Below, piece by piece: positions 1-64,000 of a stretch of DNA of 64,000 nucleotides. The stretch is from a virus (lineage: Duplodnaviria; Heunggongvirae; Uroviricota; Caudoviricetes): the IMG/VR virus record IMGVR_UViG_3300029288_004479; one strand, 5' to 3'. The notes under the pieces were generated by a model. That model had not been told where the DNA came from. It saw only the letters and a list, made by a program, of their open reading frames with translations, and did no database searches. Positions within the stretch are counted from its first letter, which is position 1, and every line of letters begins with the position of its first letter. The position numbers were made by a program, and so were the translations under genes.

Positions 1-1329
1 TATGAATATTATATGGCACTAAACGCTGCATTACTCGCAGCAGTTTGTATTAGTTTTACGTTATCAGGAGCATTGCCAAATATAAAGAAGATCATTTCGG
101 GACGGCCTGAACCAATACCCGAGGAAGAAATACCCAAAAGAAAAGGTAAGAAACAGAGAAAAGGTGGCAGCAGTGCAACGGCACCGGATATGAATCCCTC
201 GTTATACATACCGGTAATTATCCTCATTGCAGTTGCAGGACTCGGACTGATATTTGCATATAATTCCGTTACGATTGATTACCTCGGGGGCGTCAACAAA
301 CCGATCCAGATGAATCCCGATTGGAAAGAGTCGGCGTTATGGATGAAAAACAACACACCAGAAACAGGTGTGGATTATTACAAAGACTATGACAAATCCA
401 CGTTCATCTACCCCAACCAGTCGTATGGCGTAATGTCATGGTGGGATTACGGTCATATAATTACAACAATCGGAAACCGCATACCCACCGCAAACCCGTT
501 CCAGCAAGGTGTTGCCGGTAACAACGGTTCAGCCGCCTATTTCATGTCTGTATCAGAGGACGAAGCCAACAGGATTCTTGATGATCGCGGGACTCGGTAT
601 ATAATAACCGATGTTGAAATGGCGCAGGGCAAGTTATGGGCAATGGCGACATGGTATAACGAGACACTAGCGGCATCGCCGTATTACGATACGTTATATT
701 ATCCGAATCAAGAAGGTGGAGTTAATGTGGGGACGTTCAACAAACAGAACTATTATGAGACAATGGTAATAAGGCTCCACAACCTTGACGGGTCGATGAC
801 AAAAGCAGGAGACGTAATCTATATTGAATATACAGATCCGTTTATTACAAAGATGGCACTCCCGGTAATTACGAACGGGGGGTTAATGAACCATACCGAA
901 GCTATAACAAAAGCAGAGGCGTATAAACAATCTGCGCCAGCGATAGGGTATCATGCCGCAGTATACAATACAAACGTGTTAAGCCCGATAGAAGATGTCT
1001 CGGCGCTCCAGCACTATCGGTTAGTCCACGAATCGCCGACGAATGTATTTGCATCCGGCCCGTATGATCTCAAATACGTTAAAGTATTCGAATACGTCAA
1101 GGGCGCACATATTAAGGGAGAAGGGATTATTGAAGTCCCGATAGTTACAAACACCGGCAGGGCGTTCACGTATCGTCAGGAAAGTGTCAACGGGGAATTT
1201 ATCGTGCCGTATTCGACGGGTGGTTCTTCATATGACGTAAAGACAACCGGGGGATACAAGATTGCAGGGTCTGGTACGGAATACGAAGTCAGTGAACTTG
1301 CAGTGATGCAGGGACAGACGATAAATTAA
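1..1329 (+). CDS. aglB: AglB/STT3 archaeal oligosaccharyltransferase, C-terminal domain (5' end truncated by window start)
   Basis: ORF open to position 1; WWDYGH catalytic motif (VMSWWDYGHIITT); a TM helix precedes the soluble domain. Confidence 0.8.
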   Translation, partial: YEYYMALNAALLAAVCISFTLSGALPNIKKIISGRPEPIPEEEIPKRKGKKQRKGGSSATAPDMNPSLYIPVIILIAVAGLGLIFAYNSVTIDYLGGVNKPIQMNPDWKESALWMKNNTPETGVDYYKDYDKSTFIYPNQSYGVMSWWDYGHIITTIGNRIPTANPFQQGVAGNNGSAAYFMSVSEDEANRILDDRGTRYIITDVEMAQGKLWAMATWYNETLAASPYYDTLYYPNQEGGVNVGTFNKQNYYETMVIRLHNLDGSMTKAGDVIYIEYTDPFITKMALPVITNGGLMNHTEAITKAEAYKQSAPAIGYHAAVYNTNVLSPIEDVSALQHYRLVHESPTNVFASGPYDLKYVKVFEYVKGAHIKGEGIIEVPIVTNTGRAFTYRQESVNGEFIVPYSTGGSSYDVKTTGGYKIAGSGTEYEVSELAVMQGQTIN

Positions 1330-1348
1330 TTTTTAAGAGGTAAATATT

Positions 1349-1582
1349 ATGATTGACACAGAGAAATTTGAAGATGGAGATATCATTGAAGTGTTATACG
1401 AATATCCAATGTCACACCCGGTATACCCCGGCACTGAACACAAACTATTGGGAGTGATTGCAAGAGTCATCCCCCACAAGATCATGGTTCAGCACGACGA
1501 TCCATATCTACCACAAAAAATTATCGGAGTAGATAAATCGAGAGTATTGCGGCATTGGAAACTTATGGGGGAACAGAAATAA
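1349..1582 (+). CDS. hypothetical protein
   Basis: 77 aa ORF; AAGAGG SD 8 nt upstream of ATG. Confidence 0.45.
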   Translation: MIDTEKFEDGDIIEVLYEYPMSHPVYPGTEHKLLGVIARVIPHKIMVQHDDPYLPQKIIGVDKSRVLRHWKLMGEQK

Positions 1583-1842
1583 TGATTAACTGGAACGTAT
1601 GTTTGAAATTCTGGCTTCCGTTAGGGATAACATCGATCATAGTATGTGTGGTTTTGTGGTGTTATGTATTCCCAGCTATGATACCAGATGGAGGACATAA
1701 GGCGGAACCGTGGCTGGGGGTAGTTGGATGGATAATAGCGTTTATGACAGCATCGATAATTGTCTACCCGGACAAAATACGGGAGATAACAATTCCAGAT
1801 CCCGATTTACAGATGCCGCAACAAGAGGAACATAATGATTGA
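1555..1842 (+). CDS. small membrane protein, tandem paralog 1 (C-terminal IIVYPDK motif)
   Basis: 2 TM segments; shares C-terminal motif with 1835..2035 and 2041..2247. Confidence 0.5.
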   Translation: METYGGTEIMINWNVCLKFWLPLGITSIIVCVVLWCYVFPAMIPDGGHKAEPWLGVVGWIIAFMTASIIVYPDKIREITIPDPDLQMPQQEEHND

Positions 1843-2035
1843 TTGGAAATTCTGGTGTACGATAATTGGAGCAGCGTGTGTAATTTACACCGTGATGTGG
1901 TTTTTTGTATTACCGTATATAACTCATACAGAACCCCCAAGTGTTATACCTTATCTTGTGACAATGACACTTACACTTATAATAGCATCAGTAATCATAT
2001 ACCCAGACAAAGTTAGAGAAGCATTCTGGAGGTAA
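1835..2035 (+). CDS. small membrane protein, tandem paralog 2
   Basis: ATGA stop/start overlap with upstream gene; VIIYPDK motif. Confidence 0.5.
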   Translation: MIDWKFWCTIIGAACVIYTVMWFFVLPYITHTEPPSVIPYLVTMTLTLIIASVIIYPDKVREAFWR

Positions 2036-2040
2036 ATAAT

Positions 2041-2247
2041 ATGATTGATTGGAAATTCTGGTGTACGGTAATTGGAGCAGCGTGTGTAATTTACACCGTT
2101 GAATGATTTTGGGTGATTCCGGTAGTGTTTAAGGTTGAAGGCTCCAAGATCGTCACACCGTTTGTAATATCAACGATCTTCGCGTTTTTTGTTGGTCTGA
2201 TTGTAGTATATCCGGACAAACTTTATGAACTCTTTGAGAGGAACTGA
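2041..2247 (+). pseudogene. tandem paralog 3 interrupted by in-frame TGA (2104-2106) at a position aligned to TGG/Trp of paralog 2
   Basis: First 59 nt are near-identical to 1835-1893; the reading frame continues through TGA to the conserved VVYPDK C-terminus. Confidence 0.45.
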
Positions 2248-2447
2248 TCAAAAAACCTTAACAACATTAATTAAATATACCAGTATCGCTCAATAATTGT
2301 CGCAAATTCAAATTCGGGGCTAAAGATTTATCGGACTGCCCCGATAATAATCGTTATTTTAGAAAAGTATATATTATTGAACGCTGAAAAGGAAAACTAT
2401 ATATCAATCAATCACGCACCACTACTAAATTAAAAGGATTTTTCATC

Positions 2448-3239
2448 ATGTCAGAAAAGATTTTATTAGCTCTTGGAGACACGCACATTGGGAATGAAGG
2501 ATCTGTTATGCCGGAAGAAGTTAATTCAGATGAATTGATTCCGGGACGAAACAGACGATATTTTCCAAATCAGATACAAAAAGAGTTATTGAAGAAATGG
2601 TACGCAATGGTTGATGATTGTCCTCGACCGGATGTTCTTTTATTGAATGGTGATCTTGTAGATGGTAAAAACTACAAAGAGTCCGGGATGGGAACATGGA
2701 CTACGGATGTTCATTTACAGTCTCAAACATTAAAGGAACTAGTATCTATGCTAAAACCGCGTAAAATCGTAGGTACAAGTGGGAGTCCCTATCACAGCGA
2801 CAGGAACCCGAATATGGATAAAATTGCGGTAGAAGCGTGCGGAGGCACGTTCCGTGGTGGGTATGCGGCATTGAACATTGATGGTATAAGAGTTCACGCT
2901 CAACACAAGGTTTCAGTAAGTAAATCGACGTGGCAATATAGATCGACCCCCGTAGGTAGAGCAATGGTACTTGCGGCACTTAATGAATCCGATTTTGGGC
3001 ATTACGACGTTATTCTGAAATCGCATGCTCACTACTATTGTTATGTTGGATATAGCAACTCACTTGGTATAATTTTACCCGCATGGAAAGCCTACGACCC
3101 ATTCGGTGACACGAACTTGGAATTTAATAACCCGGCAATCGGGTATGTGAAATTTACAATTGAAAATGGTACATACTCGTTCGATGGCAACATCTCACAT
3201 TTCAAGCAGAAAGATCTCAGCCCGGATATTATCGTATAA
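2448..3239 (+). CDS. calcineurin-like metallophosphoesterase
   Basis: GDTHIG and LNGDLVDG motifs (GDxHG / GDxxDRG pattern). Confidence 0.65.
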   Translation: MSEKILLALGDTHIGNEGSVMPEEVNSDELIPGRNRRYFPNQIQKELLKKWYAMVDDCPRPDVLLLNGDLVDGKNYKESGMGTWTTDVHLQSQTLKELVSMLKPRKIVGTSGSPYHSDRNPNMDKIAVEACGGTFRGGYAALNIDGIRVHAQHKVSVSKSTWQYRSTPVGRAMVLAALNESDFGHYDVILKSHAHYYCYVGYSNSLGIILPAWKAYDPFGDTNLEFNNPAIGYVKFTIENGTYSFDGNISHFKQKDLSPDIIV

Positions 3240-3257
3240 TATTTAAGAGGCATCTCC

Positions 3258-3527
3258 ATGAAAGGAAGTACAAAATGCGATGAAATTTTTATTGACGAAC
3301 TCGAAGTTTTAATGAGAGAAGACCCAATGCAGACTCAGAAATGCGGTGCAGGGGGAAAACTTTGGTCACGTCGTGAAATGGCGATCCTGACAAAATATTA
3401 CGGGTATGTAAAAACGCGCGATCTCATCCCGTATATGGAGAATAGGAACCTTAATCAGATTCATGCCAAAGCGTTACGGATGGGATTATCTACAAATAAA
3501 GATGAAGACCCCGTAGAAAGGAACTAA
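3258..3527 (+). CDS. small SANT/Myb-like putative DNA-binding protein
   Basis: W-SRRE..IL.KYYGYV...I.PY..NR...QI..KA.RMG pattern; paralog of the N-terminus of 5762..6790. Confidence 0.45.
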   Translation: MKGSTKCDEIFIDELEVLMREDPMQTQKCGAGGKLWSRREMAILTKYYGYVKTRDLIPYMENRNLNQIHAKALRMGLSTNKDEDPVERN

Positions 3528-3752
3528 CATGCTCTCAAAAGAAACTATAATAAAAGGACTGGGTATATTTGGCGGCGCATATTTATTTATAACGAATGGT
3601 TTAAAGGGTGAGTAAAACCCCCCGGATTTATCCGTGGGGATAAAACGAACCCTTTGTCCGGTACTACGTTCATCAACAAGAAACATTATTCTTCACATAG
3701 AACTGTATAGTAGACAACTATATATGTGTCAACAGCATACAATAAAAGTGCA

Positions 3753-4142
3753 ATGGAGTATAAACATTCCAAAAACAAAGTGTTCCTAATGAACTATCAT
3801 TTAGTTTGGTGTCCGAAACGTAGGAAACCCGTTCTTGTTGATACGGTCAAGGAACGACTTGACCAGATAGTTCGTGAGGTCTGTAAAGAGAGGCAAGTAG
3901 ATATTCTGGCAATGGAGATAATGCCAGACCATATTCATTTATTCTTGTCAACGAACCCGGATATGCCAATTCAGGATGTGATACGGGTCATCAAGGGGAG
4001 AAGTTCTAACCATCTCCGGAAAGAGTTTCCCGACCTCTTGAAGTTGCCATCGTTGTGGACACACTCGTATTTCATCTCAACAGCAGGAAATGTTTGTTCT
4101 GAGACTATCCGAAGATATATTGAGGAGCAGAGTACTCAATGA
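3753..4142 (+). CDS. tnpA: IS200-type Y1 (HUH) transposase TnpA
   Basis: HIHLF HuH motif; YHLVWCPKRRK N-terminal block; ~130 aa. Confidence 0.85.
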   Translation: MEYKHSKNKVFLMNYHLVWCPKRRKPVLVDTVKERLDQIVREVCKERQVDILAMEIMPDHIHLFLSTNPDMPIQDVIRVIKGRSSNHLRKEFPDLLKLPSLWTHSYFISTAGNVCSETIRRYIEEQSTQ

Positions 4143-5317
4143 TTAACGTCACCCGGTATCGAGTATATCCCACGAGGGAACAAGCAGACACGATATTCAG
4201 ACAGTTTGGACTGTGTACTGATCTGAGAAACAAGTGTCTGGATACCGGAAATTTTGACGTTCGACAACTCCCAAACTTCAAGAAAGAAACACCGGAACTA
4301 AAAGAAGTTCATAGTGTAGTTTTGCAGAATATGATGTTCCAGATAAAAGAGAACATTAAAACGCTGTCGAAACTGAAAAAGAAAGGTTTTCGTGTAGGTA
4401 AACTCCGGCACAAACCGGTCAGGTCGCTCATCTACGAGCAGACAGGGTATAAGTTCATCGGGAACCGGTTGTCGTTGAGCAAGGTTGGTAACCTGCGTAT
4501 TTCGATCTCGCGGTCAATACCGGGCGTCGTGAAACAGATAGTTTTGAAGTTCACTAAGACCCACAAGTGGTTCGTGTCGGTGATATCGAGAACGACCGAT
4601 GAACCGGTGAAGTGTGAGAGTACCCGAATCGTGGGTATTGACATGAACCTGATAGTATTCTCGCACGACAGTGACAATCACACCAAACAGCATCCGCATA
4701 ATGTTAGAAACGCTTTGAGACAGTTAAGCAGAGCACAGCGCAAGATGAGTCGGAAAGTCAAGGGTAGTCATAACCGTAGGAAACAGAGGGTAATAGTTGC
4801 CCGAGTCCATGAAACGGTACAAAACCGTCGAGATGATTTCCTGCACAAGTGGAGTACCAAGTATGTATATCAAAGTAACTATTCCGGGATTGCGGTCGAG
4901 AAGTTGAATATCAGGGATATGATAAAATATAATATGGATATGCAGGATAAGAAGAAGCGTCGATCTAAAAACCGCAATACTTTTGATGCAGCGTGGTTCA
5001 AGGCGAGAACGTTTCTCCAATACAAGGCTGAAAGAGCTGGTATTGACTTCAGGGTAGTTGATCCTGCATATACCACACAAACCTGTTCAAAGTGCGGTCA
5101 CCGACAAAAGATGGACGAAAGTATAAGAACATATATTTGTCCGGTCTGTGGGATGACAACAAACAGGGATCTGAACGCCGCTATTAATATTAAAAAGAGG
5201 GCGTTCGGTGTAGGGTTGGTGACACCCGAATCCAAGCTTGTGGAGATTGATACCTCTATTCCGAACAGCGACTCGGAACAAGTATCGACCAATGAAACAA
5301 GAATCCCCTGCCTTTAG
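4139..5317 (+). CDS. tnpB: TnpB (OrfB) RuvC-like RNA-guided nuclease of IS605 family
   Basis: C-terminal CSKCG...CPVCG zinc finger; typical OrfB length and layout. Confidence 0.85.
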   Translation: MINVTRYRVYPTREQADTIFRQFGLCTDLRNKCLDTGNFDVRQLPNFKKETPELKEVHSVVLQNMMFQIKENIKTLSKLKKKGFRVGKLRHKPVRSLIYEQTGYKFIGNRLSLSKVGNLRISISRSIPGVVKQIVLKFTKTHKWFVSVISRTTDEPVKCESTRIVGIDMNLIVFSHDSDNHTKQHPHNVRNALRQLSRAQRKMSRKVKGSHNRRKQRVIVARVHETVQNRRDDFLHKWSTKYVYQSNYSGIAVEKLNIRDMIKYNMDMQDKKKRRSKNRNTFDAAWFKARTFLQYKAERAGIDFRVVDPAYTTQTCSKCGHRQKMDESIRTYICPVCGMTTNRDLNAAINIKKRAFGVGLVTPESKLVEIDTSIPNSDSEQVSTNETRIPCL

Positions 5318-5761
5318 GCATGGGGAGTCTCAAGTATGATAGCAATAAAAAGATGTTTAGTAGATAGGAATGCAGGAGAGGTGCAACAACAGTGATTACG
5401 AAAGAGAATTTACCTGTTATAATTATCTGTAGTATTATTGGATTTTTGTTCCTGTTTAGTGTACTGATGATACTAAATTATATTTCAGGGCATATGGATA
5501 CAACCACAATTACCTTATCCGCAGTAACGGCACTTATACTGGATCTCATAGCAGTATGTATAGCAACATATCAAACATGGGGAATTAAAAGATAACTGGA
5601 GTATGATCAATCATGTCAAGCCTCGGAGAAATAATCAGGACGTTTGAAACCCGGAAGAACGTTGCGAAAGCGAAGATCGATACGGGGTATGATATCGAAC
5701 GACAGAAATTAGTATATGATATTTACTCGGAAGCTCTGGTCGATCTAAAAAGAATCAGGAG

Positions 5762-6790
5762 ATGATATTAATGACGGAAAATTATGATGAATGTGTTGTC
5801 GATGATATATATGTTGAAGGACTCGAACGGTTAATGGATAAATACGGGCGCACAAGAGTCTCCAGTAAAACCGGAACAGCGGCATGGTCACGACGAGAAG
5901 GAGATATCCTGAAAAAATATTACGGGTATGTTCCAACAGACAAGATCAAACCGTATCTCAACAACCGCACAACCGATCAGATCCAACACAAAGCTGTCCG
6001 GATGGGAATTACGAATCGGTTATTAAAAGAAGATACAAAGATTACCGAACCAAAACCGTTACCGATCTATATTGTGAATCCGAAGATTGAAGGGAGCGGG
6101 ATGATGGGATGCATTCCCCAGAAAGGGCGATGCCCGAACGGTTGCGAAGATTGTTTCTTCCAGAGCGGCAGATCATATCTCGAACCGTTAACCGATCATT
6201 TGCCGAATATGCCGCCGAAAGCGATGGCGATGCACCGTATTATCCGGGTAAACGACGGGAATGATTCAAACAACCAGAGAGAACTCGTTATTAAAGAAAC
6301 TGAAAAGTATCCAATGAAATATTACAACACGGCAATCCCAAACCACATTGAAGAATTTCCCGGGCCGGTTGTATTGACCGTGAACCCGGGCAAACTAACG
6401 GATACAAAATATCATACGTTCAAGAAGATCCCGCAGAATTTAATGTTTGTCCGGATCAGGACGAATACGTGGAACCTTGAAAATATTGTAAGACCGGCAG
6501 TGAAATATTATACCGATAAGGACGTTCCGGTCGTCCTGACGTTCATGGCATATTACGAGAAGAAACCCAAAATGGGAAAAGATTATATGTATCGTAAACG
6601 AACTATGAACTCATATTACGCAATTACCACGGCAGCATGGGAAAAGATCATGTCGGAATTCAAATACAACAAACGCGTTTATTCTTGCGGCAAGATCGAA
6701 GGCGAAAAAGGATCGACGGGTTGTAAATATTGCGGTAATTGTATCAGAGAATATTTTGCAACAATGGAACGAATATATCAGGCACAATGA
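5762..6790 (+). CDS. two-domain protein: N-terminal SANT-like domain plus CxxxCxxC Cys-cluster domain (possible radical-SAM-like)
   Basis: N-terminus paralogous to 3258..3527; CPNGCEDCFF motif; C-terminal CGKIEGEKGSTGCKYCGNC. Confidence 0.45.
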   Translation: MILMTENYDECVVDDIYVEGLERLMDKYGRTRVSSKTGTAAWSRREGDILKKYYGYVPTDKIKPYLNNRTTDQIQHKAVRMGITNRLLKEDTKITEPKPLPIYIVNPKIEGSGMMGCIPQKGRCPNGCEDCFFQSGRSYLEPLTDHLPNMPPKAMAMHRIIRVNDGNDSNNQRELVIKETEKYPMKYYNTAIPNHIEEFPGPVVLTVNPGKLTDTKYHTFKKIPQNLMFVRIRTNTWNLENIVRPAVKYYTDKDVPVVLTFMAYYEKKPKMGKDYMYRKRTMNSYYAITTAAWEKIMSEFKYNKRVYSCGKIEGEKGSTGCKYCGNCIREYFATMERIYQAQ

Positions 6791-6806
6791 ACGAAGGTAA
6801 TAGATC

Positions 6807-7049
6807 ATGACAGCAGAGATTGAGTTAAGAAACAGCAGCGAACGGAAATTTGTAGATATCTCGTGTGAGTATCTGCGCACGTATGACTTTGGCGGATATA
6901 CAGTTGAAATACCGAACCCGCAATGGTTGCACCGGTCAGAATCCGGACATTATATTCTGGACGATATGGAAGTTATGCACTTTATTCCGGATGGATGGAT
7001 GCACCTGACATGGGCGGTTAAACCCGGCGAACCCCACATCGTAGTGTGA
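6807..7049 (+). CDS. hypothetical protein
   Basis: 80 aa ORF with upstream SD. Confidence 0.4.
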   Translation: MTAEIELRNSSERKFVDISCEYLRTYDFGGYTVEIPNPQWLHRSESGHYILDDMEVMHFIPDGWMHLTWAVKPGEPHIVV

Positions 7050-7071
7050 ATAGGGATTGCGGTGATTCTCA

Positions 7072-7452
7072 ATGGTCACCCAAACCCAATTCAAACAACT
7101 AACGAAAAGATACGCGGAAGATTATAAGTGTAAAGTAGAGTTTACGCGGCATAGTCGCAAAGGCAAATCCGTTGTGCTCTGTACAATTAAAGCGGACGTT
7201 CCCGGACAAGGTGCGTGCACGACTGCTATCAGGCATTTATTATTAGAACTCAAAAAACTGAAACTAAAAGAGGTAATAGTTTATGCGTCGCCATTGGGGG
7301 ATGAATATATATTAGACTCGCTTGAGAAAGAGAGGATAGTGAGACGGTTGGCAAGTTGGTATGTCAGGGAATTCGGGTTTGAAATGACAGAAGTTTGCCT
7401 GAACAGAGTATCAAAATATATAACCTGTATTGAACTGAAAAAGGTATTGTAA
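7072..7452 (+). CDS. hypothetical protein
   Basis: 126 aa ORF. Confidence 0.45.
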   Translation: MVTQTQFKQLTKRYAEDYKCKVEFTRHSRKGKSVVLCTIKADVPGQGACTTAIRHLLLELKKLKLKEVIVYASPLGDEYILDSLEKERIVRRLASWYVREFGFEMTEVCLNRVSKYITCIELKKVL

Positions 7453-7629
7453 TATGTTCGATAATGTAGAGATCGGCTGGAAATATTTTGCGTGTATGGG
7501 TTTTGCAGCAATTGCTACATATATTATTCTAAGACCGGACGATCTCGTTCGGTTTGCGATGTCCGTAGTAACCGGAACATTAATTGCTTCAATCATCGTA
7601 TTCTATTGCAAATATTATATGTGATAAGT

Positions 7630-7821
7630 ATGGACGAAACAAAACGCAAAGCATTTGCCAATCGTATCCTGTGGGGTATAGATCATAGCGCAAATAAACG
7701 CATCGCATTTAAAGACCCGAAAATGATTGAGTTCTGCGATGAGTTAGTGAAGGAAAAAGTACTTGAAGTATCGGTGATTAATAATAAAAGATGGTTCTCC
7801 CGACCGACCCAACAAAAATAA
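7630..7821 (+). CDS. hypothetical protein (internal ATG start of ORF-track 7492..7821)
   Basis: An upstream 57-aa membrane ORF 7454..7627 occupies the 5' part of the listed ORF. Confidence 0.35.
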   Translation: MDETKRKAFANRILWGIDHSANKRIAFKDPKMIEFCDELVKEKVLEVSVINNKRWFSRPTQQK

Positions 7822-7830
7822 TATGAGGTT

Positions 7831-8115
7831 ATGATGTGGTTTTTTGATAATTTAAGAAGGGCAGCAACAGAACGGCAGATCGTCGAAACGGATAAAGAAA
7901 CGATGGATCATGCACGTAGAAGCATACTAAAATTAATGGTGTTTGGGAAGGAATATGAAATGTCTGGTGCAGATGTATTAACTATAATGGATCATTTCGT
8001 AAAAGAAGGATACATTTCAAAAACTAAAAATGGAAAATATATAAAGATTAGAGATATGTGTGACGAACCAACGCAAATAATAACAAATCGTTTTTCAGAT
8101 CTGGATGTGGTATAA
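7831..8115 (+). CDS. hypothetical protein
   Basis: 94 aa ORF. Confidence 0.4.
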   Translation: MMWFFDNLRRAATERQIVETDKETMDHARRSILKLMVFGKEYEMSGADVLTIMDHFVKEGYISKTKNGKYIKIRDMCDEPTQIITNRFSDLDVV

Positions 8116-8271
8116 AATATGGATTTTAACGTAAACTCAATCTGGCCGTATATTGTAGCGATTGCAATTGGTTTCTTTCTATCGTGGTTTGTATTACCGT
8201 GGATCTTGAGACAGATAAATCAAAGGTAATCTAACAGTCATCGGGGCAGGTAGATTTAGTATCCCCCGGCG

Positions 8272-8649
8272 ATGTATATGACAGAACTGATTTGTGAGCA
8301 TTGCCGTATCGGAATAGCAATGTACGGATTATACGGGCGAGTGCGCGTATATGAATGCGTATTGAATAAACGCCATAAAAAGTGGCTGGCCGGATTCGAA
8401 GAACCCTGTGACGGTGCACCGTGCACAACCAGTAATCTGGTTCTCAAAGGTAAAGGCAAAGACAAATATTGGGATCGCGTGTGTAATTTTCCTTACAAAC
8501 TCATTCCGATAGATCAGATGCAGAAATCAGAAGATTGTTTGAAACAGGAAAGAGAAGAGAAAAAAGAACGCGAAGAGAAAGCAGCAAAGTTGAGAAAAGA
8601 AGCAGAAGATTTATTGTTGAAGGCGAGAGAATTAGATAAAACAAGGTAA
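8272..8649 (+). CDS. hypothetical protein with Cys-rich N-terminus and K/E-rich coiled-coil tail
   Basis: CEHC...C...C cluster; EEKKEREEKAAKLRKEAE tail. Confidence 0.4.
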   Translation: MYMTELICEHCRIGIAMYGLYGRVRVYECVLNKRHKKWLAGFEEPCDGAPCTTSNLVLKGKGKDKYWDRVCNFPYKLIPIDQMQKSEDCLKQEREEKKEREEKAAKLRKEAEDLLLKARELDKTR

Positions 8650-8655
8650 GGGGTA

Positions 8656-9228
8656 TTGTGTGTTATGGAAGAATCAGAATTACAACCACTTTTTGATAAA
8701 ATGTGTCGAAACGGATGGGTATCTTATTGCAAAACAATCAAAAGTGTGACAAAAAATGAAATGGGGCTGTGTTTTGGTGTTCCATGTTCACCAGATCCCA
8801 AAGAAAACTGGATTTTTTATGATCCAAAACTTATAAAATATTTAGATGAATACACTATAATATGGATGATTCTTCATGAAGAAGGACATCGGAGACTCCG
8901 CTGTGGTGGAATCGATTGTGAAAACAACAATGTTACCAATATTGATAAATGGTCTCATTATGATCACGAATATAATGCCGATGGATATGCAGCACGAATT
9001 TTAAACAAAACATGTGATTTGGAACAGGTCTTCAGAAGTAATGAAGAAAAATATAAAGAATGTTGTAAAAACAACCCCTTGTGTAGTATTTTAGGGAAAA
9101 TACAAAGGTTGCATCTTTTGTCATATTATATAATGAACGAGTGGAAGTTTAGTAAGCGCACACACCCAACAACGGGGGAACGAATAGAACATATGAAAGA
9201 ACTTTGCAAACGATTGAACTTGGACTGA
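8656..9228 (+). CDS. putative zinc metalloprotease (HExxH)
   Basis: WMILHEEGHRRL motif. Confidence 0.5.
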   Translation: MCVMEESELQPLFDKMCRNGWVSYCKTIKSVTKNEMGLCFGVPCSPDPKENWIFYDPKLIKYLDEYTIIWMILHEEGHRRLRCGGIDCENNNVTNIDKWSHYDHEYNADGYAARILNKTCDLEQVFRSNEEKYKECCKNNPLCSILGKIQRLHLLSYYIMNEWKFSKRTHPTTGERIEHMKELCKRLNLD

Positions 9229-10193
9229 AACCTTAAATACTTAAACTTCCCATATCTTTTCGTCCACACATAGGTGTGTCAGATAGATTTATGCACATGC
9301 ATAAACTTCAGGCACACCAACCCGTGGGACACATCCTTTAATTTTAGTTAAATCCAAAAAAGTCTATCAGACGGTAACTATGTTTTTTAGTGCATTGTTT
9401 TTACTGGTTCCGTGTCCCACAAGTGAAAATTATATTTCTGTATATACAGAATCAAAAGTTGCTAAAATCGTGCAGTAGATGCAAAAGGCACCTATGAACT
9501 TACAAACACTTCAGACGAGAAATGCAAAAAGATCTATTATAATCTAAAAACGGCATTTCGCGCATACATATACAGATTTAAAAAAATGTTGTCATTCACC
9601 GTATATTTTCTTAACAAACGATGTAAACATTAATATCTCCTAAAGATAATAGGGGATACAATGAAAAAAGATCTTGAATCTGTAATAAATGATTTGAGGG
9701 GGTCTGCAATATCCAAATGCAAGGAGCGAATAGCAGAGGCAAAGAAGACTGGTATTAAGAAACGTGAACCGGAAAAAGGGATTACATCGGTCTTAAAAAG
9801 TAAATATTTATAGTAACTAGATAAAATATATAAACCAACACAGCATATCCTGAGATTGTGAACCGCAATGTCGAGAACAAGACGTATCTACAACGATGCA
9901 AAGAAATGGCTTCACGGAAAACTTCCATTACCTGTTGTAAGCAGCGAATGGGCAACAATGGAATATTACACAAGGAAATACGATCCGTTTAGGCAGTACA
10001 AACATTTTAGATGTCACTGCGACTCGTGGTGTCGCCCAAAGACAAATCAAATCGGTTCTTTAAGGGAACAACGGAAAAAATATATTCGCATGGAACTTAT
10101 GAATATTTAATGATCCGAGTAAAGTGCATGGAGTGTGGAGTTTCCATACCTCCGTTCACTATAGTAAAACACATAATGGGGCAACCTGTCTGT

Positions 10194-11749
10194 GAGGAAT
10201 GTTATAGATGAGGCAGCAAGAAAACCCCTGTTTTAAAACGGGGGATGAATTGTGTTAATCTATTTTTGTAAAAGTATATAACGTTAAAAAACAAATATAT
10301 GGTGTGGTAATGCAAACGGTATCGATCTATGCACGGCTTACCAAGAAACAGTTTCAAATAGTGGATACGTTAAGTTACCTGTCGAAGAACCTGTATAACG
10401 TCGGGGTGTATAACGCCCGACAGCATTACCACGAGATCCAGTTAGCGGGTTTAAGTAACCTTCGTCCGGATTTGATCAGTCTGTGGATGGATACGAAAAA
10501 GACATATTTACCGTATTCACGCGGGAAAGATAACCCGTATAAGGATTACAGTAATTATAATCGGTCGAAACAGAACGAGAATTACGGATTACTTCATTCG
10601 CAAGCAGCACAACAGACCCTTAAATCCGTTGAAGAGGGGTATATTAGTTTCTTCGGGTTAATAAAACTAAAAACGAGTGACAACGAGGATAATCCAGTGC
10701 GTCCTCCTCATTACCTCGATACCGAACACGGTCGGTATAAAGTGGCGTTTCCACGGAACAGTCTATCAATAAAAAAGAAAGGTGTCACTCTCGGAATGTC
10801 AGTTAAATTCAAGAAACTTCACGGATATACCGGGAAGGAACTGACATTCAAGATCCCGTCGTATCTAAAACCGCACCAGATCCGGGAAGTCACATTGTTA
10901 CCCATCCACGGTGGGAAATGCTATAAACTCTCGTTCAGTTACGAGATAAAAAGTATAAATAAGCCGGAGTTAAACCCCGACAAATACCTTGGTATCGACT
11001 TAGGCGTAAACAACTTTGCGGCACTTATCGAGAACGCTACCGGGACTGCCACTCTGTTAGATGGCAAGTATCTAAAATCACTGAACCGGTGGTATAACAA
11101 GACCAACGCAAAGTTACAGAGCGTCAAAGACAAACAGGGTATCTCGGGAATAACCAATCGTCAACACCGAATGCTTATAAAAAGAGAGAACCGTATCAGC
11201 GAAGCGATTAACCGATACGTAAACTTCGTGATCGACTACGCGATCAGATACAAGATAGGAAACATCGTATGTTTACGATGGGACGGCATCAAGCAGAACC
11301 GCAAAGCTTCCAAAAAAGGTAACCAGAACTTTGTTCAGATACCCTACGATATGTTCCGCACCCGTCTCGAAAACAAATGCAACCTATACGGCATCAAGTA
11401 CCACGGGAAAGACAGCGAAGCATACACGTCACGAACCGACGCTCTCGCATACGACGAGATCAAAGCGCAACCATACGGTAAATCACGCCGTATTAAACGC
11501 GGTCTGTATAAAAGCATTACCGGGGTAATCTTAAACGCTGATATTGTTGGTTCAATGAACCAGATCCGCAAAGTAGCTGGCGACGCTCCTGTAAAGGAAA
11601 TAGCTAGTAGTGGCCGTTTCAACCGGCCTGTGAGAATAAGGTTGGCTTTCGAGCCGGCAAACTTCTCCAAAGTAATTAGAACGAGATGTGTTGTTCACCA
11701 GAACGACCTCCCGCTCAATCCTCCCGTTTTAACGGGAGGTAGTTGAATT
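10194..11749 (+). mobile_element. IS200/IS605-family tnpB-only element (IS1341-type)
   Basis: LE hairpin CCCCTGTTTTAAAACGGGGG at ~10217; RE hairpin CCTCCCGTTTTAACGGGAGG at ~11720; both ends are repeated at 54483-54810. Confidence 0.8.
10310..11746 (+). CDS. tnpB: TnpB RNA-guided nuclease
   Basis: OrfB-like N-terminus; 3' end overlaps the RE/omega-RNA scaffold region. Confidence 0.85.
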   Translation: MQTVSIYARLTKKQFQIVDTLSYLSKNLYNVGVYNARQHYHEIQLAGLSNLRPDLISLWMDTKKTYLPYSRGKDNPYKDYSNYNRSKQNENYGLLHSQAAQQTLKSVEEGYISFFGLIKLKTSDNEDNPVRPPHYLDTEHGRYKVAFPRNSLSIKKKGVTLGMSVKFKKLHGYTGKELTFKIPSYLKPHQIREVTLLPIHGGKCYKLSFSYEIKSINKPELNPDKYLGIDLGVNNFAALIENATGTATLLDGKYLKSLNRWYNKTNAKLQSVKDKQGISGITNRQHRMLIKRENRISEAINRYVNFVIDYAIRYKIGNIVCLRWDGIKQNRKASKKGNQNFVQIPYDMFRTRLENKCNLYGIKYHGKDSEAYTSRTDALAYDEIKAQPYGKSRRIKRGLYKSITGVILNADIVGSMNQIRKVAGDAPVKEIASSGRFNRPVRIRLAFEPANFSKVIRTRCVVHQNDLPLNPPVLTGGS

Positions 11750-11975
11750 CAAACGGCTGGGAGAAGTAATTGAAAAGCACCCAATTGGAGTGCATGCCGT
11801 GGAAACATCGTTTCCATATGATGTAAAGGAATAAGGGGTATTCAGTAATGACAAAACTACTCAAGTTATCTTATGTGAGAATGATCCGTGGAAAAAAGGA
11901 ATGTGCTGAATTGGAAAAACAAATTGAAAAAGACTTTAAACATAAAAAAATAATTAAATTATAATACAATATTGT

Positions 11976-12064
11976 GCGCACGTAGGAAAGCGGATTATTC
12001 CACCGGACTTCTATCGTAAAAGGAAGATATCCGGATATCGTGGGTTCAAATCCCATCGTGCGCG
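11976..12064 (+). tRNA. tRNA-Arg(UCU) with 15-nt canonical-position intron (12014-12028)
   Basis: Acceptor GCGCACG/CGTGCGC; T-arm GTGGGTTCAAATCCCAT; anticodon CUUCUA pairs with intron GAAG (BHB). Confidence 0.75.
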
Positions 12065-12301
12065 TGCGCCCGGAACGGAAGCATCGAACGCATCCTTAAC
12101 TAAGATGCGGGGTAAATACCAGATGTATGACCGGAACAGATTGGGGCTATCCTAATCGAGGGGTTTAAGTCCCCGATCTGTGGCGTAGGCACTTCGGTGC
12201 CATAATAATAGAAGAACAGTGCGCTCGTAGTCTAGCCCGGACAAGGCTCCAGATTCCTAATCTGTTTGTCATGGGTTCAAATCCCCTCGGGATCGTTTAT
12301 T

Positions 12302-12628
12302 ATGATGAACTCAAAAGGATTTGGCATTATTATATGTCTTGGTATTATGGGGGTAGGTCTTCTTATCTCCTGTCATATTTGGAATGCATTAGATATCAGT
12401 CCCATAATAATTATCGAAAAAGAGATCACGGTAAAAGAATATGGGTATCAGTTGGACATTCCTTATGTGATGGATACGAATAATAATAAGTATGGATACC
12501 TAGTGGAAAACAGAAGTATAATGGATCTAAAACCCGGTTCGAAATATATAGTAACCATCACCATCGATTCATATGGGAACAAAGGAATTAAATCAATGGA
12601 TCAGTTAAGTGACGGCAAAAACCATTAA
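12302..12628 (+). CDS. hypothetical secreted/membrane protein
   Basis: N-terminal hydrophobic segment; the listed upstream start overlaps a tRNA-like region. Confidence 0.4.
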   Translation: MMNSKGFGIIICLGIMGVGLLISCHIWNALDISPIIIIEKEITVKEYGYQLDIPYVMDTNNNKYGYLVENRSIMDLKPGSKYIVTITIDSYGNKGIKSMDQLSDGKNH

Positions 12629-12652
12629 ATATATATAAACGAACTATTACCT

Positions 12653-13006
12653 ATGGCATCACAAAGTTATATTGAACACGTATCAATTAATGATGTCAAC
12701 GCTTGGAACTTAGCTATGACTTTGTTATGGTGCGGATTTTGGGGATTAGTTGGAATAATAACCGCTCTAACGCCATCTGAAGACACAAGTGTGTATGCAA
12801 TGATAATAGGATATATTATTGTCATGGCCTTTGCAGTAGGTCTTCCAGTGTGTTCCGGTATATTAACAGCCGGAATTGCAAAAAAGAAAAAAATGAATAC
12901 GAATATTGCATATTTTAATGGATTTATGTTACCAGTATTGGGGATTGTAATATTCGCTCTCGCCGATGTACCTGAAGAAAAGGGAGAACAACCACAAGAA
13001 TCATAA
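12653..13006 (+). CDS. membrane protein
   Basis: 3-4 predicted TM helices. Confidence 0.45.
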   Translation: MASQSYIEHVSINDVNAWNLAMTLLWCGFWGLVGIITALTPSEDTSVYAMIIGYIIVMAFAVGLPVCSGILTAGIAKKKKMNTNIAYFNGFMLPVLGIVIFALADVPEEKGEQPQES

Positions 13007-13037
13007 AAACTAATGTTATATATACCGGAGAACCAAA

Positions 13038-13370
13038 ATGCCAGTCAAAATCAATTGGGACAAATCAGTTAAATCTATAACGGCAGGAGGCAATTTTATA
13101 TTACCATTAAAAGAAATACCTCTCTCTAAAATCGAGACCTCCCTTTTATCAACAAGAACATCATTTAATGTGAAAAAGATTGAGTCGTTAAAGAAATCTA
13201 TGGTTAACCAAGAAAAAATTCCACCGATTCTTATGGATAGAACACATAATAAAAATTTCAAACCATATAGGATCTTCGATGGGCATCATCGTTATTATGC
13301 AACATTAGATCTGTTGGGCGAATCGGGGAAGATAATGGCGTTTGTTGTGCCGCCATTAAGTAAAAGGTAA
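13038..13370 (+). CDS. hypothetical protein with DGHHR motif (ParB/Srx-like fold, tentative)
   Basis: FDGHHRYYA motif. Confidence 0.35.
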   Translation: MPVKINWDKSVKSITAGGNFILPLKEIPLSKIETSLLSTRTSFNVKKIESLKKSMVNQEKIPPILMDRTHNKNFKPYRIFDGHHRYYATLDLLGESGKIMAFVVPPLSKR

Positions 13371-13440
13371 GTGCAATTCTGGAAGATAAGTATAAGTATT
13401 TAGTAATAATATATCATAACAGGGGAAGAAGTGAGGAGAA

Positions 13441-13662
13441 ATGGTAACATTTAGGGGAGACCCGCCAGTATATAGGCCAGAACCGCAGACAAAAATCGAC
13501 GCCCTCGTTCGAAAACACACGGGGTATCGTAGTTTAGTTGAACTGTGTAAAAACAATCCGACACTACGCACACCCCAGAATGCGAGTGAGCGTACAAAGA
13601 AGGATTTTGCACAGTTAAGGAAAGCATATAAGCGAGTAACTGGAAAATCTGCGGTGAAATAA
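13441..13662 (+). CDS. hypothetical protein
   Basis: GGAG SD upstream. Confidence 0.35.
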   Translation: MVTFRGDPPVYRPEPQTKIDALVRKHTGYRSLVELCKNNPTLRTPQNASERTKKDFAQLRKAYKRVTGKSAVK

Positions 13663-13961
13663 TGACTGAATTAAAAGGGTTTGGATCAATAAAAGGGGAT
13701 AACACGGGTGAAATGTATCCCAGTGCAAGACGCATCCACACCCACTTATTTTTGTATTTTGATGATTTCCCAACAAGACCTCAGGCAGAATACTTTATAA
13801 AAGGTCGGCAGGGCAAACTCTCGCATATCAGTCCATCCACGAAAAAACCCATGTATTTGGAGTATATTATCATTCCATATAAATGGGAGTTGAAAGGCAA
13901 ACAATCTACAACATATGCAGTATATCAACGATATGCTCATAGGAAACCAAAAGGTGCATAA
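13662..13961 (+). CDS. hypothetical protein, paralog family (shared with 14491..14817)
   Basis: C-terminal TTYAVYQRYAHRKPKG versus TAYGVYYRYTTWKPKG. Confidence 0.45.
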   Translation: MTELKGFGSIKGDNTGEMYPSARRIHTHLFLYFDDFPTRPQAEYFIKGRQGKLSHISPSTKKPMYLEYIIIPYKWELKGKQSTTYAVYQRYAHRKPKGA

Positions 13962-13962
13962 A

Positions 13963-14298
13963 ATGGTTCCACACAATTTATTGATACTTACCTTCCCGAG
14001 AAATGTAAACCTCAAATTAACAAAAGAATTGGCAGAGACGCTTGCAGAGTTATACGACGGAATGTACAAAGGTCATGCAGTTGGGTTAGGCAAAGCAGAT
14101 GAATATATCTATTATCTCCGTAAATCAAACATTGAACCGTCTTTAAAAAAATTAAGAAGGATGATTACGGAATCAGATAAGTATCCAAAATCAATTAGTT
14201 TTACGATCAGAGATACAAGAGAGACCATGAATAAAGCAATAACCGGACAGGTAATAGCCGGAAAAGAGATCAGTGTCAAAAAACAAAGGAGGAAATAA
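13963..14298 (+). CDS. hypothetical protein
   Basis: ATG directly after the upstream stop, with GGTG SD. Confidence 0.4.
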   Translation: MVPHNLLILTFPRNVNLKLTKELAETLAELYDGMYKGHAVGLGKADEYIYYLRKSNIEPSLKKLRRMITESDKYPKSISFTIRDTRETMNKAITGQVIAGKEISVKKQRRK

Positions 14299-14484
14299 AT
14301 GGCAATAAAAAACAACAAAGATCCGAGGAAATCAAAATATATTGTAATAGGAGATCCGACTTTTTGTGAGCCGACAGTATGGGGATTCAACACACTTGCA
14401 GATGCAAATGTAGCATTTAAAGATTTAAGTCAGATGGAAGATACAATTCTGGTAAGTGTGATTAAATCAGCGTATCGCAGGTAA
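14299..14484 (+). CDS. hypothetical protein
   Basis: AAGGAGG SD upstream. Confidence 0.35.
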   Translation: MAIKNNKDPRKSKYIVIGDPTFCEPTVWGFNTLADANVAFKDLSQMEDTILVSVIKSAYRR

Positions 14485-14490
14485 CAAACA

Positions 14491-14817
14491 ATGGCAATAA
14501 AAGCAACGTTACATCCGGCAGATTTCAGATTGGGTTTTGGAACGGTTAAAGGAGAGAATACTGATAACTTTATATTTCCCGGTGCAAAGAATGTTCGTGG
14601 ACATATGTTTGTTTTTTGGGATGATTATACTTTATTAAAAGATGCGGAAAAGTTCAAGAAAGATAGTAATTGGAAAGTTGAGGGGAGAGAAGATAAAACC
14701 GGAAAAAAAGTCTATCGTGAACTAGAAGTATTAGAATTCTCACGGATTGTCGATAACAAACCAAAAACGGCGTATGGTGTATATTACCGGTATACTACGT
14801 GGAAACCAAAGGGGTGA
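14491..14817 (+). CDS. hypothetical protein, paralog of 13662..13961
   Basis: Shared GFG(S/T)(I/V)KG(D/E)NT N-terminal and YRY..KPKG C-terminal blocks. Confidence 0.45.
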   Translation: MAIKATLHPADFRLGFGTVKGENTDNFIFPGAKNVRGHMFVFWDDYTLLKDAEKFKKDSNWKVEGREDKTGKKVYRELEVLEFSRIVDNKPKTAYGVYYRYTTWKPKG

Positions 14818-14823
14818 ATCAAA

Positions 14824-15546
14824 GTGAAAAAGGAAGAAAACGTATATGTAAAAACCATTCACGGTGGCCCGGGGGAAGTTAGGGCGTGGTTAAACAAACA
14901 GCCGGGGTTTGTAAATGGAACTTCCGAGTATTATATATCCCCGATTGACAAAGACGGAAAAGAAATTATCATACCGGTAAAGAGAAGAAATCTTATTTTA
15001 GAAGATTACCCTACTGACAGATGGAGGTTATATAGATCAACAAATATCATGCTCGCCAACGTCCCAAAGAAACAACCGTTTTTAGATATGGGCGCTCGTG
15101 CGAACCCGCACCCATATGCGACAGATGCTACAGAGGTAGGCCCAAGAAGATGGGTAAACCAACAAGTTAGAGAAGAAGAAACGGAAGGCAGAATGAATCT
15201 CGATCTATTCAGGAATCGATTAAAAAAAGATTTAAAATATCATTTTGAATTTGATTATAATAGAAGAAAATTACCATACCCGGACAATCATTTTGAAGTA
15301 GTGTATTCAAGAGGATCAATGACATATGCAGCGACACAGCACGCATATAAAGAAGTATATCGTGTGCTCAAACATGGTGGCAAATTAATATTGGATACGG
15401 GTGCATCAGAAAGAAGTATAACAAAAACAATAGATACATTAAAAAAATACGGATTTAAAAACGTAACATTTAAACAACGTGATGCATACAAACTCGAAAA
15501 TGTAAAAGGGGTTCATTTTTCAGGGTTAATTATTGGGGTAAAATAA
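14824..15546 (+). CDS. protein with divergent class-I SAM methyltransferase-like C-terminal domain
   Basis: LPYPDNHFEVVYS...RVLKHGGKLIL (MTase post-I/II motifs); paralog of 23254..23691. Confidence 0.45.
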   Translation: MKKEENVYVKTIHGGPGEVRAWLNKQPGFVNGTSEYYISPIDKDGKEIIIPVKRRNLILEDYPTDRWRLYRSTNIMLANVPKKQPFLDMGARANPHPYATDATEVGPRRWVNQQVREEETEGRMNLDLFRNRLKKDLKYHFEFDYNRRKLPYPDNHFEVVYSRGSMTYAATQHAYKEVYRVLKHGGKLILDTGASERSITKTIDTLKKYGFKNVTFKQRDAYKLENVKGVHFSGLIIGVK

Positions 15547-15736
15547 GGAGAGGAAAAAAATGGTAACAACTATTGTCATAACAAAACGAAGCAGCGACTA
15601 TCACGCACAAATAAAAGGCGAACCCGGGTTATGGGCAGCAGGGAGATCACCACGGTGTGCAGTGGGAGATCTGATAATGTCCCATAAAGAATATTTCGGG
15701 ATAGTGATCAAACAGAACAGTAAATAGTGAAATATT

Positions 15737-15967
15737 ATGACAGACTATCTAGAAGCGCACCCGGGGTTCCCACAAAAAATAGATAATAAAGTATACACGA
15801 TTAAGTGGATGTATTCAAAGAAAGAAGATGCTAAAGAAGCGATTATCAGAATAAAAAAAGAAGGGAAATATGAAGAAGTGCGCCTCTACCCAAGAATAAT
15901 CAATGGGAAATTATATGGTAAACACCCTTGGTGTATAGCAGTTCGTGGAAGAAAAAAGAAAGTGTAA
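15737..15967 (+). CDS. hypothetical protein
   Basis: 76 aa ORF. Confidence 0.4.
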   Translation: MTDYLEAHPGFPQKIDNKVYTIKWMYSKKEDAKEAIIRIKKEGKYEEVRLYPRIINGKLYGKHPWCIAVRGRKKKV

Positions 15968-15986
15968 TCAAAGGAGGTAATAGAAA

Positions 15987-16286
15987 ATGAACAACATCTC
16001 GAAAAAGTGGGATCTGAATAGAATACCAGAGAAATGGACATTCAGCAAAGAACAAGCAGAATCGGTGTATAAGAAATCTATTGCAACAGCACGAGGTAAA
16101 TTACAGCCCGGTGTGCCAAGAGCATACCTTAAACGCAAAGTTAACGACAGGTATTATTATAGGGTCTGTTATTTACAACCCGGAGAACAAAGAAACTTTG
16201 CGAGAGATTTGTGGGCATCGTACGGGTATTATACATATTACGACAGCAAATATCCCGATGGATTTTACGTTAGGAAAGGACAATAA
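15987..16286 (+). CDS. hypothetical protein
   Basis: AAAGGAGG SD upstream. Confidence 0.4.
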   Translation: MNNISKKWDLNRIPEKWTFSKEQAESVYKKSIATARGKLQPGVPRAYLKRKVNDRYYYRVCYLQPGEQRNFARDLWASYGYYTYYDSKYPDGFYVRKGQ

Positions 16287-16288
16287 CC

Positions 16289-16519
16289 ATGAAGTGGCAA
16301 CGACAGAAATCTGTAAGAGATCGACGGTTTCATCTTCCAAGAAGTGATATGAGGTGCGGGCAGGACTGGCATTATTTCCAAACATTATGTCGAAAGGAGA
16401 TAAAAGCTCCGTATAACCAGTGGGAAATTAAAGAAGATCCGCCAGAGAGTAAATGTTGTAAGGAATGTTTAGAGATCATAAAAAAGAAAGGAAACACACC
16501 AACTAAAAAAACAAGTTAA
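16289..16519 (+). CDS. hypothetical Cys-containing protein
   Basis: 76 aa ORF. Confidence 0.35.
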   Translation: MKWQRQKSVRDRRFHLPRSDMRCGQDWHYFQTLCRKEIKAPYNQWEIKEDPPESKCCKECLEIIKKKGNTPTKKTS

Positions 16520-16535
16520 AAAGAGGTAACCGGAA

Positions 16536-16775
16536 ATGCCAACAAAAGGAATATTCTACGACGAAAACAAAAAAGAACTCATGGGTTCTGACAGCATGTT
16601 TGTATGTGATGGAAGGTTAAATAGACACAGTATAATTATGGATGCAAAACGTCACAGGGAATTATATAAGAAGCATCTTAAACACATCTATAACAAAATG
16701 GTATATTTAAGATTATACAAAGGATCTCTGCGAAACCCATCATTCTATACGGGGTATATTGATTTAAGGGAGTAA
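16536..16775 (+). CDS. hypothetical protein
   Basis: AAGAGG SD upstream. Confidence 0.4.
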   Translation: MPTKGIFYDENKKELMGSDSMFVCDGRLNRHSIIMDAKRHRELYKKHLKHIYNKMVYLRLYKGSLRNPSFYTGYIDLRE

Positions 16776-16777
16776 TA

Positions 16778-17041
16778 ATGTGTAAATTATTGGGATCAGA
16801 AAAGGAACTTTTTGGCAAACCCTTTGTACTTATTGGAATGATCAATGGCGAATCAAAAGAAGATGTTGATAAGTACGCGAAAAAAGAACTTTCACGTCTA
16901 AAAAAGAATCCAAAAACGATACGCAGCGAGATAGTAAAAGAGGCGTTACGATCAGAGAAATGGGAGCCGAGATTGTTATTCTGTCACAGGGAAAAAACAA
17001 AGTTAAATTATAATTTATATCTTGTCAAAGTGAGTAAATAG
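16778..17041 (+). CDS. hypothetical protein
   Basis: 87 aa ORF. Confidence 0.4.
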   Translation: MCKLLGSEKELFGKPFVLIGMINGESKEDVDKYAKKELSRLKKNPKTIRSEIVKEALRSEKWEPRLLFCHREKTKLNYNLYLVKVSK

Positions 17042-17428
17042 ATGGCAAAGAAATCATTGACCCTTAAACAGTTGAAGAGATACGCATCAAGAAAGGGAAA
17101 GATCGTAACAGATCGCCCAATTAAAACAACCTTGGAAGACTTACCAAAAAACAAAGCGGGTAGAAGTTACGATTATCACTGCGATGAACAAAACAAGAGG
17201 TTAATTACAGCATATGGTGTAGGGATAGACAGCGCATATTTTAACCAGAATAAGTATAATCGAGAAGAAATTTATCAGATCTTTCTACACGAGTTAGCTC
17301 ACATCCCGGTTCCATCTGGTCACGGGCCAAGATACAAACGATTCGCAAGAAAGTTGGGTGTAGATGAAGATCATATGAAACAAGTGATCCCAAGAACAAA
17401 ACTTATTTACACTCAAAAACACAAATAA
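17042..17428 (+). CDS. SprT-like zinc metalloprotease
   Basis: IFLHELAHIPVPSGH (HExxH...H). Confidence 0.6.
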   Translation: MAKKSLTLKQLKRYASRKGKIVTDRPIKTTLEDLPKNKAGRSYDYHCDEQNKRLITAYGVGIDSAYFNQNKYNREEIYQIFLHELAHIPVPSGHGPRYKRFARKLGVDEDHMKQVIPRTKLIYTQKHK

Positions 17429-17798
17429 AAGAATTATCATTTCTCTAATATATAAATAAAATTCACGACGTGAGTATATAGGTTAAATATAAATAGAATG
17501 AAAAATTGCTATATATTCGATAACTATATATACACCATTCAACCTCCAATATGTTAGAAACGTATTTAATGTTAAATAACATAATATCTACAATAAAGGC
17601 AAATTATGGTTGATATCATCGCATTCACAATACCGAACACACCAGCAGTTCATGCACTTGTATGTTTAGCCATAGCGTTAAGTATGTTTGGGACATATAA
17701 ATTTTTAGATAATATGAACTTCTTCATCAAACACCGCAAAGAAGTTGTTGAATATATCCGTGCTTGGCGGAACGGACACGAGTAATATTGTGTTCGTT

Positions 17799-17871
17799 GG
17801 GTTTGTAGCATAGTAACAAGTGCGTTCGCCTCCAAAGCGAAAAGGCGAGGGTGCAATTCCCTTCAAGCCCA
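17799..17871 (+). tRNA. tRNA-Trp(CCA) with atypical T-loop (UGCAAUU, G at position 55)
   Basis: Acceptor GGGTTTG/CAAGCCC; D-stem GCAT/GTGC; anticodon arm TTCGC-CTCCAAA-GCGAA. Confidence 0.65.
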
Positions 17872-17893
17872 TTAAATAAATGTGGTGGTATTA

Positions 17894-18069
17894 TGTCAAA
17901 TCTCTGGTTTAAACTGTTCTATTCATATTTTATTATCGGAGGGATATCTCTTTTGCTCTTAATTGTTGTAGAGAAAAGCACAAACCCCCCATTTGGTGAA
18001 CTAATTCAAATCATAATAGGGGGGATAGCTTGTGCTTTTGGTGTATGGTTATCAATGATGGATCAATAA
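17894..18069 (+). CDS. small membrane protein; a paralogous small ORF lies at ~18129-18307
   Basis: Two TM segments; the listed upstream start overlaps tRNA-Trp. Confidence 0.4.
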
Positions 18070-18358
18070 ACTATATATTTACAGTTAAACGAATAATACT
18101 TCGTTAGAGTAAAAAAGGGCGGTCTTACATTGGATATAGGGGAGACGATTATCAAATTGTTATATTTAACTAATATTGCTATTGGAGGATATTTTTTGCT
18201 TATAATTACAGTAATGAAAAACGCGAATTCGCCGGTTGGTGTGATTCTCTCTATTGTGTGGAGTGGTGGTTTATGTGTATGGGGGGTATGGGGTTTAATG
18301 CAGGAATAAACACCGATAAAATATATATACTTATAACTTAAAAATCACAATACGGTGA

Positions 18359-18601
18359 ATGAAGATGGAGAAGAAAATAATTGGGTATATGTTTGGAGAA
18401 ACAACCTTTAAAATGGTTCCTTCAATTAAAGAAGCGGAAAGATTTAAACAACATTTGGAGAATAAATATAAAATGCCCTCATCAAAAATTAAAATACTAC
18501 TTAAGAAAACATTTTTATATGTTTACTACCCGAAACCAGTGCCGTTATATGATGACGACGATGAAAGTTTGAGCAGTTATGAGAGGAAACAAAAAAAGTA
18601 G
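18359..18601 (+). CDS. hypothetical Lys-rich protein
   Basis: 80 aa ORF. Confidence 0.35.
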   Translation: MKMEKKIIGYMFGETTFKMVPSIKEAERFKQHLENKYKMPSSKIKILLKKTFLYVYYPKPVPLYDDDDESLSSYERKQKK

Positions 18602-18638
18602 ATATTAAATACAATCAACACATACTTTTTAGATAATT

Positions 18639-18773
18639 ATGGAATCAAGGTTTACAGCAACGGGCGGAGAATATTTGGGCACGTCCCAAGTCACCGCAGA
18701 TCAAAAGGCGTCGGCAGAGAGCACAAAAGAGTACTTAAAGAACGGTCTCTACAAAGAACGCAACAAGAATTGA
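18639..18773 (+). CDS. 44-codon ORF in frame with downstream aRF1, separated only by TGA (18771-18773)
   Basis: ATG start; same frame as the aRF1 core. Confidence 0.4.
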   Translation: MESRFTATGGEYLGTSQVTADQKASAESTKEYLKNGLYKERNKN

Positions 18774-19853
18774 CAGGTTTACTCTTCTCAGGTCTCTGCA
18801 TTAGCGGAGAAGTCCGGTAACGGCACAGAACTTATTTCATTGTATATCCCCGGAACGAAACGGGTCGATGATATCACTCAAAGATTACGGGACGAACATT
18901 GTTCATGTGGCAATATCAAAAGTAAACAGACCAGAACAAACGTCCAGAAAGCGTTATCAGCAATAATCGCACGGTTATCTGGAGGTATCAAAACCTTCCC
19001 GGAAAACGGTATAATAATCTATTGTGGGGAAGTCGCGTTAGATCGTGGCGATAAAACCGAGTTCGAATATTATACATTCACACCGCCGCAACCGGTAAAA
19101 TCGTTTAGTTACAAATGTGACGCCAAGTTCGATACGGGTGACGCGCTCGCGCTCGCATCTGAAAAAGATACATATGCATTAATTGTGTTGGATCTACAGG
19201 AAGCGTGTTGGGGGACGCTTGAAGGATCAGCAATTCATGTTATGGGAACTTATGATTCAATCGTGCCGAACAAGCACGGACAAGGGGGGCAATCACAACA
19301 CAGGTTTGAACAATTAAGGCAGATTGCAATCAATGAATATTTTATAAAACTCTCGGAACGTGTTAACACATCGTTCCTCCCCTTGCTTGAGAAAAGCGTT
19401 CTCAAAGGCATTCTAATCGGCGGGTGTGGTATGACGAAAGACGAGTTCGTGAAAAGCGAGCATATGCACCACGAGTTACGGAAGGTTATTATTGGCACGT
19501 TTGACACGTCATATACTAACGAATATGGGTTAACAGAACTGGTCGAAGCATCGAAGAACAACCTGAAAGATATCGGGTTACGCGATGAGAAGATAGCATT
19601 CGACGAGTTCCTGAAAGAGTTGGCACGCGAATCTGGGAAAGTTGCATATGGAGTATCGGAAGTTCTACACAAAGCCGAGATCGGGCAGGTCAAGCGGGTG
19701 TTATTATCAACGTCTCGTGTTAACTTATATGATCAGATTGAGGAGAAAAACACTACTAATTATCAATTAGTATTAATCTCAAAAGATTCCGATAGCGGGT
19801 CGATGCTCGACAAAGGGTTCGGTGGGATTGTGGCGGTGTTGAGGTATGGATAG
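18774..19853 (+). CDS. prf1: archaeal peptide chain release factor aRF1 (domains 1-3), with no canonical start codon downstream of the in-frame TGA
   Basis: GNGTELISLYIP, NIKS, YxCxxxF (YKCDAKF) and GGQ (HGQGGQSQHRF) motifs; the first ATG/GTG/TTG in frame is TTG at 18840, inside the conserved domain. Confidence 0.8.
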   Translation, partial: QVYSSQVSALAEKSGNGTELISLYIPGTKRVDDITQRLRDEHCSCGNIKSKQTRTNVQKALSAIIARLSGGIKTFPENGIIIYCGEVALDRGDKTEFEYYTFTPPQPVKSFSYKCDAKFDTGDALALASEKDTYALIVLDLQEACWGTLEGSAIHVMGTYDSIVPNKHGQGGQSQHRFEQLRQIAINEYFIKLSERVNTSFLPLLEKSVLKGILIGGCGMTKDEFVKSEHMHHELRKVIIGTFDTSYTNEYGLTELVEASKNNLKDIGLRDEKIAFDEFLKELARESGKVAYGVSEVLHKAEIGQVKRVLLSTSRVNLYDQIEEKNTTNYQLVLISKDSDSGSMLDKGFGGIVAVLRYG

Positions 19854-19868
19854 AAAAATTAATTAAAT

Positions 19869-20216
19869 TTAAATCCTCTCACACCCTATTATAAATCTAC
19901 ATCCTCCATAATGGACGCAGGCAAATCCTGTGATAAGGGGTTCCTCCGTTTTAATTGTATATTGTGAACTAACATTCATTTTAGCATAAATTTGATCTGT
20001 TGCAACGAAGTCCCCGTTTGTTGTATTTATAATTGGTGTCAAAGCACAATAAACACCACAACTCGTATTAACATATTTTGAGTTGACGACAACATTATAA
20101 GTTTCATATTTTGGTATTGGTATACCTACAATTATGAAACCAACTAAAAAAAGAGTAATAAAGAATAAACAGGCAAGAGGTACAGCAACACTATCAAGAC
20201 CATTCCCTTCAGTCAT
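19869..20216 (-). CDS. membrane-anchored protein, minus-strand tandem paralog A
   Basis: N-terminal TM segment; VNSK..SCG.Y conserved block shared with 20217..20564. Confidence 0.5.
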   Translation of the reverse strand: MTEGNGLDSVAVPLACLFFITLFLVGFIIVGIPIPKYETYNVVVNSKYVNTSCGVYCALTPIINTTNGDFVATDQIYAKMNVSSQYTIKTEEPLITGFACVHYGGCRFIIGCERI

Positions 20217-20564
20217 CTAAATCACCGTTGCATTCTGCACAACACGACACATATTATTTTGGCAGAGTGTGCCATACCCCATACCGATTTCAACGGTATT
20301 AAAAAGATATGATCTGTTTATCTGAATATTAGAATATATTGATGAGTTAACAGAGAACGTCCCGGAACTCGTTGTTATCATGGGGGCATCAAAACAACCA
20401 TACCTCCCGCAACTTTTATGGAACCATTTTGAATTAACAGTGACATTATCATATTGTTTATATTCAACGATTGGGATACCAATTAAAGTGAATAAAATAA
20501 AAAAGACCGCAATTATTCCGATAATACCAATTAAAATGGCAAAAAGATCAGTGGTGTCAACCAT
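20217..20564 (-). CDS. membrane-anchored protein, minus-strand tandem paralog B
   Basis: Internal Met start (MVDTTD...); paralog of 19869..20216. Confidence 0.5.
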   Translation of the reverse strand: MVDTTDLFAILIGIIGIIAVFFILFTLIGIPIVEYKQYDNVTVNSKWFHKSCGRYGCFDAPMITTSSGTFSVNSSIYSNIQINRSYLFNTVEIGMGYGTLCQNNMCRVVQNATVI

Positions 20565-20652
20565 ATTAAAGAATAATGAGATACTATGTAATAACCTTTT
20601 CCGGCAGAAGAACATATAAACGCCCCTCACATTACATATATATTAGATAACA

Positions 20653-21741
20653 ATGCCAAACGAATTATCTTTTACCACAATGGCAATAATAGCGGTATTA
20701 GCTGTGTGTGGGATGATGGGATTGGGAATGTATGGGTATTACTTGCATTCCCAACAACAAGGAGAAGAACAACCAATACCAACGGTTGAACCAACCGAAG
20801 AAATCCCAACACCGATCCCGACTATTGTTCCGACACCCGTTCCGGCGATGACGACAACGCCGATAACAATTTTACCGACAGCAAATGTTACGATAAATGA
20901 GACTACCGTATTACCGACCTTTACAAGCGCGTTACCCACGCATACATACGCATATGTATTGCGCGGGAAGGAAAGTAACCTATCAGTAGGCATCTCGACA
21001 GAGGTTTATAGGAGTCTTTTATTAAAAACTAACCCGGTTGCATGTTACAGGAACGCAACCGATGTAAACACTACGTGTAATGTATCCGAGAACCGGCAGT
21101 ATTATCTGGAAATGTTAAACGAACCGTCAGAAGTGCCATATATGAACGAACTCGTCGAGCAGATCCAGAGTGAGATGGTGGATAAAGACGATCAGGCAAG
21201 GATCGCAATAAGTCTGGTTCAGAAATTGAGTTACGATAATGATACATATACAGCAATTAAAGCAGACCCATATACTAGACAGAGATATCCGTATGAAGTG
21301 TTATCAAGACATATGGGTGTCTGCGGAGACAAGTCGTTACTGTTAGCATACCTTTTAAGAGATCTCGGGTATGGCGTAGTACTATTTGATTTCGAGAACG
21401 AGAGTCACATGGCAGTCGGTATAAAATCACCCCTCCCGTATAGTTACAAGGATACCGGGTATGCATTTATTGAGACAACAGAACCAACAATAATTACAGA
21501 CAGTGATAGGGAATATATCAATGTGGGAGAAATCAGGTCTACACCGATAGTATACCAGATATCAGAAGGTGCCACAATGGAAACCGTTAACGAAGAGTTT
21601 GCCGATGCGCAGATATTTGAGACACTTATAGGATTAGGTGACAATAACGGGTACTCGTTACCGAAGAGCCAGTATACGTTGTGGCAATCGCTGGTTGAGA
21701 AATATGGATTAAATGTAAATTCTAATATAGTGAAAATTTAG
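20653..21741 (+). CDS. membrane-anchored transglutaminase-like cysteine protease with Pro/Thr-rich linker
   Basis: N-terminal TM segment; PTPIPTIVPTPVP linker; GVCGDKSLLLAYLLRDLG...SHMAV (Cys-His core). Confidence 0.5.
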   Translation: MPNELSFTTMAIIAVLAVCGMMGLGMYGYYLHSQQQGEEQPIPTVEPTEEIPTPIPTIVPTPVPAMTTTPITILPTANVTINETTVLPTFTSALPTHTYAYVLRGKESNLSVGISTEVYRSLLLKTNPVACYRNATDVNTTCNVSENRQYYLEMLNEPSEVPYMNELVEQIQSEMVDKDDQARIAISLVQKLSYDNDTYTAIKADPYTRQRYPYEVLSRHMGVCGDKSLLLAYLLRDLGYGVVLFDFENESHMAVGIKSPLPYSYKDTGYAFIETTEPTIITDSDREYINVGEIRSTPIVYQISEGATMETVNEEFADAQIFETLIGLGDNNGYSLPKSQYTLWQSLVEKYGLNVNSNIVKI

Positions 21742-21769
21742 TTCACAAAAAGCGAACAAGAGACGAATA

Positions 21770-21985
21770 GTGAACATGTTTAAATACAATGAAGTAAATG
21801 ATTACTATCAGGTAATTATTATGGAGAACGAACCTGAGCAAACATCAAATCCAGATGTTACACAGCCGGAGACAGCATCAAAAGCCGTCCCCGAAGTGAC
21901 GACACAACCGGTTTCAGCAGAAGACGCATCGAAAGCGAAAGCGAAAGGCGGATTCTTCGGAGACCCGATTTTTATCGTCGAATAA
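21770..21985 (+). CDS. hypothetical acidic protein
   Basis: 71 aa ORF. Confidence 0.35.
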   Translation: MNMFKYNEVNDYYQVIIMENEPEQTSNPDVTQPETASKAVPEVTTQPVSAEDASKAKAKGGFFGDPIFIVE

Positions 21986-22006
21986 TCTTTTTAATCTTTT
22001 TTCACT

Positions 22007-22603
22007 ATGACAAGATATTCAGGCTCAAAAGCCTTAGATGCGAATATTAAAGTCGATTTTGACAAGAATGAAGTCGCGATGGATTATTCACTTAATAAAT
22101 ATGGATCTATCTGGTCGAGCAACCAATGTCAATTGCCATTAAAGGGGTGGAGAGACGCAACGGTTCTATCCCGACTCAAATATATATTCGTAAACGATTT
22201 TTTGTTATCTCTTGCATATATGATAGCGGGAGTTGTTTATTACTTCCCATCGACGTTACTAAACTCATATGGTATAGTAAAGAATCAAAAATATCAGTAT
22301 TATCACCAGAGTTCTCTGAAATGGTTTTATACACATATTGGTGGAATGTACACTCAAAAACATGAAGGCGAGTTAACTACTGATCATATAGAATTCCAGA
22401 TAAGTCTTAATTGTTGGGTGGGGTATAACCTTAATGGGGATTACAAGAATATGGTAAAATCAATTGAGTTGAGGCGCAGAATGGTCGATTATAAAAGGTA
22501 CGGAGCATTCCCAACAAAAGTCCAGAGGGGATGGGAAGTTGCATTTACGTTTAATGGAATCCCGAAAATCGGGTCATGTGAAATTGAATATGTGGGGTTA
22601 TAA
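22007..22603 (+). CDS. hypothetical protein
   Basis: 198 aa ORF. Confidence 0.45.
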   Translation: MTRYSGSKALDANIKVDFDKNEVAMDYSLNKYGSIWSSNQCQLPLKGWRDATVLSRLKYIFVNDFLLSLAYMIAGVVYYFPSTLLNSYGIVKNQKYQYYHQSSLKWFYTHIGGMYTQKHEGELTTDHIEFQISLNCWVGYNLNGDYKNMVKSIELRRRMVDYKRYGAFPTKVQRGWEVAFTFNGIPKIGSCEIEYVGL

Positions 22604-22605
22604 GA

Positions 22606-23190
22606 ATGGATATTGATAAGAAATTTGGATTGTTAATCTGTGGAATAGTTATACTAGGATTATTTGTTGGCGCGTATATCTTCTTTGGACAAGAGGATAC
22701 AACCGAATATGAACCGATTAAACCAACCGTAATCGTGCCGGAAATAATAACGCCGACACCAACCCCCACGACGGCACCAACACCAGTTGTTGTGGAGACT
22801 CCAAAAGTACCGACCCAAGTAATGTTTACGGTATTAAGTACAGAAGAGAATGGATTCCATGTAAGGACAACAGATTATAGGACGTTCACATTACACAAAT
22901 TTGATAATTGGGTCAGTATAATGCCCAACAAAGTATATTCCTGTGAACTCGACGCATCAGAAAGTGTTGTGAACGACTGTAAATTATATAAATATCAGAA
23001 CAATCCGTATATTATTTACCCTCTAGATGAGTCATATTATCGTTATAAACAAAGTATCACAACCGAATATTACTGGTTTGGTGATCAGTGTATAAAATGC
23101 TCGAATAAGTTATGTGAGTTTTTTAAACCGTCCCAAACGCCGATGTGGAGTGCGTATCAGCAGTTCCCGCCATATACGGTATACTTGTAA
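22606..23190 (+). CDS. membrane-anchored protein with Pro/Thr linker
   Basis: TM segment plus TPTPTPTTAPTPVVVETP linker. Confidence 0.45.
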   Translation: MDIDKKFGLLICGIVILGLFVGAYIFFGQEDTTEYEPIKPTVIVPEIITPTPTPTTAPTPVVVETPKVPTQVMFTVLSTEENGFHVRTTDYRTFTLHKFDNWVSIMPNKVYSCELDASESVVNDCKLYKYQNNPYIIYPLDESYYRYKQSITTEYYWFGDQCIKCSNKLCEFFKPSQTPMWSAYQQFPPYTVYL

Positions 23191-23253
23191 CGGCCAAAAA
23201 CCATTAAATATTATTATACCCTTTTTTCTTTATCTGTCTAATGGAGTTTAATC

Positions 23254-23691
23254 ATGGCGTTTCTTGATATAGGGTTTGGAGAATTCCCCCACGAAAAAGC
23301 CACGCATGGTGTGGATATTCAACCCGAATCAAATTTAACTGGGTTAGCGAGACGATATGGCCCGGTTGCCGTGAAAAATATGAAACAGGTTATGGCGCAA
23401 AAAGGACACTTTTATTTTAATTTCGATTATAACAAAACCAAATTACCGTATCAAAATAATTATTTCTCGACGGTGTATTCAAGCCATTCGCTCAATATAT
23501 TCGGCAACGAATTTGCATTAAAGGAGGCCATCAGAGTTCTAAAAAAAGGTGGGGTGTTAATTATACGAACGGGATCTGAAGATCCAAAAGAGCACAGGCA
23601 ACTTGCAATGGAACTAAAGAAACACAGACTTAAAAATGTGGCTATTAAACCCGGAGAAAGGCGGTCAGATCTAATAATTGGCATAAAATAA
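23254..23691 (+). CDS. small divergent SAM-methyltransferase-like protein (paralog of the 14824..15546 C-terminus)
   Basis: LDIGFGEF (degenerate motif I); LPYQNNYFSTVYS...RVLKKGGVLII. Confidence 0.45.
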   Translation: MAFLDIGFGEFPHEKATHGVDIQPESNLTGLARRYGPVAVKNMKQVMAQKGHFYFNFDYNKTKLPYQNNYFSTVYSSHSLNIFGNEFALKEAIRVLKKGGVLIIRTGSEDPKEHRQLAMELKKHRLKNVAIKPGERRSDLIIGIK

Positions 23692-23863
23692 GAAAACCAT
23701 TATCTATAATCATCTTTTAATTTATTGCTACTAATCAACATTTAAGCAAAATGTGTGATAATACGAAACTATATTACTGTTAATAACATACATCTTGTAA
23801 GAACTCACATATGAGGTAGTTATTACGAGCGAAGACGAACTTTTACAAATATACACTCGTTTA

Positions 23864-24898
23864 GTGAAAGCCAAGTGTCCTACGGATATATTTGGTTCGC
23901 CGTTAACTTCAGACAATGTTACAACTTATTATAAAAGTATAGTTAAAATAACGCATCCTGACCATTATAACGGCAACAGGAAATTAGTGTATGTCGCAGA
24001 GGAAGCTACTAAAATATTAAATTCTTATTACAAAGAAGCAAAAGATACTATCGAAGGAAAAACACCTCCGTCTAACACGTCCTTTAAAAATGTCGTGTAT
24101 GACACATACTTTAAAACAGGAGATTGCGAGTATTGGCTGTCAAACAAATTTATCGACGATAATTTCTGTAGAGTTTATATGGGAGAAAGAAAATCACCGA
24201 CAGGCAATGAAGATATTTGCCTGAAAATATCGAAAGATCCTGAAGATAACTACTTACTGATCAACGAATCGGAGATCCTGAAAAAAATCTCACATAAGTC
24301 AATGCCAATATTGGTGGATACTTTTGTGACTAATGATGGGAATGAGGCTAATGTTATAAGAAAAGTCAATGAAAGTTATGACCTGATCAAGATAAAAGAA
24401 ATGTATCCTGATGGCGTATCACAAGAACACGTTGTATGGATGATGGATCGTCTGTTGAGCGTTATGGGGTATTTGCACATTAACAACGTAATTCATGGGG
24501 GGATAGAACCGGGCAATATCCTTATAACTCCATATAACCATAACGCAACACTTATCGATTATATATTTGCAATTGACGAGGCAAACAAACCCGGTATGAA
24601 ATATTCCGGCGTAAACGAGTTCAGTGCGCCGGAGATCAGCAAGGGCTCAAAACCACATCCGGCGACGGACATGTATTCATTGGGAAAAGTTATGGAATAT
24701 ATCATTACTGATAACAACGGAGAATTTAAGAATGATGTAGACAGTCGATTAAAAAATTTCATATCAGGGTTTACACAAAAAAACCCGTCGGAAAGAGCGA
24801 GTGATGCATGGGAATATTGGTATAAACTGAGATCTTTACGAGAAGAAATCTTCGGGGCAAGAAACCAGTTCTTACCATTTAATATAAAAAAGATTTAA
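23864..24898 (+). CDS. J-domain fused to a protein-kinase-like domain that is likely catalytically dead
   Basis: HPD tripeptide in KITHPDHYNG...AEEATKIL; kinase-like CLKIS, HGGIEPGNILI (HRD to HGG), SAPE, DMYSLG. Confidence 0.5.
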   Translation: MKAKCPTDIFGSPLTSDNVTTYYKSIVKITHPDHYNGNRKLVYVAEEATKILNSYYKEAKDTIEGKTPPSNTSFKNVVYDTYFKTGDCEYWLSNKFIDDNFCRVYMGERKSPTGNEDICLKISKDPEDNYLLINESEILKKISHKSMPILVDTFVTNDGNEANVIRKVNESYDLIKIKEMYPDGVSQEHVVWMMDRLLSVMGYLHINNVIHGGIEPGNILITPYNHNATLIDYIFAIDEANKPGMKYSGVNEFSAPEISKGSKPHPATDMYSLGKVMEYIITDNNGEFKNDVDSRLKNFISGFTQKNPSERASDAWEYWYKLRSLREEIFGARNQFLPFNIKKI

Positions 24899-24913
24899 AG
24901 GAGTAGTATTATT

Positions 24914-25891
24914 ATGGGTGGCGGAAGCTATGACAGGGATGTAGGATCTTCATCCTCATCAGGAACGTTTTCAAGTGGCGGAACATCGAGTTCATCAGCA
25001 CGAGCAGCAATGGGAAGCAGGGATCAACCCAAGAGTACAAAAGTACAAAACCGAAGGGTTGAATCTAAATCAGAAAGTCCTATTGTTATCAATCTGGATG
25101 TAACCGGGTCAAACATAGAGTTTGCAAGGATAGTGTATGATAAATCACCGATGCTTTTCGGTCAGATCGAGCAGCAGGGGTATTTAAAGAATTTTGATAT
25201 CTGCTTTTCGGCGACGGGAGATGCAAATTCCGACAGTTGCCCGATTCAGGTATGTGATTTCAATACCGGTATAAAGTTAGACGACGAGCTTAAAAAGATA
25301 TATTTAGAAGGTGGTGGCGGGGGTCAGCTAAAAGAAACGTATGAACTCTCGGCGTATTACTTTGCACATTACTGTGACATGGTTAATGCAAAGACACCCT
25401 TTATGTTCTTTATCGTAGACGAAGCGCCATATAAAACTGTGCAGAAAGAGTTCATAGAGCAATATATGGGAGATTCGGTCGGAGAAGATATTGATTCAAA
25501 ACAGGTCTTCAGAGATCTCTTTAAGAAATTTCATGGCAACGTATTCATCTTCCAGAACAAGTATCTGGGATCGAGAAGCAGCGAGACAGAAGAGATCCGG
25601 GATGAATGGAGAGAGGTTCTTGGAAATACCTATAAGGATCATCTGATTCCGATAGAGGAAGAAAAGTCTATTGTTGACCTGATACTCGGAACAATAGCGA
25701 TGGTTTCCGGGTCGAGGAGTCTTACAACATACAAATCTGACATGGTATCAAGAGGACAGACAGACACCAGAATAGCGAAAGTTGAGAAATCCCTCCAAAC
25801 AATCTCAAAATCCATTGTTCCGAGAGTAAACGTTGATTTACCTACCGATACGGGTTCAGGAACGAAAAAACATACTGCGAGAAAGTTATAA
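24914..25891 (+). CDS. vWA-like domain protein with G/S-rich N-terminus
   Basis: INLDVTGSN MIDAS-like motif (DxTGS). Confidence 0.45.
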   Translation: MGGGSYDRDVGSSSSSGTFSSGGTSSSSARAAMGSRDQPKSTKVQNRRVESKSESPIVINLDVTGSNIEFARIVYDKSPMLFGQIEQQGYLKNFDICFSATGDANSDSCPIQVCDFNTGIKLDDELKKIYLEGGGGGQLKETYELSAYYFAHYCDMVNAKTPFMFFIVDEAPYKTVQKEFIEQYMGDSVGEDIDSKQVFRDLFKKFHGNVFIFQNKYLGSRSSETEEIRDEWREVLGNTYKDHLIPIEEEKSIVDLILGTIAMVSGSRSLTTYKSDMVSRGQTDTRIAKVEKSLQTISKSIVPRVNVDLPTDTGSGTKKHTARKL

Positions 25892-26778
25892 TGTTAGTTG
25901 CCACACTACCCTCATTACATAACCGTGAACTCATTGAGGAAATCTTTTCAAACCCTTTTGTGGGTGGTGTCAGGTATAACATCGGAGTAAGATCGAAATA
26001 TTCCCCAGAAGACACACTTCATCATCTTAATACATATACAGATAGATACGACAAACCCGTATGGATCGATCTTAAAGGAAGACAACTTCGTATAACAAAA
26101 TGGGCAGATCCTACCTATGGCGATATAGAACTTAACAGGAACATCTCAACAAGTCTCCCTGCAAAAGTCTATTTCAGAGGAGATGAAAATTGCTATACGC
26201 TCGATGATTATATGGATAACAAATTGTTTATTTACCCCGATCCACGTTATGCACTTGGAGCTGGGCAAGCTCTTAATATTATAAGTAACAATTGTAAAAT
26301 TATCGGAGATTACCTCACTCAGAAAGATATTGATTATATCAAAGCATCGGATAATGCCGGTATTCACGATTATATGTTATCTTTCGTTGAAACACAGTCT
26401 GATATTAAGGAAGTTCTGGCAGTTGATCCGAAAGCGAAACCGATACTGAAAATTGAGTCCATTAGTGGATTAGAGTTTGTAGAAAAAGAATATGGTGGGG
26501 AATACCAACTTATTGCTGCAAGGGATGACTTATCAATAAACTTAGAGAAAGATAACGTCAAAATGCAAAATGCTCTTACGCTCATCTTAAATAAAGATAA
26601 AAACGCGATAGTAGCCTCTAAAATATTTGAATCATTAAAGAGTGGTATTCCAGAAGATAAAACCGATATGTCCAACCTCATGAAAATGGGGTATAGAAAC
26701 TTTATGCTTGATGACACAATATCACAAAGATACTTCAAACAAGCAATACTGTTGTGGCAGCAATTGGTAGAACAATGA
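25891..26778 (+). CDS. pyruvate-kinase-like / HpcH-type TIM-barrel domain protein
   Basis: KILKIESISGLEFVEK...LIAARDDLSINL...ASKIFESL resembles PK KIENxEG / MVARGDLG / MLESM blocks. Confidence 0.45.
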   Translation: MLVATLPSLHNRELIEEIFSNPFVGGVRYNIGVRSKYSPEDTLHHLNTYTDRYDKPVWIDLKGRQLRITKWADPTYGDIELNRNISTSLPAKVYFRGDENCYTLDDYMDNKLFIYPDPRYALGAGQALNIISNNCKIIGDYLTQKDIDYIKASDNAGIHDYMLSFVETQSDIKEVLAVDPKAKPILKIESISGLEFVEKEYGGEYQLIAARDDLSINLEKDNVKMQNALTLILNKDKNAIVASKIFESLKSGIPEDKTDMSNLMKMGYRNFMLDDTISQRYFKQAILLWQQLVEQ

Positions 26779-27347
26779 AATCACCGTATGTTATTGGAAT
26801 ATGTGGCAGGACGTGTAGTGGCAAATCAACGGTTGTTGCCGAATTAGAGCGATCATTACCGAACGTATTGCATATTAAACAGGACAAGTTCTTCAAATTA
26901 CCTCATGACAAATCAATAAATTGGGAATCTCCCGATGCATTACGTAATGATCAACTGATCTATACGATTAAAAGGCTAAAAAACAATATGTCGGCACATA
27001 TCCCATCTCACGCATGGACGGAAAACTTTGATCGGGAAGTGTACCCGAAGGATTACATACTTATCGAAGGGTATCTGTTATTTGCAGTTGATGAGTTATA
27101 TCCTTTATTTGACAAAAGGATATGGATAGACGTATCGGATGAGATATTAATCAGCCGTAGGTTGAACCGCGCGTCAAATGGACGACTTGACGATATTGGA
27201 TATGTAAAAAATGTGGTTATACCATGTTCAAAACAATACGAATCCATTCAGAAATCACGCGCTCACATTATCATAGATGGGAACCGCGATAAGAACGAGG
27301 TTATAGAAGAATTTAAACGGTCGGTTCTTGGCGGTATTAAGGTATGA
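26775..27347 (+). CDS. uridine/cytidine kinase-like P-loop nucleoside kinase
   Basis: IGICGRTCSGKST P-loop; IKQDKFFK; ILIEGYLLF; RIWIDVSDEILISRRLNR. Confidence 0.65.
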   Translation: MKSPYVIGICGRTCSGKSTVVAELERSLPNVLHIKQDKFFKLPHDKSINWESPDALRNDQLIYTIKRLKNNMSAHIPSHAWTENFDREVYPKDYILIEGYLLFAVDELYPLFDKRIWIDVSDEILISRRLNRASNGRLDDIGYVKNVVIPCSKQYESIQKSRAHIIIDGNRDKNEVIEEFKRSVLGGIKV

Positions 27348-28657
27348 AATCGTATATAGTTGCAGGGATGGGATTCGGCGATGAAGGGAAAGGCAGTATT
27401 GTAGACTTCCTTGCAGACAAATATAATATTAAAAATACTGTCAGGTATAATGGAGGGAATCAGGCAGCACATCACGTTGTAAGAAATGGTATACTGCATT
27501 GTTTCAGCCAATGGGGATCATCTACACTATTACCTGATACCAAGACGATTATTAGTAACTATACGTTAATTGAACCATTTGCATTAGAAAACGAAGCAAA
27601 TACCTTGAAGAGTAAAGGGATATCAGATGTATATGAACGGGTGGTTATCGATGATCGGTGTTTGGTAGTAACGCCGATGCACAAACTGATCAATCAGATG
27701 AAAGAGATTACCAGTCGTAATAGCAGTTGTGGATGCGGAGTTGGGGAAACAGTATCGGATTCCAACAGGTTTAGTAAATATGCCTTACGTTCCGGCGATA
27801 TTATGGATGTAAATACATCATCAAAAAAACTTGATTTCATATGGAGGGTTAAAGTTGATCAGGCCGAACAGATAGTTGAAGACAATCCTGAAAACGCGAG
27901 TATAAAAGAAAGATATGATATTATTAAACATCTCGATACGATCAAACTGGCAGAAGAATATCTTGAAATCGCGAATAATCTTTCTATCGGGTCAGTCGAT
28001 AAGTTCTTATCAGAACCCTCTATATATGAAGGAGCACAGGGGGTATTACTCGATGTCAATCACGGATTCCACCCACACGTTACAAAAACAACAACGACGT
28101 TCGAGAATGCTGAGACCCTTTGTAAAACCCCCTATGAAAAAGTGGGTGTGATAAGACCGTATATTACAAGACATGGAAACGGGATATTACCTACAGAAGA
28201 TAAAATGCTTGAAAAAGCAATCCCGGATATCCACAATACATATAATGAGTGGCAAGGCAAGTTCAGGATAGGGTGGCAAGATCTTATACTAATGAAATAT
28301 GCAGTTAACCTAGCAAAACCAGATTATATCGCAATGACTAATATAGATAAAATCGCTGGTATGAATAAGATTAAGATTGGGATATCATACGAATATTACG
28401 GGAATGCAAATGTAGACCGATACTTTGAATGTAAAAGGAATGGTCATACCTGCATTTTACAAACTCTTAAAAAAGAGAGCGTGAGTGGTCAGTGTCAGGA
28501 ACTTAACAGTATCTTTAACGAGAGTACTCCCGTTTATAAGACATTCGATAATTACAAAGATTACTTTACGTTTCTCGAATCAGATGAAGGTATAAACACA
28601 CCGATCAATATCCTATCTTTTGGTATAGAAGCGGCAGATAAATATCTAATCAACTAA
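27344..28657 (+). CDS. purA: adenylosuccinate synthetase
   Basis: GFGDEGKGSIVD and GGNQAAHHV N-terminal motifs; ~437 aa. Confidence 0.8.
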   Translation: MKSYIVAGMGFGDEGKGSIVDFLADKYNIKNTVRYNGGNQAAHHVVRNGILHCFSQWGSSTLLPDTKTIISNYTLIEPFALENEANTLKSKGISDVYERVVIDDRCLVVTPMHKLINQMKEITSRNSSCGCGVGETVSDSNRFSKYALRSGDIMDVNTSSKKLDFIWRVKVDQAEQIVEDNPENASIKERYDIIKHLDTIKLAEEYLEIANNLSIGSVDKFLSEPSIYEGAQGVLLDVNHGFHPHVTKTTTTFENAETLCKTPYEKVGVIRPYITRHGNGILPTEDKMLEKAIPDIHNTYNEWQGKFRIGWQDLILMKYAVNLAKPDYIAMTNIDKIAGMNKIKIGISYEYYGNANVDRYFECKRNGHTCILQTLKKESVSGQCQELNSIFNESTPVYKTFDNYKDYFTFLESDEGINTPINILSFGIEAADKYLIN

Positions 28658-28682
28658 TTTTTATAACTCAAAACGGCACAAT

Positions 28683-29018
28683 GTGAAGAACCAAAATAAG
28701 AAAACTATTTATTTTAATAAAAACAAGTATTTGCGATCAATAATGCCAGAAACAAAAAAATATAGAAACGGAACACCTGTCAAAGTGTTTTTAGTTTTAT
28801 ACACCCCATATAACATAACGTATGTGGTAACAGTTCCCGGGGAACTCTCGGAAGCAGAACGTAGACGTATCTCTAAAAGTGTTATTGACGCAGCCAATCA
28901 ATATTATAAAACCCCGATTGCTATGAGGAGAAAACTCAATATAGATCATTTAAAATGGATGAATACGTTTGTAGAGTTGGCTAAGTTTAAAAATGTATTA
29001 ATTGAAGAAGCCGGGTAA
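28683..29018 (+). CDS. hypothetical basic protein
   Basis: 111 aa ORF. Confidence 0.35.
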   Translation: MKNQNKKTIYFNKNKYLRSIMPETKKYRNGTPVKVFLVLYTPYNITYVVTVPGELSEAERRRISKSVIDAANQYYKTPIAMRRKLNIDHLKWMNTFVELAKFKNVLIEEAG

Positions 29019-29265
29019 ATTAAAAGAACCCGAATGCATAAGATATATATACTATCCAGTTCAACCAGAGTATACCAAATATAGTTAGGTGTAAAGAAAT
29101 GACTTACAATGTAAATTCAACAGTAAGGGCAACACACCTAGCAACCGCTGTCAAGGGAATTGGGAGCGAAGGCTCTTTTATTGAGATAGTTACTGTAAGA
29201 AACTAATGATATTGTTTCCGGTCATTAGTTTCTAAATATACGATAACGGAAACGAAAATATGATT

Positions 29266-29364
29266 GCTCCCGTAGTGTAGTGGCAATCATGTGAGACCTT
29301 CAAGAAAACAAGTGGTTAATTTCGAGGAAATCTCACGATATGGGTTCGAATCCCGTCGGGAGCA
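29266..29364 (+). tRNA. tRNA-Glu(UUC) with 27-nt canonical intron (29303-29329); C at position 33
   Basis: Textbook hBHBh' motif (TGAGA/TCTCA, CCTT/GAGG, AAA bulge); mature anticodon loop CCUUCAA. Confidence 0.7.
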
Positions 29365-29367
29365 TAT

Positions 29368-29438
29368 GCATCCTTGATCCAGAGGCAAGATACCAGCTTG
29401 ACATGCTGGAAACACAGGTTCGATCCCTGTAGGATGCA
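29368..29438 (+). tRNA. tRNA-Val(GAC)
   Basis: Acceptor GCATCCT/AGGATGC; anticodon loop TTGACAT; T-loop TTCGATC. Confidence 0.8.
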
Positions 29439-29441
29439 TGG

Positions 29442-29512
29442 GCACTCTTGATCTATAGGTATGATTTCTGGTCGCCAGCCAGAGAGAACGGGTTCGAATC
29501 CCGTAGAGTGCA
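29442..29512 (+). tRNA. tRNA-Gly(GCC); C at position 33
   Basis: Acceptor GCACTCT/AGAGTGC; anticodon arm TCTGG-TCGCCAG-CCAGA; T-arm ACGGGTTCGAATCCCGT. Confidence 0.7.
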
Positions 29513-29536
29513 TCCCCAAAAAGAGGGAAAACAAAT

Positions 29537-29782
29537 ATGACCGTAGATGAAACGTTAGATCGATTAGAACGAATAGGCACGCGGAAATCGTTTGTATATC
29601 ACGAAGATGTCTTGAAATTCGTCGATAGTGAACGAAATAAAGATCCAGAGATGCCGTATGGTAAGAAGCGGATGTTAGAGGATATCGAAACAGACGTTAT
29701 AACTCATATGGGTAATGGTAGAAAAACTATCCGGAACGAAGAGTTACGGGGTATAATTATACGCCAAAGAAGTTATCAATAA
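29537..29782 (+). CDS. hypothetical protein embedded in tRNA array
   Basis: 81 aa ORF; GAGGG SD upstream. Confidence 0.4.
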   Translation: MTVDETLDRLERIGTRKSFVYHEDVLKFVDSERNKDPEMPYGKKRMLEDIETDVITHMGNGRKTIRNEELRGIIIRQRSYQ

Positions 29783-29853
29783 GCTTCCGGAGTCTGTCGG
29801 AATGATGCATCGTTCTCGGCGATGCGGAATGGGTTCAATTCCCATCGGAAGTA
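29783..29853 (+). tRNA. tRNA-Glu(CUC)
   Basis: Anticodon arm CATCG-TTCTCGG-CGATG; T-arm ATGGGTTCAATTCCCAT. Confidence 0.75.
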
Positions 29854-29855
29854 TT

Positions 29856-29928
29856 GGGACAGTAGATCAGTTGGGAGATCGCTACACCGAAGATGTAGTC
29901 GTCACCGGTTCGAATCCGGTCTGTCCCG
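29856..29928 (+). tRNA. tRNA-Phe(GAA); C at position 33
   Basis: Acceptor GGGACAG/CTGTCCC; D-stem GATC/GATC; anticodon arm CTACA-CCGAAGA-TGTAG. Confidence 0.8.
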
Positions 29929-30108
29929 TCTCCTGTGGGAGAAATCTGCCATCAGTGGCGTGGCGTGGGCCTTAGGTTACATCAACCGAACGATCTAAAC
30001 GCTGGTACAGGTGAAATGGACGATCATTCAAGGCCAGTTACGGTCATCGAAATCCACGGGGTGCGACTCGTTCTAACACCTCAAAGAAACCCACCACAGG
30101 AGTTAATT

Positions 30109-30180
30109 GCGCTCGTAGCAGAGTGGTAATGCGGCAGGCTCTTAACCTGAAGATCGTGCGTTCGATCCGCACCGGGCGCA
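30109..30180 (+). tRNA. tRNA-Lys(CUU)
   Basis: Acceptor GCGCTCG/CGGGCGC; anticodon loop CTCTTAA; T-arm GTGCGTTCGATCCGCAC. Confidence 0.75.
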
Positions 30181-30252
30181 TTCCCCAAAAAAGGAGTATA
30201 AAATGTAAAAACCAGAGGATATAAATGTAAAGGCAACCAACAAGGATATGTT

Positions 30253-30323
30253 GCGACGATGATCTAACGGTATGATCCTACCCTTCCAAGGTAGAGGCCC
30301 GGGTTCAATTCCCGGTCGTCGCA
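30253..30323 (+). tRNA. tRNA-Gly(UCC)
   Basis: Acceptor GCGACGA/TCGTCGC; anticodon arm CTACC-CTTCCAA-GGTAG. Confidence 0.8.
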
Positions 30324-30397
30324 TGTCCCGTAGCACAGTCCGGTAGTGCGGCGTTCTTATAAGGCGTATGTCATGGGTTCGATCCCCATCGGGACAA
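30324..30397 (+). tRNA. tRNA-Ile(UAU); anticodon stem has three G-U pairs
   Basis: Acceptor TGTCCCG/CGGGACA; D-stem GCAC/GTGC; anticodon loop CTTATAA. Confidence 0.6.
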
Positions 30398-30400
30398 CTA

Positions 30401-30475
30401 GGGCGAGTAGCATAGTCCGGCTAATGCGTCAGTCTGATAAGCTGAAGACCGCAGATTCAAATTCTGCCTCGCCCA
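30401..30475 (+). tRNA. tRNA-Ile(GAU)
   Basis: Acceptor GGGCGAG/CTCGCCC; anticodon arm TCAGT-CTGATAA-GCTGA. Confidence 0.8.
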
Positions 30476-30599
30476 TTTCATTGAGTTTTTTCAAAACGAA
30501 ACAAAATTAGACCATTTTGTTGACGCTAACAAAATGGTAATACAATACAACCATCGAGTTAAAGAAATCTATTTATATCCTTATCCCGTATAACTACTT

Positions 30600-31076
30600 A
30601 TGAAAATGTCATATATAATAATTTTAAGTTGTATTCTATTGGCTGGATTAGCAGTAATGCCGGTATCAGCATTTACAGCGAATACACTTGATTTTAAAAT
30701 CGATGAAAAAGGTGATGCACAGGTTGTGATGACCTATTCTCTGAATGCAATTGAGAGTGGTGCAATAGTTGCAAAAGGTGTAGGGTCAGTGGGTGTAGTT
30801 CAGGCACTTGTGGACGAATCGTTACCATATTCGGCAAAGGTAAAAACGGTCGAGTTGGGTAAGGCAACAATGACGATTCCGGGTTTTGCAACGGGGAATG
30901 CGGGTATAAAGACCACAAAAGAATTCTCAATGCAACCAGCGCAGGACAAAGCAAGTAAATATTGGTTTGAGTTCGGCAGTAACTTCGCTCCAAAAGAGAC
31001 TACAATAACGTTTGAAAATGGTAAAGTATATACGTATAAAAATCAAATGCGTATCCCAACAACTTCAAACACATAA
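30600..31076 (+). CDS. secreted protein with signal peptide
   Basis: N-terminal hydrophobic segment followed by AVMPVSAF. Confidence 0.45.
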   Translation: MKMSYIIILSCILLAGLAVMPVSAFTANTLDFKIDEKGDAQVVMTYSLNAIESGAIVAKGVGSVGVVQALVDESLPYSAKVKTVELGKATMTIPGFATGNAGIKTTKEFSMQPAQDKASKYWFEFGSNFAPKETTITFENGKVYTYKNQMRIPTTSNT

Positions 31077-31081
31077 TTTTC

Positions 31082-31155
31082 CCGTCAGTGTCAGAGCGGC
31101 TAACGAGACCGGCTGTAGACCGGTTAAATCGCAGGTTCAAATCCTGCCTGACGGA
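31082..31155 (+). tRNA. tRNA-Tyr(GUA); D-arm weakly paired
   Basis: Acceptor CCGTCAG/CTGACGG; anticodon arm ACCGG-CTGTAGA-CCGGT; T-arm GCAGGTTCAAATCCTGC. Confidence 0.65.
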
Positions 31156-31176
31156 TATCTTTTTAAAGTGATATAA

Positions 31177-31470
31177 ATGAGCAGATTAATGGATGAACCG
31201 GAAGAACTACCATATATATTTAAGTTAGTCAACAGAACAAAGGCATCAGCGTTAATGCAACTTGCAACGCCAAAACAACAACCGTGTTGCAGAAGGATCT
31301 CGTCGATAGATCAGGTCATGTGTGAACATCAGGACTCGAATATAATGTTTGATCCGGAAACACGGTGTTATTATCGTAACAGGGAATGGTGTACAAAACA
31401 AGAGAAACCATGCGGGTATACCATAGTGTTCTGTAAATGCCCGATGGGGTACAAAGTTAGCGATTTTTAA
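31177..31470 (+). CDS. hypothetical Cys-rich protein
   Basis: 97 aa ORF with multiple Cys. Confidence 0.4.
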   Translation: MSRLMDEPEELPYIFKLVNRTKASALMQLATPKQQPCCRRISSIDQVMCEHQDSNIMFDPETRCYYRNREWCTKQEKPCGYTIVFCKCPMGYKVSDF

Positions 31471-31541
31471 TAAACATAGCGGATAATTATATATCATCAA
31501 ACAACAAAATTCAGTACTGCGTAACAACGCATGGAAATTAC

Positions 31542-32543
31542 ATGATTGAAGCAATTGTATATGCGATTGGCTTTATTGCCTTGATTGTTGGTATAGCAGT
31601 TATCGTAACAAGTGGAAACAGTGGGGGTAGCAGCGAAGAGAGACAGGATGCAAGAAGATATGCATCCCTTTTTATAATTATTGGTATCGTTTTCTTGATA
31701 TTGCCCTCGTTCTTCGTTGTAGTGGATGCCGGATATGTAGGTGTCCAGAAAACGCTTGGGAAAGTGGATACTAAAACACTCTCGCCGGGGCTGGCACTCA
31801 AGAACCCGCTCACCGAAGTCATTCAGATGAGTACACGTACAGTAAAGTACATTGATTATGGAAAGAGTGATGTAGCGACGATTACAGCGTTATCCAACGA
31901 TGGTCTTGAGACTTCAATGGGTATAGCAGTTACATATCACATCAACCCGGCGAAAGCAGCGGAGTTATACATTCAGGTCGGAGAAGGATATCAGGATATT
32001 GTAATGGTTAATCCGATCCATTCAGTCCCAAGAGACATGATCTCGAAGTATGATACGAAGACACTATATTCGGCGTCGCAGGAAGGTAGTACGGATCGGG
32101 CGATGCTCGAACAGGAACTTTACACCCAAGTATCAGAACGCATTAACGCGAACGGTGTGAGGGACTCAATTGTTGTTGAACAGGTATCGATTCGTAACAT
32201 TGACTTCGTGCAGACATATAAGGACTCGATTGCCTCAAAGATGAAGATGGACACGGAGATTCAGCAGAAGAAACTTGAAGTCGAAAGGCAGAAGATGGAA
32301 GCTGAACGTGTGGCAGCACAGGCAGAAGGAGAAGCGAATAAGGCAAGAATCGATGCTAAAGGTGAAGCTGACGCCGCTCGTATCAGAGCGCAGGGTACTA
32401 AAGATGCAATGGCACTTGTCGGAGACCAATATGCAAAGATCCTGTTCATCCAGACCATGAAGGATAACCCGAGAGCGATATATATCCCAATCGGGAATGA
32501 CGGGTTACCTATAATCAAGACGGTTGATACAGCAACAGTCTAA
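31542..32543 (+). CDS. SPFH/band-7 (stomatin/prohibitin/HflKC-like) membrane protein
   Basis: N-terminal TM segment; GYVGVQKTLGKV block; C-terminal A/E/K-rich coiled coil. Confidence 0.7.
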   Translation: MIEAIVYAIGFIALIVGIAVIVTSGNSGGSSEERQDARRYASLFIIIGIVFLILPSFFVVVDAGYVGVQKTLGKVDTKTLSPGLALKNPLTEVIQMSTRTVKYIDYGKSDVATITALSNDGLETSMGIAVTYHINPAKAAELYIQVGEGYQDIVMVNPIHSVPRDMISKYDTKTLYSASQEGSTDRAMLEQELYTQVSERINANGVRDSIVVEQVSIRNIDFVQTYKDSIASKMKMDTEIQQKKLEVERQKMEAERVAAQAEGEANKARIDAKGEADAARIRAQGTKDAMALVGDQYAKILFIQTMKDNPRAIYIPIGNDGLPIIKTVDTATV

Positions 32544-32605
32544 CCCCCTCTTTTTTTTCACCAATGTATATATAGTTAAATAACATTTATAATTATCACA
32601 AACGA

Positions 32606-32812
32606 TTGGTTTTTATTATGCAAAAGTCATCTAAACTCTGGAAGGAACCAGAAAAGAAGGATATAAGGTTACAGTGGAACGACCACGCAAAGTACAACTG
32701 TATCTGTGATGCAACCGGTTGGACAATCAATCGTGGTGATCCGATTTATTATGATAAATTAAACAAAAAGATTTATTGCCAAAAATCTTTCTGCAAAGAA
32801 CAAAAAGGATAA
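32606..32812 (+). CDS. hypothetical protein
   Basis: 68 aa ORF. Confidence 0.35.
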   Translation: MVFIMQKSSKLWKEPEKKDIRLQWNDHAKYNCICDATGWTINRGDPIYYDKLNKKIYCQKSFCKEQKG

Positions 32813-32877
32813 TATTTTCACAAACTTTTGACAAAGTATATCTGCAAGGAATCATATATCAGATATAGAGACCTATT

Positions 32878-33228
32878 ATGGATAACACAAAAGAACATTG
32901 GTATGTTATCAGTGAGGATCAGTTGCAAACAATTGAACTCAACTTAAAAGAACGCGATTCGGACGGTTATGATGGATTTATGGCAGCGATCCGTGCGAAT
33001 CCATTACACGAACAATCAACAATTGAACTATGTAATAAGATTCACAAAATAAGTGAAAAGATGAAGTCTCTTGAAGAGGAGACTGATCACCAGATCGAGA
33101 GAATGGATGAACAAATATCTGATATCATGATTGCCATTGGGAGTAGGGATCGAGAGATCTCTGATCTAAAAACCCAAATCGATAAGATTAGTGAACTTAA
33201 AAAAGATGAAAAGCATTGCCACAAATGA
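32878..33228 (+). CDS. hypothetical coiled-coil protein
   Basis: 116 aa ORF. Confidence 0.4.
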   Translation: MDNTKEHWYVISEDQLQTIELNLKERDSDGYDGFMAAIRANPLHEQSTIELCNKIHKISEKMKSLEEETDHQIERMDEQISDIMIAIGSRDREISDLKTQIDKISELKKDEKHCHK

Positions 33229-33278
33229 TTTTTGGCAAAGTATACACAATCCTATAAACCGGTTATTGGTGGTAAAAA

Positions 33279-33725
33279 GTGGGAATTTTAAACGATATTA
33301 ATAAAGCATTACAATTAAATAAAAAACCCTCTCGCAAAGATGAAGGTTTACAACTTACTGGTAATAAAACTACAGTAGAAATTCCGTATAAAAAATGTCG
33401 AAATTGTCCATCATATAAGTGGATAAGTCAGATTGATTGGGATAAAAAACAAGATAATGGATATAGTGCGTGTTCAGATACGGGCAGTCCACTTAAAGAA
33501 TATGGTTATGCAGCACCTCCGCAGTCCTGCCCAAAAAAGGGTAAAGAAATTAGAGATAAAGAAGATTATTATAAAGAATTTGTTTTTAGATCAGGAATGA
33601 TGGCATTCGATGCGTTTCCAAATATTACGGCATGTCTGGAATATATTGCCACGAATCCCGAAGAATCGATGATTACAAGAGAATTTGCGTTATTAGCACT
33701 GAAAAGAGAGGAATGGATTGTATAA
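33279..33725 (+). CDS. hypothetical Cys-containing protein
   Basis: 148 aa ORF. Confidence 0.4.
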   Translation: MGILNDINKALQLNKKPSRKDEGLQLTGNKTTVEIPYKKCRNCPSYKWISQIDWDKKQDNGYSACSDTGSPLKEYGYAAPPQSCPKKGKEIRDKEDYYKEFVFRSGMMAFDAFPNITACLEYIATNPEESMITREFALLALKREEWIV

Positions 33726-33829
33726 TATATAATCGGATTGGGGATACGCCATCTTCAAAGACTATCATAAATTTTTTTGAGAAAGTATATTTACATTGCC
33801 GACATACACAATCCTACAAATGTTAATTA

Positions 33830-34900
33830 GTGGTGGATAAAATGTCGAAACAGAACCGCGATGTAGTAAGAGACGCGGTGTTTAAACGAGATAAGGAGAA
33901 ATGCGTGGTTCCCTACTGTAAGTGCAAACCGGACGACGCCCACCACCTCATTGAACGCAAACTATGGGATGAGAATACCGAGAACGGTGGATATATTCTG
34001 GAAAATCTGGTATCCGTATGTGAACGGCACCACAAACTCTGCGAGAACAATACGATCCTCCCGCGCACGTTACGTGCATATGCAGGAATAAACGAAGTCC
34101 TCCTACCAAAATCATTTGATAAAACAAAAGAATACGATAAGTGGGGTCGGGTGCTTGAACCACCAGCAAGAGAGCGAATGAAATACCCGCATACGCCGTA
34201 TTTACCATTCAGTCCAAGTGCAGATGAAAAGGATGTAAGGGAAAGCGGATATATGGATATACGGTGCCTGCTGAACAAACCGTTGCACATCTCAATAAAG
34301 ATGGATGGTAGCAATATATTGCTGACAAGAAATAATATCGCAGCTCGGAACGGATATGATGCGACTGGCAAGAGTTTCGATATGGCGAAACAAACCCATT
34401 CGATGTTTAAACACCTTATCCCGGAAGATGAGATGTGGTTTGGGGAATGGCTGTATGCAAAACACAGTATCCATTATATTGAGAATCTCAAACTAACGAA
34501 CTATCTGCAACTGTTCGGGATATACAATAAGAAAACACACATGTGGGCCGGTATTACTGATATACATGATCGGGTTAGCGAAGTAATAATCGAAACCGAT
34601 ATTACGCCGCCGCTTGCAGTGGGAGTGAATATCCCGGAAAAAGCACCAAGCATATCAGATATCCTTAACGGCAAAAGTGTTTACACGAACGAGAAAGACC
34701 TGAAAAACGAGTTAATTAAAATTGGGAATAGTGCGGTTAAGGGTGGGCACGAAGGTATAATTGTCAGGAACATGTATCCCTTCCATCACTCTCGATGGAA
34801 TGAGAACATAGCGAAGTTTGTCCGGGCGAATCATATCCAGACGAACAAACATTGGAGTCGTGGGCCGATCACTCGGAACGAAATAATGGAGAATGTATAA
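33830..34900 (+). CDS. HNH endonuclease domain fused to ATP-dependent RNA ligase (Rnl2-type nucleotidyltransferase)
   Basis: HNH: CVVPYC..C...HH......N..SVCERHH; ligase motif I KMDGSN, III FGEWL, IV HEGIIVRN, V IAKFVRANH. Confidence 0.65.
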   Translation: MVDKMSKQNRDVVRDAVFKRDKEKCVVPYCKCKPDDAHHLIERKLWDENTENGGYILENLVSVCERHHKLCENNTILPRTLRAYAGINEVLLPKSFDKTKEYDKWGRVLEPPARERMKYPHTPYLPFSPSADEKDVRESGYMDIRCLLNKPLHISIKMDGSNILLTRNNIAARNGYDATGKSFDMAKQTHSMFKHLIPEDEMWFGEWLYAKHSIHYIENLKLTNYLQLFGIYNKKTHMWAGITDIHDRVSEVIIETDITPPLAVGVNIPEKAPSISDILNGKSVYTNEKDLKNELIKIGNSAVKGGHEGIIVRNMYPFHHSRWNENIAKFVRANHIQTNKHWSRGPITRNEIMENV

Positions 34901-35940
34901 TGAATTATCACGAAGTTAAAAAATGTAGCGATCACCAAGATTATAATTTAACAACAGGGGATCTTTCAGATGTGTTGGGTGATATCCTTTATGGGTATCA
35001 TTATGATTCAAATAAACAAAAAGCAAACATCTATGAATTTGACTTGTTTTTTACATGTCCTTTCGACGATGAGTATGTAAAAAAATATGGAGATCACAAC
35101 GGATTCTCTAAAGATAATCAAAAACAGTTTGAAGAGTATGGGATATTAACAGAAGAGACAACAAAAGACAAGATCCAGAAAATCCCCTTACAATACGACG
35201 ATCATACACCGGCAGTATATTGCGACTGTGATCATAATGGGGAATTTGATCGAGTAGTTCCTACTTTCAAAGAAGCTTGCACTAATAATATATATGGGGA
35301 TATAAGAAAAAGAACGTTTTTCGAACGATTAATTAAACGCAACAACCCCTATCAGATCAAAGGAGTTATAGAAAGATCAATGTTATATCGGATGAGATTA
35401 AAGTTACCATTTGATGTAATTGCAGAACATATCACTGTAGATAAGATCCAATATGCCCAAAACGGAACAGAGAAATATATTCCAATGTACACATCAACAA
35501 GAAATACATGTAATAAAGTAGAAGATCTCAAAAAGAACCTTAATCGTATGCAAAGTATAATGTCTGAAATTGAGCAGAACATAGCTGACATTCAGGCAGA
35601 ACCTGAAAAATATATGCGACCGCACGAATACACCGCAACAAATACACGATTTGATCCATTTTGGAAAAAATGTCACGATACAGATGAAGAGGATAGAAAT
35701 ACCAAATATAATCTAAAAAACGGCGATCATTTATTAAAGAAATGTAAGTCAGAGTTCAAGAAAATGGAAGATGTAATGTTCCGTGCTGCATGGTACGATG
35801 TAGAACAAGATCCAATAGATCCAACGGATACAAAATGTTCACATAACAAATGCAATCGAGAACGCGCAAAAGGTAGTGAATATTGTGATAAATGTGTTCA
35901 GTTGCCAACAAAGGAATGCAATTTCTGTAAGTGTGAATAG
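34900..35940 (+). CDS. hypothetical protein with C-terminal Cys cluster
   Basis: TAATG overlap with upstream stop; C-terminal CSHNKCN...CDKC...CNFCKC. Confidence 0.45.
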   Translation: MNYHEVKKCSDHQDYNLTTGDLSDVLGDILYGYHYDSNKQKANIYEFDLFFTCPFDDEYVKKYGDHNGFSKDNQKQFEEYGILTEETTKDKIQKIPLQYDDHTPAVYCDCDHNGEFDRVVPTFKEACTNNIYGDIRKRTFFERLIKRNNPYQIKGVIERSMLYRMRLKLPFDVIAEHITVDKIQYAQNGTEKYIPMYTSTRNTCNKVEDLKKNLNRMQSIMSEIEQNIADIQAEPEKYMRPHEYTATNTRFDPFWKKCHDTDEEDRNTKYNLKNGDHLLKKCKSEFKKMEDVMFRAAWYDVEQDPIDPTDTKCSHNKCNRERAKGSEYCDKCVQLPTKECNFCKCE

Positions 35941-35943
35941 GAA

Positions 35944-36666
35944 ATGACGATCCTTTCAGCAAGTCGCAGGTCAGACATGCCTGCGTTTTATCCCCAAGAG
36001 ATAATGAACCATGTCAACGGGCATCTGGCATTGGACGGACTAGTATTGTGGACGAAGAATCCAGAACCATTTTTCCCATATCTTGAAGAACTCGGTGAAA
36101 ACAACATACCCTTTTATTTCCAATATACCTTAAACAATTATCCAGAACTCGAATTAGGTATACCGCCGTTGGATACACGTATCGAAACGTTTATTGCCCT
36201 GTCGCAGATGATTGGAAAAGAGAGAGTGATCTGGAGGTTCGATCCGATTTTATTGATGAAGAAAATCGATATTGATGAAATCGGGTATCGGTTTAAGACG
36301 CTCATGGAAAAATTACATCCTTATACGGAAAAAGTAGTATTCAGTTTTATTGATATCTATCCGAAGATCTACGAGTTGGGACTTATTGCACCGAACGACG
36401 TTGAGATGGAATATATCGAACGAATAATTATCGATAAGTGCAGAAAATATAATTTAAAATGTGCGACGTGTGCCGAAACATTCCAGATCCCGGGAATCTT
36501 ACATAACCAGTGTATAGACGTAGATTTATTAAACAGGTTATCAGATAATAAGATCCAATACCAGAAAGATCCTACGCAGAGGCGCGAGTGCGGGTGTGCG
36601 AAAAGTGTTGATATTGGAACGTATCATACGTGTAAACACAGGTGTGCATATTGTTACGCTAAGTAG
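35944..36666 (+). CDS. hypothetical protein with C-terminal CGC...C..C.YC cluster
   Basis: 240 aa ORF; SRRSDMPAFYP N-terminus. Confidence 0.45.
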   Translation: MTILSASRRSDMPAFYPQEIMNHVNGHLALDGLVLWTKNPEPFFPYLEELGENNIPFYFQYTLNNYPELELGIPPLDTRIETFIALSQMIGKERVIWRFDPILLMKKIDIDEIGYRFKTLMEKLHPYTEKVVFSFIDIYPKIYELGLIAPNDVEMEYIERIIIDKCRKYNLKCATCAETFQIPGILHNQCIDVDLLNRLSDNKIQYQKDPTQRRECGCAKSVDIGTYHTCKHRCAYCYAK

Positions 36667-36684
36667 AATTGGAGTTGATTTTAA

Positions 36685-36834
36685 ATGACAAGAATTGAAG
36701 AAGTTAAGTGCTCGTTTTGTGGTAAACCAACAGTCCAACCAACGTCAAACGACGATGACGAACGGGCGGCATGGTCAAACGGATTATGTATACGCTGTTA
36801 CAAAAGCGGTCAGGATGATGAGTGGAAGGGATGA
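36685..36834 (+). CDS. small zinc-ribbon protein (49 aa), source copy of a duplicated module
   Basis: CSFCGK...C.RC; about 85% nt identity to 38428-38556. Confidence 0.4.
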   Translation: MTRIEEVKCSFCGKPTVQPTSNDDDERAAWSNGLCIRCYKSGQDDEWKG

Positions 36835-37012
36835 AAATGAGTTTAATGCCCACAGAAGAAGACGAAGCATATTCGAGGGGATGTGTACGCGGAGAAAAAC
36901 AGGGGTATGTGCGTGCAGTAAACGAATTACTATCGTGGTTAAAATCTGACGAAGGAATGATACCAGTAGGATCTATCAGAAAGAAACTGGAAGAAATGAA
37001 AAGAGGCAAGTC

Positions 37013-37450
37013 ATGATATCTGATCAACTTCACCCACAGAGATGTGCGACGTGCAAATATTATAGAAAAAAAGAGTGCCCGGTTGTAGTGTGGGAAGAAG
37101 AACACACCGGGGTCTGGATTGCCGACGAGGATATAATTGATGTGGTGGGTTGTGCATCACACAATGATTTTAATAACGATGAAAAACTTACAGAAAACCA
37201 AAAACTATCAAAAACGATCCGAAAGGGTGTATCAGAGATCAGATCAGAACTAAAAACTGAAAAGAAAATAAGGAACGTAATTGCAGAACTTTCACGATTA
37301 AGGGATGTGTATCACGAAGATCATATCGCTCGAAAAGGAGATGCCGTTGCGACGCCCCAACAGTATATCTCTGAAGGGAGATATGAAGGGTTTAAAAGCG
37401 CGATTGAACTATTGCAAAAAGAGGGGAATGATAAAATCACATTGGAGTGA
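37013..37450 (+). CDS. hypothetical protein
   Basis: 145 aa ORF. Confidence 0.4.
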   Translation: MISDQLHPQRCATCKYYRKKECPVVVWEEEHTGVWIADEDIIDVVGCASHNDFNNDEKLTENQKLSKTIRKGVSEIRSELKTEKKIRNVIAELSRLRDVYHEDHIARKGDAVATPQQYISEGRYEGFKSAIELLQKEGNDKITLE

Positions 37451-37459
37451 GTAATACAC

Positions 37460-38029
37460 ATGGCAGAAGAATCAGGTACACCTACGCTTATATCGGCAAT
37501 TTTAATGGTCATAGCCGTTATAATACTCGGGCTCTTAATAGTATTTATTGTGATTGTGGTTGCACCAACAATTCAAAAATTTCCCCCGGTAACCCATCAG
37601 AACCGTTTTGATATTGCCATCGGTGATACATATACAATAGATTACGATACGCGAGCAATAATACAGATTCCGTTCTTCAATCCGTCAGAATATCCATCAT
37701 TATATGGGGATTTAATCCTTACCACTAGTGCCCCGGGGTCATATACAATGTTAGTGACAACCACATCGGCAACAGACAAAGTTGGTATCATGTGGGCGGA
37801 ATCATTTTTACAAAATACAACAATTGGAGACAAGTTTAATCAGCGGACTATCCCAGTTCGCATGTATCATTATGATTTCAGCAAATCCCCCATTTATACA
37901 TGTATAGTAGATAGATATTCCGATTGCACTCTACATATGAGTCAAGGTAATTATTCTTCTGGGGACGAGTTGCAGATCTACTTATCTGGCTATGGTGCAG
38001 GGAACATTACAATTACAAGAACAGGATAA
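37460..38029 (+). CDS. membrane-anchored protein
   Basis: N-terminal TM helix. Confidence 0.45.
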   Translation: MAEESGTPTLISAILMVIAVIILGLLIVFIVIVVAPTIQKFPPVTHQNRFDIAIGDTYTIDYDTRAIIQIPFFNPSEYPSLYGDLILTTSAPGSYTMLVTTTSATDKVGIMWAESFLQNTTIGDKFNQRTIPVRMYHYDFSKSPIYTCIVDRYSDCTLHMSQGNYSSGDELQIYLSGYGAGNITITRTG

Positions 38030-38036
38030 ATAAAAT

Positions 38037-38288
38037 ATGACCGAATATCTTCTGATCACACTAGAAGAGTGGAATAAAATCTTGGATTATATTGAAATGT
38101 CACGCAATATTGAATTTACACGAGAGGATAAACACAAAACCTTTGATCCAATTACAGTGGCAATGCGAAAACGCACCATGTGCCCTCATCTAAATATACA
38201 CTGCGGTTGTAAAGCAGAGTGTGAACACCAAACCGATACTAATGGATGTACTATGTATGGAGTGAATGGGAATGAGCATACCATATGA
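38037..38288 (+). CDS. hypothetical Cys-rich protein
   Basis: 83 aa ORF. Confidence 0.4.
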   Translation: MTEYLLITLEEWNKILDYIEMSRNIEFTREDKHKTFDPITVAMRKRTMCPHLNIHCGCKAECEHQTDTNGCTMYGVNGNEHTI

Positions 38289-38556
38289 TCCCAATTATGA
38301 AGATCCGTGTTTATCTTGTAGATATAGGGAACAAGCGTGCGGTTATATTCTTGATGGAAAGAAATATGAAGATGCCTGCATGTCAGTGAAAATATGGTTA
38401 AACCATCAGAAGAAGAAAGACGCTGTGAAATGTTCGTTCTGTGGCAAAACAATACTTAACCCCACTTCAAACAACGATGACGAACGGGCGGCGTGGTCAA
38501 ATGGATTGTGTATGCGCTGCTACAAAAGTGGTCAGGATGCTGAGTGGAAAGGATGA
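38266..38556 (+). CDS. Cys-rich protein carrying the duplicated zinc-ribbon module at its C-terminus
   Basis: C-terminal 40 aa almost identical to 36685..36834. Confidence 0.45.
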   Translation: MGMSIPYDPNYEDPCLSCRYREQACGYILDGKKYEDACMSVKIWLNHQKKKDAVKCSFCGKTILNPTSNNDDERAAWSNGLCMRCYKSGQDAEWKG

Positions 38557-38580
38557 TACAGATGCAGAAGAGAACGGAGT

Positions 38581-38913
38581 GTGCATATTATGCATTATAA
38601 TACTCTCGGAAAAACCATAGCCTTTATAATAGTTGTTGTGTGGATTACCGCCATGATCGTAATCAATCCAACAATTACGGAAACGTATGTCCCGAGTGAA
38701 TGCGGAAATAATTTTAGTTGTTCACACGATCACCCGGCATGTATAAAATACACTCGGATAATCGATGATGGGATCGGTATCTGTTGCGAATCATGCACGA
38801 AAGGATGGGGATATTGCCCTCCACCATTAGCTAGTGGGATTATCATATTACCTTCAATAATAGCACTTACCGCAATTATGTACTTTGGGTTATATGTTGG
38901 AAGAAAGGAATGA
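38581..38913 (+). CDS. membrane protein
   Basis: Two TM segments. Confidence 0.4.
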   Translation: MHIMHYNTLGKTIAFIIVVVWITAMIVINPTITETYVPSECGNNFSCSHDHPACIKYTRIIDDGIGICCESCTKGWGYCPPPLASGIIILPSIIALTAIMYFGLYVGRKE

Positions 38914-39331
38914 AAGTTTACATTACTAATGTATAAAGTTATTTATTTGACGGTTAAATTACAACAATTAAAAACTGGAGAAGAATCACATGACAACGTA
39001 TCTTCAATGTAAAAAATGTGGGTATAAATTTGCAGTCTCAACAACGGCGTATTTAGCCGGGGTTGTTAACTGTCCACGATGTGGTGTGCCACATGCAGAC
39101 AAGTATTCGAATGAGAGTAATAATAGAAATATCCACTAAAACAAGGATTGAAACACCCTCATCTTGATTTCTAATTCCCCCGAATCCGGAGGAATTAAAA
39201 AAAAGAAAGAATAAGGATTAGATTCTGTTAAGTTCATATTAATATCATACAAACAAATAAAACAGAAATCAGATCATCATTATAAAGAAAAAACATATAT
39301 AGAATGATGCAAGATTATATTCAGGTGAAAT

Positions 39332-39724
39332 ATGGCAGAAAAAGTTACAATTATACCCGCGACCGCCGTGCCACAGTATGAAGAGACAAAGAGGTTCATT
39401 TATATTGAATCATGTAGTGGCTGTGTTCACTGTACAAAAGGTGCAGAAGAGGGAGGAGAATTAAAAGCAGATGCACCGGAAGAGAGTATCTGGTATTACT
39501 GTTTCCACGATGCGTTTAAAGGATTCCCGCGCAGGATCGGGCAGAAGAACAAAACAACCGAGATTGCACCTTTCTGTCCTCTTGAAGCAATTGTTAAATC
39601 TGGAGAGAGAGAACGTGTGCCGCGTAAAAGCAGTATTACAAGCAGTGGGGGCAGCAGTAGCAGCATCCCATCAGGAATGTTGAGAGGTTTGGGCAAACCC
39701 GACTCGGAAGACCCCCAAACCTAA
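39332..39724 (+). CDS. hypothetical protein, RFIYIxxCxxC / IWYYC / RIGQ family (paralog of 42940..43323)
   Basis: Shared motifs with 42940..43323. Confidence 0.45.
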   Translation: MAEKVTIIPATAVPQYEETKRFIYIESCSGCVHCTKGAEEGGELKADAPEESIWYYCFHDAFKGFPRRIGQKNKTTEIAPFCPLEAIVKSGERERVPRKSSITSSGGSSSSIPSGMLRGLGKPDSEDPQT

Positions 39725-39977
39725 CGCAATCTTTTTTTTAGGTGGTAATTAGCTAATGGTAAGACGAACGGACGATGAAGTAAGAGTACGCATTGCCGAA
39801 ATTGAAAAGGAAGCGTCCCTGTTTGGTGTAGAAGAATATGAGCAGGTCGTATACATGATGAGAGCGCAGATCAAAGGTCTGAAATACGCTCTCGGTGAAG
39901 ATTACTCAATCCACGAAGGGAAGTGAAAGAGTAAAGAATACCTTTAATATCCTCAACCAAGTAAATAACATAAGAGG

Positions 39978-40703
39978 TTGAGGAACGTGAAATACCTTAT
40001 ATCTGGGATATTAGTTGGTATAGTTATAACCATCCTGTATATGGCATGTATACCACAAACGCCAAGCACGATAATTTCAATAAACCCTATTGATAACTCT
40101 ACGAACACAAGCGACATCATCTACCCGGAATCGTATTATCAGGATAAGATGTATACGGCGCAGGTTAACAACTACTTGTTAAACGAACCAAGTTTACCAA
40201 CGTTCTCGTTCAATGATAGTTTTGCCATTCAGAACAGGAATCTCGGTATAGCAAACTTCTTCCAAGGTCAGCAGACAAATTATATCCTTGAACGCCAGAA
40301 CGAGTTATTAAGAGAGCAGAACGATCTCACGGTAAAAGGGATCTTGTTATACGAGAGACAGTTGGAGATGACAAAAGGAACGTTACGAGTCGATCCGTCT
40401 TGTGATTCACATAACGTAAAGTTAAAACTTTACGGGTATAATATTACAAAGACAGGTAACGTGCCAGCTCTGATTAAAGACGCGTCGTTGAATATCGTTA
40501 ATCTTGAGACAAGACAAATTGTTGCGAAAGACCGGTTAACCGATACGGGTATAATTGACGCCGTGCTTTGCCGCAACGAAATATACAATGTGACCGTTAA
40601 CCCGGCACCCACGCGAGGAGAAGTCTTCGATCAAGTCCAGTATAATATCTTTACAGACAGTGACACATATAATCTAAATATCCATACAAGAATTGACGTA
40701 TAA
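39978..40703 (+). CDS. membrane-anchored/secreted protein
   Basis: N-terminal TM segment. Confidence 0.45.
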   Translation: MRNVKYLISGILVGIVITILYMACIPQTPSTIISINPIDNSTNTSDIIYPESYYQDKMYTAQVNNYLLNEPSLPTFSFNDSFAIQNRNLGIANFFQGQQTNYILERQNELLREQNDLTVKGILLYERQLEMTKGTLRVDPSCDSHNVKLKLYGYNITKTGNVPALIKDASLNIVNLETRQIVAKDRLTDTGIIDAVLCRNEIYNVTVNPAPTRGEVFDQVQYNIFTDSDTYNLNIHTRIDV

Positions 40704-40908
40704 TTAAAAGAAGAAATGCATGATTAATAGGATGGTCAATAATATATATGCATAATTTAAAATTACTAAAAAACCGAAGATTAATCCAAATATTTCAGAC
40801 GTAAATTAACAGGTTTTAATACATTGTTTTCGTTTAGCGTTCCATATACAGAATTTGAGTAATTTGAACAAGTATATCATATAGCGGGTGTAATTATATC
40901 TGCAAATC

Positions 40909-41433
40909 ATGATTACAATCAATAAAAAAGATATCGATAATGTAATCCACAATATCCAATGTCCGGCACATTATAGTATGATATTTAGTGAGTTATCGGA
41001 AGTATATAATTACGGGGTAGAGTATACAATTACGGAGTTCCTGCAACCGTTTGATATGAAGAGGTTTACTCATAAGATCCCGTTTAGTGGCGTGAAGAAT
41101 AATCAGTGTGTAAGATATGCAGATTATTTAATCCCTTTGTTCTATACGGCGTATGAATGTAAGAATATCCAGTCCAGCAGGATAATTAAAGAGTTGTTGG
41201 GAATGTATCTGCACTACTACGGGCATTTCCAATATCCTGAAAGTGCAAAGGAAGAGATGTTGTTAATGTATGACGAGGAGGACTGGAATGACTTCCATAA
41301 TTATTGGGGCAGTCCGTATCCGGCACTGACCAAGGATGAAAAAGCCAAGATACAGGACATTTGGTTTACATCACGATGTATAAATAGATTTAAACCGAAA
41401 GATAAAATAGTAAAACGGATGGTAGAAGTATGA
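40909..41433 (+). CDS. hypothetical protein
   Basis: 174 aa ORF. Confidence 0.45.
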   Translation: MITINKKDIDNVIHNIQCPAHYSMIFSELSEVYNYGVEYTITEFLQPFDMKRFTHKIPFSGVKNNQCVRYADYLIPLFYTAYECKNIQSSRIIKELLGMYLHYYGHFQYPESAKEEMLLMYDEEDWNDFHNYWGSPYPALTKDEKAKIQDIWFTSRCINRFKPKDKIVKRMVEV

Positions 41434-41717
41434 TTGTAATCCCCGACTTTCCCGCAGGACATACAATTGCATTACATACAATTGCATTAATCTTCTTAAT
41501 ATTCGTAGTAGCAATGTTATTGGTTTGTACGGTGTTAGTTTTGTATCATAGATCATCAGAAATGTATCTCCTTATTGCAATTTATTGGATAATTATAATA
41601 TCTTGTGTTCTCCTGTTGTTATCTTTCCCGTGTACAGATTACCAAATGATCTCTTGGGGAGATCCAGACTCAATAACGAGTAATTATTGTCAACAACTTA
41701 TCGCGACAGGTTGGTAA
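41430..41717 (+). CDS. membrane protein
   Basis: ATGA overlap; two TM segments. Confidence 0.4.
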   Translation: MIVIPDFPAGHTIALHTIALIFLIFVVAMLLVCTVLVLYHRSSEMYLLIAIYWIIIISCVLLLLSFPCTDYQMISWGDPDSITSNYCQQLIATGW

Positions 41718-42055
41718 CCCTACGCAGTCCCTATATGACCGACCGCATTATTGCGATGATGCCCGGCGTGAACTAAAATATATTGATGAATGTTTAGCTG
41801 CGAAAGGATTAAATTTCCCTACGGGTGGGCATTTATTTCCAGTTGACCCATTCCAGAAAGAACTGGAACAAATATGTTCCATATGGAACAAATATGAACC
41901 AAACTGGCATTGCCTTCGCAGTCCACCAGATGAAAAAGGACGGTATGTAATGGTAAGGGAACGCCGTCCACACGAGTTTGGGTGGAGCGTGACGTATATC
42001 AGTCCGAAAAAGAAACAATAAGTATTTATCTTCCAGAAAACAATCTATAATCAGC

Positions 42056-42129
42056 GCACCCGTAGCGAAGTTGGTTATCGCGTCGGTTTTACATGCCGAA
42101 GACCGTCGGTTCGAACCCGACTGGGTGCA
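42056..42129 (+). tRNA. tRNA-Val(UAC)
   Basis: Acceptor GCACCCG/TGGGTGC; D-stem GCGA/TCGC; anticodon arm TCGGT-TTTACAT-GCCGA. Confidence 0.8.
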
Positions 42130-42210
42130 TCAGAGGATAGATTCGGGGATAATGCTCCGTAAGGATAAGTCTTTATCATTCCGGCTATCCGCTGTAGAAA
42201 AACAACACGA

Positions 42211-42339
42211 GGGTTGGTATCTCAGTTGGTAGAGAGTCCGGCTGTTACAAGAGAGAATAAAAGATTGTGTGATTCATGATTTTGACCCCTCTCTCTTGCA
42301 GAAACCGGAATGTCAAGAGTTCGAGCCTCTTCCGACCCG
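42211..42339 (+). tRNA. tRNA-Asn(GUU) with 56-nt canonical intron (42248-42303)
   Basis: Perfect hBHBh' (CTGT/GCAG, TAC and AAA bulges, 7-bp h'); acceptor GGGTTGG/CCGACCC. Confidence 0.8.
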
Positions 42340-42360
42340 TATTTTTGATGAGGTAGGATC

Positions 42361-42564
42361 ATGAAAAAGGTAACATACGGAATCCAATATTGCAACAGCT
42401 TATGTCCCTATTTCTTCAGGAACTACGACGACGGAGATAATATCTGGTGTGCGAAGATCCGAAAGAAAATATATGATTACGACGGGGGAATGATCTTTGG
42501 TGATCGGGCGTATCGAGACATTCCGAAAGAATGCCCATTAGAAAACTGTCCGGAAAAACAATGA
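42361..42564 (+). CDS. hypothetical Cys-containing protein
   Basis: GGTAGG SD upstream. Confidence 0.4.
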   Translation: MKKVTYGIQYCNSLCPYFFRNYDDGDNIWCAKIRKKIYDYDGGMIFGDRAYRDIPKECPLENCPEKQ

Positions 42565-42634
42565 GATTATACGAACCTTCACTTATTTTGTGCAAAAATA
42601 TAAATCTGCAAACAGCAAATAACGTATAAAGAGT

Positions 42635-42719
42635 AACGGGGTGGGGTAGTCAGGATAACCCGCTAGACCCATAATCTAGAGACCTCACGGCTTGCGAAGG
42701 TTCGAATCCTTCCCCCGTT
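42635..42719 (+). tRNA. tRNA with CAU anticodon (Met or Ile2 type); C at position 33; 16-nt variable region (possible non-canonical intron)
   Basis: Acceptor AACGGGG/CCCCGTT; D-stem GGGT/ACCC; anticodon arm CTAGA-CCCATAA-TCTAG; T-arm GAAGGTTCGAATCCTTC. Confidence 0.6.
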
Positions 42720-42739
42720 ATATAAGTTTTGGAGTTGTA

Positions 42740-42943
42740 ATGTTAACAAACGTGTTGATCGGAATCGTATTATTTGTTGTGCTTATTGCGATAGGTTCAT
42801 CCGTCTATTGTGTGTGTAATCTATGGTTGGGGTTAGGTACGTATCTCTCGATGATAATAGCAGGAGTAAGTATACTAGCAACAATATGGGTGACCATTGA
42901 TTTCATAACAACGTTCACAGATCCCAAAACGTTATCACTGTGA
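42740..42943 (+). CDS. small membrane protein
   Basis: ATG after the tRNA; two TM segments. Confidence 0.4.
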   Translation: MLTNVLIGIVLFVVLIAIGSSVYCVCNLWLGLGTYLSMIIAGVSILATIWVTIDFITTFTDPKTLSL

Positions 42944-43323
42944 GATTAATTATGAGCGACAGACCTCTTGAAAATATAAGAATAAATGCACTACTTAAAT
43001 GCGGTGCAGATAAATATATTATAGACGGCCCGAACGCAGTGTGTTATGACGCACCCCGTAGATTTATATATATTGATAATTGTAAACAATGTTCATTCGT
43101 TGCAATAGCAGATGAAAACGGACGTGAATTTTACGAAGGCGATGACAGTGAAGGGATAGATGAATCAGATATATGGTATTATTGTAGGCACAAACCCTAC
43201 CAACACTGGCCTAAAAGAATAGGTCAGATCGATAAGGTCGTGACGAGTGTAGATCTCGGGTGCCCATTAAAATTTCTGGCAAAAATCCCGGAGGTTAGCG
43301 ATGGCAAAGAAATACATATGTAA
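42940..43323 (+). CDS. hypothetical protein, paralog of 39332..39724
   Basis: RFIYIDNCKQC / IWYYC / RIGQ motifs. Confidence 0.45.
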   Translation: MRLIMSDRPLENIRINALLKCGADKYIIDGPNAVCYDAPRRFIYIDNCKQCSFVAIADENGREFYEGDDSEGIDESDIWYYCRHKPYQHWPKRIGQIDKVVTSVDLGCPLKFLAKIPEVSDGKEIHM

Positions 43324-43564
43324 ATGCTATCATTTCCGCCATATTGGACAAATGGATAAAAGAATGGTTGATCATTGTGGGATGTGTGGACATTTCCTCG
43401 CGGCATTTGATTTAGGTGAAATAAAAGGGTGGTGTGATCACGTTAAGGAAACAGATCTTTCAGAATATCCATATAAAATAATTTATGATCCAAAAGAGGT
43501 TCAGGAATGGTGTCCTTTACCAAATTACAACCACCCTGTAAAAAAGAAAGTAAAAAAAGAGTGA
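43301..43564 (+). CDS. hypothetical Cys/His-rich protein
   Basis: 87 aa ORF. Confidence 0.4.
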   Translation: MAKKYICKCYHFRHIGQMDKRMVDHCGMCGHFLAAFDLGEIKGWCDHVKETDLSEYPYKIIYDPKEVQEWCPLPNYNHPVKKKVKKE

Positions 43565-43574
43565 GTGATAATTT

Positions 43575-43847
43575 ATGGACGCAGATTTTGATGTATACGA
43601 TTGCAACGCACGAATAAGGGCATCGACATGTGGCACGGCATGTGAAAAGACACTCCATATTGAAGTTAAATCAATGGAAATGACCATTGATAGTGCAAGA
43701 CAAGTTGCCAAAGCTATTAACGATGCAGCAAATTGGTTAGAGCACGAGAATCTCAACCCATACGATCCGGATTGTATCGGGTGTCCCGGTATTAGTGAAT
43801 GCCCACACAAAAAAGAAAAAGAAACAATTGCACAGGAAATTCACTAA
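43575..43847 (+). CDS. hypothetical Cys-rich protein
   Basis: 90 aa ORF. Confidence 0.4.
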   Translation: MDADFDVYDCNARIRASTCGTACEKTLHIEVKSMEMTIDSARQVAKAINDAANWLEHENLNPYDPDCIGCPGISECPHKKEKETIAQEIH

Positions 43848-43889
43848 TTTTGTCTATTACGGATAATATATATCTGTGAACTATCAGAT

Positions 43890-44366
43890 ATGCATTGGTG
43901 GAGTGCCAGTAATATGACAACAATCCCGAATATACCCCGTGAAGATCTGGTTATATTAAGAAAATATATTGAGGGCAGAGATATTGATAGCGAGGACGCT
44001 CAGAGCGTAGAGAGGTTATGCCGTGTGGGTCTCATGAAAAAAGGGATTAGTCTAAAACGAAGGAAAGTAACGGCGAGAACAGTGGGTGTAGGGATAACTA
44101 TGGTATCAATGGCAGAACGAGACAAAAGATGGAACCAGTTCCTATCAGTAGTAAGACAATCACCTCTCAAGCCCCCGATGGAACACAATAGAGACCGAGA
44201 ACCACCATCACCAAGCACATGGGCATATCCAAATATTAGGCGGGAAGATATAGTTGCCCTTCACCAACGTCAAGAAGTTCAAAAAGTACAAGAACTCCCG
44301 AAACCCGAGGTTAATAAGATCCGCACCCGTTGGGAAGATTTAGATTACGTGTCTGAAAGCGAGTGA
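43890..44366 (+). CDS. hypothetical protein
   Basis: 158 aa ORF. Confidence 0.45.
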   Translation: MHWWSASNMTTIPNIPREDLVILRKYIEGRDIDSEDAQSVERLCRVGLMKKGISLKRRKVTARTVGVGITMVSMAERDKRWNQFLSVVRQSPLKPPMEHNRDREPPSPSTWAYPNIRREDIVALHQRQEVQKVQELPKPEVNKIRTRWEDLDYVSESE

Positions 44367-44457
44367 AAAAAATGTCAAACATATTTATGGTGGTTGCAGG
44401 AGCAGGTTTTATCCTACTCGGTGCATTTAGCAGAGATATTTTTATGACTGTGATGGG

Positions 44458-44964
44458 ATGGACAATGTTTTTCATGGGTTTTGTATTTACCGAATCGGGA
44501 GAATCATTGTGAACGAGATAGTTACCAGAATTAATCTATTTGTTAATAAATGGATATTAGTTCTTGTAGGTGCAATCTTAATTTTACGGGCATGTCCGGC
44601 GTTAATGACATTATATATGAAAACATCCCCGTTATATCCCGGATTTATGGAAGGCGATCCCATAACAAAATATTTATTCGAAACGATTGGCGATTATAAT
44701 ACAACAATGTTAGTGATAATGATGTGTGGTGGTTTGTTAATCTTACTTACGTATATTTCAACGAGGGTAGACGAACCATATATTAAACTATCAACAGTAC
44801 CGGTATACGGGACATTAGTAGTAATTGGATTTTGTGATGTACTGAGTAATATCGCTGCTTTAAACCATTCATTTGATCCGGTATCCTACGCGATATTATA
44901 TCAGGTTGTTGTATTTAACGGAACGCTCCTCAACGCAATGGGTATAATTATAGGTGGCCTATGA
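44458..44964 (+). CDS. polytopic membrane protein
   Basis: 4-5 predicted TM helices. Confidence 0.4.
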   Translation: MDNVFHGFCIYRIGRIIVNEIVTRINLFVNKWILVLVGAILILRACPALMTLYMKTSPLYPGFMEGDPITKYLFETIGDYNTTMLVIMMCGGLLILLTYISTRVDEPYIKLSTVPVYGTLVVIGFCDVLSNIAALNHSFDPVSYAILYQVVVFNGTLLNAMGIIIGGL

Positions 44965-45392
44965 AAAAACCGACGTATACTGAAATTAAAACATTCCTTT
45001 TGGAATACGATAAGAAATATTGGGTAATGATGTCGATTATTCTGATTTTTCACGGGATTGCAGCAATATGTACGTGGATTGCGCTATCCAATAAAAGTCA
45101 TCAGGAATGCAACCCGGCTGCAAAGATCGTTATAGATATGATAGGGGTAGCCCCGGCGTTAATCCTATCGGAAATCATGCTGTTTGCCGCAATGGTGTAT
45201 ATGACATCACCTCATAGAAAACATGTCAGTAAAATAATGTTTGCTGCATATATAATCATGATATTAGTCTGTGGATTTGATGCATTTAACGACGTATCTG
45301 TGCTTTGGCATCTTGGGTACGAGCAAACCACACATGCTGTAATATCCGGTACGGCAGATGCGTTGCACGTGAAATTAACGTGTGGTGTATAA
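44961..45392 (+). CDS. polytopic membrane protein
   Basis: ATGA overlap; multiple TM helices. Confidence 0.45.
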   Translation: MKKPTYTEIKTFLLEYDKKYWVMMSIILIFHGIAAICTWIALSNKSHQECNPAAKIVIDMIGVAPALILSEIMLFAAMVYMTSPHRKHVSKIMFAAYIIMILVCGFDAFNDVSVLWHLGYEQTTHAVISGTADALHVKLTCGV

Positions 45393-45655
45393 TGACAAAA
45401 TGCGATAAATGCGGGAAAGAAGTTGGCAATCTATTCTGCGGGAAATGCCGATTAGAGATCGAATCGGAACGTGGCAAACTAATCCCAGTACTTTATTATG
45501 ATCCAAAAACAAAGTTGTATGTACCGGGATGTACTGTTATTGGATGTCCGTGCAATGATCGAGGGACATGCAGCGGTCACATCTCATTAGAGACGTTCAA
45601 ATACATCTGCCACGAATTTGATGGCGATAATTGTGTAAAACAATTTTGTGGGTGA
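45392..45655 (+). CDS. Cys-rich zinc-finger protein
   Basis: CDKCGK...CGKC...C..C..C. Confidence 0.4.
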   Translation: MTKCDKCGKEVGNLFCGKCRLEIESERGKLIPVLYYDPKTKLYVPGCTVIGCPCNDRGTCSGHISLETFKYICHEFDGDNCVKQFCG

Positions 45656-45659
45656 AAAT

Positions 45660-45944
45660 ATGAAGATTTGGATTGTTGGGATTTGCAACGCAGAGACGGC
45701 TGTTCCTGAATATGCATGTATATCAAAAGAAACCGCATTAAAAAGATGGGAACAAATACGGCTTGAAATAATTAAGGATTGTAAAGAGGAATATGAATCA
45801 TACAAAGCATACAGAAAACAGGAACCTCTGGCAAGTAACTTGTATGAACGAATGCTTAAGAATCTTGAGGAAACCGATCCAGATAAAATGGATAACTTCC
45901 CACAAGACGAACCGTATATAATGGAAATGGATCTGGAAGAATGA
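45660..45944 (+). CDS. hypothetical protein
   Basis: 95 aa ORF. Confidence 0.4.
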   Translation: MKIWIVGICNAETAVPEYACISKETALKRWEQIRLEIIKDCKEEYESYKAYRKQEPLASNLYERMLKNLEETDPDKMDNFPQDEPYIMEMDLEE

Positions 45945-46297
45945 ACGATGGCCCGTTCTGGTTAGATGATTACGGTTACGATCAACCGCACGTTTTAAAA
46001 ACCAAACCAACCCGTGATGAAGAAGACGGGTTCCCCCACCCGATTTTGTGTCCTGATGTTGAGGATGAGAACGATCTTCCCGCTCGTGCAGCGCCAGAGA
46101 TCCATCCGATACCGAAAGAAGATACACCGGAAAACACAACGGCTGAAAAAATCATACTTGAACCAAACCATCTCCTCGATGAACCAGAATGGGGCACTAA
46201 AGAAAACGCCCCGTTGGGTGATTCGCGCGTGGTCATGAGGCCGTGGGAAGAAACCGAACCGTTCACGCGGTATTTCCAGAACACTAATAAAAAATAA
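45941..46297 (+). CDS. hypothetical acidic protein
   Basis: ATGA overlap with upstream gene. Confidence 0.4.
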   Translation: MNDGPFWLDDYGYDQPHVLKTKPTRDEEDGFPHPILCPDVEDENDLPARAAPEIHPIPKEDTPENTTAEKIILEPNHLLDEPEWGTKENAPLGDSRVVMRPWEETEPFTRYFQNTNKK

Positions 46298-46388
46298 TAG
46301 ATCTATAAAATATTGACCGGTAACCAACATCCAGCAAAACTATTTAATATCTTACAACAATCTTACTTATAATGGGCGGAAGGTTTAC

Positions 46389-46589
46389 ATGGCAATCCTA
46401 GAGATTATCCTAATCGCATTAAAAATCATTATCCCCAACCTTATTGGCATCGGAATTTTTGCGATTGGATTTGTGTTAAACTTCAGGGAAGATCCAGATA
46501 GTAAAAGAAAAGGGTTATGGGTAATGGGTTTTGCGATAGTATGGGAGTTTATGATGATCTATTTATTTACACAGGCGTGGTTTTTATGA
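46389..46589 (+). CDS. small membrane protein; 3' end lies in a 32-bp tandem duplication
   Basis: Two TM helices; stop codon sits in the second repeat copy. Confidence 0.35.
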   Translation: MAILEIILIALKIIIPNLIGIGIFAIGFVLNFREDPDSKRKGLWVMGFAIVWEFMMIYLFTQAWFL

Positions 46590-46617
46590 TCTATTTATTT
46601 ACACAGGCGTGGTTTTT
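46554..46617 (+). repeat. 32-bp perfect tandem duplication (ATGATCTATTTATTTACACAGGCGTGGTTTTT, 2 copies)
   Basis: Direct reading of the sequence. Confidence 0.9.
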
Positions 46618-46631
46618 AGGGTGATCTGTAT

Positions 46632-46937
46632 ATGAATAATGGGAATTGGATTATAATTTTAGGTATTATAGTAATCGGTGCGATATTCGGCGTGTGTATG
46701 TATTTAAAACACGAAAATGATATTGCAATAAATCAAACGTTAGACGTTAATTGGACAATCGAAAAATGGGATTACCTTAAACCGATCCCAATTAGTATTG
46801 AGGAACGTTCGCCAAACGGAACACAATACAGTTGTGCCGAATTAGATCAATTATATGGAGATGCCATAACGTTCTGTGACGATTCACTATACGGTCATAA
46901 TATCAGTATCATACGTAGGAGATCGACACTGCCATGA
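46632..46937 (+). CDS. membrane-anchored protein
   Basis: N-terminal TM segment. Confidence 0.4.
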   Translation: MNNGNWIIILGIIVIGAIFGVCMYLKHENDIAINQTLDVNWTIEKWDYLKPIPISIEERSPNGTQYSCAELDQLYGDAITFCDDSLYGHNISIIRRRSTLP

Positions 46938-47542
46938 AGAACGATAAACAGGGAACCCTCCCGACAAAATGGTATATAGTATCCGAAACTCGTCTGGCGC
47001 AACTAAATGAAGATTGTTATATAGATCCGGAGTTCTTAACGGAAGTGCGATCACATCCGATTGAAAACGAACTACTTATTGAAGAAGAGAAAGTCAAACG
47101 GATATTAAAAAGGATTGACGAGGCATCCGAATTAACTCCGGAATTCTGTGATGAGATCGAACGGATTCATCGGAGCATTATAAATAATATAATCGATCCT
47201 GATAAAACACCGTATACTGATGATGTTTGTGAATGGTGCAGGAAAAGATATCCGGTTGGAGCGAACGAAAGATACTATCAGGTTGTCCTTTTTGGAGATG
47301 AACTCCACATGATCTGCGGAGATTGTTACGATCATTTAAATGAATCTCATCCGGAGGGAACCGAAAAGAAGTTGACCGGTATAGAGATATTAGAGCAGTT
47401 ATATAAGGAATACGATGATGAACTTAAAGGATCTGCGACATCAACCACACCGCGAGATTATCTTGAAGCACGATGTGATGCACTAGATCGAGCAATACAG
47501 GAGATATTAAAATCTCCCTATCATAACAGAGAAAAAGGTTAA
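46934..47542 (+). CDS. hypothetical protein
   Basis: 202 aa ORF. Confidence 0.45.
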   Translation: MKNDKQGTLPTKWYIVSETRLAQLNEDCYIDPEFLTEVRSHPIENELLIEEEKVKRILKRIDEASELTPEFCDEIERIHRSIINNIIDPDKTPYTDDVCEWCRKRYPVGANERYYQVVLFGDELHMICGDCYDHLNESHPEGTEKKLTGIEILEQLYKEYDDELKGSATSTTPRDYLEARCDALDRAIQEILKSPYHNREKG

Positions 47543-47553
47543 GATGAATAAGT

Positions 47554-48189
47554 ATGGTTACGAAAAGATTGTCGGATGAAGAAAAAATAAAACGGTTTTT
47601 TGCGAGGTTAAATAGATCATCTGAACTTGATACGAGTGTTTATAACGAAATTATCCGGGTATATACTTCAGGAACCGCGCACAAACCGGCGGAAACAATT
47701 TCGTGTGCTGGAAAACCAGAACCGGAATCGACGGACGGGATGACAAATGAATATAGAATTCAAGTACATGGATCAGGTTGGAAAAAACAACCCACTCGCC
47801 AACCCTGCGATCAATGTGAACATAAAAAAAGAAAGGACGAGTTGGAAATGGTAAGGAAAGTAAATATAGGCGGGGTACTTAACTTAACATCAATTGGAAA
47901 ATATACGTTCTATAAACCATATCCATTTAAGATAGAATATGACCCTATAAATAATATGTATCATTGTTTTGATAATATCGGAGGTATAAATGCATATGCG
48001 CACGCGATCTCTGAACTTTTGGTTCGTATGGAATATCAGATAGACCGTACCGTATCGGGATTTATTGATTTTGACGATAAGATGTTATGTGAGGAATCAA
48101 TAACCTTGAAAAACAATTTTATGGAATACGTAGATTTTGGTGATTACACACGATATAAACAATTGGAAAAGTTTGATTTATTCGAGTGA
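47554..48189 (+). CDS. hypothetical protein
   Basis: 211 aa ORF. Confidence 0.45.
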   Translation: MVTKRLSDEEKIKRFFARLNRSSELDTSVYNEIIRVYTSGTAHKPAETISCAGKPEPESTDGMTNEYRIQVHGSGWKKQPTRQPCDQCEHKKRKDELEMVRKVNIGGVLNLTSIGKYTFYKPYPFKIEYDPINNMYHCFDNIGGINAYAHAISELLVRMEYQIDRTVSGFIDFDDKMLCEESITLKNNFMEYVDFGDYTRYKQLEKFDLFE

Positions 48190-48416
48190 CCATGAACGTT
48201 CAAAAGATAAAAACCGTGTTGAAAAGTATCGGATATGCGACGGTATTAGGGGGGTTAATAACATCATTAATCGGGTTACTGGCATTACTCAATTCATCTA
48301 TCGACAAAACAATAACTATAAATCCGGGGCATCTCATAATGTGTTGGGTTGTTATATCCGGAATAATGAGTGTTATACTACTAATTGAATTATACGACAA
48401 ATCTGATACAGAGTAA
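48186..48416 (+). CDS. small membrane protein
   Basis: Two TM segments. Confidence 0.4.
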   Translation: MTMNVQKIKTVLKSIGYATVLGGLITSLIGLLALLNSSIDKTITINPGHLIMCWVVISGIMSVILLIELYDKSDTE

Positions 48417-48428
48417 ATCACCGGGCAT

Positions 48429-49184
48429 GTGGGTGAGGTGGGCATTATAATTAAAACAAATATTATTTACAACGAAGATTGTATATCCGGGATGTCGAAA
48501 CTCCCGGATAACTGTATAGACCTTGTAGTAACCAGTCCTCCGTATAATTTGGGTGTAAATTACGATACATATAACGATTGGATGGAATGGCCGGATTATT
48601 ATGATTGGTGTCGATTGTGGTTACGGCAGATATATAGAATCCTGAAACCCGATGGAAGATTCTGCCTCAATCACTATTTATCGTGCGGGACGGCCAAACA
48701 TCGCAGTGCACCGTTAATGAATTTGAATGCGATTTGTGAGTTTGAAATTGGATTTCGTCATCACGGCACAGCCCTTTGGTCAGAGAGTTCTACTTGCAAG
48801 AGACACGCATGGGGTTCGTGGATTAGTGCCAGTGCTCCGTATATTAATTCGCCTCACGAGTGCATAAATATATTTTATAAAGATCACTGGAAAAAGGATA
48901 AGAAAGGCGAAAGCACAATCACACCAAAAGAGTTTATGGAAGCGACGTTGGGTATCTGGCATATCCCGCCAGAGAAACGGCGCAACGGGTGTCCCGCGCC
49001 ATTTCCTCCCGGTCTTCCAAGACGATGCATTAATTTATTAACTTATAAAGGTGATCTGGTACTAGATCCGTTTATGGGTTCGGGTACAACAGCTCTAGTT
49101 GCAAAAGAAACGGGTAGGGACTATATTGGATATGAATTGTCGCCAGCGTATTATGCAACGAGTATAGAACGTCTGAAGGAATAA
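48429..49184 (+). CDS. DNA methyltransferase (N6-adenine or N4-cytosine, beta class)
   Basis: VTSPPYNLGV (motif IV) precedes LDPFMGSGTTALVA (motif I). Confidence 0.75.
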   Translation: MGEVGIIIKTNIIYNEDCISGMSKLPDNCIDLVVTSPPYNLGVNYDTYNDWMEWPDYYDWCRLWLRQIYRILKPDGRFCLNHYLSCGTAKHRSAPLMNLNAICEFEIGFRHHGTALWSESSTCKRHAWGSWISASAPYINSPHECINIFYKDHWKKDKKGESTITPKEFMEATLGIWHIPPEKRRNGCPAPFPPGLPRRCINLLTYKGDLVLDPFMGSGTTALVAKETGRDYIGYELSPAYYATSIERLKE

Positions 49185-49214
49185 TTATTTAAATAAACAG
49201 GGGTGAAAGTTAGA

Positions 49215-49571
49215 ATGCCAAAAGGCGGAAAAGATGGTGATAAACTGAAACGACGAGAATTACTTTCAGGACATGTCAACAAAGAAATCCAGATTCAGGC
49301 AATATATGGGGGAACACATCTCGCAAAAGGGTTTTTAACCTCAAAAACGATTTTACTAAAAAATGTTAAAAGCGGTGATAAATTTATTGATGATCATATG
49401 TGGATCACAACACCCGATTACGGTCTTTTCATGCGGTTCGAAAAATTTGTTAAGGGAGATGCACTTGATATTCTTGGGAAGGTCAAGAAATATAAGAAGA
49501 TGACAACGGTAGGCAAATGCACCGATTTTACCATTGATGTTATTGATGTGAAAAAAGAAAAAGGGAGTTAG
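49215..49571 (+). CDS. hypothetical protein
   Basis: ATG start inside the listed ORF. Confidence 0.4.
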   Translation: MPKGGKDGDKLKRRELLSGHVNKEIQIQAIYGGTHLAKGFLTSKTILLKNVKSGDKFIDDHMWITTPDYGLFMRFEKFVKGDALDILGKVKKYKKMTTVGKCTDFTIDVIDVKKEKGS

Positions 49572-49577
49572 TTAACG

Positions 49578-49793
49578 ATGACAGATTTTATTGAAGATTG
49601 TTTGCCGCTCTTACGGAAATATAATACAGAAGGCGGGTTGGATATTGATGAAGATGATTCCGAACTATTAGTTCAACTAAGGGATATGAACCTGATTTTT
49701 CTTGGGATCAAGTTTAGTAAAAGGAAAAACCTGAAACTTTATGCGGTAACGACAAAACCCGGCGTAGCATTACTAAATATGTTCAAACGATAA
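49578..49793 (+). CDS. hypothetical protein
   Basis: 71 aa ORF. Confidence 0.35.
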   Translation: MTDFIEDCLPLLRKYNTEGGLDIDEDDSELLVQLRDMNLIFLGIKFSKRKNLKLYAVTTKPGVALLNMFKR

Positions 49794-49811
49794 TTAGAGG
49801 AGGTACTTATA

Positions 49812-50147
49812 TTGGATATCATTGAAAAACAGGATTTATACGAAGCCGTGTGGGAGAAAAAAGGTGCTGTTCATCAAGTCAATAAGTTTATGGAAGAGAT
49901 GTCGGAACTCTCAAAAGAGTTGTTTAAAGCCCAGAAACACAATGGGGATAGAACCGTAGATCAGACAATCAATGATAAAGTTCTCGAAGAATTTGCAGAT
50001 GTAACGATCTGTATGGAACAAGTACGGATGAAATTAATGCAATTAAAAACAAATTCTGGTGAATCCGCGTATGCTGTAATGTTACAACACAAAGAGAAGA
50101 AGTTGGAAAGGCTTAAGAGGACATTTACAACCGATGGCAATCTGTAA
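49812..50147 (+). CDS. MazG-like nucleotide pyrophosphohydrolase
   Basis: EEMSEL...EEFADVTICM paired E-rich helices. Confidence 0.5.
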   Translation: MDIIEKQDLYEAVWEKKGAVHQVNKFMEEMSELSKELFKAQKHNGDRTVDQTINDKVLEEFADVTICMEQVRMKLMQLKTNSGESAYAVMLQHKEKKLERLKRTFTTDGNL

Positions 50148-50298
50148 AGAGTGCGGTGAACCAATAATTTGTGTAGAGAATGGATATATCGATGTATTTC
50201 ATCGGTTAGGTCAATGTGAGAAATGCAAACGTGTTGTAATGGACACTCAAAAAAACCTCGCCGATCCGGAACTAAAATTATAAATATTCACGTGTGGT

Positions 50299-50898
50299 AT
50301 GATTGACCCAACCCGAATCTATATATCTGCATATGCAGAACTTTCAACTAAAGAAGAATATCGGCACGAGATCGGGTGGATAGAAAATATCAAACCGTTA
50401 GAAGAACAAACATGGCAGACCTTCGAGTATGAATATATATGGGTTGTTTTAAATGCGGGAATGAAAGAACAAATAGCAAGAAAGATCTATGAGAGGTTTT
50501 TGGATGCAGCGGAACATTACGAAGAAAGAAAGGAAGACCCGTTTCAAACCATCGGGCATAAAGGAAAACGCAAGGCGATTAGCTCTTTTGTTGGCAACGG
50601 GGAAAGATATTTTCAAAGATTACAAATAGCTGAAGATAAGATAGAGTATCTGAAAGCGTTACCGTGGATTGGAGATATCACAAAATATCACCTTGCAAAA
50701 AATATGGGAATAGATTGCGTAAAACCAGATCGTCACCTAGAACGAATGGCAAAAGTATATGATTATGCGACGCCATATGATATGTGTAAACAAATACAGA
50801 TCGATCTTGGTGGTATTGGCACACCGTACCAAACGAAACTGGCAACGATAGATCTGGTATTATGGCGGTGGTGCAATCTTGGGAGATGGAAACCATAA
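50299..50898 (+). CDS. HhH-GPD superfamily DNA glycosylase-like protein
   Basis: LPWIGDITKYHLAKNMGIDCVKPDRHL (helix-hairpin-helix plus Asp). Confidence 0.45.
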   Translation: MIDPTRIYISAYAELSTKEEYRHEIGWIENIKPLEEQTWQTFEYEYIWVVLNAGMKEQIARKIYERFLDAAEHYEERKEDPFQTIGHKGKRKAISSFVGNGERYFQRLQIAEDKIEYLKALPWIGDITKYHLAKNMGIDCVKPDRHLERMAKVYDYATPYDMCKQIQIDLGGIGTPYQTKLATIDLVLWRWCNLGRWKP

Positions 50899-51139
50899 AG
50901 ATAATTTTGCATGGAAATATGCAGAAGAACACGGTCTTTTATATAATGGATGGGCATCACCACCATGTACAACAAAATGGCATTATTTCCAGAATGGCGT
51001 AAGTGTTTGCGACCATTGGACTCATTTTGGGAGATCACCAAAGGGAAATGATCTGGATTGGATACCTAAAGAGACAATTATGCCGCTATGTAAAATCTGC
51101 TTGAGAAAACATTCTGAATTACAAATCCAGAAGAGGTAA
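50879..51139 (+). CDS. hypothetical Cys/Trp-rich protein
   Basis: 86 aa ORF. Confidence 0.35.
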   Translation: MGDGNHKDNFAWKYAEEHGLLYNGWASPPCTTKWHYFQNGVSVCDHWTHFGRSPKGNDLDWIPKETIMPLCKICLRKHSELQIQKR

Positions 51140-51140
51140 G

Positions 51141-51338
51141 ATGAGTAGACCACTCAAATATCCAAAATGTCCGGACTGTGGGAAAACGTTATATGAAATC
51201 CACAATGAAAAGATTCTTGCAATCGATGGGTTAAAAGAGATGTGGGGTTGTGGGAACTGTCGGGCATATTATAAACGATCAGATGACGGAAAGTTCATTC
51301 AGAGATTACCGAGAGATGGAGAACAAACATTATTATAA
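51141..51338 (+). CDS. zinc-ribbon protein
   Basis: CPDCGK...CGNC. Confidence 0.4.
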   Translation: MSRPLKYPKCPDCGKTLYEIHNEKILAIDGLKEMWGCGNCRAYYKRSDDGKFIQRLPRDGEQTLL

Positions 51339-51347
51339 GGAGAAATT

Positions 51348-51650
51348 ATGAAATCAATATTACGAAGAGTTATCTTACAAGATATTCCGGATGGAATGTT
51401 CTCAACAAAGAGAGAACAGGCGATATTTGAATACGAGCTCACGCACGACCACCCATTAATTTTCGGGACAGAGATAAGAATTGATCGAGCAATCCCGAAC
51501 GTATTCTTCATAGTTCGTAGAATAATCTACGAATCAGAACAAAATCGATATGTATATGTAGATCACGATCCAATGGGTAAAGAAAGTAATGAGTATGTGA
51601 AATGCCTGCTTTCAAACGGATTTACATTTATTACTAATAAAAATTATTAA
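51348..51650 (+). CDS. hypothetical protein
   Basis: 100 aa ORF. Confidence 0.4.
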   Translation: MKSILRRVILQDIPDGMFSTKREQAIFEYELTHDHPLIFGTEIRIDRAIPNVFFIVRRIIYESEQNRYVYVDHDPMGKESNEYVKCLLSNGFTFITNKNY

Positions 51651-51668
51651 TAAAAAACTGGTATAAAA

Positions 51669-52283
51669 ATGGATTCAAAATCAATGGATTGGATCGATGA
51701 GGATGTTGATACGACCTGTAACTGCAAATACATGCACGGTGCAGATGAATACGAATCGTGTTGGTTCGATTGCACACACCCGCAACGTCCAGCGTTAAGT
51801 TGTCCCTATCGTAAAATGAAAGAATGTAGTATTGCCGAACCGGACACGGAAGAACAAGATCGGCAACGGAAATCCATTATGAGTTCAACAAGTTTCTGGG
51901 AAGAGTATAACAAAAAAGATAATTATCGTGTCCATATCTGTGACGTTCCGGAGGAAGTGTTCTACGCCAGACACAAACACGTATTGAGTCTTATTGGAAA
52001 ATACGATGCACGAAGTATCGGGTTACTTATTGCAGGCAAATATTATCGGGATGTCTGGTCATCGAGATCGTGTTCAGGTACATTATCGGCACTAGTAAAT
52101 AGTGAAAAAATTGGTGGTAATGGGGAACACGATTACATGGATTTTTACTGCGAGAGTAGCAGTTACTATTATCTCAGAAAACCCTATAACGAAGATCTAA
52201 TTAAATCGTTTAAGATCCACGCAATCAATGTAACGGAAGAGTTTGATGAAATGGATAAATTAGATGGGAGTTCTATATCATGA
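51669..52283 (+). CDS. hypothetical Cys-containing protein
   Basis: 204 aa ORF. Confidence 0.45.
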   Translation: MDSKSMDWIDEDVDTTCNCKYMHGADEYESCWFDCTHPQRPALSCPYRKMKECSIAEPDTEEQDRQRKSIMSSTSFWEEYNKKDNYRVHICDVPEEVFYARHKHVLSLIGKYDARSIGLLIAGKYYRDVWSSRSCSGTLSALVNSEKIGGNGEHDYMDFYCESSSYYYLRKPYNEDLIKSFKIHAINVTEEFDEMDKLDGSSIS

Positions 52284-52555
52284 CAGAAGGAAAACCGCAC
52301 CCGTTAATGGAGATCCAGAAAGGTGATGAAGTCCTAGATATATTTTATGAAGGACGTTACCTTGTTGGACTTAACGTGTATAGAAAAGAGAACAATCTTG
52401 TATATATGTTAAGAGCCACGACAACAGAGAGGGTGCGCGGAGACAATCACAGGATCATTATGGGATTTATATCAGTAGGAACCCAATCTAAAGATAAATA
52501 CGATCAAAATCCGAAAGAATATATGTATACAAACCAAGAATGGGGAATGTGGTAA
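52280..52555 (+). CDS. hypothetical protein
   Basis: ATGA overlap with upstream gene. Confidence 0.4.
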   Translation: MTEGKPHPLMEIQKGDEVLDIFYEGRYLVGLNVYRKENNLVYMLRATTTERVRGDNHRIIMGFISVGTQSKDKYDQNPKEYMYTNQEWGMW

Positions 52556-52751
52556 GCATATCACTAACGAAATGGTGTGGAACCTGCCATCACTTTGAAC
52601 CGAGAGATCCAGATGCTTATTCTACACAACTCTGTCACGCAAACAAAAAAGCAGACCAGATTTCACAAGTGAAAGTTGTTGGTTTAAAATATGGAGGGGA
52701 TTGTACACTATGGAAGAAAAAGTGCAAGAATTAAAACCATCAATAAATTAA

Positions 52752-54129
52752 ATGTGGAGACGATACGATTTGGCACGAGTTGCACTAGTAAACCCCGGTA
52801 AAAAAGAATGTTATGCAATGCAGGAACCACTTAACTTGGGTTTTATCGCATCATATTTAGAATCACTAGGGCATACAGTAACTATTATTGACGAACTTGC
52901 CGGGCAGAATGTTATACCCACACTCAAAACATTTGAACCCGATATTGTCGGACTTACCGCAGTAACGCCACTTGCTCCGGATGCATATAGGATCGCAGAC
53001 GCTTGTAAAAAACAAGGATATTTGACAGTAATGGGTGGCGTCCACGCATCAGTATTACCTCAAGAAGCTTTTGAACATGTAGATATTGTTGTGAAAGGTG
53101 AAGGCGAATATGCATTCGAAACTATTATTGACGAGAAACTTACTGATGGTAATATACTTAGTCAATACGTAGAAAATATAGATTCAATGCCATTACCTGC
53201 ACGACACCTTATGAATATGGAATACTATGTGCGCACAAAAGATCGCATACCCCATTCGGTTTATTATTTCATACCGCCAAATACCAGAATGGCCGGAATG
53301 GTTACATCGAGAGGTTGTCCCTATTCATGTATCTATTGCCACAACTCGTGGAAAGGATTACCTTGGATTACCTTACAGGATGAACGCCCCGGAACATGTC
53401 ATTACTGAAATGCGCCAACTTATTGACGTGTATAATATTGAAGCGATCTTTTTCAATGAAGATAACTTTTTCTTTGATAAGAATCGGGCGCGTGAGATCT
53501 GTTATAAAATTATAGATGAAGGGTTTGATATTATGTGGGGTGCTACAAGCACGACAAACGGTATTACCAAAGATGTTCTTGAGATTGCAAAAGAAGCTGG
53601 GTGCCGACAAGTAACGTTTGGGTTTGAATCCGGGTCGGATCGGATCTTAAAAATATTACGTAAACGTGCTACAGTCGCACAGAACTACGCTGCTGTAAAA
53701 CTCTGTAATGATGTTGGGATCATACCACAAGGGACTGTTATGATAGGCAACCCAACCGAGACAATTGATGATATCAGGAAAACACAAGAGTTTGTACGCA
53801 CCTCCGGACTCAACCATATTGGAGTATGTATTACCACGCCATATCCGGGAACCGAACTCTGGAATCAGGTTCGTGCACAAGGCAAAGTACCAGAAGAGAT
53901 TAACTGGTCAAATATTAATCTCGATAAAATTAATATCCGAGTATGTGATACGATCCCCCCCAAAACATTACAAAAACTATATCTTGAAACAAGTAGCATA
54001 CTCAGTCAAAACGAACAACTGTCTTTTGGAGATCTTATCTACGTATTAAAAAACGATCATAAAATGATCATTGATATTCTTAAAGATCCACAAAGAGTTA
54101 AACGTATAATTAAACGGTTGCGATTATGA
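52752..54129 (+). pseudogene. B12-binding radical SAM enzyme gene split by a 10-bp tandem duplication (GGATTACCTT x2 at 53355-53374)
   Basis: N-terminal B12-binding-like domain; CPYSCIYC; deleting one 10-bp unit fuses 52752..53408 with the 53227..54129 frame (..WKGLPYRMNAPEHVITEM..). Confidence 0.7.
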
Positions 54130-54473
54130 AAGAAACTGTGCAAGAATCGAAAACATTAGGTCGGTTTACATTTAAAAAACCGGTTCCTTATATAATTAGG
54201 GAATTTATTGATGATGAAGAAGAGATTAGATTTTGTGTAGAGAACAAAGAACTCGGGACAATTGGTTGTGGAAGTACTATTGAAAATGCATTAATACGAT
54301 TTGAAGGACATATGATCGCAGGGATGTTCTTGTGGCATAAATGTAAAACCAACAAAAAGATAAACCTCTCACCAACATCTATTTGCATGATGGAACGGTG
54401 GAAAGATTATCTTAACTTTGATGAGTATAGTGTAGATTGGTTGATAGACGAGATGGACAGGATCGATCCGTAA
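54126..54473 (+). CDS. hypothetical protein
   Basis: ATGA overlap with upstream gene. Confidence 0.4.
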   Translation: MKETVQESKTLGRFTFKKPVPYIIREFIDDEEEIRFCVENKELGTIGCGSTIENALIRFEGHMIAGMFLWHKCKTNKKINLSPTSICMMERWKDYLNFDEYSVDWLIDEMDRIDP

Positions 54474-54482
54474 TTATAGATA

Positions 54483-54810
54483 AGGCAGCAAGAAAACCCC
54501 TATTTTCAAACAGGGGATGAATTGTGTTAACCCAAACAAATAAATCTGAACATATCGAAACTATGGGTGACCATACAATGTTAAATATTGTATGTGTGTT
54601 GTTCTCACAACAAGTTTGTGCGAACATAATGTAGCTGGCGACGCTCCTGTAAAGGAAATAGTCAGTAGTGGTCGTTTCAACCGGCCCGTGAGAATAAGGT
54701 TGGCTTTCGAGCCGGCAAACTTCTCCAAAGTAATTAGAACGAGATGTGTTGTTCACCAGAACGACCTCACGCTCAATCCTCCCGTTTTAACGGAAGGTAG
54801 TTGAAGGCGA
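54483..54810 (+). mobile_element. tnpB-less miniature IS200/605 derivative (MITE/PATE-like) retaining LE and RE of the 10194-11749 element
   Basis: LE ~57 nt and RE ~175 nt are each near-identical to element A; the internal ~1.2 kb is deleted. Confidence 0.75.
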
Positions 54811-55459
54811 AGAGAGATTTGAATTAATTGATCAGGATGTGAAGTCAACACCCGGTACATTTAATTTAACCCCGGATGAATTTGAACAAGTGAGACGACA
54901 CTGTCAACTACCCCGCCATAAATGACGGGGCTTGCGAATGGCTAAGCAGGACTAAACAGTAGACTAGACCGAAACAGGTGTGAGAACACAATGTCAAACG
55001 CGAAACGAACTACAAGAACGGATCTCAGTGCTTCCCTAGCTCTGCCCACTTCTGGGTGCGCCAACCCCGGAGTTCCGGAAACGGAACTAAGTTCGTCTTG
55101 CAAGGTCGAAGGGAAATTTAACCCGAAGAAAATTCGGAGTCATAATATGCGAGTACCAGTAATGGATGCCGAAAGACACCCGTTGATGCCGACCACAGGG
55201 GTCAGGCATCAGCGTACTGGAACAAATTAGGCATTTTCTGTAGAATCCTAAAAAAGACAGTTGTACCAAACAATTAATTGGATAATAAGATTCCTCTTAA
55301 TAACGACCGGTCTTGCACTAATGTATATTGGTTTTAAGAACCGGCCCGTGAATGATCCGGGTTCATTGAGATCAGGGATACTTATAATAGTCTCAGCGGT
55401 TGCAGTTTTTATTGTAATGTTTTTAATATACGCAAATTACGTATTTCAATAAAAAAAGA

Positions 55460-55759
55460 TTATTGTTTTTCATCAGGCTCTGTTTTCTTCTTCTCAGCGA
55501 GAATTTCATACAGAGTCCGACCGATTACTGCTGTAAGAACACTGGTCTGGTCTTCCATGTTTTTTCCCTTAACAGCAGATACAATACTGCTCGAAATCAA
55601 TTCAGCGATCATAGCAATGAACAAACAAAGCGATGCTGAAAGTACAATTGCACCAACAACAACACCAGTGTTGTTTGGATAAATTGCGTTGCCAATAAGA
55701 CCCGCTGATCCAACAAATGCAATCAGGCAGATCCATAATATCAATGAACGTAGATCCAT
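55460..55759 (-). CDS. membrane protein (minus strand)
   Basis: Three TM helices; convergent with upstream + genes. Confidence 0.4.
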   Translation of the reverse strand: MDLRSLILWICLIAFVGSAGLIGNAIYPNNTGVVVGAIVLSASLCLFIAMIAELISSSIVSAVKGKNMEDQTSVLTAVIGRTLYEILAEKKKTEPDEKQ

Positions 55760-55803
55760 TTTACACTCCTAATTATTTCAGTCCAGTAGTTAGTCAGTTA
55801 ACC

Positions 55804-56385
55804 TTATGAACCTTTGGGTGCGTTTGCGAGGCTCTGTGCACCCAGTTCAAACTTAACAAGTTCCTCTTCATGCATTTTCTCTTTAAGTACTGGGTACTTA
55901 ACCCACCCATCCGGGTAATCAATAAGATCTTGAGACTTCTCAAGATCTATAACAGAGTATGCATCTAAAGTCCCGGAATTTTTCAGATACATACAAGCGC
56001 CAAGTATAAGTTTCGGCAGGAGTTCACTTTGTGGATAATCATTAATTACTTTTTGTAAAGCAAGAGCTCTTCGTTTAAGTGGGTTCCAGCGAAGCACAAA
56101 CAAAAAATTACTAACTTTAAGATACCGGTTTAGTAACCTTTTCCGGCAATGCTGAAGATGTGAGTTCTTAGCTGCATAGTTTTTAAGTACCTTTCCACAG
56201 TGAACGCAAGTACATGGTTGGTTTCTCCAAGGTTCAAGTGCGAACAACCCACTAGGTTTGCGTACAACTTTTGGCGGCTCTTGCGTTGCAATAGTTTCAG
56301 GCTCTGGCATTTCAATCTCCGCATCATCATTATCATTGGATGGGATCATGGAATCGGCCTCCTCATTTAATATATCCGTATCCAT
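55804..56385 (-). CDS. C2H2-type zinc-finger protein (minus strand)
   Basis: CTCVHCGKVLKNYAAKNSHLQHC. Confidence 0.45.
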   Translation of the reverse strand: MDTDILNEEADSMIPSNDNDDAEIEMPEPETIATQEPPKVVRKPSGLFALEPWRNQPCTCVHCGKVLKNYAAKNSHLQHCRKRLLNRYLKVSNFLFVLRWNPLKRRALALQKVINDYPQSELLPKLILGACMYLKNSGTLDAYSVIDLEKSQDLIDYPDGWVKYPVLKEKMHEEELVKFELGAQSLANAPKGS

Positions 56386-58144
56386 AGTTATATTAGTAAT
56401 CTCTAAGTAACTACTTATATACGTTTCCCCCCGTTTTTGGAAAGGTATGTTATCAGTGTCCGGTTTTCCGGTTTAGACCGGTCTTTCTAAGGAATAGTTA
56501 AAAGGTACAGTAATATAAGACATTCTAATAAGTTGTACGATGAAGTACAGTCTTTAAAAAATCGGTACTTCAATAACAACAAATCCTAAATAAGAACCTA
56601 TCCTTTAGTAAAGTAACAATATATTACGTAGTATTACTTTAATTAAGTAAATAGACTTCAATAAGAACTGTTCTTCCGGTATACTCCAAGTTTTGCCTAC
56701 ATTTTGACAGTAAGTTTGCTATGTATAATTAAAAGTATAAAAAACGGCAAAACGGAGAGATTTCAGATATATGGGAGTTGAAATCCGGGTTCAATAGATG
56801 GAAAATGGGGGTCTTTATGAGTTATTAGAAGATGAAATGGAAAAGAATTGAATGGTGAAAGGTGATACTATGTAAAAGTATATATCCTCAAACGAACTAC
56901 CTAATTAGTGTATGACAGAACTCAACCGACTTCCCAAACGGATCTTCCGTTCGGGGGTAAGTCAAGTTGAATCTTCTCGTCAACATGAAGAGCATGGTAA
57001 GACCGTTATTGATTGGTTCTCCTCCTCACCTACCGTCGATAAGCAGGTTAACCATGCCATTCATAAGACAACCGAGATGTTGACTGACATAAGGTTTACT
57101 GGCATTTTCCTTTCTCCAAATCAACATATAGGTTAAACGTCTGTCATACACTATATTTTTTTATTTAGACTTTAAACTCTACGACGGTGGAAGGCAATAG
57201 AAGCGTTCTATTGGCATTTCTCAGTCCAGATCGATATTTCATACCCTCGAATTAAATCTACAGGCGTTAGCAGATCATATCCGATATGTATATTATCCCC
57301 GTCATATTCTATATCTCTCGTCTGTAAGTACACAGATATCTAGGGCTGCTGTAAATTATTCAAATATACATATACAGAAATATAGAACAAACTAGTGTTT
57401 CATAGCGAGACTAAAATAATGTATATACAGAATTGTATATGTACTTAGTAAACTTTGGCTCCACAGTAAACATAACAAACCACTGTACCCTAACAAACAA
57501 TTATGCTGCCATACCAGATCCAATAATCAATTGTTCTAAAAGATATAGTAAACTAGCGAACCGTTGCAACTTGCAGATTGCTTAAGTACATTAAATATTT
57601 AGTGTGGTGCGGACTAACCTGTATTAAATTATACATATACAATTACATTGAGTAATATATACCATAGCGAACCCAAGCAGATCCTATATCTAATATAATA
57701 GAAAACTAGAAGCGCCCAGCACAGCACAGAACAACATTTGATGATCATTGCATAGATCCTTTTAAACAAGCAAACGCAGGGTCACACCAACACTTATCCG
57801 GAATACATTGAGATCATCTAACCGGAAGCGATAGCGTTCGTTTTAAGAGCATTAAGATCTTGTAACATAAGTATACTAAATAATATGTGGGCAGCAAAAT
57901 TGTACACTACCATAGATCAGATAAACAATATGATACCTGCCAGATTAAGAATTACCTAATTAAGTCCGGACTAATAAGATTGTGCTACCAAAGAACACCA
58001 TACAATGTAAACAGGAACAATATTATATACTTTGAAGGCGATGTTATTGTAGGCACTCGATAGCCTCAATTGTCTACAACCAATGGTTGTCAAAAGATGG
58101 ATCGATGATGCCAAGCAAAGTAAAAAAATATAGGAGATTGTAAA

Positions 58145-58762
58145 ATGAAACTTAAGTATGTTTTAGGAGCCTTTTTTGTTCTGCTTGCACTTGTTGCAGT
58201 AGCACCGGTCTCTGCGGTCTTCAACGACCAGACCATTGCAAATCAGAACTCAGGTGTCTTTAGTTACCAGATCATCCACGCAGGTCAGACTGGTGCGTTC
58301 AACGACCAACAGGCTCTTGACAAGAACAGTGGACTTTTCAATGAGCAGGTTATTGATGTAGCCCAGATGGGATTCAGCAACGACCAGAATGTTTACAATG
58401 ACAACACTGGACTCTTCAATGAGCAAGACCTTGATGCAAACCAGATGGGATCGTTCAACACCCAGCAGGTTGCAAACACCAACACCGGTCTCTTCAACGA
58501 GCAGGATGTAACAGTATTCCAGAACGGTGCATTCAATGAGCAGACCGCTGTTAACACCAACACTGGTGCATTCAACGAGCAGTCAATCTTTGCAACCCAG
58601 AACGGTGCATTCAACGATCAGGATGTCTACAACACCAACAACGGCGCATTCAGCGAGCAGAGTATTGTAGCAGTCCAGAACGGATTCAACAACGACCAGT
58701 ACGTTGCAAACACCAACACCGGTGCATTCAGCGAACAGGTTATTGATGCAAATCAGGGATAA
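58145..58762 (+). CDS. secreted tandem-repeat protein (~16 repeats of an 11-residue unit with consensus NTGAFNEQxV)
   Basis: Signal peptide; periodic FN(D/E)Q repeats. Confidence 0.5.
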   Translation: MKLKYVLGAFFVLLALVAVAPVSAVFNDQTIANQNSGVFSYQIIHAGQTGAFNDQQALDKNSGLFNEQVIDVAQMGFSNDQNVYNDNTGLFNEQDLDANQMGSFNTQQVANTNTGLFNEQDVTVFQNGAFNEQTAVNTNTGAFNEQSIFATQNGAFNDQDVYNTNNGAFSEQSIVAVQNGFNNDQYVANTNTGAFSEQVIDANQG

Positions 58763-58904
58763 GTAGATTTAATCTACTATCCTCCAGATCTTTTTTTTAG
58801 TAAGTCCTTAATCAGCAAATATATATCTTCATAAAACGAAGGTATAATCAGTGTAGGGAAAATCTTCGAAGACCCTGCATTACAAAAAAAGGAGATATCT
58901 CAAA

Positions 58905-59753
58905 ATGAAAAGTTTAACAGTACTGTTAGTAGGAATCCTCTTAGCTGGACTTCTTGTATTTCCGGCAGCGGCAACCAAATCCTCAGTTATTATTGGTGTG
59001 GGGGCAGATGGTGAATATATCTACCAAGATGTGGATGTAAATACATACTCCCAAGATGGGACAGCGGTTGCTATTGGTAGTGATATCACACAGAATCTTG
59101 AATTAAGTATTGGTGATAAAAACTCATACAATAATGATAATAGTGTTACCAACTACAATGTTAAGTCCAACCCAGTCCATTATAGTCTTGCACTTGAGAA
59201 CACAAACTCTCAGATCGTAAGTCTCTACATGGGTGAAGTGTATGTTGTTAAAAACGACATTGACACAATTGGTGTTGAACAGATCCAGAAAGAAGGAGAT
59301 GTTTACAGATACCATGTTAAGTCAAGTGCGCCGGTAATCTCGTATATTATTGATGCACGCGATGTTGATGGAGTTAAGACAATGAGCGGTGCACCGATCT
59401 ATGATCCGGTTTTGCAGAAGTTTGATCACAGCAACATCTTTGTGTACTTCCCGAACTCATTCTCAAAACAGATCTATAACCACCCAAGCAGACTTAACTG
59501 GTTTAACTTCACAGTTCCAGAAGATGGAAGGTATGCACTGGTTATTGATACCCGCGTTACCAACTCACTGAATGGAATCCAAACCGCAACGGTTGTTCCG
59601 GACACTATTGATATTGTCTATGCATTAGGCAAAGTAGAAGATGGTTACGGAACCCATGAGGAAAGCGACCAAGTTATTGGCACATCGGTGATGTACCGGC
59701 AACTCGATGATGGCGGCATGGACTCCACAAAAGAGATCGAAATCTCTCACTAA
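58905..59753 (+). CDS. secreted protein
   Basis: Signal peptide; AGGAG SD upstream. Confidence 0.45.
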   Translation: MKSLTVLLVGILLAGLLVFPAAATKSSVIIGVGADGEYIYQDVDVNTYSQDGTAVAIGSDITQNLELSIGDKNSYNNDNSVTNYNVKSNPVHYSLALENTNSQIVSLYMGEVYVVKNDIDTIGVEQIQKEGDVYRYHVKSSAPVISYIIDARDVDGVKTMSGAPIYDPVLQKFDHSNIFVYFPNSFSKQIYNHPSRLNWFNFTVPEDGRYALVIDTRVTNSLNGIQTATVVPDTIDIVYALGKVEDGYGTHEESDQVIGTSVMYRQLDDGGMDSTKEIEISH

Positions 59754-59969
59754 TCTTTTTTTTTAAAAATAAAAATTTCAGCGTGATTGTTTGGGTATAT
59801 GCATCACAGCATATCATCAACACAACAAAATATTTATCACTGTTGTTGACGATATGATCATGCAGATCCTTAATCCCCTTGTGTGTGAATGTGTGTTTGG
59901 AATTATCCTTACATCACTCGCTCTTGGTGTAATTGGATCAGAACTCATTGGTATAATGTAGGGAGACGA

Positions 59970-60278
59970 ATGACAGATCCGATCATTATAAATTCGACAA
60001 CGTTGTGGGTATCAGTATTAATATTATCCATATCGGGGATAATTGCCACACTACATTTTATAAATAAATTTTGGAGAATTGATCTACACGGATTCATAAA
60101 TCTCCAAGAGAAATATTGGGATATTACAAATTGGATTTTATGTGCGGTGTTGGTATTCGGGTTGTTTGGGATATTCTCAAGTTTGCTGTGGTTAGGAATT
60201 CTCGAATGGTGTGTTGATGGGATCTTCACATTATGGAACGCGGGCTCATCGAATTTACCCCAAGTAATTATTAAGTGA
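59970..60278 (+). CDS. membrane protein
   Basis: ATG start inside listed ORF; three TM helices. Confidence 0.4.
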   Translation: MTDPIIINSTTLWVSVLILSISGIIATLHFINKFWRIDLHGFINLQEKYWDITNWILCAVLVFGLFGIFSSLLWLGILEWCVDGIFTLWNAGSSNLPQVIIK

Positions 60279-60286
60279 GGTATAAA

Positions 60287-60565
60287 ATGATTGAACTTAC
60301 AATACCAATAACAGGGTTTATAAAATGTGTATTATTACCTGCACTTTTAATTTTAGTTAGTGGAATAATAATCTCACTCGCACTAATAAATTTCCCTATT
60401 ACTATTATAGAAAGAATAATATTGGTTATCTTTTGTGTAGTGTTTGTAGTAGGCATAAACTGTTTCGTTATATATATCATTTATCCGGAAGTATGGGTAA
60501 CGCTCACAAACATATGGGTAGCACACACAAGTTGGATTCCCGAATTTAGTATTAGAGTAACATGA
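60287..60565 (+). CDS. membrane protein
   Basis: Three TM helices. Confidence 0.4.
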   Translation: MIELTIPITGFIKCVLLPALLILVSGIIISLALINFPITIIERIILVIFCVVFVVGINCFVIYIIYPEVWVTLTNIWVAHTSWIPEFSIRVT

Positions 60566-61554
60566 TCCGAATCTGTATTATAGGTGACTCTAATTCGAAG
60601 TTTACGGAAATGGACGTTGCCGCATTACAAGGACACTTTGAAGTATTACCTGTATATGTAAAATCCTTAAAAAACCCTATTGAGATTAATGCCATAAGAA
60701 AAGCGATCAGCGATTCCGATATAATATTAATTCACGGTGCGGATCTTCACGCAGTTGTTGCAATGGAAATAGCGAACATATACCGGAAAAAAACCATTGT
60801 GGTTGTTGAAGGATACGAGATCATGAACGAAATTGAAGTGGGATACGGATTACAATACCAAGGGGGTGTCCGTGCCAAGTTAAGTAAATGGGTTTTGCGT
60901 AGTGCATATGCATTACTATCATACACGTTCTGTTATTGGAGCCGGTTAGATAAACTTACAAAACGACCGATTCATAAGATTGGTGGATATACAAACCCCT
61001 ATAAAAGCGATGGGCTGACAACGACCTTACTGAAAGATCCGACCGTTGTTCTGACAATTGGGGATGCAACACAAGACACGTATAGAAACACCGGTATCCC
61101 ATTGTATAATATGTTATCAGTCCAGAACCCGAGTTTAAAATTTTATGTAATTGGTAAAAAAGATCCCGTTATAGAAGCAATGTATGGTGACGTGAAATAT
61201 CTGGGGGAACTCACACACGATGCAATAATAGATTGGTTAGCGCAAGCATCAGTTTACTGCCAATTCTCAGCCGCGAGTAATTTTGATCTAAATGTGATCA
61301 TGGCGATTCAAAACGAATGCATACCGGTATATTCAGCATGTGATGGATCAGACGAACTTATTGGTGCGTGCGGGTATCGATGCAACCATAATGACGCATA
61401 TGATGCAAACAGACAACTGATTTATGCGATTGTGAATGATAATAAAGAAGAGAGAAAACGGATAGCGACACGATATCGTAACGGATATTCAATAAACGTG
61501 CATGGGGAAAAACTTAAAGAAGTGATTATGTCAATATATAACCAACAAACATAG
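60562..61554 (+). CDS. GT-B fold glycosyltransferase (GT4-like)
   Basis: C-terminal block NVIMAIQNECIPVYSACDGSDELI resembles the E..G..EAMA.G.PVV motif. Confidence 0.45.
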   Translation: MIRICIIGDSNSKFTEMDVAALQGHFEVLPVYVKSLKNPIEINAIRKAISDSDIILIHGADLHAVVAMEIANIYRKKTIVVVEGYEIMNEIEVGYGLQYQGGVRAKLSKWVLRSAYALLSYTFCYWSRLDKLTKRPIHKIGGYTNPYKSDGLTTTLLKDPTVVLTIGDATQDTYRNTGIPLYNMLSVQNPSLKFYVIGKKDPVIEAMYGDVKYLGELTHDAIIDWLAQASVYCQFSAASNFDLNVIMAIQNECIPVYSACDGSDELIGACGYRCNHNDAYDANRQLIYAIVNDNKEERKRIATRYRNGYSINVHGEKLKEVIMSIYNQQT

Positions 61555-61562
61555 GTGATTTT

Positions 61563-61823
61563 TTGCTTGACCGTTTCTCATCAACAAAAAAACAGACTAC
61601 ATATAATGGAGACGAGGAATGTCTGTACCTTGTCAGACACGTTAATGGGAAAACAGTGAATATGTGTGGATGGTATAAATGCTGTGAACGGATCAACGAT
61701 CTAAATTGTAAATGCCCGGCAATTGATAATGCACGCAAATATGAAGTAGCCTTACAGGATGCAATGGAACGCCGGGTTACAAAAACAACTACGATAAAAA
61801 AAGAAGAACCGGAGAAGAAATGA
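61563..61823 (+). CDS. hypothetical Cys-rich protein
   Basis: 86 aa ORF. Confidence 0.4.
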   Translation: MLDRFSSTKKQTTYNGDEECLYLVRHVNGKTVNMCGWYKCCERINDLNCKCPAIDNARKYEVALQDAMERRVTKTTTIKKEEPEKK

Positions 61824-62045
61824 GATGTTAAATTTGGAATTTGCAATAACAATACCACTAATTATAACATCACTATGGCTATTTACGTGGAATTGGGATC
61901 TTATTACACAATTTGATTTGGACTTTATAATGAAATACTGTATGTTTATATCGATTACGTACAGTCTCCAGTATTGCATGATATGGATGTTTGATGCCAC
62001 ATGGGTTCCTAGTCACTACGATGATTGGTAACGGGGGTAGATTAT

Positions 62046-62705
62046 ATGGTAAGTTACGAGAAATTTGCATGTTTGGTTCTGATTGCAATTGGTATTTGTT
62101 TAGCGGTGATGTATATTGAAAAAGATACCATTGAGAATTTTACATTTGAGAAGAAACAAGACCCACAACACGTAGAACCTGTTGCCACAAACGATTCATC
62201 AACCACACAAACGATCATCATGATAGATCCCTCTGGTTATAGTAACAATACAACAAATTGGTATTCAACAGATAATGGATATACATGGGCAAACGTCAGC
62301 ACGTATCGATATGAAAATGTATATTACAATAGTACAGAAGTTCCGGGATTTGAGAACAACATCACACTTGTCCCGGTAAATATTGGGGGTTACGAATATT
62401 ATGGTGGGGGGACTGGAGCCTCATATAGAAACTGGGTGGTAATCAACTACACAGATCCAAACTATTTAGTTGTGGGTGGTGGAGGTGGCGGCGCAGGATC
62501 ATACGTGATCAGGGAACCCGTGGTAGTTACAAATTATAACCAAACCAATAGTGACCAACCAACACATTGGAATTGGACATTCAGTAATTGGTCGGACAAT
62601 GATAGTACCACACAACAAACCTCCACAAATTTCACAACATCATACTCATGTCAACAAATCATAGTAAACGGCGTTGTAACAAAGGATACGTGCAGTGGAA
62701 CGTAA
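62046..62705 (+). CDS. membrane-anchored Asn/Thr-rich protein
   Basis: TM segment; N/T/Y-rich ectodomain; GGGGGAG tract. Confidence 0.45.
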   Translation: MVSYEKFACLVLIAIGICLAVMYIEKDTIENFTFEKKQDPQHVEPVATNDSSTTQTIIMIDPSGYSNNTTNWYSTDNGYTWANVSTYRYENVYYNSTEVPGFENNITLVPVNIGGYEYYGGGTGASYRNWVVINYTDPNYLVVGGGGGGAGSYVIREPVVVTNYNQTNSDQPTHWNWTFSNWSDNDSTTQQTSTNFTTSYSCQQIIVNGVVTKDTCSGT

Positions 62706-62906
62706 ATGGAAACTGAAAATAGTGCTTTCATTTTATCAATAATAACAACACTGATATTTATAGGGGTAGAGATTTACAGTGGGGGGTTCACGCGCTCATT
62801 AATCGAATTGATTCCAACCTATATTTTATTCCTGCATTTGTTTTTTATTGTGTGGATGTGCATGATATTATTATATACAGAAATTCAATTCACAGATATG
62901 AGGTAA
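62706..62906 (+). CDS. small membrane protein
   Basis: Two TM segments. Confidence 0.35.
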   Translation: METENSAFILSIITTLIFIGVEIYSGGFTRSLIELIPTYILFLHLFFIVWMCMILLYTEIQFTDMR

Positions 62907-62913
62907 TAATGAT

Positions 62914-63120
62914 ATGAAAAACTTCGAAACCTTTGTTTTTTTAATGGCCGTTGTGACAGGGTTGATCCTTCTAATAATTAATTATGATAAAAATACATCA
63001 GTAGTGGATATATTACCAGATTTCTGCCATACTGTTTCATGTTTGTTTTGCGCTCCGTTTCTTTCAATTTATATATCAATAAAAATATACAATATATTTA
63101 ATCGGGATAGTGAGTCGTAG
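62914..63120 (+). CDS. small membrane protein
   Basis: Two TM segments. Confidence 0.35.
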   Translation: MKNFETFVFLMAVVTGLILLIINYDKNTSVVDILPDFCHTVSCLFCAPFLSIYISIKIYNIFNRDSES

Positions 63121-63314
63121 TGACTCAATTTGGGGTTTTTGCAGTATACGGGTACATAATCAGTATACTTACTATGTCAATTTTCTGTCTTACTCATTTC
63201 GTACCGTGTTATAATATATTTGAGTATATTAACCTCATGTCACAACTTGCCATAGCAGATGGTATTTTAATTATTATAGGGTACTATATGGATCAGGTAG
63301 GCATAAATGGGTGA
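63120..63314 (+). CDS. small membrane protein
   Basis: Two TM segments. Confidence 0.35.
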   Translation: MTQFGVFAVYGYIISILTMSIFCLTHFVPCYNIFEYINLMSQLAIADGILIIIGYYMDQVGING

Positions 63315-63534
63315 TGATCCGATATGGGTGTTTATTTTAGTGTGCGCCTTTACATTGAATGGGATGGCACTATCAATATTAATTCAAGAGTTCCCACACA
63401 CTCTTTATGAGCAGATTACATTATTTACGGCAACAGTGTCTATTATATATGGTATTGCGCTCCGTTTCTTTTAATATTTACAATAGTCAAAATTTGAGAG
63501 GGTCTATGAAATTTGTGATTTTAACATGTACGAG

Positions 63535-64000
63535 CAGAATTCCCCCTCTTTCAAGGAGGGGATGAATGCGATATAAGATTCCCGGAACTAACAGAAAGAA
63601 TATAAAGAGAACAACGAACTGAGTATAAGAATGCAGCTCACGAGAAAGGTCAGAATATACCCGAGTAAAGAGCAGATAAACACCCTGTGGGTACTTTCAG
63701 ATCGGTGCAGGTTGATATATAACTTTGCGTTAGCAGAGCGGCAGGAAAGATGGGAACGAGAGCAGAAATCGGTATCGTATGTTGATCAACAGAACAAGTT
63801 ACCGGAGATAAAGGAAGAGTATCCAGAGTATAAACAAGTCCATTCAAAAGTCTTGCAGATGACCTTAAAGACGCTGGATGCGAACTACAAATCGTTTTTC
63901 GCTCTGACGAAGGTAGATCCGGAAGCGCGTCCGCCGGGATTCCGGGGGAGGAAATATTTCTTCACGATGAAATATAACCAGAGTGGGTTCAAGGTAACCA
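63535..64000 (+). mobile_element. left end of a further IS200/IS605-family tnpB element, truncated by the window end
   Basis: LE hairpin CCCCCTCTTTCAAGGAGGGG followed by GATGAAT, matching the element A LE hairpin; followed by the tnpB N-terminus. Confidence 0.7.
63631..64000 (+). CDS. tnpB: TnpB N-terminal portion (partial, continues beyond window)
   Basis: MQLTRKVRIYPSKEQINTLW... typical OrfB_IS605 N-terminus; no stop before the window end. Confidence 0.75.
   Translation, partial: MQLTRKVRIYPSKEQINTLWVLSDRCRLIYNFALAERQERWEREQKSVSYVDQQNKLPEIKEEYPEYKQVHSKVLQMTLKTLDANYKSFFALTKVDPEARPPGFRGRKYFFTMKYNQSGFKVT

What the first reader, a model, noticed from the sequence alone, without database searches (positions are those of the whole stretch)
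29292..29898. Four tRNAs carry C instead of the near-universal U at position 33
By direct folding, the anticodon loops are CCUUCAA for Glu-UUC (29266-29364, after BHB-defined splicing), UCGCCAG for Gly-GCC (29442-29512), CCGAAGA for Phe-GAA (29856-29928) and CCCAUAA for the CAU tRNA (42635-42719). All four have C at position 33. The other eleven tRNAs have U33.

U33 forms the U-turn and is almost invariant. Anticodon-loop substitutions in phage tRNAs have been reported to confer resistance to host anticodon nucleases.
Basis: partly seen in the sequence, partly recalled or inferred. Interest (0 to 1): 0.6.

Follow-up and report, generated by a model that had tools for sequence, protein, structure and literature searches.

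The report
Archaeal mobile-element tRNAs with C33
Four of the sixteen tRNA genes on this large archaeal virus- or plasmid-like element carry C instead of the near-universal U next to the anticodon; the same change recurs in related elements and in many bacterial viruses, so it looks like a trait of mobile-element tRNAs, but whether it is an adaptation is not shown.

Summary
Covariance-model alignments and ARAGORN place C at position 33 in tRNA-Glu(UUC), tRNA-Gly(GCC), tRNA-Phe(GAA) and an initiator-like tRNA(CAU), at window positions 29298, 29473, 29888 and 42669. I count 16 tRNAs, not 15; the other twelve have U33.

The sequence is identical in assemblies from three sources, so this is not a sequencing error. 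No acceptable alternative register gives U33.

The window is a gene-dense, single-strand-coding archaeal extrachromosomal element (contig 217 kb, 39% GC). In related elements, 14 of 123 distinct tRNAs have C33, always C. It recurs in Gly-GCC, Glu-UUC and CAU tRNAs, and stems show compensatory changes. In cellular-looking archaeal contigs from the same scan, 1 of 67 tRNAs has C33.

More than 120 IMG/VR viral contigs carry a CAU tRNA with the loop CCCAUAA, mostly initiator-like.

The nuclease-evasion reading is plausible but untested. A related route is loss of U33-dependent anticodon-loop modifications (Elp3, archaeal TrmJ, t6A enzymes).

Relaxed constraint is a serious rival, because other "invariant" positions also drift in these tRNAs. 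The host was not identified.

The parts
29266..29364 (+). tRNA-Glu(UUC) with a 27-nt intron (29303-29329) at 37/38. Mature loop CCUUCAA, C33 at 29298.
   Evidence: RF00005 49.9 bits. BHB read from the sequence, -8.3 kcal/mol. The orthologue in L043 has loop CUUUCAA.
29442..29512 (+). tRNA-Gly(GCC), loop UCGCCAG, C33 at 29473.
   Evidence: RF00005 51.1 bits and ARAGORN. C33 is shared with L043/L044 and L110. In four sequences, 11 stem pairs change on both sides and 96% of cells stay paired.
29856..29928 (+). tRNA-Phe(GAA), loop CCGAAGA, C33 at 29888. The discriminator is G73.
   Evidence: RF00005 60.2 bits and ARAGORN. The MFE fold is a cloverleaf, z = -2.6. The L043 counterpart has CUGAAGA.
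42635..42720 (+). Initiator-like tRNA(CAU) with an A1-U72 pair, loop CCCAUAA, C33 at 42669. It has an 11-nt insertion (42683-42693) in the variable region.
   Evidence: RF00005 55.3 bits. Alignment with 7 relatives. The same C33 loop occurs in L108, L173, L174 and L147.
29266..31155 (+). Main tRNA cluster of 10 genes: Glu-UUC, Val-GAC, Gly-GCC, Glu-CUC, Phe-GAA, Lys-CUU, Gly-UCC, Ile-UAU, Ile-GAU, Tyr-GUA. Two small ORFs are interspersed.
   Evidence: The order matches L043 13081-14159.
42056..42720 (+). Second tRNA group: Val-UAC, Asn-GUU (57-nt intron) and the CAU tRNA.
11976..12295 (+). tRNA-Arg(UCU) with a 15-nt intron, and a degenerate tRNA-Arg(CCU). Both have U33.
17799..17871 (+). tRNA-Trp(CCA) with U33. 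It has no G18G19 and its T loop is UGCAAUU.
33830..34900 (+). RNA ligase (Rnl2-type family) with an HNH-like N-terminal part, 2.7 kb downstream of the main tRNA cluster. This is context only; a link to the C33 tRNAs is inferred.
   Evidence: PF09414, E = 5e-12. phrog_24030 'RNA ligase', E = 7e-68, plus weak HNH families.

Best explanation
Shown: the four C33 tRNAs are real, inherited and structurally intact genes of a large archaeal extrachromosomal element (virus-, plasmid- or Borg-like). C33 is a recurrent trait of tRNAs carried by this element family, and of tRNA arrays in bacterial viruses. It is rare in cells.

Inferred: U33-to-C is kept because it changes how host proteins that read U33 treat the tRNA, while the tRNA can still decode. 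C33 is tolerated in eukaryotic initiator tRNA and in Sulfolobales tRNA-Cys.

Two routes are possible and do not exclude each other.
(a) Direct escape from host anticodon-loop nucleases that recognise U33 or cut beside it.
(b) Escape from U33-dependent loop-modifying enzymes. This would leave the element's tRNAs without the modifications that some nucleases need, or would tune their decoding. The candidate enzymes are Elp3/Elongator at U34, which matters for Glu-UUC; archaeal TrmJ at C32, which matters for the three tRNAs with C32; and the t6A37 enzymes, which matter for the CAU tRNA.

Either way the element would keep a private supply of Glu, Gly, Phe and initiator tRNAs when host tRNAs are attacked.
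For: Real and functional-looking:
- RF00005 scores of 50-60 bits.
- Identical sequence in three independent assemblies.
- Four Gly-GCC orthologues keep 96% pairing with 11 double-sided compensatory pairs, and three of the four keep C33.

Element-specific:
- 14 of 123 distinct tRNAs in this family have C33 and none has a confirmed purine at 33. The single G33 call (L041 Ser-AGA) comes from an unverified ARAGORN intron-mode prediction. In cellular-looking loci from the same scan the figure is 1 of 67, Fisher p = 0.02.
- The GTDB scan gave no archaeal Phe with CCGAAGA.

Recurrent:
- Gly-GCC has C33 in the window, L043/44 and L110.
- Glu-UUC has C33 in the window (arm GAGA..UCUC) and in L110/L102 (arm GAUC..GUUC), which are separate contexts.
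- CAU has C33 in the window, L108 and L073.
- Single cases occur in Pro-CGG, Thr-UGU, Gly-UCC and Ala-UGC.
- Three of the window's four C33 are U33 in the syntenic L043 cluster.

Excess over other positions: position 33 deviates 13-14 times in 120 fitted tRNAs, against a mean of 4.7 at nine other invariant sites. Poisson p is about 4e-4 to 1e-3.

Beyond archaea:
- At least 120 IMG/VR contigs have a CAU tRNA with loop CCCAUAA; 70 of 80 checked were confirmed.
- Co-resident tRNAs in those loci have C33 in 24 of 181 cases.
- One array has 7 of 31.

U33 is read by loop enzymes:
- U33C abolishes Elongator cm5U34 (PMC11096365).
- U33C abolishes Sulfolobus TrmJ Cm32 (PMC4105751).
- U33C abolishes t6A37 formation by TsaBCDE and yeast KEOPS (PMC8887486).

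Conflict context: RNA ligases of three types occur in the family, and a published proposal covers phage tRNAs (PMC10264068).
Against: - No nuclease, host or modification state is known for this element.
- Gamma-toxin cuts a Glu-UUC stem-loop with C33 as well as with U33.
- Other invariant positions in these tRNAs also deviate at 1-8%.
- In the IMG/VR sample that was not conditioned on a C33 tRNA, position 33 (6 of 113) is no more deviant than positions 14 or 55.
- C33 at 11% is well below the roughly 39% expected for a freely drifting pyrimidine site in 39%-GC DNA, so U is still preferred overall.
- One cellular archaeon has Glu-UUC with C33.
- No PIN, HEPN or deaminase gene was recognised in the window.
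Confidence: 0.45

Rival explanations
1. Relaxed constraint. Tens of tRNAs carried by a mobile element merely supplement the host set, so purifying selection is weak. U33-to-C is the mildest change at a conserved site and gets fixed by drift. It has no function of its own.
For: - The same tRNA population deviates at U8 (5), A14 (5), G53 (5), U55 (9), C56, A58 and C61 (4 each), and lacks G18G19 in 5 of 120.
- The window has clearly degenerate genes: Arg-CCU at 35.6 bits with two acceptor mismatches, and Glu-CUC with G8/G14, which falls below the Rfam threshold.
- In the unconditioned IMG/VR sample, position 33 is not exceptional.
- In window-versus-L043 orthologue pairs, position 33 changed 3 times, against 1, 2 and 4 times at positions 32, 37 and 38 (read).
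- C33 is known to be tolerated (PMC5041475; PMC7668247).
Against: - Position 33 deviates about three times as often as the other invariant sites, and always to C.
- C33 persists in Gly-GCC through heavy compensated divergence.
- It recurs in the same isoacceptors and clusters in particular genomes: 7 of 31 in L116, 4 of 16 here, 0 of 12 in L053.
Confidence: 0.35
2. Host inheritance. The unknown host's own Glu, Gly, Phe or initiator tRNAs already have C33, and the element simply copied them.
For: A cellular archaeal contig (L082, 33% GC, with LplA, EPSP synthase, SdhA and HisRS) has Glu-UUC with loop CCUUCGA. Sulfolobales tRNA-Cys has C33 (PMC7668247).
Against: - About 56 other cellular-looking tRNA-Glu genes with the same 5' half have U33.
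- No archaeal Phe with CCGAAGA was found among 185,579 species, although the pattern demanded a particular T arm and so had limited sensitivity.
- Three of the four window C33 are U33 in the syntenic relative L043.
- The anticodon arms of the C33 Glu tRNAs differ between lineages.
Confidence: 0.08
3. Dead or non-translational genes. The C33 copies would be pseudogenes, decoys or integration targets rather than working tRNAs.
For: Some neighbouring tRNAs are degenerate. Phe has G73 instead of the usual A73, and the CAU tRNA has an 11-nt insertion and lacks the three G-C pairs of initiators.
Against: - All four score 50-60 bits with intact stems and T loops.
- The Glu gene keeps a precise splicing motif.
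- Gly-GCC shows compensatory evolution.
- Glu-UUC reads GAA, which is 70% of Glu codons in the window's ORFs.
Confidence: 0.07
4. Editing. C33 would be deaminated to U33 after transcription, as CDAT8 does at position 8 in Methanopyrus (from my own knowledge), so the mature tRNAs would be ordinary.
For: None was found here. It is only a formal possibility.
Against: No deaminase or THUMP domain was found in any window ORF of 110 aa or more that was scanned. Only 64 kb of at least 217 kb was searched. No editing at position 33 is known to me.
Confidence: 0.03

Closest known systems
Phage-encoded tRNAs with anticodon-loop substitutions proposed to resist host anticodon nucleases (van den Berg et al. 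2023, PMC10264068). T4 tRNA repair by Pnkp and Rnl1 is a related counter-measure.
   Same: A tRNA array on a mobile element. The loops differ from the cellular type. RNA ligase genes occur in the same element family.
   Different: The setting is archaeal, with introns and A1-U72 initiator-like tRNAs. The changed base is the near-invariant U33, which that paper does not mention. No cognate nuclease or host is known.
Cytoplasmic initiator tRNA-Met of multicellular eukaryotes (loop CCCAUAA, C33)
   Same: The anticodon loop sequence and the A1-U72 pair match those of the window's CAU tRNA.
   Different: The window tRNA has AGA/UCU instead of three G-C pairs at 29-31:39-41. It has an 11-nt variable-region insertion and sits on an archaeal mobile element.
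Sulfolobales tRNA-Cys(GCA) with C33 (PMC7668247), and the cellular Glu-UUC with C33 found here in L082
   Same: These are archaeal elongator tRNAs that carry C33, which shows C33 is compatible with archaeal translation.
   Different: They are single, chromosomal, lineage-fixed cases. Here C33 is scattered over several isoacceptors of mobile elements.
Borg and other large extrachromosomal elements of Methanoperedens (PMC11208441, PMC12660748)
   Same: Coding is almost entirely on one strand. There are many orphan genes, 5-23 tRNAs, a T4 Rnl2-like RNA ligase next to a homing-endonuclease-like domain, and perfect tandem repeats.
   Different: GC is 39% rather than 30-35%. Terminal repeats, marker proteins and a Methanoperedens host were not shown. 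The nearest cellular aRF1 is only 38-41% identical and spread over Halobacteriota.

Membership tests
tRNA (Rfam RF00005) | Cloverleaf scoring above the family gathering score (29 bits) | tested here: met
   Scores are 49.9 (Glu), 51.1 (Gly), 60.2 (Phe) and 55.3 (CAU) bits.
Archaeal intron-bearing tRNA | Bulge-helix-bulge motif: two 3-nt bulges separated by 4 bp, with cuts at 37/38 | tested here: met
   In the Glu-UUC gene the bulges are CAA and AAA and the central helix is CCUU/GAGG. The structure evaluates at -8.3 kcal/mol, within 1 kcal/mol of the MFE. The motif definition comes from my own knowledge of Marck and Grosjean's work.
Nuclease-resistant mobile-element tRNA | Encoded by a virus or other mobile element | tested here: met
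   About 95% of ORFs of 150 aa or more are on one strand. Most have no Pfam match. The window has IS200/605 copies, a DNA methylase and a short, divergent aRF1. Relatives sit on 57-220 kb contigs. A cellular origin is not formally excluded.
Nuclease-resistant mobile-element tRNA | The loop differs from the host's own isoacceptor at the nuclease recognition or cleavage site | tested here: inconclusive
   The loops differ from cellular-looking archaeal tRNA-Glu, and no archaeal Phe with this loop turned up in the GTDB scan. The actual host is unknown, and Gly-GCC and CAU were not compared with any host.
Nuclease-resistant mobile-element tRNA | The host has a nuclease that cuts the U33 form and spares the variant | not testable with these tools
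   This needs host identification and cleavage assays. The only relevant published test (gamma-toxin on a Glu stem-loop) shows no effect of C33.
Archaeal initiator tRNA | A1-U72 pair | tested here: met
   The acceptor stem reads AACGGGG...CCCCGUU-A. Relatives have the same pair.
Archaeal initiator tRNA | Three consecutive G-C pairs at 29-31:39-41 | tested here: not met
   The stem is CUAGA/UCUAG. I therefore call the tRNA 'initiator-like' only.
Borg elements | GC of 30-35%, about 10 points below the host | tested here: not met
   GC is 37-42% across the window. The criterion comes from the papers read.
Borg elements | Near-perfect single-strand coding and perfect tandem repeats | tested here: met
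   37 of 39 ORFs of 150 aa or more are on the + strand. There are two perfect tandem repeats.
Borg elements | Linear genome with long inverted terminal repeats, Borg marker proteins, and a Methanoperedens host | not tested
   Only 64 kb of the contig is available, and no Borg reference sequences are held by the tools.

The most novel reading that the evidence does not exclude
C33 is a general 'stealth' mark of tRNAs carried by viruses and other mobile elements in both Archaea and Bacteria. By replacing the one base that host anticodon-loop enzymes use to recognise a tRNA (Elp3, TrmJ, the t6A enzymes and some anticodon nucleases), the element makes tRNAs, initiator tRNAs above all, that the ribosome still accepts but host defence and modification systems do not.
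Probability: 0.3. Interest if true: 0.75.

Novelty: new variant of a known kind. Interest (0 to 1): 0.55.

Why it matters
U33 is described as the invariant base of the anticodon loop. It makes the U-turn and, according to recent work, triggers Elongator and is required by archaeal TrmJ and by the bacterial and yeast t6A enzymes.

If mobile elements in two domains systematically replace it, three things follow. It would show what the base is really needed for in decoding. It would add a simple, searchable marker for tRNAs involved in virus-host conflict. It would also extend the tRNA arms race, so far documented in bacteria, to archaeal elements, where no anticodon nuclease has been tied to virus defence.

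I found no paper in the searchable library that reports C33 in viral tRNAs.

If the change is only drift, the result still matters in a smaller way. It would put a number on how far 'invariant' positions relax in mobile-element tRNAs.

Tried and rejected
- BLAST of the tRNA region against 50,697 phage records, near and distant modes: no match.
- IMG/VR scan with the Gly-GCC 5' half: no hit, so the family is not in IMG/VR under that sequence.
- Relatives found through the neighbouring adenylosuccinate synthetase (59% identity and below) did not keep the tRNA cluster next to it. The aRF1 gene proved the useful anchor.
- Host identification failed. aRF1 points only to Halobacteriota at 38-41% identity. 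An identical TnpB is listed from NCBI, but without accession or organism.
- A search for an element-encoded editing enzyme or tRNA nuclease in the window found none. This covered Pfam, PHROGs and NCBIfam on about 65 ORFs.
- The ORF beside the RNA ligase (34852-35940) has no Pfam, PHROG, NCBIfam or PDB sequence match. Its single-sequence AlphaFold model was unusable (pLDDT 34), so a T4-like healing-and-sealing pair could not be shown.
- The RNA ligase itself has no PDB sequence match.
- The ARAGORN intron-mode call of the Glu gene as Arg-UCG with U33 was rejected, for the reasons given in the observation check.
- A BHB intron explanation for the 11-nt insertion in the CAU tRNA was checked by hand at three cut positions. 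None gave a 4-bp central helix.
- Filing the element as a Borg was rejected as unproven, because its GC is too high.
Full report
**What is in the window.**
ARAGORN finds 14 tRNA genes. Rfam's tRNA model finds 15, including two intron-bearing genes that ARAGORN's default mode misses. The union is 16, all on the + strand: 11976-12295 (two), 17799-17871 (one), 29266-31155 (ten) and 42056-42720 (three).

The window has 37-42% GC. Thirty-seven of its 39 ORFs of 150 aa or more are on the + strand. Most have no family match. Those that do include:
- AglB, a short aRF1, a Ser/Thr kinase, a uridine-kinase-like protein and adenylosuccinate synthetase;
- an SPFH protein, an RNA ligase, DUF1848 and a DNA methylase;
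- radical-SAM fragments, glycosyltransferases and two IS200/605 TnpB copies.

The sequence belongs to a 216,809-bp JGI contig and was assembled independently from ENA and Logan data.

This is the profile of a large archaeal extrachromosomal element or virus. It resembles Borg-type elements in architecture and in carrying a T4 Rnl2-like ligase, but its GC is too high for the published Borg criterion. I do not file it as a Borg.

The covariance-model alignments give these stems and loops:

| tRNA | anticodon stem | loop |
|---|---|---|
| Glu | UGAGA/UCUCA | CCU...[intron]...A |
| Gly | UCUGG/CCAGA | UCGCCAG |
| Phe | CUACA/UGUAG | CCGAAGA |
| CAU | CUAGA/UCUAG | CCCAUAA |

The C33 bases are at 29298, 29473, 29888 and 42669.

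For the Glu gene, the anticodon depends on where the intron is cut. The sequence forms a textbook helix-bulge-helix-bulge-helix motif: 3-nt bulges CAA and AAA, a 4-bp helix CCUU/GAGG and an outer helix GAAA/UUUC. This places the 27-nt intron (29303-29329) at the canonical 37/38 site. The structure evaluates at -8.3 kcal/mol, within 1 kcal/mol of the unconstrained optimum.

ARAGORN's intron mode offers Arg-UCG with U33 instead. I reject it for the reasons given in the observation check: it needs a shifted, mismatched stem and an intron inside the anticodon, and it contradicts the intron-less L043 orthologue.

The other twelve tRNAs have U33.

The tRNA region is identical in all three assemblies, so C33 is not an error.

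**Relatives.**
The aRF1 gene has a clade of short homologues, 50-86% identical, on contigs of up to 220 kb. Cellular aRF1 proteins are only 38-41% identical and come from Halobacteriota. Fetching DNA around those homologues gave related elements rich in tRNAs.

L043/L044 (aRF1 56% identical) carry the same cluster order as the window: Glu-UUC, Val-GAC, Gly-GCC, Glu-CUC, Phe-GAA, Lys-CUU ... Ile-GAU, Tyr-GUA. There:
- Glu-UUC, Phe and the initiator-like CAU tRNA have U33;
- Gly-GCC has C33 (UCGCCAU);
- Pro-CGG has C33, and in L044 Thr-UGU has it too.

Other relatives:
- L108 (aRF1 64% identical) has the initiator-like CAU tRNA with CCCAUAA.
- L110, a 57-kb contig from the same JGI sample as the window, has C33 in Gly-GCC (UCGCCAG), Glu-UUC (CCUUCAA) and Ala-UGC. 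The covariance model confirms these.
- L041/42 have C33 in Gly-UCC.

A metagenome scan with the 5' half of the tRNA-Glu gene returned 63 loci:
- About 57 look cellular, with a single tRNA-Glu and 45-71% GC. All but L082 have U33; L082 is described in the next bullet.
- L082 is a 33%-GC contig with housekeeping genes, and its Glu-UUC has the loop CCUUCGA.
- Four loci hold tRNA clusters. Of these, L102 has Glu-UUC with C33, L073 has a CAU tRNA with C33, and L053/L106 have none.

**Counts.**
Over these elements, 14 of 123 distinct tRNAs have C33 (counting the window's Glu). None has a confirmed purine at 33; the single G33 call (L041 Ser-AGA) rests on an unverified ARAGORN intron-mode prediction. 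In the cellular-looking loci the figure is 1 of 67, Fisher p = 0.02.

Four Gly-GCC genes keep 96% of stem cells paired with 11 double-sided compensatory pairs, and three of the four retain C33. These are maintained tRNAs, not decaying copies.

The C33 Glu-UUC genes have two unrelated anticodon arms: GAGA..UCUC in the window and GAUC..GUUC in L110/L102. The change therefore arose, or was kept, more than once.

**Beyond archaea.**
- A scan of IMG/VR for the Phe loop found a 265-kb viral contig (L017) whose Phe and one CAU tRNA both have C33.
- The same pattern over 185,579 species genomes found only two true tRNA-Phe genes with C33. Both lie on short contigs that hold tRNA arrays with three or four C33 tRNAs each. 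None is archaeal. The pattern required a specific T arm, so the negative result is not exhaustive.
Seventy of the 80 delivered were confirmed, and most have the body of a bacterial initiator tRNA.
- The tRNAs sharing those loci have C33 in 24 of 181 cases. One array has 7 of 31.

**How it might work.**
Papers read here state that U33 is found in nearly all tRNAs. The exceptions they name are eukaryotic initiators, tRNA-Pro(GGG), Candida tRNA-Ser (G33) and Sulfolobales tRNA-Cys.

They also show that U33 is a recognition element:
- U33C abolishes Elongator-dependent cm5U34 formation in vitro and in yeast.
- U33C abolishes Cm32 formation by Sulfolobus TrmJ.
- U33C abolishes t6A37 formation by the bacterial and yeast enzymes.

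This gives two concrete routes for an adaptive reading: direct loss of recognition by anticodon-loop nucleases, or loss of host modifications that such nucleases need. The family's RNA ligases fit a history of tRNA damage: Rnl2-type in the window, Rnl1-type in L109 and RtcB in L004. Glu-UUC reads GAA, which is 70% of the window's Glu codons.

All of this is inference. No nuclease, host or modification state is known. The one tested nuclease acting on a Glu-UUC loop is indifferent to C33.

**The main rival.**
A simple fit of 120 element tRNAs shows deviations at every "invariant" site:

| site | deviations in 120 tRNAs |
|---|---|
| U8 | 5 |
| A14 | 5 |
| G53 | 5 |
| U54 | 1 |
| U55 | 9 |
| C56, A58, C61 | 4 each |
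| no G18G19 | 5 |
| U33 | 13-14 |

Position 33 is about three times the average of the others (Poisson p about 1e-3), and the change is always to C. But the tRNA population is plainly under loosened constraint.

In 269 IMG/VR tRNAs, non-U33 is 10.4% against 1.5-6.7% at the other sites. In the subset not conditioned on a C33 neighbour it is 6 of 113 and unremarkable.

C33 at 11% is also far below what a freely drifting pyrimidine site would reach in this base composition. Drift of a mild change therefore cannot be excluded. I put the adaptive reading at 0.45 and drift at 0.35.

**Verdict.**
Its interpretation is reasonable but unproven. The more interesting result is that C33 is not peculiar to this window. 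It is a recurring feature of tRNAs on archaeal elements and bacterial viruses, and I found no paper in the searchable library that reports it.

Noticed in passing
window 39118-39154 (+): A single CRISPR-repeat-like sequence (RF01320 CRISPR-DR7, 45.8 bits, ending ...AUUGAAAC) lies just after a small zinc-ribbon ORF. No second repeat or array is nearby. It could be a solitary repeat of the kind viruses use against CRISPR, or a clue to the host's CRISPR type.
   Followed up: partly
window 17799-17871; L110 3368-3441, 3698-3774, 3997-4071; L111 3863-3940: Five tRNAs in this family have a T loop UGCAA(U/C)U, with G at position 55, and all five also lack G18G19 in the D loop. The two changes go together and suggest an altered D-loop/T-loop contact.
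   Followed up: partly
window 42683-42693: The initiator-like CAU tRNA has an 11-nt insertion in the variable region that seven relatives lack. It folds as a short extra arm and does not fit a BHB intron. A long variable arm on a Met-type tRNA is unusual.
   Followed up: partly
window 29928: The tRNA-Phe has G at the discriminator position 73, where its counterparts in L043, L110 and L102 have A.
   Followed up: no
window 29783-29853 and 12221-12295: tRNA-Glu(CUC) has G8 and G14 and is found only by ARAGORN, not by Rfam at its threshold. tRNA-Arg(CCU) has two acceptor-stem mismatches and scores only 35.6 bits. Both look partly degenerate.
   Followed up: no
window 30324-30397: There is a tRNA-Ile with anticodon UAU. 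Most archaea read AUA with a modified CAU tRNA (my own knowledge). AUA is 33% of Ile codons in the window's ORFs.
   Followed up: no
window 18840-19853: The element's aRF1 is short (337 aa against about 415 in cells). It belongs to a clade of 280-365-aa homologues found only on similar large contigs. tRNA genes flank it in relatives.
   Followed up: partly
window 23864-28657; L004, L005, L006: A conserved gene string is shared with distant relatives: Ser/Thr kinase, unknown protein (phrog_2971), pyruvate-kinase-barrel-like protein, uridine-kinase-like protein, adenylosuccinate synthetase. It looks like a nucleotide-metabolism module.
   Followed up: no
window 52752-54129: A B12-binding radical-SAM enzyme appears split over two overlapping ORFs in different frames. 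This may be a frameshift or programmed feature.
   Followed up: no
window 33830-34900: The RNA ligase has an N-terminal stretch with weak matches to HNH endonucleases. This recalls the ligase plus homing-endonuclease neighbourhood reported for Borgs.
   Followed up: no
Most have the body of a bacterial initiator tRNA, and many are the only tRNA in the locus.
   Followed up: partly
L082 1001-1073: A cellular-looking archaeal contig (33% GC, 168.7 kb, with housekeeping genes) has tRNA-Glu(UUC) with C33. This is a second kind of cellular archaeal tRNA with C33, besides Sulfolobales tRNA-Cys.
   Followed up: partly
L029 and L036 (GTDB contigs): Two short contigs binned into bacterial genomes hold tRNA arrays with three or four C33 tRNAs each: Ser, Phe, Ala and Cys in one; Phe, Ile-UAU and Met in the other. 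They may be phage DNA binned with a host.
   Followed up: no
window 41459-41489 and 46554-46618: There are two perfect tandem repeats (15 nt x 2.1 and 32 nt x 2.0), a feature stressed for Borg elements.
   Followed up: no
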